DNA of 19,980 bases, from contig JBBKWJ010000208.1 in NCBI GenBank assembly GCA_037968895.1, positions 1 to 19,980 of the forward strand. Reading direction: 5' to 3'. The stretch comes from Acidimicrobiales bacterium (lineage in GTDB: Bacteria; Actinomycetota; Acidimicrobiia; Acidimicrobiales; SZUA-35). The notes beneath the pieces were generated by a model. The model was not told the DNA's origin, ran no database searches, and saw only the letters and a list, made by a program, of their open reading frames with translations. The position numbers and the translations under genes were made by a program. Shown here piece after piece: positions 1 to 19,980 of the stretch. How positions within the stretch are numbered: position 1 is the first letter of the stretch; every line of letters begins with the position of its first letter.

Positions 1-391
1 TGCCGAAGGCGCGGATGCGCACCGGCCCGAAGTCCGGGTCGCGCATGATCACCGGGTTCGGTGTGCCCCACTTCAGATCCGTCACCTGGCGCGTGGCGAC
101 GAAGTAGACCTCGCACTTGAAAGGGCTGTCGAAGCCGTACTTCCAGCCCTGCAAGGTGCTGAGAATCGGCATGTTCTCAGAATCAAGCGTGTAGTTGCCC
201 GGTTCAAACTGGTCGGCCATCGCGCCGCGATACACGAGCACGGCACGTTGTCCCTCTCGAACTATTAGCTGAGCGCCGTTCTTAATCTCATTTTGGTAGC
301 GGGGGAACCGCCAGGCGAGCGTCGTCCTCGAGTCATCGATGTACTCGATGATGTCAACTAGCTCATTTCTGAGCTTGTCCATGATTCCCAT
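1..391 (-). CDS. SPFH/band-7 family protein (COG4260-like, YdjI-like), N-terminal part; the gene continues beyond the window start
   Basis: The minus-strand ATG is at 391..389, with a GGAGGG Shine-Dalgarno about 5 nt upstream. The translation MGIMDKLRNELVDIIEYIDDSRTTLAWRFPRYQNEIKNGAQLIVREGQRAVLVYRGAMADQFEPGNYTLDSENMPILSTLQGWKYGFDSPFKCEVYFV matches the conserved N-terminus of the COG4260 'virion-core-like' SPFH family. The ORF track did not list it because it is truncated by the window edge. Confidence 0.7.
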   Translation of the reverse strand, partial: MGIMDKLRNELVDIIEYIDDSRTTLAWRFPRYQNEIKNGAQLIVREGQRAVLVYRGAMADQFEPGNYTLDSENMPILSTLQGWKYGFDSPFKCEVYFVATRQVTDLKWGTPNPVIMRDPDFGPVRIRAFG

Positions 392-501
392 TGGGGCCCT
401 CCGTCCGTATGGCGTTCGAAACGAAGCTAGCACGAGACTCCGATCACGACCCAAGGATGCAATGGCGGTCTTACTGAGTGATAAACGGTTCTGGTGGCGA
501 G

Positions 502-1395
502 CTAGGAGGTTTTAAATCGCGCTTCGGTCGCAATGACATCAGGAAGTCCGATCAAGTCGGTAAATGCTGCGAAGGAGGGAAGCCCGTCGACGACGCCGGC
601 TGGAGTGCCTCGCTGTCGTATTCCTTTCAGCACCTCGACCATCGCTTGGGTTGCCGCGAGAATTGTCGCGATCGGCATGAGGATGGCCGCGAAACCGAGA
701 TCGGCAATTTCCCCGAGTTCGAGAGGCGGTGTCTTGCCACCTTCTACCCAGTTGAAGACACGCGGGATCGAAGAAAGTAGCTTGCTCACCGCTTCAATCT
801 CAGCCATGTCTTCGAGTGCTTCAACAAACAACAGGTCAGCGCCAGCGTCGTGATACGCCTTGGCCCGGTCGATAGCAGCCTGCAACCCGAGCGGGGCTCG
901 CGCATCGGTCCTAGCGATGATGACGAAGTCAGGGTTGGTCCGGGCAGCCACAGCGGCGCTGACCTTGGCGATCATGTCGTCTAGCGGAATGACCTCCTTG
1001 CCCTCCATGTGCCCACACCGCTTCGGCGAAACCTGGTCTTCGAGGTGAATGCCTGCAACTCCCGCTTGCTCGAAGGAACGAACGGTTCGGATGACGTTTA
1101 TCGGGTTTCCGTAACCCGTATCGGCGTCGGCGACCACTGGCAAGCTGGTGGCCTGGGTGATTCGGCGAGCGTTGTCAACCATCTCACTTAGTCCGAGGAG
1201 TCCAACGTCTGGACGGCCGAGCAGCGATGCGGCCGAGCCGAAGCCGGTCATGTACGCAGCATCAAAACCAGCCAGCTCAATGAGCCGTGCGCCAAGCGCG
1301 TCGTAACAGCCCGGAAGTAGCAGCGGTTCGTCGCGATTGAGGAGCTGTCGCAAACCAGTTGGACCGGCCGACGGTTGACCGAGAAGGTCAGTCAC
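502..1395 (-). CDS. Isocitrate lyase/PEP mutase superfamily enzyme (2-methylisocitrate lyase / oxaloacetate decarboxylase-like)
   Basis: The 297-aa product carries the superfamily hallmarks CYDALGA (near the N-terminus), EDQ...KRCGH and ARTDA. The EDQ-KRCGH signature points to an ICL/MICL-type enzyme rather than a true PEP mutase. It starts at GTG, and that start overlaps the stop of the upstream oxygenase gene as gtgacTGA. Confidence 0.75.
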   Translation of the reverse strand: MTDLLGQPSAGPTGLRQLLNRDEPLLLPGCYDALGARLIELAGFDAAYMTGFGSAASLLGRPDVGLLGLSEMVDNARRITQATSLPVVADADTGYGNPINVIRTVRSFEQAGVAGIHLEDQVSPKRCGHMEGKEVIPLDDMIAKVSAAVAARTNPDFVIIARTDARAPLGLQAAIDRAKAYHDAGADLLFVEALEDMAEIEAVSKLLSSIPRVFNWVEGGKTPPLELGEIADLGFAAILMPIATILAATQAMVEVLKGIRQRGTPAGVVDGLPSFAAFTDLIGLPDVIATEARFKTS

Positions 1396-2233
1396 TCTCG
1401 CCTCGTAGTTCTTTGATTCGCTGTTGCAGGAACGAGAACGCTGGCCTGCCCTCAGCGAGTATGACGTCGTCGGCTGGGTGGAGAAAGAGGGGCGCGGCCA
1501 TGCGGGCCCGCTTTGCCCCTTCGCCAGTCGGGTTAGTCACCCGGTGGACCGTGGCGGGGTAGTAGCCGCCACTCGCAAGCTCGAGCATCTCTCCGGCATT
1601 GACCGCGAGTGACGACGGATCGCAGGGCACTGCGTACCAGTTGCCGTCGGTTCCGAGCAGCTCAAGACCGGCCTCGTTTGACGATGGCAAAACTGTAAGC
1701 AGATTGATGTCTTTGTGAGCCGCGGCCCTGACCGCTCCCTCTTCTTCGTTGCCCTCAAGCGGTGGGTAGCGCAAGATCCGCAGGAGGCTCCTTGTGCTCT
1801 CGTCCATCATCGACGACAGCGGTTGGGAGAATCGTTCGGCTACTTCAGGAGGGGTGTTGGCCTCGACCCAGTCGAGGAGCGTCCGAGCCACTTCGGTTGC
1901 CTGTTCGGCGTACCTCAACGCTCCATCAGTGACTTCGGTTGGATACGGAGCCCATGGGTAGATGTGGAAAAACTCTTTGAGGTCTCGAATGGTGTTTCCC
2001 TGTGCTGTCTCGGCCACCGTGGGAGGAAAGTAGCCGCCTTGTGCGCCGTCACCGGACGGGTAGTTGAACCGCCCGGGATGATCAAAGAATGCGTTCCACT
2101 CGTCGAACATCGCCTGTACTGATGCCCAGTCGAGCGGGTGATTCACAACGACCGCAAATCCGGTTTTCAACAGACTCTCGGTGAAGCGTTGTGGCGCCTC
2201 AGATGACTGATAGTCGACGACGGTGACGTCCAT
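1388..2233 (-). CDS. 2-oxoglutarate/Fe(II)-dependent dioxygenase (isopenicillin-N-synthase-like family)
   Basis: The 281-aa product has the HKD...H facial-triad region (AAHKDINLLTVL ... TVHRV) and overall similarity to 2OG-Fe(II) oxygenases. A GGAGA RBS sits upstream of the ATG at 2233, and the stop overlaps the next gene's GTG start by 8 nt. Confidence 0.7.
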   Translation of the reverse strand: MDVTVVDYQSSEAPQRFTESLLKTGFAVVVNHPLDWASVQAMFDEWNAFFDHPGRFNYPSGDGAQGGYFPPTVAETAQGNTIRDLKEFFHIYPWAPYPTEVTDGALRYAEQATEVARTLLDWVEANTPPEVAERFSQPLSSMMDESTRSLLRILRYPPLEGNEEEGAVRAAAHKDINLLTVLPSSNEAGLELLGTDGNWYAVPCDPSSLAVNAGEMLELASGGYYPATVHRVTNPTGEGAKRARMAAPLFLHPADDVILAEGRPAFSFLQQRIKELRGESD

Positions 2234-2360
2234 ATTTCTCCTGTCCTTGGCTTCGCTGTAGAGATCGTATCAATTGGTCGTGCACCGAACTCCTCAGCTC
2301 CCTGACGCGCCAGAGTGCCCGCCCGGCCGGTAACCTTTCGGCTTCATCTGAAAGGACCCA

Positions 2361-2843
2361 ATGGGTACGTTCCACGAAATCTCAATGAAGTCGATTGTCG
2401 GCGACGACGTCAACTTCGCACAGTACGAAGGCCAGGTTGTCCTCGTCGTCAACGTCGCCAGCGCTTGAGGCCTTACGCCTCAGTACGCAGGTCTGCGTAC
2501 GCTTCATGAGCAGTTTGCCAACGACGGTTTTAGCGTCTTGGGTTTCCCTTGCAACCAGTTCGCAAACCAGGAACCAGGGACAAATGAAGAGATTCTTGCC
2601 TTTGCAACCGACAACTACGACGTGAACTTTCCCATGTTCGCCAAAATCGATGTCAACGGCGAACAAGAGGCGCCGCTCTTCACCTACCTGAAGGCCGCAC
2701 AGCCGAATGACGATGGCTCATCTGACATCGTGTGGAACTTCAACAAATTCCTGGTCGGTCGAGACGGTGCAGTGTTGGCCCGCTTCGCTCCAACCGTTAC
2801 TCCCGAGCAAATTGCAGAACAGCTACCTGGGTTCTTGAGCTAG
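2361..2843 (+). CDS. Glutathione peroxidase, probable selenoprotein (in-frame TGA at 2466..2468 decoded as Sec)
   Basis: The ATG at 2361 is preceded by an AAAGGA RBS. Reading through the TGA in frame gives MGTFHEISMKSIVGDDVNFAQYEGQVVLVVNVASA-U-GLTPQYAGLRTLHEQFANDGFSVLGFPCNQFANQEPG...VWNFNKFLVGRDG. The TGA sits exactly where the peroxidatic Cys/Sec lies in the GPx motif NVASxC/UGxT, and the Gln (FPCNQF) and Trp/Asn (WNFNKF) catalytic motifs are intact downstream. The six-frame track shows only the C-terminal TTG-started piece at 2538..2843. Confidence 0.75.
2479..2510 (+). other. Candidate bacterial SECIS hairpin directing Sec insertion at UGA 2466..2468
   Basis: The hairpin starts 11 nt 3' of the UGA. 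An 8-bp stem GUACGCAG/CUGCGUAC has a small GGUC-type apical loop, and it is extended by CUCA/UGAG with an asymmetric bulge. The apex GCAGGUCUGC is identical to the apical segment of the E. coli fdhF SECIS element, as I recall that sequence. Confidence 0.6.
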
Positions 2844-4589
2844 TTGGTCATCGCCGCCGAGCGCGGCACCTTGGCGCGCTTCGCCTGGTTGTTCAATTCC
2901 CATGAGCTTCGGCAATGAGAATCCCAGGCGAAGCAGGCCGAGGCCGACGATAAGAAAGAGGCCGGCTCGCCACAGCGCATCGACCGACGCAAGGTCGATA
3001 GTAAGCAGCTTGGCGACGGTCAATGCGAGAACGCCGAGACCTGTCCCGCCGACGAGTGGGCGGCGGAAGTAGCCGCCGCCAACGAGTAGGGCAGTTCCGA
3101 CGGCAGCCCACGAGAGCGAAACTGCCGCGTGTCCTTGCGGGAGATGGACCAAGACTGATCCGAGCCAGGCGAGCGCAAGTCCGAGTAGGCCGAACGCCCC
3201 GATGTAGCGCAACTCTCGCTCTTGCATGATGTAGACGGCGGCGGCCAAGGCCGCGATAGTTGCGAGGTGCAGCGCATCGTTGCCGATCGTCACGTTATCT
3301 GTCCACGCCTCGAGCATGAGGACAGCCACCCAGCCCGAGCTAATGACCAATAACACCAGGGCGTTGACAAGCACTCGCACACTGTTCCCTAGATAGCGGC
3401 GGAGCAAGAGCAGCCCGGCACCTTGCACAGCGAGGCCAAGGAAGGTGTATTCGGCGGCGACGAAGGCCCCGAGCGCCACAGAGAGGGTCACGCTCGCCCC
3501 GACGAGTGTCGACACAAAATGAGCGGGCTTCACGTATTGGCGCATTACGAATGCCAAGAACGCAACGGCCACAGTGACAACGAGTGCCAGATAGCGCCAT
3601 GCCGGTTCTCCGTCGAGCTCGAGGCCCAGACCGATACAGAGCAGCAACCAGGGGGCGACAGCACCTGCACCCTGCACCTCCAGTTGTTGCCAGGCCGTTT
3701 GAAGATTCCCAATGCTCGGGAGGTACAGCACCGCCAGAGCGACGATCGCAAGGGCGATCAATAAAACCATCTGCGAGCCGGTGTCGTCCGCTAGGTGAGA
3801 GATTCCAGCGAACCATGCTGCAAGACCGATGAAGCTTGCGAGTCGTAAGCCGTGCCATCCTCGTTCTAGCGCCAATGCCAGTCCCGGTCCGAGAATGATG
3901 AGGCCCCACAAGATCGCGAGGACAACTGGACTGTCCCAAACCTGCAATGCCACGCCGCCTGCGATTCCGCCGCCGGCCGTAGCCAAACCCACCCATTCAG
4001 AGTTGATGAAGCGAGCCAACCCGTAGCCACCGAACATGACGATGACGGTAAGCACCAATCCCGCGTTGGTGCCGACAAGGTCGACGAAGAGTGACGAACC
4101 AAATGTCGTAAAGAACGTGAGCACACCGCCGCTGCAGAGAGCCGCTGTCCAGTGCGGGCGGGTTGGTTGAACTCGAACTCCGGCAGCTATAAGGGCGCCG
4201 CCAAGCAGCATGGCCCCGAGGAGTTGAAGTTCAGGACCTATCCAACCCCGTTGGATAGCCGTGCTGAGGGCGAACCCAACAGCGAGGACGACGAGCGCTA
4301 TGCCGCCCCATTTAAGGACAGCCTCAGAATCGAGTTCGGGACGAGGGGCCCGCTGAGCGGGCTGGGTCTGATCGAGCTGAGTCTGATCGGGCGGGGAATA
4401 CAGCAGCGGAGGAGGCCCAGGCGCGGATTGTGTGCCTGCCATGGGCGGCGGCGGCATCGCAGCCAAGTCATCGGCGGAAGTGCGAGCCGCCCAGGGCGTT
4501 TTGGCCTCGCGGAGCGACCTCACCTCGGTCTCGAGATCTCGAACCCGATTCTCCAGTTGCGCTAGTCGCTGGTTCTCTTGTTCGTACAT
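2823..4589 (-). CDS. Polytopic membrane protein, DUF2339-like (N-terminal coiled coil, Pro-rich linker, many TM helices)
   Basis: The 588-aa product begins with a heptad-like leader MYEQENQRLAQLENRVRDLETEVRSLRE, followed by a Pro/Gln-rich linker and then at least 14 hydrophobic helices. A GGGAGG RBS lies 8 nt upstream of the ATG at 4589. The family assignment is from memory of the architecture and is not certain. Confidence 0.6.
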   Translation of the reverse strand: MYEQENQRLAQLENRVRDLETEVRSLREAKTPWAARTSADDLAAMPPPPMAGTQSAPGPPPLLYSPPDQTQLDQTQPAQRAPRPELDSEAVLKWGGIALVVLAVGFALSTAIQRGWIGPELQLLGAMLLGGALIAAGVRVQPTRPHWTAALCSGGVLTFFTTFGSSLFVDLVGTNAGLVLTVIVMFGGYGLARFINSEWVGLATAGGGIAGGVALQVWDSPVVLAILWGLIILGPGLALALERGWHGLRLASFIGLAAWFAGISHLADDTGSQMVLLIALAIVALAVLYLPSIGNLQTAWQQLEVQGAGAVAPWLLLCIGLGLELDGEPAWRYLALVVTVAVAFLAFVMRQYVKPAHFVSTLVGASVTLSVALGAFVAAEYTFLGLAVQGAGLLLLRRYLGNSVRVLVNALVLLVISSGWVAVLMLEAWTDNVTIGNDALHLATIAALAAAVYIMQERELRYIGAFGLLGLALAWLGSVLVHLPQGHAAVSLSWAAVGTALLVGGGYFRRPLVGGTGLGVLALTVAKLLTIDLASVDALWRAGLFLIVGLGLLRLGFSLPKLMGIEQPGEARQGAALGGDDQLAQEPR

Positions 4590-4649
4590 GGTCTCGATCC
4601 TCCCACACCGTGCCGAACCCGGACGTAGGGGATTGCCCTCATTCTCGTG

Positions 4650-5534
4650 TCACGCCTGATCTTGGGTGTCGCCTTGATCGCTGGCAAGGTGTCCGCGCCG
4701 ATGGCCGCCCTGCCAATCTTCCTGCGCGCCTGCTGCGACAGCACCAAAGACTGCGAGCTGAGGAACTTCGCGAAGGCTGCGCTTCATCTCAGCAAAGCCA
4801 GGAAAGGCTGCGAGCGTCGTTACGGCGCTCCAGAGCGGGACCGCCTCGGCATCGCTAGGCACCCGTGAGATCACTGGTCCAAAGAACGACACACCATGCG
4901 GCGGCTCAAAGGAGATTATTGGTGTGCCAACATCTCGGCCCGTCCGGGTTAGCGCGAGCTCAGTCTCTTCGTCGAGCTCCTGGTCCCACTTGGTGTCGTC
5001 AAGCGCAGCCGCATACGAAATAGGCAATCCCGCTGCTCGCAGCACATCTTCGACGTGCTCGGTCGAACTCAGGCGCTCACGCATTCCCGAACCCTTCGGC
5101 TGGTCCCAGTAGCTCTCGCCATAGGCAGTGACGAGAGCGCCAAGTGGTTCGCGCCCAAGGTCGGCCCGAACCGCAGCCGCAACCCGAAGCATTCGGAGTC
5201 CGGCGGTGTGACCTTGCTCGTATTCGGGCGGGAACTCCGTTGCATAGTCTTTGTCTTTGTTGAGAAGGCGGAGCGAGATGAAGCGCCAGTCAACGGCGTA
5301 GCCAGTTTGTTCTGCGACCTTGACAATCCAACGTGAGGTAACCCAAGCGAAAGGACAGACCGGGTCCCAGAAGAACTCGATGTCGTAGGTGGTTGGGTCG
5401 GGATCAGTACTAGTCACGGATTGCATCCTACGGGAGCCGAAGTCGAACGACGAAATGGTGGCCGCCAAGGTGAACGGGAGGTGAACAGCCGTTGAACGAC
5501 CGAAGAAATTACGTGTCTTAGGGTCCTTGGTCAT
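4650..5534 (-). CDS. DsbA-family thiol oxidoreductase, Rv2466c-like (mycothiol-dependent reductase family), monothiol CPFA variant
   Basis: The product resembles Rv2466c-type DsbA-like proteins: FFWDPVCPFAWVTSRW, and ...DVGTPIISFEPPHGVSFFGPVISRVPSDAEAVPLWSAVTTLAAFPGFAEMKRSLREVPQL compared with Rv2466c ...[23 protein letters not shown]...FELKRTRTEPPQF. The active-site motif is CPFA rather than CPWC. The true start may be the internal ATG at 5426, at MQSVTSTDPD. Confidence 0.65.
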   Translation of the reverse strand: MTKDPKTRNFFGRSTAVHLPFTLAATISSFDFGSRRMQSVTSTDPDPTTYDIEFFWDPVCPFAWVTSRWIVKVAEQTGYAVDWRFISLRLLNKDKDYATEFPPEYEQGHTAGLRMLRVAAAVRADLGREPLGALVTAYGESYWDQPKGSGMRERLSSTEHVEDVLRAAGLPISYAAALDDTKWDQELDEETELALTRTGRDVGTPIISFEPPHGVSFFGPVISRVPSDAEAVPLWSAVTTLAAFPGFAEMKRSLREVPQLAVFGAVAAGAQEDWQGGHRRGHLASDQGDTQDQA

Positions 5535-5571
5535 TCACGATGAAGCGAAAGCTCGCTAGTTTCGACAAGGC

Positions 5572-6714
5572 ATGACGACTGATCTCGCCACTGACACTTC
5601 CCGCCGAACAATGAGTGCGTGGATTCGTGGACCGCTCGTTGTCGGTCTCATCTACCTTTTTCTCATCGGTGTTTCGTCGTTGGAATCCGGAATCAAGGTG
5701 ATGGGCGAGGACACGCAGGAACGTCTCTTCTCGAGCGTGTCCAATCCGCTAGCTGGCCTTTTCGTAGGCATTCTTGGCACGGTGCTGGTCCAATCTTCCT
5801 CGGCAAGCACCTCGGTGATCGTCGGTCTCGTTGCCTCGAAGGCCCTTGGTGTCGAAGACGCAGTACCTATGGTTATGGGTGCAAACATCGGTACCACGGT
5901 GACAAACACGCTCGTCTCGATGGGTCACGTTCGGCAGTCGAACGAGTTTAAGAGAGCGCTGGCCGCGGCAACAGTACATGACTTCTTTAACGTGCTCGCC
6001 GTTGCAATTCTGCTTCCATTCGAACTGCTCACTGGCCGGCTGACCTGGGTCGCGGAATCAATCAGCGGGCGACTGGTCGGCTCAGCTGGCAGCGACTGGA
6101 AGAGCCCGGTGAAGGCGTGGGTTAAGGAACCAGTCTCGCTGATTAAGGATTTCTGGTCTGCGGTCGGCTTAGAGACAACCTGGCTCGGAATTTCATTGCT
6201 GGTCACCGGTCTTGTCGTCATTCTGCTTGCGCTCACGATGATCACCAAGAACATGCGAGTCCTTGTCGCCGACCGTGTAGAGCGTTCGTTGAATGCGGTG
6301 CTCGGACGGGGAGGCGGCCTCATAGCTATGGCACTTGGTCTCGTCATTACGGTCGCGGTCCAGTCATCGAGCATCACAACATCAATTCTCATTCCACTGA
6401 CCGCCGCTGGTGTATTGTCGCTGCGCAATGCATACCCGGTTACCTTGGGCGCCAACGTCGGAACCACGATCACTGCGTTACTCGCAGCCATGGCGGCCAG
6501 CGTTCCAGAGGCGCTCACCGTTGGCCTCGTACATACAACCTTTAACGTTGCTGGCATCGTGTTGCTCTACGGATTCAAACCAGCTCGTGACATCCCGATT
6601 AGGCTCGCTGAGGGTCTCGCCGAGATGGCAGTTGATCAGAAACTGTGGGCCCTCGCATATGTAGTTGGTCTATTTGTGGTCGTGCCAGTCGTCGGTCTCG
6701 CAATTCTCCGCTGA
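5572..6714 (+). CDS. Na+/phosphate cotransporter family protein (Na_Pi_cotrans, NptA/YjbB-like transmembrane module)
   Basis: The 380-aa polytopic protein carries the duplicated family motifs LVQSSSASTSVIVGLV...GANIGTTVTN and AVQSSSITTSILIPL...GANVGTTITA. Confidence 0.8.
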   Translation: MTTDLATDTSRRTMSAWIRGPLVVGLIYLFLIGVSSLESGIKVMGEDTQERLFSSVSNPLAGLFVGILGTVLVQSSSASTSVIVGLVASKALGVEDAVPMVMGANIGTTVTNTLVSMGHVRQSNEFKRALAAATVHDFFNVLAVAILLPFELLTGRLTWVAESISGRLVGSAGSDWKSPVKAWVKEPVSLIKDFWSAVGLETTWLGISLLVTGLVVILLALTMITKNMRVLVADRVERSLNAVLGRGGGLIAMALGLVITVAVQSSSITTSILIPLTAAGVLSLRNAYPVTLGANVGTTITALLAAMAASVPEALTVGLVHTTFNVAGIVLLYGFKPARDIPIRLAEGLAEMAVDQKLWALAYVVGLFVVVPVVGLAILR

Positions 6715-6727
6715 GAGAGGAAATCAA

Positions 6728-7405
6728 GTGGTATTTGAATTTTTTCGCCGTGGTGGTGAACCAGGCATCGATCACATCCAGAAGCGCATGATCGAAATGC
6801 TCGCCGATTGCCGGCATTCGTTCGACCTTGCTACTGACGCGTTGCTGACTGGTATCGATCCAGAGAGTGTCGCCGATGAAATCCGAAGCACTGATCACCG
6901 GATCAACGCGGCCGAGAAGGAGCTGCGATCTGAGCTCGTCGTGCACGTCAGCGTGCAGGGCGCCGGCGACATCGGCACGGTACTCGGCTACACCTTGCTC
7001 ATCAAGAAGCTCGAGCGAATCGGTGACCAGGCGAAGAACATCCTCGACTTGGCCGAAGAGGGTGTTTCATTTTCGAATGCCGCCGATCTCAACGAACTAA
7101 TGAAGATCAGGCGGCAGGTCTCCGAAATGTTTGGACAGGTTGGGCTTCTGCTCGTTGCGCCGGTGACGTCCGATGTCGAAGACAACTGGAAACACGTTGA
7201 CGAGCTTCGTCAGTTCTGCGAAGGCAAGGTCCGGGAGTATCTGCATTCTGAACGGCCCGGCCACGAAGTGGTTCCGCGAGCAATTTACTACCGGTATCTG
7301 AAGCGCATCGTTGCCAATCTCGGTGGTGTTGTCACTACATCGACCGAACCGCTGACAAACCAGGACTATCGTGACGACGGCGAAACCGACATCGACGACG
7401 ACTGA
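6728..7405 (+). CDS. PhoU-domain protein (phosphate-transport regulator-like), probably partnered with the upstream Na/Pi cotransporter
   Basis: The PhoU-like motif LERIGDQAKNI is present with a two-helical-repeat organisation. I place the start at GTG 6728 (VVFEFFRR...) behind an AGAGAGG RBS 7 nt upstream, rather than the ATG at 6665, which overlaps the transporter gene by 50 nt. Confidence 0.65.
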   Translation: MVFEFFRRGGEPGIDHIQKRMIEMLADCRHSFDLATDALLTGIDPESVADEIRSTDHRINAAEKELRSELVVHVSVQGAGDIGTVLGYTLLIKKLERIGDQAKNILDLAEEGVSFSNAADLNELMKIRRQVSEMFGQVGLLLVAPVTSDVEDNWKHVDELRQFCEGKVREYLHSERPGHEVVPRAIYYRYLKRIVANLGGVVTTSTEPLTNQDYRDDGETDIDDD

Positions 7406-7451
7406 TCTTGATTACGCGTGACCTCGCCTCGTCTGGCAGAATAGCTCTGGT

Positions 7452-7871
7452 ATGAGCGACCCCAAGCCAGCCCAGTTTCGGAAAACTAAGACAGGTAAGT
7501 GGGCCGTCATGGCGCCCGTCGAATCACTTGAGAAGGCACTCAAGGAAGATGGCGGCGTGGTGCAGGTCTTGAAGAAGTCGGGCGACTATTCGACCTTCAC
7601 CGTTGGCTCGCTCGGTAAGGCATTTGACGTCGACGGCGAACAGATGTGTTACGGATACAGCCCTGAAGACTCCGAAGACTCAGACGGTACTCGTGCTACG
7701 TCGTCACGATCAGCATCGCAACAGTCGAGCACAGGCGAATGGCCGGCCGCCTCAGACGCAGATCCGAGTCAACCGGGCACTGTGAATCTCGACGCTCCAC
7801 CCGCCGATTCGTCCGAACCAATGCCTGAATTTCAGGGCGGTTCAGACGACGAATGGGACGGCGGCTTCTAG
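7452..7871 (+). CDS. Hypothetical protein with a basic N-terminal domain and a long acidic Ser/Asp/Glu-rich tail ending DDEWDGGF
   Basis: The 139-aa ORF shows coding-like codon usage and no recognisable family. It sits 120 nt upstream of the NfeD-like gene on the same strand. Confidence 0.4.
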   Translation: MSDPKPAQFRKTKTGKWAVMAPVESLEKALKEDGGVVQVLKKSGDYSTFTVGSLGKAFDVDGEQMCYGYSPEDSEDSDGTRATSSRSASQQSSTGEWPAASDADPSQPGTVNLDAPPADSSEPMPEFQGGSDDEWDGGF

Positions 7872-7993
7872 CCGTCGGACATTTCTCGGGAACTCTCCGA
7901 CTCGTCTCGTCGTTTGCGCTACATCAGGTTGACGGCAATACTTCGGTGACTGGCGGCACATCTTGGCCACTGCACCAGATTTGGGGGAGTCGG

Positions 7994-8611
7994 GTGGAGC
8001 GTTTCATCGAAATAGCATTTGGCATGCCAACGGCGCTCTTTACGACGCTGTTGCTGATCTCGCTCGGCTACTGGATTGTCAGCCTTGTAAGCGGGATTGA
8101 CAGCGGAGCGGAGGTTGGCCTCGATGCCGATGTTGATACTGACTTCGAGGCGTCTGCTGGCTTACTGGCGGCACTTGGGCTTCACCGCATCCCATTCAGT
8201 CTGGTGATCACGGTGGTGTCGCTCACGGCGTGGCTTATCTCTCTCATTCTTGTGTTTCTCGTGACCGATGGAGGATCGACCTCACTATGGTTGGCTCTAC
8301 CAATCATCTTCGGTTCCCTGATCGGTGGACTGCTCGTAGCAAGTCCGGTCGCTCGCCTCGCGGCGCCCTTGTTCGCAGTTCACCCCGCGATGCATAGAGA
8401 AGATCTCATTGGTCGGGAATGCGTTGTCAAGACCGGTCATGTCGATGAAAGTTTCGGGCAAGCCGAGGTGGTCGACGAAGAATACGGAACTCATATTGTT
8501 CAGGTGCGGTGCCCGGCTCCCAATGAGCTGCGCTCAGGCACGAAGGCACATCTCATCGATGTCAATAACGACGGTGAGTTCCAGATCGCAGCAGGACTGT
8601 TGGACTTCTAG
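7994..8611 (+). CDS. YqiJ/NfeD-like inner-membrane protein (DUF1449-like) with a C-terminal OB-fold
   Basis: The protein has two or three TM helices followed by a soluble beta-rich C-terminus, LIGRECVVKTGHVDESFGQAEVVDEEYGTHIVQVRCPAPNELRSGTKAHLIDV, which is comparable to the E. coli YqiJ C-terminus. It lies immediately upstream of the flotillin gene, as in yqiJK and nfeD-floT pairs. The start is chosen as GTG 7994 with a GGGGGAG RBS (ATG 8024 is the alternative). The track's 7853 start overlaps the previous gene. Confidence 0.65.
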   Translation: MERFIEIAFGMPTALFTTLLLISLGYWIVSLVSGIDSGAEVGLDADVDTDFEASAGLLAALGLHRIPFSLVITVVSLTAWLISLILVFLVTDGGSTSLWLALPIIFGSLIGGLLVASPVARLAAPLFAVHPAMHREDLIGRECVVKTGHVDESFGQAEVVDEEYGTHIVQVRCPAPNELRSGTKAHLIDVNNDGEFQIAAGLLDF

Positions 8612-8672
8612 GACTGCACAGAGCTAGTCCTGCACACACACTCGAAGTAAGAAAAGAAGGATAAGGGGTCAC

Positions 8673-10589
8673 ATGGATACGGTAATAATCGGCATTTTGG
8701 TCGTCGTAGCGGTGGTGTTGCTTGTATTACTCGCAGTCGCAGCGATGATCTCGACGTTGTACAAGAAGGTCCCTCAAGGTAAGGCGTTGGTCGTTTCGAC
8801 GATGAAGACAGTTGCCGTCACCTTCACCGGCCGAGTTGTCCTTCCGGTGGTGCACAAGGCCGAGGTGATGGACATCTCAGTGAAGACGATCGAGATCGAT
8901 CGTCGAGGCGCTGAAGGGCTTATCTGCCAGGACAACATTAGGGCTGACATCAAGGTCAACTTCTTTGTCAGGGTGAACAAGGCCGAAGAGGATGTCATCA
9001 AGGTTGCTCAAGCCATTGGTTGCAACCGGGCTAGCGACATTGTGACTCTTGAGGAGCTATTTGCTGCCAAGTTCTCCGAAGCGTTGAAGACCGTTGGCAA
9101 GCAGATGGAGTTCGTCTCGCTCTATACCGAGCGGGCTTTATTCCGTGATCGGATCATCGCCGTCATTGGCACCGATCTCAACGGGTACGCGCTCGAAGAC
9201 GTCGCTATCGACTATCTCGAGCAGACTCCCCTCAATCAGCTCGATTCGAACAACATTCTTGACGCCCAAGGCATTCGTAAGATCACTGAGCTCACTGCGA
9301 TAGAGCGCGTAGCCACCAATAACGCGTCGAACGACGAGTCGAAGCAGATAACGGCCAAGAACGTGGAGACACGGGAAGCAGTGTTGGAGCTTGAGCGTCA
9401 GCAGGCCGATGCCGAAGCGCGTCAACGTCGCGAGGTCGAGACCGTCAAGGCTCGTGAGCAAGCCACAATTGACACCATCGTCGCCGAAGAAACACTTCGA
9501 GCTGAGATGGCTAATCTCGAAGTTCAACAGAAGATTGGGATCGAGCAAGAGAACCTACAGCGCGAGGTCGAAGTCGCAGGGAAGAACCGCGAGCGAGTGC
9601 TGGCGGTTGAAACCGAGCGCGTGCAGAAGGCACAAGAGCTTGAAATGATGTCTCGCCGAGTCGAGACACTGTCGGCCGAGAAGTCGTTGGAAGAAGAGAA
9701 GGGCACGATTGCCGAGATTCGGCGGAGCCGGGTCGCCACAGAGAAGACCGTCGCTGAGCAAGAAGAGTCAATCGAGACGCTTCGTGTTGTCGAGCAAGCG
9801 AATCGGGAGCGGCAGGCAATCGTGGTCATGGCCGAGGGTGAGGCTCAGAGCCTCCTCGTCAAAGACATTAAGAAGGCTGAGGCCGCGGAAGAAGCGTCCC
9901 GCCATGAAGCGACGCGCCAGCTCACTCTGGCCAAGGCCGAAATGGAGGCCGCCGATCTTTCAGCACAAGCGAAGATTCGACTAGCTGAAGGTGTGAAAGC
10001 CGAATCAGCTGCCATCGGACTCGGCGAGGTCGAGGTTGACCGGGCAAAGGCAAACGCAATTCGGGAAACCGGAATCGCACACGTCGACGTCGAGCGAGCA
10101 CAGGCCGAGATTGTTCGCGAGCTCGGAACCGCCGAAGCCTCCGCCATAGAGGCCAAGTTGAAGGGCGAGGCCTCTGGTCTGACCGAAAAGGCTGAAGCCA
10201 TGAAGAAGCTCGAAGGCGTTGGACAAGAGCACGAAGAGTTCGTACGCGAGCTTGAAGCAGATACCAAGGTGCGACTTGCCGAGGTCGAGGCTCGAGTCGG
10301 TGTCGCAACGGCTCAGGCCGACGCGATGAAGACCGGTCTCGAGAATGCCAACATCGATATTGTCGGCGGCTCGGACATTTTCATTGACCGACTCGTCGGC
10401 TCTATTTCGGCTGGCAAATCAGTCGACGCATTCGTTGACTCATCGGAGGTCGCGGCCACCGCGGCAGCCCCGTACCTAGAAGGCAAGGAAGACCTCATCG
10501 CCAAGATTGGTGAGGCAGTATCAGGTATGGGTGCTGACGGCATCCGTGACCTCACTGTGGCTGATCTGCTTCGCAAACTCGGCAAGTGA
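8673..10589 (+). CDS. Flotillin-like SPFH/band-7 protein (YqiK/FloT family) with a long E/A/R-rich coiled-coil C-terminal region
   Basis: An N-terminal TM helix (IIGILVVVAVVLLVLLAVAAMI) is followed by LYKKVPQGKALVV and an SPFH domain, then roughly 350 aa of EA-rich heptad repeats. An AAGGATAAGGGG RBS precedes the ATG. The architecture matches E. coli YqiK and B. subtilis FloT. Confidence 0.85.
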   Translation: MDTVIIGILVVVAVVLLVLLAVAAMISTLYKKVPQGKALVVSTMKTVAVTFTGRVVLPVVHKAEVMDISVKTIEIDRRGAEGLICQDNIRADIKVNFFVRVNKAEEDVIKVAQAIGCNRASDIVTLEELFAAKFSEALKTVGKQMEFVSLYTERALFRDRIIAVIGTDLNGYALEDVAIDYLEQTPLNQLDSNNILDAQGIRKITELTAIERVATNNASNDESKQITAKNVETREAVLELERQQADAEARQRREVETVKAREQATIDTIVAEETLRAEMANLEVQQKIGIEQENLQREVEVAGKNRERVLAVETERVQKAQELEMMSRRVETLSAEKSLEEEKGTIAEIRRSRVATEKTVAEQEESIETLRVVEQANRERQAIVVMAEGEAQSLLVKDIKKAEAAEEASRHEATRQLTLAKAEMEAADLSAQAKIRLAEGVKAESAAIGLGEVEVDRAKANAIRETGIAHVDVERAQAEIVRELGTAEASAIEAKLKGEASGLTEKAEAMKKLEGVGQEHEEFVRELEADTKVRLAEVEARVGVATAQADAMKTGLENANIDIVGGSDIFIDRLVGSISAGKSVDAFVDSSEVAATAAAPYLEGKEDLIAKIGEAVSGMGADGIRDLTVADLLRKLGK

Positions 10590-13500
10590 GCACTTATGAC
10601 CTCCTTCGTAGTCGGCTTGAGGCGAGCGCAACTGCGCTCGCCGAGCGCGCTGGTTCGCTCAACAAGCGTCGAACCGAGGTCTTTGGGTCGTCCGTATTCG
10701 CGTTGAGGGGAACCGAGCGGCTCCGTAGCGAAAACGCAAACGTGCCCCGCGATGTTTCAAGTATCGACGGCCAACTCATTGTTGCGTACAACCCGGCACC
10801 GGGAGCGCTGACGTCAGTCAAGCCAAACGACATTTTTGCTATCCACAATCTGGAGCGTTCGTCGTCAGGCGAGATGGTACTTAACGCGAACCCGAACGGG
10901 CTCGATGCGTCTGTCCTTGACGACGCCCAGTTTCGACGCGACTTCGACGAGCTTCATACGTACTACAAAGACGCTCGAGTCCAGCAGTTGTATCGTGTTG
11001 CGAACCGCATGCTCGCTGTATTCCGCATTGGGACAGCGCGTTCTGACATCCGAGTTCTGAGATGGTCAGTCAATCCTGACGGGTCACTCCAGTACCTCGA
11101 CGCTCGCGGCGAACGTGATCACAAAGCGCCTGCTCGCCACGATGTCGACTGGACGTTGGTGACTCGGGAAGACCATGTCGGCGAGTCACACGTCTCGCTA
11201 TCGGACCGGGTACTGATTAACCCTCTCAACGGCACCATTGAGCTGATGATGCCCGACCGTTCGCTTCTGCTGAGCGATCCGGTGAACCATGCCGACCAGT
11301 CACTTGCGGACTGCACAATCCGGTGGGCAACGTGTGGCGACCTCATCGTCATCGACCTGTTGCCGTACGGCGAGCTCGACCATCGCTACTACGTCGCGAA
11401 TTTGCTCGATCACACTGCCACCAGAATTGATGAACTTGGTCAGGCGTTTCGCCAGTTGCCCGAGGGACAGGGTTTCATCCATCCGAGAGGTGTCTTTCTC
11501 AAGAATGGACAACACCAGTCGTTCGATCTCGAGGCCGACCAGATGGAACTACTTGAGGTTGTGCGATCACCCAATGGCGAGGACATGTTGTATGTCTTCT
11601 ACGAGCAGGAATCAGGACGGTCGATCCTCCTGCCATACAACGTGGTTCGCCAGGAGGTCACGACTCCACTTCGGTGCGATGGGCATTCGATCTTTGCTGA
11701 CGGAACCATGGTGATGTTCCGCGAAGAACATGAGCCCACCCGAATTCACCCAATGCAGATTTGGGAGACCCCATTCGCCAGCGACGAATGGTTCGCCGCT
11801 CAACCTCGCGAGATCTCCGACCTTGACCGAATAGGAAATGCTGCGCTCGTGCGAGGCATTGCTGACGCGCTTGCGCTTTCGAGACTCATTGGCAGCATTG
11901 AACCCTCGTCGGAGCTCTACGGTGACCTCCTCGGCTCCGTGGGGCGCTTCCTCGACCAGCATCATTGGGCAGAGTCAGTCGATGTTGGCAACCTCGCTGA
12001 ACCGGCACGAGAGATGCAGGTTGTTGCTGGACAGGTCATTGACGAGTTCGAACGAGTGCTCGAGGTTAAAGCCGTGGCAACGGCGACGCTCGACGAAGCG
12101 CGTCAGACGTTCAATCAGCATCACGAAGAAGAACGAATTTCGCCGCCGGCGACCACAGAAGCGTTCATCAATCTGCTAGGGCTTTATCGCCACGATCTGG
12201 GCCATCTTCACTCGATCCGAGACCAGCCTGAAGTCGACGTGGCCGCTGTCGACGAACTAGTAACCGAAGCAACCGCAGCCCACGCCGCAACGGCTCAGAA
12301 GGCGGCCGGACACCTCGCAGGCGACGGAGCATTTGCTCCTTACCACGAACGATTAGCGCGGATCACAGGTTCAATCGACGAAGCTGGGTCGTCAATCGCA
12401 GCGCGTGAGCTCCTTGAGGAAGTCGACGGGGTTGCAACCTCAATGGACGTGGTTTCTTCCACCGTTGGCGACCTTGTTGTTGACGACCCCCGAGTGCGAA
12501 CTTCAGTTCTCGAACAGGTGTCGCAGGTTCTCGCTTCCTTAAATCAGGTGCGAGCTCGTGTCGAGACGAAACAAGAATCGCTGATTGAGGCAGAGACCGG
12601 AGCGTCGTTCGCAACCGAGCTTGGGCTCTTTGGTCAGTCGATTGCATCGGCACTGAGCAGAGTCGATGAGCCGAAGGGGTGCGACGAAGCGTTGGGGCGG
12701 CTTCTTCTGCAGCTCGAACAGCTTGAGACTGCTGGTCCGCGCAGCGACGAGCAGATCCGTGAGCTTGAACTTCGTCGCGAGCAGGTAACCGAAACGGTCT
12801 CGGCGCGGCGCCAGAAACTCGTCGATGAACGGGAGGCCAAAGCACAACGGCTCGTTGGAGCCGCCGAGCGAACACTCGAACGGATCACAGAACGTGCGGC
12901 GGCACTTCCGTCCGTGGACGATGTGAACGGGTTCTTTGCCGCTGATCCCATGACTGCTCGCGTCCGCGACCTGACAGACCAGCTTCGCGAGCTCGGCGAG
13001 GCCGTAAAGGCGGACGAACTCAAGAGCCAGTTGGGGGCGGCTCGCGACAATGCGGCGCGCCTCATTCTCGATCGAGCCGAACTCTTCGACGGCGAGCTCA
13101 TCAAACTTGGTCGCCATCGTTTTAGCGTCGACAAACAGCGCCGCGAACTGACGATCGTGCCCCGAGACGGACGTTTACAGGCTGTCTTGACCGGAACAGA
13201 CTTCGCACTCGACCTCCACGATGAGCGCCTAGAAGCGCACCGTGACCTGTGGAGCGAACCGCTGGTGTCGGAGTCGCGTGACCTCTACCGGGGTGCATAC
13301 CTCGCGGCCGGCATCCTTGACGACGCCTTGAGTTCTGGACAAGTGCCAATGTGGGAAGACGTCGTTCGCGAAGCAGTCGACTCTCGTCTCGACGAGGGCT
13401 ACGACCGCGGTGTGCATGACCACGATGCAGTCCTCCTCGTATCGGCGTGGGCAGCAGGCGCAGCGACTGCTGGCCCTCTCCTGTATCCAAGCCGTGTTCG

Positions 13501-15262
13501 GGCCGAGGCGCTGTGGCACTGGTTCGACGAACTGAGCGAGGAACAGCGGGTCGATTGGATCGGCCGTGGCAAGGCGGCAGCCGAGCTCGGACAAGCAGTT
13601 GAGCCCGTTCTCGGCAGCTACATGGCAGACGAACTCACCGCATCTGCGGGGTTCGCTCCGTCGATGTCTCACGAGACCGCGCGCCATGTGCGGCTGTTTT
13701 CCGGCGACCAGAAAGTGCAATCGGTGCTTACGTCGGCCAGCCAAAATCCACGAGCGTATCGAGAGGTACTTGAGCGGTACGTCGCCGCTTCGGCACCCTA
13801 CGACATCGCAGCCGAGATTGTCGTCACGCTCCTGTTCCCAGAGCCTGAGCGCCGTATTCGCACGATCGATCTCGACTGCACCGTCAGCGGTCTGCTAGGA
13901 CGTCACCCAACGATTCAGGATGGCACGCTCAGAGTGTCTCTCGACGAGCTGCTTGACCTGTCCCGCCACCAACGCAACGATGTTGCGCCCCGTCACCGGG
14001 CATTTGTGGCGGCTCGGCGTGAAATCGTCGACCAGCTCAAGGGAAACCTCCGCGTACATGACCTTGTGCCGCACGTGCCAGAAGGCTTTGTGCGAAACCG
14101 GCTTATCGACGAGGTGTATCTCCCGCTCATTGGCGGCAACCTGGCTCGCCAGATCGGCACTGTCGACGACACATCTGCTGCACGATCGGGCCTTCTGATG
14201 CTGCTGTCGCCTCCCGGTTACGGCAAGACAACACTCATTGAGTACGTGGCTGATCGCCTAGGTATGGCGCTAGTTAAGGTGTCCGGACCGGGGTTGGGAC
14301 ACGATGTCACATCGCTTGACCCGGCTCAGGCGGCGAGTAGCACGTCTCGTCGTGAGCTCGATCGAATCAACATGGCGTTTGCGATTGCGTCAAACGTGAT
14401 CCTCTACATCGACGACATTCAGCACACGAATCCCGAGTTTCTACAGCGCTTCATTTCACTCACTGATGCTCAACGAAGAGTCGAGGGGGTGCTTGAAGGC
14501 GAATCGCGCACGTTCGATCTTCGTGGAAAGCGCTTTGCCGTCGTCATGGCCGGCAATCCGTATACAGAGTCGGGGGAGCGGTTTCGTATTCCCGACATGC
14601 TGGCAAACCGTGCCGATACCTACAACCTGGGTGATGTGCTGGCAGACAGTGAGCGTGCCTTTGCGCTTAGCTACATCGAGAACTCTCTCACATCCAACCC
14701 GGCTGTGACCCGAATCGGGCGTGACCTCGATGCGTTCATGGCTGGCCTGGATGGTGGGTCGGTCGACGAAGCGGCGCTGACCCAGCGCTATTCTGCGGCC
14801 GAACAGAACGATATTGTTCGCCTGCTCCATCACCTCAGAACTGTCCAGCAGACGGTTCTGACAGTGAATAGGCAGTACATCGCGTCTGCGGCGACAGGGG
14901 ATGCATATCGCACCGAACCGCCGTTTCTGCTGCAAGGTTCATACCGAAATATGACGAGATTGGCAGCACAGTTGCTGCCAGCGATGACAGAGGATGAAGT
15001 TGAGGAGATTCTCGACGCTCACTACACGGCTGAGTCTCAGTCATTGACTGGAGCGGCCGAGGCGAATCTTCTGAAGCTGGCGCAACTTCGAGGCAAGATG
15101 ACGCCAACCCAAGAGACTCGCTGGAACGAGATCATCACAGTCTTCCAGCGAAAGCAGCGCCTTGGTGGTGGCGACGACGACCCTGTTGCGCGCGTCGTCG
15201 CCGCGATAGATCAGGTCTCCGATGCCCTGAGCGGTCGAGTCAACCACTCTCCGTACGATTAG
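10586..15262 (+). CDS. Giant (1558 aa) flotillin-associated protein with a C-terminal AAA_5 (MoxR/McrB-like) ATPase domain; function unknown
   Basis: The GTG start overlaps the flotillin TGA stop (aaGTGAgc). A Walker A motif LLMLLSPPGYGKTTL lies at roughly nt 14210-14240. A Walker B motif VILYIDDIQH lies at roughly nt 14395-14425. Sensor-1 is AVVMAGNPY, and a MoxR-like motif is FRIPDMLANRADTY. The central region, roughly aa 600-900, is long, helical and coiled-coil-like. The first ~400 aa match no family I recognise. Confidence 0.8.
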   Translation: MSTYDLLRSRLEASATALAERAGSLNKRRTEVFGSSVFALRGTERLRSENANVPRDVSSIDGQLIVAYNPAPGALTSVKPNDIFAIHNLERSSSGEMVLNANPNGLDASVLDDAQFRRDFDELHTYYKDARVQQLYRVANRMLAVFRIGTARSDIRVLRWSVNPDGSLQYLDARGERDHKAPARHDVDWTLVTREDHVGESHVSLSDRVLINPLNGTIELMMPDRSLLLSDPVNHADQSLADCTIRWATCGDLIVIDLLPYGELDHRYYVANLLDHTATRIDELGQAFRQLPEGQGFIHPRGVFLKNGQHQSFDLEADQMELLEVVRSPNGEDMLYVFYEQESGRSILLPYNVVRQEVTTPLRCDGHSIFADGTMVMFREEHEPTRIHPMQIWETPFASDEWFAAQPREISDLDRIGNAALVRGIADALALSRLIGSIEPSSELYGDLLGSVGRFLDQHHWAESVDVGNLAEPAREMQVVAGQVIDEFERVLEVKAVATATLDEARQTFNQHHEEERISPPATTEAFINLLGLYRHDLGHLHSIRDQPEVDVAAVDELVTEATAAHAATAQKAAGHLAGDGAFAPYHERLARITGSIDEAGSSIAARELLEEVDGVATSMDVVSSTVGDLVVDDPRVRTSVLEQVSQVLASLNQVRARVETKQESLIEAETGASFATELGLFGQSIASALSRVDEPKGCDEALGRLLLQLEQLETAGPRSDEQIRELELRREQVTETVSARRQKLVDEREAKAQRLVGAAERTLERITERAAALPSVDDVNGFFAADPMTARVRDLTDQLRELGEAVKADELKSQLGAARDNAARLILDRAELFDGELIKLGRHRFSVDKQRRELTIVPRDGRLQAVLTGTDFALDLHDERLEAHRDLWSEPLVSESRDLYRGAYLAAGILDDALSSGQVPMWEDVVREAVDSRLDEGYDRGVHDHDAVLLVSAWAAGAATAGPLLYPSRVRAEALWHWFDELSEEQRVDWIGRGKAAAELGQAVEPVLGSYMADELTASAGFAPSMSHETARHVRLFSGDQKVQSVLTSASQNPRAYREVLERYVAASAPYDIAAEIVVTLLFPEPERRIRTIDLDCTVSGLLGRHPTIQDGTLRVSLDELLDLSRHQRNDVAPRHRAFVAARREIVDQLKGNLRVHDLVPHVPEGFVRNRLIDEVYLPLIGGNLARQIGTVDDTSAARSGLLMLLSPPGYGKTTLIEYVADRLGMALVKVSGPGLGHDVTSLDPAQAASSTSRRELDRINMAFAIASNVILYIDDIQHTNPEFLQRFISLTDAQRRVEGVLEGESRTFDLRGKRFAVVMAGNPYTESGERFRIPDMLANRADTYNLGDVLADSERAFALSYIENSLTSNPAVTRIGRDLDAFMAGLDGGSVDEAALTQRYSAAEQNDIVRLLHHLRTVQQTVLTVNRQYIASAATGDAYRTEPPFLLQGSYRNMTRLAAQLLPAMTEDEVEEILDAHYTAESQSLTGAAEANLLKLAQLRGKMTPTQETRWNEIITVFQRKQRLGGGDDDPVARVVAAIDQVSDALSGRVNHSPYD

Positions 15263-15304
15263 CCACGGCGCGGGACGCCGCAGTGCACTGTCTACAGTCA
15301 CGGC

Positions 15305-16372
15305 ATGAATTCCCCCTACTCTCGAATACCTTCGTCCGCTGCTCTTCTCGTTCTACCCCTGGTCGCGGCAGCGTGTGCCAGTAATGTGGATGCTGCGGCC
15401 GTGTCGACTCCAGTAACGACCGAGGTTGTCGAGACGGCCACTACTGCGGTGCAAACTACCGAGACGCCGAAAACGGTCGCTCCAGTCACAGAGTGCGGGA
15501 CGCCGGGCGTCGCCGAATACACGCTCGAAGAATCTGGAACGAGTTACGCCGTCCGTGTGTTTTTGCCCCGAGCGATCGACGCTGAGGCACCCGCTCCCGT
15601 CGTGCTGAATTGGCATGGTCTTGGTTCGGAGGGCTCAGTCCAAGCAACCTTCACTGCGTATGAGATGCTCGCCGAGTCCAAAGGTTTCATTGTGGCGAGC
15701 CCGACAGGAGTCCCCGCCCCTGGTGATGATCGAAACTCATGGGAGTTGATTCAGCTCGACACACCAGACCGCGACGATGTTGCCTTCGCGTCAGCCCTAA
15801 TTGACGACATCACTGAGCGCTTCTGCGGTGATGTAACCCGCGTCTATTCCACCGGAATGTCAAACGGCGGACTGTTTACGAGCCGCCTGATCTGTGACCT
15901 TGCCGACAAGATTGCAGCCGCGTCGTCGGTCGCCGGACTCACCCATCCCGACGAATGCGAACCATCTCGAGCGGTGCCGTTCATCGCATTTCATGGCACC
16001 GACGATGGCGTCGTGCCGTACGACGGAACCAGAGGCTCAAGCAGCCTCCTACCTTCCGGAGCCCCGCCAGAACTCGTCGAGTTCTTCTCACAGGTCATGC
16101 CCGATGAGTTTGCCGAGTTCGCGGCTGACGCAGGTTGCTCGGCGGAGCCGGTCGTGACTGAAATTTCTGGAGAACTCATTTCGTACGATTATCAGGGTTG
16201 TGCGAACGACACTCCGATGACGTTCTACGAATTTATTGGTGGCGGGCACACATGGCCCGGCTCACCCTTCGCTGCGATCCTCGAAGCGAGCGGACTTGGC
16301 TATACGACGCTCGATATCGACGCCACGGCCGCCTCGTGGGAGTTCTTCCAGCAGCACACGCTCAACGATTAG
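15305..16372 (+). CDS. Secreted esterase lipoprotein, PHB-depolymerase family (LpqC-like, COG3509)
   Basis: A signal peptide with a lipobox-like ...LVAAAC is followed by a Thr/Val-rich linker. The Ser nucleophile is in GMSNGG (GxSxG). The motifs FHGTDDGVVPY and GGGHTWPG are typical of LpqC-type esterases. Confidence 0.7.
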   Translation: MNSPYSRIPSSAALLVLPLVAAACASNVDAAAVSTPVTTEVVETATTAVQTTETPKTVAPVTECGTPGVAEYTLEESGTSYAVRVFLPRAIDAEAPAPVVLNWHGLGSEGSVQATFTAYEMLAESKGFIVASPTGVPAPGDDRNSWELIQLDTPDRDDVAFASALIDDITERFCGDVTRVYSTGMSNGGLFTSRLICDLADKIAAASSVAGLTHPDECEPSRAVPFIAFHGTDDGVVPYDGTRGSSSLLPSGAPPELVEFFSQVMPDEFAEFAADAGCSAEPVVTEISGELISYDYQGCANDTPMTFYEFIGGGHTWPGSPFAAILEASGLGYTTLDIDATAASWEFFQQHTLND

Positions 16373-17200
16373 CCTTGGCGAGCAGCCTGTTGGCGACGAA
16401 GCTCGCAGCGACCGAAGCGACGCGTACATGCGAGCGAGGGGAGTGTCGTCGGAGACGCCGACTGCGCCGTACACCTGAATTGCCTGATCAACGACAGTAG
16501 TAGCCGTCTGCATCACGAGAACTTTAATGGCCGACATGTCGGGCGCCGCTGCCTTGTCGCCCTCGACGTCCATCTACCACGCAGTGTGCAACGTCATGAG
16601 TCTGGCCGAATCAATGTTGATTCGGGCGTTTGCGATCCATTCTTGGATGTTCGCTCGAGACGAAACGAGTCCGCCGAACGTGGAGCGACTGTCTGCCCGT
16701 TCGCACAGGAGCGAGAGGGCCTGTTCCGCGACGCCGATGGTCCTCATGCAGTGCTGCACTCTCGCTGGTTGCCTAGGAGTGCGTCGGCTGGCAAACGTAC
16801 GTTGTTGAGTGCCAATTCGGTGTGTCCGTCGGCGTCCAGGTAACCAAACTTCGGCAGATTGCGAACCACGGTGAGGCCTGGAGTATCTCTGGGCACGACA
16901 AACACGGAATGTCGGCGGTGTCGTGACGCGGCGGGATCCGACCATCAAGTTGGGGCGTCAGCCACTGCTCCTTCTGGGCTGCGCTCCCATACAGGATGAG
17001 AGCATCACCGTTGATACTTGATGGCGCGTCGCAGTTGGTTGCCTCTTGGGCCAGCCGACTTGTGCCGAGGATCTCAGCGAGCGGGGCGTAGTCGAGGCTC
17101 GTCAGTCCAGGACCGTAGTTCGGAGGTCTGACGCCAGCGTGAGGGAACGATTCGAATGCGTGAAATCCATCAGTGGTCCTCCGTGGCGTGCCGTCAATCT
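16340..17200 (-). pseudogene. Acyl-CoA dehydrogenase pseudogene (internal deletion, frameshift and in-frame TAG)
   Basis: The minus-strand translation gives ACAD blocks in three different frames: RPPNYGPGLTSLDYAPLAEILGTSRLAQEATNCDAPSSINGDALILYGSAAQKEQWLTPQLDGRI, then about 90 aa missing (no RSCFAMTEP block), then SVFVVPRDTPGLTVVRNLPKFGYLDADGHTELALNNVRLPADALLGNQRE, then a frame change to ...RVQHCMRTIGVAEQALSLLCERADSRSTFGGLVSSRANIQEWIANARINIDSARLMTLHTAW, then an in-frame TAG at about 16574, then MDVEGDKAAAPDMSAIKVLVMQTATTVVDQAIQVYGAVGVSDDTPLARMY. The N-terminus is truncated by a stop, and both ends are approximate. Confidence 0.7.
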
Positions 17201-17267
17201 AGTGTGGCGGAAGTATCCGCAAGCTAATCCGGTTAGAAGACTGACCATCCCGCAGATAGGACGCGCT

Positions 17268-18698
17268 TTGAGCAACAACCAATACGATCTTGTGGCAATT
17301 GGTGGGGGAACGGCCGCCCTCGTCGCCACTATCGCTGCTGCGGGCCTTGGGGCCAAAGCCGTCCTAATTGAAATGGAGAAGCCAGGGGGCGACTGCCTCT
17401 GGACTGGTTGCGTGCCAAGCAAGGCGCTTCTGTCCGCGGCTGCGTTGGCAAGCGATATGCGTAACGCGAAGTCAGTTGGACTGAGCGCAGTAGAACCAGT
17501 GATCGACTTTCCTGCAGTCATGGCACACGTCAAAGGCGCGCAGGCCGTTATTGAGCCCCATGATTCGGCTGAGCACCTCGAGGCAGAAGGAGTCGAGGTC
17601 ATCATCGGCCGAGGCGAGTTTCTCGGCCCAGGCAAGATCAAGGTTGGCGACCGAGTGATCGAGTTTCGTTCGGCTCTCATCGCGACCGGTTCGCATCCTG
17701 TGGTTCCGCCAATTCCGGGGCTGGTTGACGCGGATCCGCTGACCAGCCATAACGTCTGGGACCTCAAGGCCCTCCCAGCCCGTCTTGTCGTCCTTGGCGG
17801 GGGGCCGATCGGTTGTGAGCTTGGTCAGGCGTTCGGTCGACTCGGATCGAACGTCACATTGATCGAAGCCGAAGCAGGCCTACTTCCCCGTGAGCCAAGC
17901 GAGGTGGGCGCCTATCTGGGCGAGGTCCTTCGCTCCGAAGGCATCGATGTGCGAGTCGGTGTTCGAGCCGAGTCAGTCGAGGCCCATGAAGGGGCATACC
18001 GAGTTAATCTGGCCGACGGAACCTCGGTTGACTTCGACAGGATTCTCGTGGCTGTCGGCCGCCGGGCCAACTCTGCGAACCTCGGACTTGAGCTTGTCGG
18101 TGTAGACGTCGACGAAAGAGGCCACGTCGTCGTCGACGACACGATGCGGACTACTGGCGACAACATCTTCGCTGCCGGAGATGTGACAGGGAAGATGCCG
18201 TTTACGCCCGTCGCCGCACACCAGGCCAGGGCCGTCGTGGCGAACGCCCTGTTCAAAGCGCGTAAGAAGGCCAAGTACGACCAGATCCCCTGGGTTACGT
18301 TCACTGCTCCAGAGATCGCAAGGGTAGGGCTCGACGGCGCAGCAGCCCGTGAGAAGTGGGGATCCAAGGCGATCGTCGAGCGGTTCGACTACGCCAACCT
18401 CGACCGAGCCATAACGCACGGACGGACAGGAGGCTGGGTCGAACTCGTCGGTGACAAGAAGCGAAGAATTGTTGGCGCGACCATCGTTGGTGAGGCGGCA
18501 GGGGAGAGCATCGCCGAGATCGTCGCCTTCATGACTGCAGGCGCCAAGATCGACACACTGTCGACGACTGTGCATGCCTATCCAACCTTTTCCGAGGGGG
18601 CGAGCCGAGCAGCAAATAGTGTTCTCGCGGACCGCTACTTCAGTCCGAGAGCCAAGCGAGTTAGTTCGATGGTCCGACGAGTACTTCGTCTGTTCTAG
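17268..18698 (+). CDS. FAD-dependent pyridine nucleotide-disulfide oxidoreductase, class I (dihydrolipoyl dehydrogenase / mercuric reductase-like)
   Basis: The product has the Rossmann motif YDLVAIGGGTAA, the redox-active disulfide GGDCLWTGCVPSK, a second dinucleotide fold LVVLGGGPIGCELGQ, and the C-terminal dimerisation His-Pro motif HAYPTFSE. I place the start at TTG 17268 (AGGA plus 6 nt) because the 74 aa added by the track's ATG at 17046 have no family similarity and run antisense over the ACAD pseudogene. Confidence 0.75.
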   Translation: MSNNQYDLVAIGGGTAALVATIAAAGLGAKAVLIEMEKPGGDCLWTGCVPSKALLSAAALASDMRNAKSVGLSAVEPVIDFPAVMAHVKGAQAVIEPHDSAEHLEAEGVEVIIGRGEFLGPGKIKVGDRVIEFRSALIATGSHPVVPPIPGLVDADPLTSHNVWDLKALPARLVVLGGGPIGCELGQAFGRLGSNVTLIEAEAGLLPREPSEVGAYLGEVLRSEGIDVRVGVRAESVEAHEGAYRVNLADGTSVDFDRILVAVGRRANSANLGLELVGVDVDERGHVVVDDTMRTTGDNIFAAGDVTGKMPFTPVAAHQARAVVANALFKARKKAKYDQIPWVTFTAPEIARVGLDGAAAREKWGSKAIVERFDYANLDRAITHGRTGGWVELVGDKKRRIVGATIVGEAAGESIAEIVAFMTAGAKIDTLSTTVHAYPTFSEGASRAANSVLADRYFSPRAKRVSSMVRRVLRLF

Positions 18699-18718
18699 CG
18701 ACCTGCTACCTTCAGCCC

Positions 18719-19105
18719 ATGTCGCCAGCCGAAGTTGTTACCGCGTTCATCGCCGCTATCGAGCGGAAGGACGTCGCCGCTGCTGCGGCCATGGTCGCGC
18801 CGGACATCAGCTACGAGAACATGCCGATCACGCCGATCATCGGCGTTGAGGGAATGGTTGAAACGCTCAACAACTTCCTCAATGTGGCAGGCGAGGTCGA
18901 GTGGATTGTTGTTGCTCAACACGAAGTTGGCAACCGGGTCTACAACGAGCGCATGGATCGATTCCAAATTGGTGACGGGTGGCTCGAACTTCCCATCGCC
19001 GGGGTCTTCGAGGTAAACGAAGATGGCCTCATCACTCTCTGGCGCGACTATTTCGACATGGGCAGCTACTTACAGCAATTCGCCAAGCTCACCGGCATCG
19101 AATAG
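18719..19105 (+). CDS. Limonene-1,2-epoxide hydrolase family protein (NTF2-like fold)
   Basis: The 128-aa product resembles Rhodococcus LEH: ...AFIAAIERKDVAAAAAMVAPDISYENMPI... RVYNERMDRFQIGDGWLELPIAGVFEVNEDGLITLWRDYFDMGSY. Confidence 0.7.
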   Translation: MSPAEVVTAFIAAIERKDVAAAAAMVAPDISYENMPITPIIGVEGMVETLNNFLNVAGEVEWIVVAQHEVGNRVYNERMDRFQIGDGWLELPIAGVFEVNEDGLITLWRDYFDMGSYLQQFAKLTGIE

Positions 19106-19128
19106 GACAAGAGGCGCAAGCGGCACGC

Positions 19129-19602
19129 TCAGGGACCAGTCTCGAATGGTGTCTCCGGTACGCCGGATTCGACGATCAGCCTCGCGTGGCGGGCGAGAGC
19201 GAATGGTGCCGTCACTTCCTTGGTTGCTTCGAGATCAGGCAAGGTCCACCAGGCCATATCAGTAATCATCTCATCCGCTAGGGCATCGCTATCCATGCTC
19301 GGGTTTAGTTCTGCTGAGTCGACTCTGACCAGAAAGACCCGATTACGTTGGCCACTAAACCGGACAAAGTCGTTGAAGTAGACCGTCTGGTTCCAGATCG
19401 GACCCTCAATTGACGTCGGCCGCACTCCCGTTTCTTCCGCCAGCTCACGATGGAGCGCTTGCGCGAACGTCTCGCCCGGATTCACACCTCCGCCGGGTAG
19501 GCCCCACACAACGCCGCGCGGAAACTTGAACCGAACCAACAAGATTCGTTGGTCAGGGTCAACGATGAGTCCGCGAACGGCGGATCGGAGATGGAGCGGC
19601 AT
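19129..19602 (-). CDS. NUDIX hydrolase
   Basis: The Nudix box GGGVNPGETFAQALHRELAEETGV (Gx5Ex7REUxEExGU) is present in the 157-aa product, which lies convergent with the LEH gene. Confidence 0.8.
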   Translation of the reverse strand: MPLHLRSAVRGLIVDPDQRILLVRFKFPRGVVWGLPGGGVNPGETFAQALHRELAEETGVRPTSIEGPIWNQTVYFNDFVRFSGQRNRVFLVRVDSAELNPSMDSDALADEMITDMAWWTLPDLEATKEVTAPFALARHARLIVESGVPETPFETGP

Positions 19603-19651
19603 CCCGATGTTCTAGCCGATCCTTGCGTTTTGAGGGTGTGTTGGTTGTTAG

Positions 19652-19666
19652 TGAGAATGATTCTCA
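19652..19666. promoter_or_regulatory. Zur-box-like 7-1-7 palindrome TGAGAATgATTCTCA, overlapped by a second imperfect half-site pair (AATGATTctcatTATCATT), 16 nt upstream of the ZnuA-like start
   Basis: A perfect inverted repeat TGAGAAT/ATTCTCA flanks a central G and carries the AATGATT core typical of actinobacterial Zur operators. It lies in the divergent intergenic region between the NUDIX gene and the metal-SBP gene. Confidence 0.5.
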
Positions 19667-19681
19667 TTATCATTTGGCTCC

Positions 19682-19980
19682 ATGGCACTGACTCCGCACC
19701 CGCTCCGACATGGCGGGGCGCTACTCCTCGCATTCGGTTTGGTCGCGTCGGCTTGTAGCAGTGACCGCACCGACTCCGCGGGAAGCGACGACATTGCCGA
19801 CGACGGCCAAAGCACAACGATCATTGCCACGACCGCGATATGGGCCGACATTGTCTCGGAGATCGTGTGTGTGCCTGACATCGTTGTTGACACGCTGATC
19901 CCAAACGACGCCGACCCGCACGTGTACGAACCGACATTTCGTGACCAGGAGCGCCTCGAGCGAGCGAACCTCATTGTTGC
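19682..19980 (+). CDS. Metal ABC transporter substrate-binding lipoprotein, ZnuA/TroA (cluster A-I) family, 5' part; the gene continues beyond the window end
   Basis: The product starts MALTPHPLRHGGALLLAFGLVASAC (lipobox) and continues ...STTIIATTAIWADIVSEIVCVPDIVVDTLIPNDADPHVYEPTFRDQERLERANLIV, which matches the first metal-binding His region of TroA/ZnuA-type SBPs. The ORF track shows a different, spurious frame here (19710..19898). Confidence 0.65.
   Translation, partial: MALTPHPLRHGGALLLAFGLVASACSSDRTDSAGSDDIADDGQSTTIIATTAIWADIVSEIVCVPDIVVDTLIPNDADPHVYEPTFRDQERLERANLIV

Follow-up and report, generated by a model that had tools for sequence, protein, structure and literature searches.

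The window (the whole 19,980-nucleotide stretch of Acidimicrobiales DNA analyzed here) carries a glutathione peroxidase (GPx) gene in which the UGA at positions 2466-2468 is, judging from comparative sequence analysis, very probably a genuine selenocysteine (Sec) codon in an intact gene. A preliminary description of this DNA had read the gene as encoding a bacterial selenoprotein, and that reading is borne out by a conserved recoding hairpin (SECIS), by constraint at the RNA level, and by purifying selection both 5' and 3' of the TGA. The gene is a fresh member of an already known bacterial Sec-GPx family and not a new type of system; what the analysis adds is modest, namely, that a single clade whose SECIS is nearly invariant and resembles that of E. 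coli is very common in MAGs of the Acidimicrobiia.

The source bacterium has a G+C content of about 58-60%, and the features of the locus are as follows.

2351-2356, + strand: Shine-Dalgarno-like AAAGGA, 4 nt 5' of the ATG; also present in two syntenic orthologues, L001 and L002
2361-2843, + strand: GPx coding sequence, 160 codons including the predicted Sec36, then TAG (translation and Pfam GSHPx)
2466-2468, + strand: UGA codon 36 at the peroxidatic position, putatively read as Sec (aligned with the catalytic Cys of Cys-type homologues)
2466-2482, + strand: tentative lower helix that includes the UGA, UGAGGC/GCCUCA (predicted in the window)
2483-2500, + strand: SECIS apical hairpin, stem 2483-2489/2494-2500, loop GGUC 2490-2493 (fold, conservation and covariation)
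2544-2570, + strand: FPCNQF (codons 62-67) and catalytic Gln70 (invariant columns of alignment A1)
2733-2738, + strand: catalytic Trp125 and Asn126 of the WNF motif (invariant columns of alignment A1)

The frame opens with the ATG at 2361-2363, closes with the TAG at 2841-2843, and contains only the one in-frame TGA. Reading through it had been proposed to give a complete GPx of about 160 aa, and the product indeed has 160 residues and matches the GSHPx profile in full; the motifs named in that proposal, namely, the flanks of the TGA (VVLVVNVASA-TGA-GLTPQYAGLR), FPCNQF, and WNFNKFLV (beginning at codon 125), are all in place. As had also been noticed, a mechanical listing of open reading frames sees the gene only as a TTG-started C-terminal fragment of 101 aa (2538-2843). 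Neither promoter-like nor terminator-like sites turned up near the GPx gene.

With Cys put in at the TGA for the profile search, the read-through product matches Pfam GSHPx (PF00255) at 143.6 bits (cut-off, 27; 2.1e-42) over profile positions 1-108 of 108 and is a member of that family. Its fold is uncontroversial, given that solved GPx structures match the sequence at 1e-42. The best-scoring solved relatives, yeast Hyr1/Gpx3 (3cmi; 4.6e-42) and poplar GPx5 (2p5q; 7.5e-40), have the same length and architecture, and residues 3-158 align to chain residues 35-191 of human GPX4 (PDB 2obi and others; E value of ~1e-37). This last alignment pairs 156 with 157 residues, without the oligomerisation-loop insertions of the tetrameric GPx1/2/3, whereas that with bovine GPx1 sets 137 query residues against 162 chain residues; by sequence, the protein thus appears to have the monomeric GPx4-like architecture. 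Among NCBIfam models, the E. coli BtuE type (NF007900), a bacterial GPx homologue, matches best, at 188 bits; we rejected orthology with BtuE, a Cys enzyme, as this score lies below the equivalog cut-off of 270.

The preliminary description placed the stop codon exactly at the catalytic Cys/Sec position, and alignment A1 agrees: the TGA falls on the column that holds Cys in the Cys-type homologues P0002, P0005, P0008-P0010, P0014, P0015, P0021, P0072, and P0092. U36, Q70, W125, and N126 lie on invariant columns of the same alignment and correspond, by GPX4 numbering, to the Sec/Cys-Gln-Trp-Asn tetrad. Of 206 unique Sec forms, 203 have the Gln motif and all have WNF. Human GPX4 and the window protein share the Sec/Gln/Trp/Asn tetrad and have no resolving Cys. 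By contrast, yeast Hyr1 and poplar GPx5 have a peroxidatic and a resolving Cys (FC), and the window protein has Sec and Ala at those columns, so it lacks the resolving Cys of the atypical 2-Cys (thioredoxin-dependent) GPxs. No FC motif follows EEI in the window protein, where Ala82 (EILAFATD) occupies the place, and the corresponding column of the 206 unique Sec forms holds Ala in 125, Val in 73, and Cys in none. The one other Cys of the window protein is that of the family-wide FPCNQF motif. On these sequence grounds, the enzyme is probably a GPx-family protein of the GPx4-like, monomer type with a single redox residue.

The RNA 3' of the TGA folds as two small hairpins. The second is the hairpin to which the preliminary description alluded without giving coordinates; it lies at 2483-2500, beginning 14 nt 3' of the TGA, and consists of a perfect 7-bp stem and a 4-nt loop with no bulge (GUACGCA-GGUC-UGCGUAC). 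Its folding energy is -9.9 kcal/mol (z = -3.05 relative to dinucleotide shuffles), and its 18-mer occurs once in the window, for a chance expectation of 0.01; the single-sequence fold of the 60 nt past the UGA is marginally better than that of shuffles (z = -1.97). The loop Gs are the 22nd and 23rd nt after the UGA codon. Bacterial SECIS elements have been described as having a "6-8 bp stem, loop with conserved G ~20 nt downstream of UGA" (PMC4605307), and the hairpin agrees with this description in stem length and loop G. A scan of the window at Rfam gathering thresholds found no RNA family. We also considered a lower helix that would take in the UGA itself. It is predicted in the window, but we do not regard it as a family feature: across the family, 83% of its cells are paired, two of its six pairs are broken in about half of the sequences, and the other four pairs are invariant because their amino acids are fixed.

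The closest known counterpart is the fdhF-type SECIS of E. coli. The two elements lie within the coding sequence shortly 3' of the UGA, each has a GGUC loop on a G-C-rich upper stem, and the 10-nt apex GCAGGUCUGC of the E. coli element, which includes that loop, is identical in the window hairpin. They differ in that the fdhF element has a bulged U in its upper stem, which matters in E. coli, whereas the window stem is a perfect 7 bp. The window loop is also 3 nt (one codon) further from the UGA than the fdhF loop, on what we take to be the fdhF numbering. In the functional 17-nt mini-element of the fdhF type, GGUUGCAGGUCUGCACC, the bases below the fourth pair differ from those in the window. 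The core of the window hairpin, GCAGGTCTGC, is nevertheless the core of the E. coli 17-nt mini-SECIS ggttgcaggtctgcacc, a bacterial-type element that drives Sec insertion in E. coli (PMC3834832). The eukaryotic GPX4 SECIS, in contrast, has a different structure and is situated in the 3' untranslated region, while that of the window is inside the coding sequence.

The preliminary description had looked to the Sec-insertion machinery of the genome. ARAGORN found no tRNA-Sec in the window, and selA, selB, and selD are likewise absent from it. No selA, selB, or tRNA-Sec was found by phmmer and ARAGORN in roughly 1.7 Mb of related loci (sets of 0.67, 0.85, and 0.1 Mb), for which the phmmer queries for selA, selB, and selD were E. 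coli proteins. The sole gene of the Sec machinery found in the fetched loci is selD, in L237 and L242-L250. One such gene, on contig JANPBU010000048.1 of an Acidimicrobiia MAG, shows the canonical SHGAG-U-ACKLG arrangement, with an in-frame TGA and a hairpin behind it, and the same contig also carries a Sec-GPx (L237); three further selD genes likewise have an in-frame TGA and then a hairpin. In L244, the Sec-containing selD and the Sec-GPx are 2 kb apart, so that the two genes share a contig in two Acidimicrobiia MAGs (L237/L242 and L244). The selD matches were traced on 6 contigs, none of which comes from GCA_041394345.1 or ERZ23877680, the assemblies of the syntenic orthologues. Within the lineage, Ilumatobacter nonamiensis YM16-303 is listed as SelD+/SelA+/SelB+ with 10 known selenoproteins and I. 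coccineus as SelD+/SelA+/SelB+ with 15 (Peng et al. 2016, PMC5029168, Tables S1 and S2); I. nonamiensis carries an orthologous GPx gene with TGA and hairpin (L160). In addition, selA, selB, selC, and selD are reported to be present in all 84 complete genomes of Actinomarina, which belongs to the same class (2026 preprint). The lineage of the source bacterium uses Sec, as seen from I. nonamiensis, from selD on the same contigs, and from the Actinomarinales.

These data bear on the possibility that the UGA is read by a near-cognate tRNA (Trp, Cys, or Arg) without selenium, the hairpin serving to slow the ribosome or to stimulate read-through. Downstream hairpins can do so in other systems, and some source pipelines give P0001 a W at the TGA. 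Nonetheless, an enzyme with Trp or Arg as its peroxidatic residue would be dead, yet the remaining tetrad is strictly conserved; the SelB-type GGUC loop and the apex identical to that of E. coli would be left unexplained; and the carrier I. nonamiensis has SelA, SelB, and SelD, while Sec-containing selD genes sit on the same contigs as Sec-GPx. We therefore regard read-through with a standard residue as very improbable.

The selenoprotein reading gains further support from the spread of the gene. We scanned metagenomes with a pattern that fixes only V-N-V-A-S-x-TGA-G-x-T-P-Q-Y and leaves the hairpin free, and recovered at least 120 stretches; among the matches listed, 109 are of the bacterial type and 11 of the eukaryote type. 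The bacterial-type matches (at least 109) have an ATG about 35 codons 5' of the TGA and about 120 open codons 3' of it, and nearly all of the 109 listed have the hairpin. The 11 listed eukaryote-type matches (VNVASF-U-GSTPQY, with short exons and introns) are without it and serve as a natural negative control.

The hairpin region is conserved beyond what it encodes. In an alignment of 106 unique bacterial sequences, the dominant codons of the apex and 3' arm are GCA (96/104), GGT (96/105), CTG (96/105), and CGT (97/99); these codons, +7 to +10, are used in 91-98% of sequences (entropy of 0.16-0.47 bit), compared with an entropy of 1.0-1.7 bit at the remaining four-fold codons of the same alignment. 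Elsewhere in the alignment, GCA at Ala positions and GGT at Gly positions are rare (3 of 106 each). The apical helix is 98% paired in an ungapped alignment of 93 distinct sequences, and one of its pairs switches between U-A and U-G. Two other stem pairs show compensatory double changes, from C-G to U-A in four sequences and from G-C to A-U in two, with no one-sided breaks at either pair among the 93 sequences. These changes alter the protein (Arg to His in the first case, Ala/Arg to Thr/Cys in the second), which indicates that it is the RNA structure, not the peptide, that is conserved.

A second scan covered GTDB species representatives and allowed TGA, TGC, or TGT at the catalytic position but required the peptide QYAGLR. 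It returned at least 119 matches, and among those listed, 116 have TGA and 3 have TGC. All seven stem pairs can form in 108 of the 116 listed TGA genes and six of seven in the other 8, compared with four of seven in the 3 listed TGC genes. Two Cys forms fetched by protein identity retain three of seven pairs (P0010) and six of seven (P0002); the hairpin of P0002 looks like the relic of a recent switch from Sec to Cys. Altogether, the hairpin is missing from four of five independent QYAGLR Cys forms (3-4 of 7 pairs). The presence of the hairpin thus goes with that of the TGA. The SECIS constrains the local peptide of this GPx clade, and QYAGLR by itself comes close to identifying a Sec form.

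By manual count, Actinomycetota, chiefly Acidimicrobiales and Ilumatobacteraceae, contribute about 92 of the 116 listed TGA genomes, and the remaining 24 belong to Pseudomonadales, Myxococcota, and Verrucomicrobiota. In each of these phyla, the proteins share about 60% identity with the window Sec-GPx, a pattern consistent with horizontal spread of the gene.

Closer to the window, a protein search with the read-through product led to two shortened relatives, P0003 (123 aa; recorded as "MAG: glutathione peroxidase [Acidimicrobiales bacterium]") and P0024 (101 aa). Their contigs, L001 from the Acidimicrobiales MAG GCA_041394345.1 and L002 from ERZ23877680, are syntenic with the window. Both share with the window the neighbors 2OG oxygenase, GPx, DUF2339, and Na/Pi-PhoU, and L002 additionally shares an Rv2466c-like gene and a DUF3686 giant ATPase. 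Both retain the ATG, the TGA, and an identical hairpin, and their full-length GPx proteins are 82% (L001) and 89% (L002) identical to that of the window. Pairwise, the three GPx genes differ at 62-120 of 483 nt, and L001 and L002 depart from the window gene at 62-107 of them, all outside the hairpin; the 39 nt that begin with the TGA are identical in the window and L002, as is the stem-loop in the window and L001. Measured against these two loci, dN/dS lies at 0.26-0.36 over codons 1-35 and at 0.07-0.09 over codons 37-160; purifying selection thus acts on both sides of the TGA, and both halves of the GPx are therefore maintained as protein. We looked for a conserved operon or gene partner around GPx and found none, the window neighbors being shared only by L001 and L002. 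Among 241 loci, 5 have an Rv2466c-like gene close to GPx and 1 has selD there, with L244 as an additional case of the latter.

Conservation of this kind is hard to reconcile with a pseudogene, in which a nonsense mutation from TGC or TGT to TGA has inactivated a Cys-type GPx and the TTG-started fragment is nonfunctional. Gene callers do treat the GPx as broken, as in P0003 and P0024 (123 and 101 aa), and broken copies do exist: in the metagenomic copy L061, the hairpin apex is lost and a stop follows 9 codons further on. The same "lesion," however, recurs in no fewer than 116 species-level genomes and no fewer than 109 metagenome contigs, dN/dS is 0.07-0.36, the hairpin shows frozen synonymous sites, and compensatory changes that preserve a 7-bp hairpin would not be expected of a gene in decay. 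The preliminary description had pointed to sister genomes as the place where a truly disrupted gene would betray itself through further lesions; the orthologues among the metagenome and genome matches listed keep the TGA and the hairpin, and additional stops or frameshifts were found in L061 only. We consider inactivation highly improbable.

Faulty sequencing or assembly, or reassignment of UGA throughout the genome (code 4 or 25), has a practically negligible probability: TGA is one base from TGC and TGT, and "W" in JGI proteins suggests code-4 gene calling on some contigs, but the same TGA recurs in independent assemblies from many projects, and of the 15 large window genes, 6 end in TGA, the 14 besides the GPx gene are free of internal TGA, and TGG is the codon for Trp. 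With TGA an ordinary stop in 6 of these 15 genes, the code is not reassigned.

A screen of the window for further Sec candidates, defined by an in-frame TGA with an open frame on both sides, gave one other strong hairpin, at the TGA at 17019-17021; we rejected this candidate, as its frame looks noncoding.

If the UGA is a Sec codon, as we favor, recoding would proceed as follows. As the message is translated, the hairpin (2483-2500, 14 nt 3' of the UGA) would expose its GGUC loop, and SelB, competing with release factor 2, would bring the tRNA to the UGA at 2466-2468; given the published SECIS description and the match to the E. coli element, delivery by SelB would make codon 36 Sec. The selenolate of Sec36 in the 160-aa enzyme is then predicted to reduce hydroperoxides with the aid of Gln70, Trp125, and Asn126. 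Hydroperoxide reduction is the established chemistry of this tetrad in the family, and the residues themselves are placed by alignment. Because there is no resolving Cys, the selenenic acid would probably be reduced directly by an external thiol, for which mycothiol/mycoredoxin, thioredoxin, or another low-molecular-weight thiol are candidates. The neighboring genes give no hint as to the reductant, no neighbor being conserved.

Actinomycetota generally use mycothiol, not glutathione. One may speculate that the Sec-GPx of Acidimicrobiia is a selenium-dependent mycothiol (or other non-glutathione thiol) peroxidase that is recycled by mycothiol/mycoredoxin and that the SECIS has spread horizontally together with the gene, a proposal that we put forward tentatively and think rather unlikely to hold as a whole. 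If it were true, recycling of the single redox residue would bypass both glutathione and an internal resolving Cys; a near-invariant E. coli-like SECIS would have moved with its gene among Actinomycetota, Pseudomonadales, Myxococcota, and Verrucomicrobiota; and the clade would offer a natural bacterial Sec-peroxidase that is directly expressible in E. coli.

According to a 2026 review (PMC13188914), bacterial Sec-GPx was first predicted in Treponema denticola (WP_010957027.1; Kryukov and Gladyshev 2004). It was found together with a bacterial SECIS in the Sargasso Sea metagenome in 2005 (PMC1088965) and also in the GOS metagenomes (PMC2398784), and the 2026 review (PMC13188914) still gives its status as "predicted with high confidence." Since descriptions of the family go back to 2004-2005, the novelty of the window gene is below what the preliminary description implied. 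In the known family (UxxT, PF00255) as in the window, the UGA occupies the peroxidatic GSHPx position within U-G-x-T, a SECIS with a loop G lies directly downstream, and Cys-type homologues are widespread. The window clade is distinguished by its large size, its mostly Acidimicrobiia membership, and its almost invariant apex GCAGGUCUGCGU with QYAGLR, the comparison with the T. denticola and Sargasso Sea members being one of descriptions. The known picture of Sec recoding and GPx catalysis is unchanged.

The chief value of the finding lies in annotation. Misannotation, which the preliminary description had anticipated, is systematic for this clade in the records, where the protein is given as 101-123 aa (P0024 and P0003) or the UGA as Trp (P0001); the catalytic residue, or the selenoprotein as such, is therefore missing from many Acidimicrobiia genomes. 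Such genes had also been called uncommon, which holds for isolates (13 of >5200 genomes in 2016) but not for this clade, which is widespread in Acidimicrobiia MAGs; among environmental Actinomycetota, this one Sec-GPx clade reaches well beyond the 13 organisms of the 2016 count. Two cultured carriers, I. nonamiensis YM16-303 (L160) and Salinilacustrithrix flava EGI L10123 (L152), make experiments on this predicted family feasible.

Acidimicrobiia MAGs carry in-frame TGA codons in selD, the gene for selenophosphate synthetase, as well as in the gene for the Sec-containing glutathione peroxidase (Sec-GPx), as follows.

L242, 9908-10987: selD of an Acidimicrobiia MAG, with an in-frame TGA at 9965-9967.
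L243, L244 and L245, near position 10000: selD of Acidimicrobiia MAGs, with an in-frame TGA.
L244, 10001-13296: Sec-containing selD and Sec-GPx, 2 kb apart.

In all four loci the TGA falls at SHGAG-U-ACKLG and is followed by a hairpin, and therefore SelD is itself a selenoprotein in this lineage. Public records P0121, P0126, P0142 and P0237 call selD about 20 aa too short. A LacI-type regulator and a pseudouridine synthase separate the two Sec genes in L244, where Sec-GPx is called as a 101-aa fragment, and a similar grouping of selD, pseudouridine synthase and GPx occurs on contig JANPBU010000048.1 (L237/L242). Adjacency of selD and GPx is rare overall, being found in 1 of the 241 GPx loci listed, plus L244.

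Protein records can also obscure the Sec codon. JGI records P0001, P0004, P0006 and P0007 have Trp at the Sec column, evidently through translation of UGA as Trp by the source pipeline for their contigs; for P0001, the codon in the DNA is TGA (L251, 1133-1135).

Copies of other kinds were found as well.

L252, 501-980: Cys-form GPx (TGC), protein P0002.

P0002 is 64% identical to the window protein, and its locus keeps a relic of the SECIS hairpin with 6 of 7 pairs (GUACGC-CGGUCU-GCGUGC); this form appears to have been converted from Sec to Cys recently. How a broken TGA-GPx copy appears is illustrated by L061 (RCNG010072185.1, around 53-106), a metagenomic locus that lacks the SECIS apex and has a stop 9 codons past the TGA; faulty assembly or genuine loss of the gene's function is the probable cause. 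Among the matches listed by the metagenome scan were also 11 of eukaryote-type Sec-GPx with VNVASF-U-GSTPQY and short exons (L004, L013, L026, L046, L050, L078, L082, L099, L101, L104 and L109), none with a hairpin after the TGA, as expected for genes that have their SECIS in the 3' UTR.

Elsewhere in the window, an in-frame TGA at 17019-17021, upstream of a pyridine-nucleotide disulphide oxidoreductase ORF (17046-18698), is followed by a strong hairpin (-24 kcal/mol). We reject it as a Sec codon: it lies in an Arg-rich frame that appears to be non-coding, and only at residue 80 does the FAD domain begin. The true start of the oxidoreductase gene is probably further downstream.

The neighboring genes include the following.

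1388-2233: 2OG-Fe(II) oxygenase (orthologue at L001 8121-8992).
4650-5534, minus strand: Rv2466c-like protein (mycothiol-dependent nitroreductase/DsbA-like).
10586-15262: 1,558-aa DUF3686/DUF7902/AAA ATPase.

The oxygenase orthologue in L001, a syntenic MAG contig, is split into two gene calls (124 and 157 aa), which may reflect a frameshift or internal stop. The Rv2466c-like gene, two genes away from GPx, encodes CPFAW at the expected CxxC position; such a gene is close to Sec-GPx in only 5 of the 241 loci listed. Four ORFs flanking the ATPase (139, 252, 638 and 355 aa) have no Pfam match, and the block that they form with it (7452-16372) might be a repair or defence module. This block is syntenic with contig L002 up to and including the DUF3686 gene, which lies at the end of L002.

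Follow-up and report, generated by a model that had tools for sequence, protein, structure and literature searches.

In this work, we present the analysis of a glutathione peroxidase (GPx) gene from an Acidimicrobiales bacterium, in which the reading frame is interrupted by a single UGA codon followed shortly downstream by a conserved hairpin. The gene lies in a 19,980-nt stretch of DNA (contig JBBKWJ010000208.1), the whole of which is called the window throughout the text. Judging from the sequence and its homologues, we put at roughly 90% the probability that the hairpin at 2483-2500 is a bacterial SECIS located inside the coding sequence of a selenocysteine (Sec)-containing GPx, with the UGA being read as Sec. 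A sequence-only reading of the window had already proposed that the UGA is a programmed Sec codon with a SECIS downstream of it, and the proposal is borne out by the catalytic position of the codon, the linkage of the hairpin to UGA among homologues, the frozen synonymous sites and the agreement with the bacterial SECIS consensus. We further infer that SelB binds the hairpin, that Sec is actually inserted and that the genome carries selA, selB, selC and selD.

A glutathione peroxidase frame with one internal UGA

The coding sequence, delimited with the use of Pfam and PDB matches and the open reading frame, occupies positions 2361-2843 of the forward strand and comprises 160 codons, from ATG at 2361 to TAG at 2841-2843, the sole in-frame stop inside it being the TGA at 2466-2468. 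A putative Shine-Dalgarno-like sequence, GAAAGGA, was recognized by eye at 2350-2356 of the same strand, 4 nt 5' of the ATG. The Cys-substituted protein matched the Pfam GSHPx family (PF00255) at 2e-42 with the full model covered, and the NCBIfam glutathione peroxidase match reached 8e-56, yet stayed under the equivalog cut-off. Among PDB entries, yeast Hyr1/Gpx3 (3cmi, 5e-42) was the top match, followed by GPx4 structures. In the alignment to 3cmi, the TGA stands opposite the peroxidatic Cys of NVASKCGFT, which places the putative Sec codon (2466-2468, forward strand) at residue 36 (U36), the peroxidatic position, within the motif NVASA-U-GLT. The GPx family signature NVAS-x-[UC]-G-x-T is thus present in the window protein, with the UGA in its Sec/Cys slot. 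Reassignment of the codon was also considered and was ruled out: of the 15 other genes found in the window, 6 end with TGA as a normal terminator and, therefore, the codon is not reassigned.

Alternatively, the UGA could be a true stop, leaving a pseudogene or a truncated product of 35 aa, with the hairpin as a chance palindrome. Gene callers do take the UGA as a stop, and databases hold many 'glutathione peroxidase' fragments of 101-124 aa starting after it. Besides, the lone 10-mer match of the hairpin to the E. coli fdhF element (described below) is by itself not significant, as with one mismatch allowed 2 matches were found in the window against 2.0 expected; it is conservation, and not the fdhF match itself, which shows that the element is non-random. 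However, both the TGA and the hairpin are found again in related genomes, 28 at the species level, as well as in over 100 contigs from metagenomes, where the downstream frames are intact. Among the Sec homologues the frame 3' of the UGA keeps its amino acids while its synonymous sites vary freely, and such protein-level constraint combined with free synonymous change indicates that the region is translated. Persistence of an intact UGA-containing frame across dozens of species is incompatible with a dead gene. Consequently, we regard a real stop combined with a chance palindrome as effectively refuted, its remaining probability being negligible.

Folding, conservation and covariation of the hairpin

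The core of the putative SECIS (2483-2500, forward strand), as defined by RNAfold and by conservation, consists of the 5' arm GUACGCA (2483-2489), the loop GGUC (2490-2493) and the 3' arm UGCGUAC (2494-2500), and codes for (Q)-Y-A-G-L-R-T. This 18-mer is folded by RNAfold into a 7-bp stem with a GGUC tetraloop at -8.5 kcal/mol. In the fold of 2466-2520 (55 nt), which has an MFE of -21.3 kcal/mol (z = -2.3 versus dinucleotide shuffles) and contains three small helices, it forms the central one. The presence of a hairpin 3' of the in-frame UGA, claimed in the sequence-only reading, is hereby confirmed both by the RNAfold stem and by its conservation in Sec homologues. The perfect stem and the GGUC loop described there are likewise correct, but their dimensions are 7 bp and 4 nt and not 8 bp and 2 nt. 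The inverted repeat GUACGCAG/CUGCGUAC extends over 2483-2490 and 2493-2500; an eighth pair, G2490-C2493, would leave a sterically impossible 2-nt loop, hence the stem of 7 bp and the tetraloop. The loop G and U at 2491-2492 (forward strand), equivalent in the comparison with the verified fdhF element to its G23/U24, to which contact with SelB is ascribed in E. coli (PMC8659212), presumably make the contact with SelB here as well.

A spacer of 14 nt (2469-2482, forward strand), recognized in the sequence and in the MFE fold and composed of the codons G-L-T-P and the CA of Gln, separates the UGA from the stem, and the distance from the UGA to the loop is 21 nt (2469-2489). The earlier figure of about 11 nt has to be replaced accordingly, since the conserved stem begins 14 nt past the UGA. 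A lower stem CUCA (2479-2482)/UGAG (2507-2510), also proposed at that time, is absent from the MFE fold; as no more than 3 of 111 related sequences have it in full, it does not belong to the element. In the window, the spacer may instead pair with the UGA itself, through UGAGGC (2466-2471) and GCCUCA (2477-2482), and this 5' helix is present in the MFE fold. We considered it as a candidate conserved lower stem: 79.7% of its cells are paired in the close set, and at least 5 of 6 pairs are kept in 54 of 111 sequences. Due to this partial conservation and the lack of clear covariation, it was left as an optional part of the structure.

For the comparison of UGA and Cys forms, one genome per GTDB species was scanned, which returned 80 GPx loci, the best of them from Acidimicrobiia MAGs with 60-70% identity. 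The catalytic codon is TGA in 26 of these 80 homologues and TGC or TGT in the other 54. The two closest relatives, obtained via the protein database, have the identical TGA and hairpin: L081 (ENA ERZ23877680), of metagenomic origin like L082 and syntenic with the window, shows 88% identity over the post-UGA protein, and L082 (Acidimicrobiales MAG GCA_041394345.1), partly syntenic, shows 80%. Altogether, the hairpin is present in 28/28 of the closest UGA homologues (26 from GTDB plus L081 and L082) and in 0/54 of the Cys homologues. The TGA loci carry GUACGCAGGUCUGCGU(A/G)C at the same offset, with the exception of two single-mismatch sequences and of L046, where a G-C pair is changed to A-U in a compensated manner (GUACACAGGUCUGUGUGC). 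When the 24-nt segment was folded, the energy averaged -9.6 kcal/mol in Sec forms and -3.4 kcal/mol in Cys forms. We also built a covariance model (R1) on the segment from the UGA to +42; it gives 51-70 bits for Sec genes, 68.8 bits for the window hairpin and at most 21 bits for Cys genes, and nothing else in the window scores. Neither this model nor the 10-mer search revealed a second SECIS copy or another selenoprotein gene in the window.

A broader sample was obtained by scanning metagenome contigs with the pattern V-N-[VL]-A-x-x-UGA-G-x-T-x-Q-Y, which leaves the hairpin unconstrained. The exact 18-mer of the window (A or G at position 17) is held by 76 of the 120 stretches found. Metagenome and genomic loci pooled together gave 125 unique Sec-GPx sequences, and 104 of them have at least 6 of the 7 pairs in the same register, the loop being GGUC in 91 of these 104, GGGU in 12 and GGCU in one. 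Within the close set, 98.8% of cells of the SECIS helix are paired; a single pair is compensatory, and a single one alternates between U-A and U-G. There is almost no variation in the stem within the closest clade, and for this reason the evidence of covariation comes mostly from the more distant metagenomic sequences. In the variant GUAUGCA-GGUC-UGCAUAC, a C-G pair is replaced by U-A at the cost of an Arg to His change, and in GUACACA-GGUC-UGUGUGC, a G-C pair is replaced by A-U together with the changes Ala to Thr and Arg to Cys. The hairpin GUACGC-CGGGUU-GCGUAC was found as well, and some lineages have wholly different stems at the same loop position, e.g. CUCC-GGUCU-GGAG and CCUGC-AGUU-GCAGG. 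Pairing kept through amino-acid changes is what would be predicted for a selected RNA structure. The comparison with Sec-GPx genes of other bacteria, suggested in the sequence-only reading as a check, shows a conserved hairpin with covarying stem positions.

Conservation of this kind might have a reason other than Sec, namely a constraint on the peptide Q-Y-A-G-L-R or a generic role of the RNA in stability, pausing or attenuation. Q-Y-x-G-L is conserved in the Cys homologues too, so part of the sequence is indeed constrained by the protein. Yet the Cys homologues, which often encode Q-Y-A-G-L as well, do it with varied codons (GCC/GCG, GGC/GGG/GGA and CTG/CTC/TTG), and none of the 54 reaches 6 pairs. 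The Sec forms have Arg (CGU) where Cys homologues have Glu or Gln, CGU being needed for pairing with UAC-G. Moreover, the synonymous sites of codons +5 to +10 are frozen in Sec forms only. Third-position entropy was computed within 27 Sec genes, at each codon for those sequences that have the consensus residue. At +7 to +10 it is 0 for Ala, Gly and Leu and 0.24 for Arg, as compared with a minimum of 0.75 and a median of 1.47 for 26 other conserved four- or sixfold degenerate codons (Mann-Whitney p = 8e-4). A purely protein-based or generic RNA constraint is further contradicted by the several lineages that change amino acids (Ala to Thr along with Arg to Cys, or Arg to His) and keep the pairing, and by the decay of the hairpin in the probable Sec-to-Cys revertant L026 (see below). 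We consider retention of the hairpin for such a reason highly unlikely.

Decoding, Sec machinery and the Sec clade

According to the established SelB model, from which the steps given here are drawn, the 7-bp/GGUC hairpin would form 14 nt 3' of the UGA, at the mRNA entrance, as the ribosome nears the UGA at 2466-2468. The C-terminal winged-helix domain of SelB would bind it via the loop G and U, and the tethered complex of SelB, GTP and Sec-tRNA(Sec) would out-compete release factor 2 at the A-site UGA, with Sec being inserted as residue 36. The hairpin would then be melted by the ribosome and decoded as Y-A-G-L-R-T.

No sel genes were found by Pfam in the 20-kb window, where selD in particular was searched for. 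Similarly, the E. coli proteins SelA and SelB, and the C-terminal part of SelB on its own, gave no tblastn match in the window or in about 1.19 Mb of flanking DNA of the loci. ARAGORN detected no tRNA of any kind in the window and no tRNA-Sec in 26 Sec loci, and its local run, which covered all 200+ loci but the E. coli reference (L083), detected no tRNA-Sec either. The lack of selA, selB and tRNA-Sec in this DNA shows no more than that the GPx gene and the Sec machinery are unlinked. Indirect support for the machinery comes, besides the persistence of the UGA-containing frame, from Actinomarina, another lineage of the class Acidimicrobiia, for which complete selA/B/C/D sets have been reported (bioRxiv 10.64898/2026.04.03.716425).

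The fact that no Sec machinery was found in the sequence examined could speak for read-through of the UGA without SelB or Sec, either by hairpin-stimulated near-cognate suppression or with Cys being inserted. Such read-through is difficult to reconcile with the site itself, a catalytic position at which no residue other than Cys or Sec would work, and with the hairpin, which resembles SelB-binding elements in its loop and geometry and has an apex identical to that of fdhF. In addition, the resolving Cys has been lost in the clade, as in animal Sec-GPx, which fits a selenol and not a thiol active site. Decoding without SelB or Sec is thus, in our opinion, highly improbable, and insertion of Sec remains the preferred reading.

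The position in question is occupied in the window by the codon of Ala82 (2604-2606, forward strand), which the alignment places at the resolving-Cys position of 2-Cys GPx, i.e. at Cys82, the resolving Cys of yeast Gpx3. All 29 Sec forms have A, V or T there, and Cys is found in 53 of 54 Cys forms, L026 being the exception. The loss of this residue would imply a GPx4-like selenol mechanism instead of a 2-Cys thioredoxin-dependent cycle. The same loss has been proposed for the Sec-GPx enzymes of animals (PMC8614756), and our results suggest that in bacteria, too, the catalytic cycle is rewired once Sec takes the place of Cys, in the way proposed for animals (PMC8614756).

In a quick neighbour-joining tree, all Sec forms (29/29) fall into one clade, and L026 is the only Cys form nested among them. 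Its hairpin has decayed to GCT GGA TTG AAT, and the gene probably represents a Sec-to-Cys reversion. The Sec clade mixes Acidimicrobiia with Pseudomonadales/Halieaceae MAGs, which suggests that gene and SECIS were transferred horizontally as a unit or, alternatively, that binning was faulty. As a separate observation, an unannotated cluster at 7452-15262 of the window was searched with PADLOC and NCBIfam, which gave weak matches to LmuB and IetA only.

We can propose tentatively, with somewhat less than even confidence, a more general picture: a single, widely distributed cross-phylum Sec-GPx clade with a near-invariant SECIS that has both its apex and its reading frame in common with fdhF, an independent GPx4-like loss of the resolving Cys after the appearance of Sec, and systematic mis-annotation of these genes as fragments of 100-124 aa. 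If true and undescribed, it would represent a case of convergence between enzymes that is tied to a transferable signal for recoding. On the practical side, the gene should be annotated as one 160-residue selenoprotein and not as a 35-aa stub with a fragment of 101-124 aa, an error that is shared by hundreds of database entries. The gene would also mark its source Acidimicrobiia lineage as a selenium user, provide a well-sampled case in which an RNA signal within a coding region takes precedence over the choice of codons, and offer, in its 18-nt core, a very specific probe for metagenomic Sec-GPx genes. The Sec-GPx and SECIS of the window do not overturn current understanding.

Relation to known SECIS elements and Sec-GPx enzymes

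The bacterial SECIS (bSECIS) consensus of Zhang and Gladyshev, used in bSECISearch, comprises a loop of 3-9 nt, an upper stem of 4-16 bp, a G in loop position 1 or 2 that is usually followed by G or U, a UGA-to-loop distance of 16-37 nt and an MFE of -7.5 kcal/mol or lower (PMC13188914 Fig. 2). The hairpin described here, with its 4-nt loop, 7-bp stem, loop-initial GG, distance of 21 nt and -8.5 kcal/mol, falls within the consensus in each of these respects. It is also placed as expected, at 2483-2500, 3' of the UGA at 2466-2468 on the coding strand, and the Sec/Cys pair belonging to the definition is found as well, as the UGA corresponds to Cys in homologues and the structure is kept among Sec orthologues. 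Rfam gave no SECIS match, neither for the whole window at the gathering threshold nor for 2350-2650 under permissive conditions (E <= 10), where chance matches only (mir-598 and others) appeared. Such an outcome is expected, because the SECIS types modelled in Rfam are eukaryotic or, in a few cases, restricted to particular bacterial clades.

The best known element for comparison is that of E. coli fdhF. Its apical sequence was given correctly in the sequence-only reading: of 5,426 complete E. coli genomes, 5,420 contain the 47-mer TGACACGGCCCATCGGTTGCAGGTCTGCACCAATCGGTCGGTAATGG in fdhF with 100% identity, and the apex is common to the window. The apical 10-mer GCAGGUCUGC of the window is identical to that of the fdhF SECIS, and in both genes the frame is such that it codes for Ala-Gly-Leu, while the sequence shared between the window and the 47-mer is GCAGGTCTGC. 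The GGUC loop is also the same, including the G-U that contacts SelB. The two elements differ, however, in spacing, as the stem and the loop lie 11 and 18 nt from the UGA in E. coli fdhF and 14 and 21 nt in the window, i.e. one codon further. The window stem consists of 7 perfect pairs without an equivalent of the bulged U17 of fdhF, which is missing from all close relatives too, and, unlike the fdhF SECIS, the hairpin has no conserved lower helix; the host proteins are unrelated. According to the rules established for E. coli SelB, a 17-nt upper stem-loop is required 11 nt from the UGA, with the bulged U17 and the loop G23/U24 (PMC8659212). Of these features the window has the loop G23/U24 only, its spacing being different and the bulged U17 absent. 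Due to the missing bulged U and the longer spacing, the match to fdhF is only apical, and the element, although it would act in the manner of the fdhF SECIS, is strictly speaking not of the E. coli type. Judged by the published rules, E. coli SelB would probably not accept the hairpin (PMC8659212), which is presumably matched to a SelB different from that of E. coli.

A structural parallel can be drawn with fdhA of Moorella thermoacetica, the SECIS of which likewise has a perfect stem with a GGUC-containing loop and no bulged U, and differs in stem sequence and host gene. A crystal structure of this SECIS with the WH3/4 domains of SelB was reportedly published by Yoshizawa et al. in 2005.

With respect to the protein, the product of the window gene resembles animal GPx4 in its monomeric GPx4-like sequence, peroxidatic Sec and absence of the resolving Cys. 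The genes differ in the recoding signal: animal GPx4 genes employ a SECIS in the 3'-UTR together with SBP2/eEFSec, whereas in the window an in-frame hairpin of bacterial type is used. The nearest counterparts are the bacterial Sec-GPx genes with bacterial-type SECIS reported in 2005 from the Sargasso Sea (PMC1088965), and a 'GPX-like protein, UxxT' is listed among the prokaryotic selenoprotein families in reviews (PMC9312934, PMC13188914). The window gene and those of the Sargasso Sea are alike in kind, sharing a coding-region hairpin 3' of the Sec-UGA, the PF00255 domain and the UxxT motif. What distinguishes the clade of the window from the Sargasso Sea genes (PMC1088965) is its almost invariant 18-nt core, of which, for this clade of Acidimicrobiia and some marine Gammaproteobacteria MAGs, we found no description in the literature cited here. 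Sec-GPx with a bacterial SECIS has been known since 2005, and the window gene is another such member.

Sec-GPx across phyla and a Cys form within the clade

One Sec-GPx clade is common to Gammaproteobacteria MAGs and Acidimicrobiia MAGs, and its 18-nt SECIS is near-identical in the two groups, the gammaproteobacterial side being represented by the homologous loci L013, L014, L017, L018, L021-L023 and L046 from Pseudomonadales, Halieaceae and Pseudomonadota MAGs. Such an occurrence across phyla suggests that the gene was transferred horizontally along with its recoding signal, or else that contigs were mis-binned. A neighbour-joining tree also placed inside the Sec clade one Cys-form GPx, L026 (positions 3106-3147 of the locus), from a Pseudomonadales MAG, in which the catalytic codon is TGT, the SECIS hairpin has decayed (GCT GGA TTG AAT) and residue 82 is Val. 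L026 is probably a recent Sec-to-Cys reversion, and as such a natural control for the SECIS.

In the databases, many of the protein matches (P0001-P0120) titled 'glutathione peroxidase' are 101-124 aa long and start directly after the UGA; this is systematic mis-annotation of this selenoprotein as an N-terminally truncated protein.

Hairpin types and pairing of the UGA

Other hairpins were found in the metagenome Sec-GPx loci. In a separate lineage carrying the motif VNLASF-U-GYTPQY (e.g. L115, L128, L168 and L177) the stem is much longer, at 11-13 bp, and is topped by a loop of 8-14 nt without GGUC; the first nucleotide of this stem is placed as in the window type (G18 after the UGA). In further metagenome lineages the hairpin is CUCC-GGUCU-GGAG or CCUGC-AGUU-GCAGG. 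A few metagenome sequences (e.g. L171, L138 and L096) gave no convincing hairpin in the 60 nt searched, and may be eukaryotic or rely on another signal.

In the window the UGA itself lies within a predicted helix (2466-2482), where UGAGGC is paired with GCCUCA, the latter arm spanning the third base of a Thr codon, the whole of a Pro codon (CCU) and the first two bases (CA) of a Gln codon. At least five of the six pairs are kept in about half of the related sequences, and CCU is the most frequent form of this Pro codon (14/24). Such pairing may amount to a weak lower helix, or may be a coincidence.

Genes surrounding the GPx gene

The GPx coding sequence is convergent with a DUF2339 membrane-protein gene on the minus strand (2823-4589), and the 3' ends of the two overlap by 21 nt (2823-2843). 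Two further redox genes are located in the neighbourhood of the GPx gene: one for an Rv2466c-like mycothiol-dependent reductase or DsbA-fold protein (4650-5534, minus strand), and one for an FAD-dependent pyridine-nucleotide disulfide oxidoreductase similar to MerA, lipoamide dehydrogenase and mycothione reductase (17046-18698, plus strand). Either product might belong to the reducing system of the peroxidase.

Between them, a conserved four-gene cluster on the plus strand (7452-15262) has its counterpart at 14879-20306 of L081, one of the closest relatives. Three of its proteins (139, 252 and 638 aa) gave no match in Pfam, NCBIfam or PADLOC; the fourth, of 1558 aa, contains DUF3686 (described as 'ATPase involved in DNA repair'), DUF7902 and AAA domains; beyond these it showed only weak matches, to LmuB and IetA. 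Three adjacent minus-strand ORF fragments in differing frames (16262-16948) correspond to the central and C-terminal portions of an acyl-CoA dehydrogenase. The region resembles a pseudogene broken by frameshifts, or else an error in the assembly, and it overlaps the 3' end of an esterase-like ORF (15305-16372).

Resolving cysteine in Sec and Cys forms

In the alignment, the position of Cys82, the resolving Cys of yeast Gpx3, is occupied by Ala, Val or Thr in all 29 Sec-GPx sequences compared (L001-L025, L035, L046, L081 and L082), the window having Ala82 (codon 2604-2606, plus strand), whereas 53 of the 54 Cys homologues retain the resolving Cys there. Its absence from the bacterial Sec-GPx set suggests an altered reductant or mechanism, and has a parallel in animal Sec-GPx enzymes, for which a loss of this Cys has been proposed.

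Follow-up and report, generated by a model that had tools for sequence, protein, structure and literature searches.

A widely conserved three-gene unit encodes a YqiJ-like membrane protein, a flotillin and a large AAA+ ATPase

The window, by which we mean the whole 19,980-nucleotide stretch of Acidimicrobiales DNA that was analyzed (contig JBBKWJ010000208.1), contains one copy of a trio of co-oriented, tightly spaced or overlapping genes that is inherited together across phyla. On the + strand, the trio encodes a YqiJ/NfeD-like (DUF1449-type) membrane protein of 205 aa (positions 7994–8611), a YqiK-type flotillin (SPFH/Band-7) of 638 aa (8673–10589) and a soluble AAA+ protein of the DUF3686/DUF7902 family of 1,558 aa (10586–15262), hereafter called the ATPase. 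This three-gene unit is real and very widely conserved, and it is not a new discovery. The reading that we favor, with a probability of roughly 0.55, is that the YqiJ-like protein and the flotillin form a scaffold carrying a docked, ATP-driven remodeler with a role in membrane stress.

The initial annotation described an apparent operon of five genes, and open reading frames do run on the same strand from 7452, 7994, 8673, 10586 and 15305 with short gaps or an overlap between them. The gaps measure 122 nt (7871 to 7994), 61 nt (8611 to 8673) and 42 nt (15262 to 15305). Between the flotillin and ATPase genes the spacing is −4 nt: the junction reads CTC GGC AAG TGA, and the GTG start codon at 10586 overlaps the TGA stop codon to give GTGA on the + strand (10586–10589). 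No other start codon stands between the preceding in-frame stop and this GTG, so the gene cannot begin further 5′, and the GTG precedes the codon for Y4, a residue shared without exception by 61 homologs. The identical 4-nt overlap appears in a gene call made independently for a close relative, and the same −4 arrangement is the earliest possible in-frame ATPase start in about 17 other loci. The overlap between the ATPase start and the flotillin stop is thus confirmed as first described and recurs in many other loci, and it suggests translational coupling of the flotillin and ATPase genes. The stoichiometric co-production that was initially proposed would be a possible consequence. The reading frame of the YqiJ-like protein is open from 7853, and its GTG start at 7994 is preceded by GGGGGAG, a Shine–Dalgarno-like sequence, and agrees both with an independent 205-aa gene call in the close relative and with the start of the family alignment.

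Consensus scans of the + strand found no promoter-like or terminator-like site between 10500 and 10600, the interval in which such a pair had been named as a sign of fortuitous adjacency, and no terminator-like site between any of the five genes from 7452 to 16372. Across 7000–17200, counts of promoter-like and terminator-like sites were not above those in shuffled sequence. Codon comparison with a relative at 81% DNA identity indicates purifying selection on all five genes, with residue-keeping and residue-changing differences numbering 40 and 29 in the 139-aa gene at 7452, 92 and 33 in the YqiJ-like gene, 235 and 8 in the flotillin gene, 682 and 152 in the ATPase gene and 125 and 58 in the esterase gene at 15305. 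The flotillin is 98.7% identical between relatives at this level of DNA identity, which points to very strong purifying selection and not to diversification.

To measure linkage, we examined the best 80 of at least 600 matched stretches in GTDB species genomes, at least 595 of which were confirmed relatives. Of the 76 testable loci among these 80, all but one (75) have a co-oriented flotillin gene immediately 5′ of the ATPase homolog; the set spans Actinomycetota, Acidimicrobiales, Myxococcota, Acidobacteriota, Planctomycetota and Gammaproteobacteria. Five of five cases from further afield (pQBR103, Hymenobacter, Deinococcus, Vibrio and Proteus) show the same order, which brings the total, among loci whose upstream DNA is long enough, to 80 of 81 in at least seven phyla. 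In the sole exception (L058), the flotillin gene still shares the strand of the ATPase gene, and three genes for surface proteins separate the two. Such linkage puts the adjacency far beyond chance, and homologs of the large protein are almost always flotillin-linked, whereas homologs never linked to SPFH genes had been proposed as the finding that would count against the arrangement. Pairwise distance matrices over 61 three-gene loci also correlate, at r = 0.92 for ATPase and flotillin and r = 0.86 for ATPase and YqiJ-like protein. On the strength of the linkage and of this correlation, we reject fortuitous adjacency. The co-inheritance of flotillin and ATPase reflects shared function or selection and is not proof of direct contact.

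Clustering of open reading frames over the 80 loci and the window showed that only the YqiJ-like, flotillin and ATPase families recur across all lineages, with no fourth conserved gene around the unit. The additional high-ranking clusters all consisted of reading frames antisense to the flotillin and ATPase genes, which arise artefactually from the high GC content. A YqiJ-like homolog upstream of the flotillin was matched by tblastn in about 65 of the first 80 loci and was placed there by clustering in 64 loci including the window (63 others). The unit is present in Proteus mirabilis, Pseudomonas fluorescens SBW25 (on pQBR103), Streptomyces, Corallococcus and Vibrio campbellii. The ATPase family almost never occurs without a flotillin gene, whereas the flotillin/YqiJ pair does occur without the ATPase, for example in Escherichia coli.

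The two genes that flank the trio, both on the + strand, encode a 139-aa hypothetical protein (7452–7871) and a 355-aa esterase of the PHB-depolymerase family with a signal/lipoprotein-like N terminus (15305–16372). Were the whole run from 7452 to 16372 one functional operon, both would be working parts of it, and the shared strand, the gaps of 122, 61, −4 and 42 nt without an intervening terminator-like site and the identical five-gene layout in the close relative are what such an operon would look like. Nevertheless, neither gene adjoins the trio in the 80 other loci, which include two other Acidimicrobiales genomes, and the genes in these flanking positions vary by lineage. The 139-aa protein, whose C-terminal half is acidic and of low complexity, has 199 homologs, none with a Pfam domain; its family is confined to Acidimicrobiia-like metagenome-assembled genomes, the few homologs with a named source coming almost all from Acidimicrobiales/Actinomycetota assemblies, and it has no match in the 80 trio loci. 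The esterase matches NCBIfam NF050058 (E = 3.6e-35, under the curated cut-off) and TIGR01840 (E = 5.9e-11), and among the 80 loci it has a single weak match (in L003), away from the operon. We therefore consider a five-gene functional operon unlikely and treat both genes, contrary to their initial inclusion, as lineage-specific neighbors outside the conserved unit. The esterase gene, 42 nt past the ATPase stop codon, may be co-transcribed with the ATPase gene.

Within the conserved trio, neither the flotillin nor the YqiJ-like protein of the window matches any Pfam or NCBIfam model, even at E ≤ 10, so we established their membership through YqiK and YqiJ of E. coli MG1655. BLASTP aligns the flotillin with YqiK over 463 aa at 29% identity (E = 4e-32); the alignment runs from residue 11 and takes in the SPFH region, and the coiled-coil region of the flotillin is aligned with YqiK residues 200–439. 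In the flotillin, an N-terminal membrane anchor (approximately residues 1–34, the single hydrophobic segment by hydropathy) precedes the SPFH region, which is followed by a long coiled coil rich in Ala and Glu and by a C-terminal tail that is conserved. Streptomyces proteins that are named flotillin or SPFH and bear PF01145 share 59% identity with it, and 7 of 26 aligned family members match Band_7 (PF01145) themselves, the best at E = 5.2e-11. Searches of the PDB with the single sequence and with the family profile gave no significant match. Across phyla, the ATPase-linked flotillins are 42–71% identical to the window flotillin, as against only 29% for YqiK, and by sequence they look like a distinct subfamily.

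The YqiJ-like protein has three to four N-terminal hydrophobic segments by hydropathy, followed by an acidic linker and a C-terminal soluble β domain. Pairwise BLASTP alone found nothing between it and E. coli YqiJ, whereas a 25-sequence family profile aligned with YqiJ in hhalign at 93.9% probability (E = 1.5e-7, 126 aligned columns). Sequence and profile searches of the PDB returned nothing significant for this protein; the profile aligned with the expected region of the YuaF structure 2k14 at a non-significant E = 0.61. Together, the YqiK and YqiJ alignments bear out the proposal that the two upstream genes form a real YqiJ/YqiK-type pair.

The ATPase is a 170-kDa protein of 1,558 residues with a single AAA+ module and no strong hydrophobic or membrane segment by hydropathy. 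The megadalton scale that was initially suggested would presuppose a hexamer. Pfam matches to PF12458 (DUF3686; E = 2.8e-141, full length, 2–448 of 448), PF25472 (DUF7902; E = 3.5e-23), PF00004 (E = 2.6e-8) and PF07728 (AAA_5; E = 3.3e-6) support its original description as an AAA+ protein. Two AlphaFold2 models (mean pLDDT of 87.2 and 89.5) predict an N-terminal helix (residues 3–33) and then an all-β domain within DUF3686 (approximately residues 39–394; 10700–11767, + strand). Structure prediction of this N-terminal region, which had been suggested as a follow-up, thus yielded a β-propeller: Foldseek matched the domain to WD40-type and other propellers in the PDB at a probability of ~1.0, including the DCAF1 WDR domain, Ski8, PON1, YncE and prolyl oligopeptidase propellers. 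The propeller family is small, with only 542 representatives among 1.84 billion proteins; in the best 150 matches the domain is almost always N-terminal, in full-length proteins of 1,550–1,900 aa. A long helical/coiled-coil region follows (approximately residues 418–833; 11837–13084, + strand), which includes DUF7902 (residues 582–664). In both models, a small five-stranded β domain (~838–877) and an all-helical domain (~902–1083) come next (13097–13834, + strand); no family assignment was obtained for either.

The AAA+ module, with a C-terminal helical lid and bundle, occupies approximately residues 1172–1558 (14099–15259, + strand), and structure comparison places its fold closest to MoxR/dynein/midasin modules. 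Its motifs comprise Walker A (SPPGYGKT, 1208–1215), Walker B (ILYIDD, with D1276 and D1277), sensor-1 N1324 (MAGNPYTE) and an arginine, R1342 (ANRAD). Walker B thus ends in Asp-Asp instead of the canonical Asp-Glu, so ATP hydrolysis may be slow or regulatory; D1276 and D1277 are invariant in sets of both 20 and 61 homologs. We found no canonical aromatic pore-loop motif in LVKVSGPGLGHDVTSLDP, which, together with the MoxR-like fold, favors short-range, chaperone-like remodeling over processive unfolding.

The ATPase is 40–60% identical to family members that carry the database name 'DNA repair ATPase'. If that name were right, the adjacency to a flotillin gene would be functionally meaningless. 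Pfam describes DUF3686 as an 'ATPase involved in DNA repair', NCBI uses the same name, and there are weak matches to the RuvB P loop; these, however, span only about 35 residues around the P loop and reach 17 bits against a cut-off of 299. A domain scan found no DNA-binding, nuclease or helicase domain, and the fold matches are to chaperone ATPases of the MoxR/dynein type. The near-obligate link to genes for two membrane proteins, in some loci with PspA, has no repair rationale, and we found no literature that ties the family to DNA repair. A repair function is accordingly very improbable, and the widely propagated name has no visible basis.

A role in anti-phage defense or biological conflict, in which the flotillin/YqiJ pair would sense membrane perturbation upon infection and the ATPase would act as effector or switch, also deserves consideration. 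Large NTPases with a propeller and a coiled coil are known from conflict systems, the distribution of the unit across phyla is patchy and includes megaplasmids, and PADLOC models give weak matches to the ATPase (LmuB, E = 5.5e-5; IetA, E = 0.004). The LmuB match, however, covers the coiled-coil region and the IetA match the P loop, both far under family level; the NCBIfam IteA model, for which the cut-off is 510 bits, reaches 15.6 bits, and PADLOC models have no match to the other four proteins encoded by genes in the run. The domain scan turned up no effector domain, whether nuclease, protease, TIR or another kind, and the neighboring genes are housekeeping, ion-transport or Psp genes in lineage-stable synteny and not defense islands. 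The near-identity of the flotillin between relatives argues against diversification as well. The PADLOC and gene-context checks led us to reject defense as the main reading, and we regard it as quite unlikely.

We compared the trio with characterized systems. E. coli YqiJ–YqiK and Bacillus subtilis YuaF–FloT are homologous two-gene cores with the same gene order and a flotillin anchored by an N-terminal helix; in E. coli, however, yqiK is followed not by an ATPase gene but by sibD/ibsD. In HflK/C–FtsH and in prohibitin with the m-AAA protease, an SPFH-family scaffold works with a membrane AAA+ machine. At the level of the SPFH superfamily, an AAA+ partner therefore has conceptual precedents. 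The systems differ in that FtsH is a membrane-anchored classical AAA protease whose SPFH partner is HflK/C, whereas the ATPase of the window is soluble, of MoxR/dynein type and without a protease domain, and its partner is a flotillin. Among compact structures, the AAA+ module is matched most closely by the MoxR-family chaperones CbbQ, NorQ and RavA, in keeping with the AAA_5 match. Relative to that family, the ATPase has about 1,170 additional N-terminal residues (propeller, coiled coil and helical domains) and the Asp-Asp Walker B. Characterized MoxR-type ATPases are usually paired with a VWA-domain partner, but we found no conserved VWA gene near the unit in the 80 loci and the window and no VWA match in the ATPase itself.

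In some lineages the unit is joined by PspA. A PspA/IM30 gene and a YjfI or Tir-chaperone-like gene lie directly upstream in seven gammaproteobacterial loci, in pQBR103 and in Hymenobacter. A PspA gene within 10 kb is lacking in the window and in most other loci, and the connection to the Psp response is therefore lineage-restricted. In the window, neither tblastn nor HMM searches matched PspA, and the CesT/Tir–PspA dyad is absent upstream of the unit, where a Na/Pi cotransporter gene, a PhoU-like gene and the 139-aa gene are found.

The arrangement had initially been taken as undescribed. It has been described by comparative genomics: in their sections on these operons, Ravi et al. (mSystems 2024; PMC11237479) report operons that run from YqiJ/YuaF through a Band-7/flotillin protein to a protein with β-propeller, coiled coil and AAA+ module, often with PspA, and they note that 'abbreviated' forms without PspA are widespread. 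The window shares the gene order and domain architecture of this operon class and, lacking PspA and CesT/Tir genes, matches the abbreviated form. The same sections propose a membrane-dynamics reading of the architecture; they devote a few sentences and no experiment to these operons, and they contain no quantification of the linkage, no start/stop overlap and no assignment of the AAA+ clade. Literature searches for DUF3686, or for the ATPase with flotillin, MoxR or YqiK, returned no study of this protein, and we found no experimental study of any member of the unit.

Under the scaffold-and-remodeler reading, the flotillin, held by its single N-terminal helix, and the polytopic YqiJ-like protein would oligomerize into a scaffold at the cytoplasmic side of the membrane, a step proposed by analogy with solved SPFH/NfeD complexes. 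The ATPase would dock onto this scaffold through its propeller, its coiled coil or both, and would use the energy of ATP to build up, remodel or take apart the scaffold or the proteins within it. PspA polymers could be a further target in lineages whose operon includes PspA/IM30. The physiological role would most likely be membrane maintenance or repair under envelope stress, a setting to which the PspA genes upstream of the unit in some lineages point.

A more specific and more tentative proposal is that the ATPase is a dedicated assembly/disassembly factor of flotillin cages and, where PspA is in the operon, of PspA/ESCRT-III-like polymers, so that it would correspond in function to Vps4 while using a motor of the MoxR/dynein type. 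Vps4 acts with ESCRT-III, of the PspA/IM30 superfamily, and the possible functional analogy is that of an ATPase turning over a membrane-bound polymer; PspA genes join the operon of the unit in some lineages. If this proposal is true, the ATPase would be the first energy-consuming partner of bacterial flotillins and would fill a gap noted in a 2025 review, according to which bacteria seem to lack a Vps4-like regulator.

Because this type of operon is already in the literature, the value of the finding is that of a well-documented, quantified experimental lead and not that of a discovery. Work on bacterial flotillins such as YqiK and FloT over 15 years has brought no clear molecular activity to light, and E. 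coli yqiK mutants show little phenotype. An ATPase family that almost never occurs without a flotillin gene offers a concrete biochemical handle on them: a predicted enzyme whose activity could be measured and whose motifs could be mutated, and for which a probable substrate can be named.

ORF scanning of the window and a codon comparison with a relative confirmed the five same-strand genes that the initial annotation had described as an apparent operon. These are a 139-aa ORF (7452–7871, +), a YqiJ-like gene of 205 aa (7994–8611, +), a flotillin gene of 638 aa (8673–10589, +), a GTG-started gene for a 1,558-aa AAA+ ATPase (10586–15262, +) and an esterase gene of 355 aa (15305–16372, +). The YqiJ-like ORF itself spans 7853–8611; we took GTG 7994 as the start because a GGGGGAG run sits before it, the alignment of 25 family homologues begins at its position and the counterpart in a close relative, called independently, is 205 aa long. 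At the junction of the flotillin and ATPase genes (CTC GGC AAG TGA), the stop codon is overlapped by the GTG at 10586, as first proposed (GTGA). This GTG is the earliest start codon past the preceding in-frame stop, and it precedes Tyr4, a residue invariant across 61 homologues. Consensus scans for a promoter/terminator pair at 10500–10600 found neither a promoter-like nor a terminator-like site on the + strand, and counts of such sites over 7000–17200 were not above those in shuffled sequence.

All five genes are real and under purifying selection. Compared with one relative of 81% DNA identity across the five-gene stretch, residue-keeping codon differences far exceed residue-changing ones in each gene: 235 versus 8 in the flotillin gene, 682 versus 152 in the ATPase gene, 92 versus 33 in the YqiJ-like gene, 40 versus 29 in the 139-aa gene and 125 versus 58 in the esterase gene. 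Antisense ORFs also lie inside the flotillin and ATPase genes (8774–9001 and 14456–14935, both −); such long ORFs cluster over dozens of loci and reach about 770 aa elsewhere. We rejected them as genes: high GC content together with conservation of the coding strand produces them, and they would mislead a simple conservation screen.

Scanning an ATPase homologue alignment against one genome per GTDB species matched at least 600 stretches, with 595 confirmed relatives. The best 80 of at least 595 relatives, each with 10-kb flanks, came from Actinomycetota (Streptomyces, Nonomuraea, Nocardiopsis, Actinoplanes and others) and Acidimicrobiales, Gammaproteobacteria (Pseudomonas, Pseudoalteromonas, Limnobaculum, Stenotrophomonas and others), Myxococcota, Acidobacteriota, Planctomycetota and one MAG labelled Clostridia. 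Four loci with less than 400 nt of upstream DNA were left out; in 75 of the 76 testable loci, tblastn placed a same-strand flotillin homologue (42–71% identity) directly 5′ of the ATPase gene, and most of these loci carry a YqiJ-like gene 5′ of the flotillin gene. In the sole exception (L058, 3548–9911), the flotillin gene lies on the same strand 6.4 kb upstream, separated by three inserted same-strand genes for surface or secreted proteins (OmpA plus thrombospondin-3 (TSP3) repeats, DUF11 and laminin-G-like). For five more distant homologues from a plasmid collection (34–40% identity; Pseudomonas fluorescens pQBR103, a Hymenobacter plasmid (Bacteroidota), Deinococcus grandis pDEGR-1, Vibrio campbellii and Proteus mirabilis), the flotillin gene is again the immediate 5′ neighbour, giving an overall linkage to an SPFH gene of 80 of 81 testable loci. 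Fortuitous adjacency is effectively excluded. The named best hits point to an Acidimicrobiia (Actinomycetota) genome as the most probable source of the window.

In about 17 other loci, the earliest usable in-frame ATPase start again produces the −4 GTGA overlap; gaps in the remaining loci are mostly below 250 nt, with uncertain starts. All-against-all ORF clustering across loci recovered only three families common to all lineages, the remaining high-ranking clusters being antisense ORFs within the trio genes. Pairwise distance matrices from 61 loci correlate strongly (r = 0.92 for ATPase versus flotillin, r = 0.86 for ATPase versus YqiJ-like protein), and the trio was therefore inherited or transferred as a block. 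Escherichia coli carries yqiJ–yqiK without an ATPase gene, so it is the ATPase that depends on the flotillin pair, not the reverse. No VWA partner gene is conserved near the trio in the best 80 loci or the window. The trio is conserved, co-inherited and often translationally overlapped.

The same-strand run could also be read as a five-gene operon acting as one functional unit. That is unlikely, given that the 139-aa and esterase genes are absent from all other trio loci searched (best 80 of at least 595 relatives). The 139-aa family (199 homologues, the few named ones almost all from Acidimicrobiia/Actinomycetota MAGs) does not accompany the flotillin trio elsewhere; the protein has a basic/structured N-terminal half, a Ser/Asp/Glu-rich acidic tail and no Pfam domain. 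Beyond the esterase gene, acyl-CoA dehydrogenase remnants in three different frames (16403–17132, −) span residues 63–128, 184–242 and 239–376 of an intact 403-aa gene at the same position in a close relative, and look like a decayed pseudogene. A long TTG-started ORF at 17046 overlaps them, so the pyridine-nucleotide-disulphide oxidoreductase (476 aa in the relative) probably starts later.

The proposed YqiJ/YqiK-type pairing held up. The flotillin alone has no Pfam, NCBIfam or PDB-sequence match; it aligns with E. coli YqiK from residue 11 (E = 4e-32, 29% identity across 463 residues), shares 59% identity with PF01145-carrying Streptomyces proteins named flotillin/SPFH, and 7 of its 26 aligned relatives match Band_7. 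It has a single N-terminal hydrophobic anchor, and the YqiJ-like protein has 3–4 hydrophobic segments. The 25-homologue YqiJ-like profile matched E. coli YqiJ (hhalign probability 93.9%, E = 1.5e-7); against the YuaF structure, the right region aligned without significance (E = 0.61).

The third protein is AAA+, as annotated, with Pfam AAA/AAA_5 matches, and is a full-length family member (DUF3686, E = 2.8e-141; DUF7902, E = 3.5e-23). Two AlphaFold2 models (residues 1–900, pLDDT 87.2; residues 701–1558, pLDDT 89.5) contain, from the N terminus, a helix, an all-beta domain, a small beta domain, a helical domain and one AAA+ module. Foldseek matches the all-beta domain (about residues 39–394) to beta-propellers with a probability of about 1.0, and the protein has no strong hydrophobic segment. 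The ATPase is a soluble protein that combines a propeller and coiled coils with a motor of the MoxR/dynein type. Its N-terminal domain belongs to a small family, with 542 representatives in a set of 1.84 billion proteins; the domain's N-terminal position is near-constant in the best 150 of 542 matches, and the full-length proteins among these 150 have 1,550–1,900 aa. Walker A (SPPGYGKT), sensor-1 Asn1324 and Arg1342 are invariant within the family. In all 61 aligned homologues, Walker B (residues 1276–1277; 14411–14416) reads Asp-Asp in place of the usual Asp-Glu, a substitution that could mean slow or regulated ATP hydrolysis. These analyses argue that the NCBI family name, "DNA repair ATPase", is unsupported, and a true DNA repair function is highly improbable.

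A PspA/IM30 gene lies directly 5′ of the YqiJ-like gene in seven gammaproteobacterial loci, pQBR103 and Hymenobacter, joined in most PspA-carrying loci by a YjfI/DUF2170 or Tir-chaperone-like gene. The P. fluorescens SBW25 megaplasmid pQBR103 has a full yjfIJKLMC-like set and a rhomboid protease in one array with the trio. This same-strand array (L082, 1–13178) runs through YjfI, PspA/IM30, rhomboid protease, DUF2491, DUF350, DUF1190 and glutathionylspermidine-synthase-like genes to the YqiJ-like, flotillin and ATPase genes, followed on the opposite strand by an MvaT/MvaU-type nucleoid protein gene. The window carries no PspA gene, and the 10-kb flanks of the actinobacterial, myxobacterial, acidobacterial and planctomycete loci likewise have none.

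Other neighbours are lineage-specific (ion-transport/regulator examples, L043:10497–12485, L080:6161–6643 and L037:5930–7147): a 662-aa TrkA_N protein 25 nt downstream of the trio and a divergently transcribed PucR-like regulator in a Streptomyces clade, and a small adjoining Ion_trans_2 channel in Myxococcota. The ion-transport neighbours may suggest some connection with ion homeostasis. Upstream of the trio in the window are a Na/Pi cotransporter gene and then a PhoU-domain gene (5572–7405, +); the listed PhoU ORF (6665, TTG) overlaps the transporter gene by 50 nt, and the relative's 225-aa call would place its start near 6728. A close relative (L087) carries a second, unrelated SPFH gene (1411–2586, −; Band_7_1/Band_7 plus GYF_2, 391 aa), located some 7 kb 5′ of its trio, where the window has a PEP-mutase/isocitrate-lyase-family gene (502–1395). 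A defence role, one of the functions initially suggested, is quite unlikely: neighbours in other lineages and the window resemble no defence island, and PADLOC matches were trivial only.

SPFH–AAA+ partnerships are established at superfamily level (HflK/C–FtsH and prohibitin–m-AAA protease). We propose, with a probability of about 0.55 for the whole scheme, that the flotillin and YqiJ-like protein would form a membrane scaffold resembling the solved SPFH/NfeD cages, on which the ATPase would dock via its propeller or coiled coil. ATP would then power the assembly, the release or the short-range remodelling of a target that may be the scaffold, its clients or, in loci that carry it, PspA, in the service of membrane maintenance under stress. 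Chaperone-like remodelling is favoured over threading because the fold is MoxR-like and, on direct reading, the canonical aromatic pore-loop motif is absent from LVKVSGPGLGHDVTSLDP. A Vps4-like role for the ATPase, acting on flotillin/PspA assemblies, is a tentative and rather doubtful extension.

Ravi et al. (mSystems 2024; PMC11237479) report operons joining CesT/Tir–PspA with three further genes. Their supplementary table entry for Dokdonia donghaensis reads YqiJ-YuaF, Band-7+coiled-coil+flotillin, then beta-propeller+coiled-coil+AAA-ATPase, the same gene order and architecture as in the window. The view that the arrangement had not been described is therefore wrong; the initial annotation was right in its observation, and its interpretation is supported in part. 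In a 2025 review, the Band-7 partners of PspA still figure with undetermined roles, and bacteria are described as apparently lacking a Vps4-like ATPase; the literature searched yielded no experimental work on the trio's ATPase. Our analysis adds a quantified linkage, support for co-inheritance, a start/stop overlap that recurs across loci, the MoxR/dynein-type assignment with its invariant Asp-Asp Walker B, and the lack of a conserved VWA partner gene. The trio in the window represents, for Acidimicrobiia, the PspA-less form of an operon type already catalogued computationally.

Follow-up and report, generated by a model that had tools for sequence, protein, structure and literature searches.

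Proteins combining a beta-propeller, a coiled coil and an AAA ATPase, encoded next to YqiJ/YuaF and band-7/flotillin genes, were described by Ravi et al. (mSystems 2024, PMC11237479). In that survey, the version of the locus without a CesT/Tir-PspA dyad is the 'abbreviated operon', the proposed role is chaperone-like or ATP-dependent membrane remodeling, and an analogy to Vps4/ESCRT-III and PspF/PspA is also drawn (PMC11237479). Databases label the family as Pfam DUF3686 ('ATPase involved in DNA repair') and NCBI 'DNA repair ATPase'. We analyzed a stretch of 19,980 nucleotides from an Acidimicrobiales bacterium (hereafter the window) and found that it holds the abbreviated operon of Ravi et al. 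As in the published loci, the domains come in the same order and both partner genes lie upstream in an operon on one strand; a CesT/Tir-PspA dyad and a PLD gene are missing from the window, and nothing essential differs. The gene family and the operon were therefore already noted in 2024, and the window protein is another member of a family that is functionally uncharacterized. A first-pass annotation of this DNA had been unable to assign the family from sequence alone; the family is catalogued under the labels above, and no well-characterized family of known function was found to contain the protein.

The yqiJ-like/flotillin/ATPase operon

The 1558-aa protein that the first-pass annotation had placed at 10586-15262 was verified as an ORF on the + strand with a GTG start. 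The annotation had overlooked its operon context with yqiJ-like and flotillin genes, and the three genes are as follows.

7994-8611, + strand: YqiJ/YuaF (NfeD-like) membrane protein with an N-terminal TM segment, an acidic loop, two further TM segments and a C-terminal OB-like domain
8673-10589, + strand: flotillin-family SPFH (band-7) scaffold protein of 638 aa with an N-terminal TM segment, an SPFH domain and a long Ala/Glu-rich coiled coil
10586-15262, + strand: ATPase ORF of 1558 aa with Pfam content DUF3686, DUF7902 and AAA/AAA_5

The probable true start of the YqiJ-like gene is the GTG at 7994, the mechanical ORF beginning at 7853. When the YqiJ-like family alignment was compared with E. 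coli YqiJ by hhalign, the probability was 83.5% (E 8.4e-6), and the Pfam models YqiJ_OB and YqiJ_N each matched 2 of 20 orthologues. The flotillin orthologue alignment matched E. coli YqiK with a probability of 99.8% (E 3.2e-28, 420 columns; hhalign), and Band_7 was matched by 7 of 22 orthologues (best E 7.7e-8). The flotillin and ATPase genes overlap by 4 nt (GTGA), the TGA stop of the former running into the GTG start of the latter, and the same overlap was seen at 24 further loci. A flotillin gene was located directly upstream of the ATPase gene on the same strand in all 80 loci with upstream DNA, and in 71 of 82 loci a YqiJ-like gene came before the flotillin. Neighbor clustering across the 82 loci identified no further conserved neighbor; only the YqiJ-like and flotillin genes recurred. 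The ATPase gene comes third in a strictly conserved yqiJ-like/flotillin/ATPase operon. We took this gene context as decisive: a YqiK-like flotillin gene precedes the ATPase in every locus with upstream DNA.

PspA is encoded near some distant relatives, whose ATPases are homologous to the window ATPase. A Hymenobacter plasmid has the order Tir-chaperone, PspA/IM30, DUF1449, flotillin and ATPase, and pQBR103 carries YjfI and PspA, then a polyamine cluster, then SPFH and ATPase genes. Another distant relative, in Vibrio campbellii, has PLD and TelA genes just after the ATPase. These neighbors give the distant relatives a membrane-stress context. Neither PspA nor CesT was found in the window or in 84 other loci, where PspA was sought by tblastn, so that the link to PspA rests on the distant relatives and the published survey.

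The distribution of the module bears on whether it could be an anti-phage or conflict system. In such a system, infection would be detected by the membrane scaffold together with the large MoxR-like NTPase, and abortive infection would be triggered at the membrane, some versions using effectors such as PLD. Some conflict systems do contain MoxR-like ATPases. The module is spread patchily over at least seven phyla, is present on large plasmids and chromids, and in Vibrio campbellii is followed directly downstream of the ATPase by a PLD-family gene and TelA. However, no phage-borne copies were found, the flanking genes in the window and the sampled loci are housekeeping or metabolic rather than defense islands, and the three-gene core has no obvious effector. 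PADLOC-DB 2.0 gave no significant match: the ATPase had a coiled-coil hit to LmuB and hits to IetA and mad8 confined to the P-loop, and the partners had none. The AAA core (68% identical across the phyla compared) and the flotillin (43-77%) are also very highly conserved, which is atypical for fast-evolving defense genes. We consider a defense role improbable.

Domain layout of the ATPase

The domains of the ATPase, as delimited by Pfam matches, the structural model and conservation, are listed below.

10592-10684 (aa 3-33), + strand: helix ahead of the propeller
10700-11767 (aa 39-394), + strand: beta-propeller of about seven 4-stranded blades, the core of DUF3686
11783-12022 (aa 400-479), + strand: helical segments at the C-terminal end of DUF3686, modeled beside the N-terminal helix
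11996-13072 (aa 471-829), + strand: segmented helical rod of 11 helices of 10-57 residues (DSSP on the model)
12329-12577 (aa 582-664), + strand: DUF7902 inside the helical rod (Pfam E 3.5e-23)
13097-13216 (aa 838-877), + strand: small beta-sheet domain (model; cross-phylum conservation)
13289-13834 (aa 902-1083), + strand: all-helical domain (model; cross-phylum conservation)
14099-14893 (aa 1172-1436), + strand: AAA+ module, alpha/beta core and lid
14942-15244 (aa 1453-1553), + strand: C-terminal helical extension, starting within the invariant QGSYRNM motif

The N-terminal ~400 aa, previously left unassigned, belong to a region of ~460 aa that is Pfam DUF3686 (PF12458; aa 18-460, E 2.8e-141) and that AlphaFold modeled as a beta-propeller with a pLDDT of 91. 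The Cys/His content once singled out in this region is not a distinguishing feature, since just 3 of the 5 Cys of the protein lie there and C364, the only Cys invariant among close homologues, was not invariant in the cross-phylum alignment. The coiled coil proposed for aa 600-900 was borne out as helical structure (aa 471-829) but not as a continuous coil, the 11 helices forming a rod or bundle that includes DUF7902. The small beta-sheet domain was rather well kept (52% mean identity across phyla), and conservation was lowest in the all-helical domain (29%). More than 1400 full-length homologues were found, far beyond chance, and query coverage was 98-100% for most of the more than 100 that were aligned at full length. 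Family members range from about 1550 to 2030 aa, which places the 1558-aa ATPase at the short end.

This layout could be compared with the database name, according to which the protein would act in DNA repair as an SbcC/Rad50/SMC-type ATPase whose arm is a coiled coil. Besides the Pfam DUF3686 description and the NCBI name, the evidence pointing this way is a weak compositional match of aa 643-862 to the SMC-like LmuB (E 5.5e-5; PADLOC-DB 2.0). In SMC, Rad50 and SbcC proteins the ABC head is split between the N-terminus (Walker A) and the C-terminus (Walker B and signature) with an antiparallel coiled coil between, whereas the window ATPase has one P-loop, at aa 1213, Walker A and B share the C-terminal AAA+ domain, and the N-terminal propeller has no P-loop. 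Neither the protein nor its neighbors showed a nuclease or DNA-binding domain, the invariant partners are membrane proteins, and matches to RuvB were confined to the P-loop region and far under the cut-off. A repair function is thus extremely unlikely, and we regard the name 'DNA repair ATPase' as unsupported, there being no SMC/Rad50-type head and no SbcD/Mre11 or repair-gene context.

The AAA+ module and its catalytic motifs

The motifs reported earlier were all located in the C-terminal region: Walker A SPPGYGKTT at aa 1208-1216 (nt 14207-14233), Walker B ILYIDDIQH at aa 1272-1280, sensor-1 VVMAGNPY at aa 1319-1326 and RIPDMLANRADTY at aa 1334-1346. The key residues are K1214 (Walker A), D1276-D1277 (Walker B), N1324 (sensor-1) and R1342, a candidate Arg finger, with R1454 in the QGSYRNM motif as a candidate sensor-2 residue. 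Pfam AAA (37.8 bits) and AAA_5 (30.1 bits) both scored over their cut-offs, and the whole 1558 aa contained one GK[ST] P-loop, one hhhhD[DE] Walker B and one Pfam AAA domain, in agreement with the single C-terminal AAA_5 module first proposed. K1214, D1276/D1277, N1324 and R1342 were invariant in a cross-phylum alignment of 12 sequences from at least seven phyla, and neither they nor R1454 vary between Actinomycetota and relatives as far apart as Vibrio, Bacteroidota and Deinococcota. These invariant catalytic residues suggest that the ATPase is likely an active enzyme. Since its Walker B is DD rather than DE, ATP hydrolysis could be slow or regulatory.

The resemblance to dynein and midasin suggested by the first-pass annotation was not upheld. 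In midasin (Rea1/Mdn1) and the dynein heavy chains, a single chain holds six AAA modules and closes the ring by itself, whereas the window ATPase has one module and one P-loop and has no MIDAS domain, linker or microtubule-binding stalk. With global TM-scores of 0.14/0.05 to dynein (Foldseek), kinship beyond the shared AAA+ clade was rejected. Having a single module and P-loop, the window ATPase would have to oligomerize.

The closest structural matches of the module were the MoxR-class ATPases CbbQ (PDB 6l1q) and NorQ (PDB 9qh4), and the pre-sensor-1 beta-hairpin is present at aa 1298-1311. CbbQ and NorQ are stand-alone modules of ~260 aa that work through the VWA/MIDAS partners CbbO and NorD, whereas in the window ATPase ~1170 residues of propeller, rod and helical domains come before the module, the Walker B is DD, and AAA_3, the MoxR-proper profile, was under its cut-off (13.3 vs 27 bits, E 0.075). 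MoxR-class ATPases normally act with a VWA/MIDAS partner. Pfam detected no VWA/MIDAS match in the ATPase and none was present among the conserved neighbors of the 82 loci; an unlinked partner is possible. These comparisons bear on a role as a MoxR-type maturation factor, which would insert a cofactor into, or activate, one enzyme complex and use the flotillin as a membrane platform only. There are precedents in CbbQ/O for Rubisco, NorQ/D for NO reductase and RavA/ViaA for their own targets, and both the closest solved folds and the AAA_5 score agree with such a role. On the other hand, besides the missing VWA/MIDAS partner or domain and the low AAA_3 score, no conserved target-enzyme gene was found nearby in the 82 loci, which leaves this role with a slim chance of being correct.

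A possible role at flotillin scaffolds

Our results show how the domains are arranged, which AAA+ clade the protein belongs to, that its catalytic motifs are invariant and that the genes are strictly linked. As our best explanation, which we hold to be about as likely as not, we put forward that the ATPase is a flotillin-associated MoxR-class AAA+ remodeler of sub-membrane scaffolds working in a three-gene module. In this module the propeller/rod/AAA+ protein would be the ATPase subunit, alongside a 3TM-OB protein related to YqiJ/NfeD and a flotillin (SPFH) scaffold resembling YqiK. The AAA+ domains would form a ring, as single-module AAA+ proteins do, and the N-terminal propellers and rods may serve as arms that bind the flotillin assembly on its cytoplasmic side, PspA/IM30 polymers, or both. 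Under envelope stress, the energy of ATP hydrolysis would be used to assemble, open or dismantle the scaffolds, or to remodel a specific client that they hold. In function, we infer, it comes nearest to Vps4, which acts on ESCRT-III, and to CbbQ and NorQ, MoxR ATPases that each serve a single dedicated partner. The Vps4/ESCRT-III and PspF/PspA systems likewise have an AAA+ ATPase encoded with membrane-remodeling scaffolds, and PspA/IM30 is adjacent in distant relatives of the window ATPase. Vps4, however, is a classic-clade AAA with an MIT domain that has no sequence or architectural likeness to the window ATPase beyond the AAA+ fold. Counting against a remodeler are the absence of a VWA/MIDAS partner, the lack of PspA in the window and the DD Walker B.

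The gene linkage fits equally well with the ATPase as a client or cargo of the flotillin assembly and with the ATPase as its remodeler. The same linkage also underlies a further explanation, in which the flotillin/NfeD assembly would corral damaged or unassembled membrane proteins that the AAA+ ring extracts or unfolds, as a protease-less analogue of FtsH in HflK/C or of m-AAA with prohibitin. The pairing of an SPFH scaffold with an AAA+ machine is an established theme, of which these two systems are examples, the coupling being genetic in our case, and the profile match around Walker A resembles the classic-clade unfoldases Rix7, NVL and Rpt3. However, FtsH has a TM anchor, belongs to the classic AAA clade and carries a fused M41 protease, whereas the window ATPase belongs to the MoxR clade, carries a propeller and is encoded with a YqiK-like flotillin rather than HflK/C. 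Neither Peptidase_M41 nor any other protease family was detected in the window ATPase by Pfam, no protease neighbor was found in the 82 loci, and no TM anchor is apparent. The loop after strand beta-2 (VKVSGPGLGHDVTSLDP) is conserved and has no aromatic pore-loop residue, which we read as pointing to a dedicated-partner remodeler and not a general unfoldase, and the best structural matches are MoxR-class remodelers rather than threading unfoldases. Client processing is accordingly unlikely in our view.

The scaffold-remodeler proposal has a more specific form that is possible but doubtful, namely that flotillin (SPFH) cages have in this ATPase their first dedicated motor, one that uses ATP to assemble and disassemble them. 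Six MoxR-class subunits would form a ring, and their propeller-tipped arms would grip the cage to open or recycle it, much as Vps4 does for ESCRT-III. If this were true, bacterial flotillin assemblies would be actively remodeled, and the operon would offer a simple three-gene system to study how.

Gene and domain anatomy of the giant ATPase

The giant ATPase gene is real, although parts of its first description needed correction. All four motifs quoted in the first-pass annotation were found in the ORF, and the chain contains exactly one GK[ST] and one hhhhD[DE] pattern. The features located in the gene and in the structural model of its product are as follows.

10586-15262, + strand: giant ATPase ORF, 1558 aa, GTG start
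aa 1208-1216: Walker A, SPPGYGKTT
aa 1272-1280 (nt 14399-14425): Walker B, ILYIDDIQH
aa 1319-1326: sensor-1, VVMAGNPY
aa 1334-1346: motif RIPDMLANRADTY
aa 471-829: eleven helices of 10-57 residues each (model)
aa 838-877: small beta domain (model)
aa 902-1083: helical domain (model)

More than 1400 homologues share the full-length architecture; the nearest are 59% identical and apparently come, like the window, from Acidimicrobiales metagenome bins. The N-terminus, previously left unassigned, was placed by a Pfam search in DUF3686 (aa 18-460, E 2.8e-141), and DUF7902 was detected at aa 582-664 (E 3.5e-23). The N-terminus had also been described as Cys/His-containing; the whole protein has five Cys and no Cys/His cluster, and the idea of a metal cluster was dropped. 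At the C-terminus both AAA (37.8 bits) and AAA_5 (30.1 bits) exceeded the Pfam threshold, while AAA_3, the model for MoxR proper, stayed under it (13.3 bits against 27).

The predicted structure of aa 461-1558 had a pLDDT of 83.5 and a pTM of 0.48, indicating that the individual domains are confident but their relative placement is not. The stretch annotated as coiled coil is predicted to be helical, as proposed, but since the model splits it into eleven helices it would form a segmented rod and not a continuous coiled coil. The model further contains an AAA+ core that bears a pre-sensor-1 hairpin, then a lid and, at the C-terminus, a helical extension.

AAA+ clade and conservation of the catalytic residues

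The structure supports the initial MoxR-like AAA_5 assignment. The suggested likeness to dynein and midasin holds at the level of the clade and no further, because the giant ATPase has one AAA module per chain and those proteins have six. Foldseek matches to dynein had good E-values but TM-scores of 0.14/0.05, and hence no global similarity. Searches of PDB sequences with the giant ATPase and with the family profile gave matches only around Walker A, to Rix7, NVL, Rpt3 and RuvB. That the protein serves in MoxR-type enzyme maturation seems improbable to us.

We aligned 12 sequences from Actinomycetota, Gammaproteobacteria, Bacteroidota, Deinococcota, Acidobacteriota, Planctomycetota, Myxococcota and one Clostridia bin. 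Residues K1214, D1276, D1277, N1324, R1342 and R1454 were invariant in all 12. The AAA core showed 68% identity, with 43% of its positions invariant, as compared to 29-41% identity in the rod and propeller. Walker B reads IDD instead of the usual DE, and the DD pair was unchanged in the 12 sequences, which span at least seven phyla; judged from sequence, this may indicate slow or regulated hydrolysis. The beta2-alpha2 loop was conserved and lacked an aromatic pore residue. Both this loop and the MoxR-like fold speak against a general extractase or unfoldase, a role we consider unlikely, and on these grounds we prefer a remodeller with a dedicated partner, a reading to which we give about even credence.

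A three-gene module with a flotillin and a YqiJ-like protein

The decisive evidence on the giant ATPase is its locus context. We used the proteins of the window as tblastn queries against 84 related genomic and metagenomic loci, and this comparison revealed a three-gene linkage that the first-pass annotation had overlooked. Wherever a locus included upstream DNA, the giant ATPase gene was immediately preceded on its own strand by a flotillin orthologue (43-77% identity), and the gene before the flotillin was found in most loci. When the ORFs of 82 loci were clustered, exactly three conserved genes emerged, encoding the flotillin-like protein (80 loci), the giant ATPase (75) and a small membrane protein (71); the remaining ORFs were shadow ORFs or lineage-specific. 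The flotillin/NfeD linkage of the giant ATPase is obligatory. In the window, the GTG start of the giant ATPase shares GTGA (10586-10589) with the TGA stop of the flotillin gene, and this 4-nt overlap recurs in 24 loci.

The 638-aa product of the upstream gene belongs by sequence to the SPFH proteins of the flotillin family. The profile of its orthologues aligned to E. coli YqiK over 420 columns (hhalign probability 99.8%, E 3.2e-28), and 7 of 22 orthologues matched Pfam Band_7; PDB searches with the protein and its profile gave zero matches. The module flotillins are ~630-750 aa long as compared to 553 aa for YqiK, and the hhalign alignment goes no further than YqiK residue 443. In the C-terminal region (in the window within 8673-10589, + strand; orthologue alignment A3) the module flotillins carry a highly conserved ...NAxIDIVGGDGxFFDRxVxAIxxGKxVDGFV... 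motif, a candidate docking site for the giant ATPase. In the small membrane protein an acidic loop separates the first TM segment from two others, and the C-terminus is OB-like; the protein aligned to E. coli YqiJ (hhalign probability 83.5%, E 8.4e-6). The two alignments define the module as yqiJ-like / yqiK-like / giant ATPase. The mechanical ORF of the yqiJ-like gene (7853-8611, + strand, 252 aa) is over-extended; translation probably begins at GTG 7994 (205 aa), since the family consensus N-terminus MxxFLxAxLxFPTV fits VERFIEIAFGMPT... there. With this start the gene no longer overlaps the ORF at 7452-7871 (+ strand), which encodes 139 acidic, low-complexity residues just upstream of the module. 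This ORF had no Pfam or PADLOC match and no counterpart in the 82 related loci, and may or may not be a real gene.

A promoter and terminator scan of 7300-16600 gave a number of sites no higher than chance would produce and was therefore uninformative on operon boundaries. The genes flanking the module in the window, which are not conserved, encode a Na/Pi cotransporter and PhoU on the upstream side and, on the downstream side, a PHB-depolymerase-like esterase and an FAD disulfide oxidoreductase. The esterase gene (15305-16372, + strand) begins 42 nt downstream of the giant ATPase on the same strand; it probably lies outside the module, as it recurs at only one other locus (L015). The Na/Pi-cotransporter ORF (5572-6714, + strand) shares 50 nt with the PhoU-domain ORF (6665-7405, + strand), which is read in another frame. 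Since YjbB-type proteins combine the two domains in a single chain, the two ORFs could be a split gene, or one gene broken by a frameshift or a sequencing error. Profile matches of the FAD-dependent pyridine nucleotide-disulfide oxidoreductase (17046-18698, + strand) begin at about residue 77, which suggests either that the N-terminus is extended or that the TTG start was called too far upstream.

Links to membrane-stress genes and a possible role

Ravi et al. (mSystems 2024, PMC11237479; preprint 2020), in their passages on CesT/Tir-PspA operons, describe versions with three added genes, a PLD (HKD) gene in some Proteobacteria, and more widely distributed "related abbreviated operons" that lack PspA. 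The architecture and gene order in the window are those of their account, and they infer a chaperone-like, ATP-dependent role in the assembly of sub-membrane complexes. The giant ATPase is therefore not new as a kind: Pfam and NCBI already catalogue the family, its domains and the operon type, and the 2024 paper gave the operon in a few sentences, computationally and with no experiments. Literature searches turned up no experiments on the family, and nothing relevant under its domain names (DUF3686, PF12458, DUF7902, IPR020958); the SPFH survey of Hinderhofer 2009 names no ATPase partner.

In distant lineages the module is repeatedly linked to PspA/IM30 and to further genes of membrane stress. 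A Hymenobacter plasmid has, in order, a Tir-like chaperone, PspA/IM30, DUF1449 (YqiJ family), a 722-aa protein and a "DNA repair ATPase". The module on the Pseudomonas fluorescens plasmid pQBR103 is preceded by a cluster of YjfI, PspA, rhomboid, DUF2491, DUF350, DUF1190 and a glutathionylspermidine-synthase-like gene. In this megaplasmid locus (L086, 974-14178, NC_009444) YjfI is CesT-like, and the joining of the flotillin/ATPase module to the PspA cluster unites two PspA operon classes that the passages of Ravi et al. keep separate. In Vibrio campbellii (locus L088, 13822-15600, NZ_CP050465) a PLD-family (PLDc_2) gene begins exactly at the giant ATPase stop, in agreement with their PLD variant; the next gene is TelA (toxic anion resistance), a link not mentioned in those passages. 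In Deinococcus the three core genes recur alone. No PspA was detected by tblastn in the 84 related loci, a search that weak homologues of this divergent protein may have escaped.

The propeller domain had no phage homologues and 13 matches in a plasmid collection that also contains chromids and mislabelled chromosomes. A defence role, having neither PADLOC nor phage support, is in our view a poor prospect. The database label "DNA repair ATPase" is contradicted by P-loop topology, fold and partners alike and is very unlikely to be correct; we suspect that the name stems from coiled-coil similarity to SbcC-type proteins. SMC/SbcC identity itself was ruled out by P-loop topology. As a remodeller with a dedicated partner, the giant ATPase would form a ring through its AAA+ domains, its propeller/rod arms would dock on flotillin (and PspA) assemblies, and, during envelope stress, ATP hydrolysis would remodel either flotillin/PspA scaffolds or a dedicated client.

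The giant ATPase matters in the setting of bacterial flotillin function and of the opening, loading and recycling of SPFH cages. This very large and highly conserved AAA+ protein, whose gene is translationally coupled to that of a flotillin in seven or more phyla, readily suggests itself as the energy-consuming component that has been missing. Correcting the misleading name carried by thousands of genome annotations has practical value. Genetically tractable carriers include Myxococcus xanthus, Streptomyces, Vibrio campbellii and Proteus mirabilis. An energy-dependent remodeller of flotillin assemblies is a testable idea that would be of considerable interest if true.
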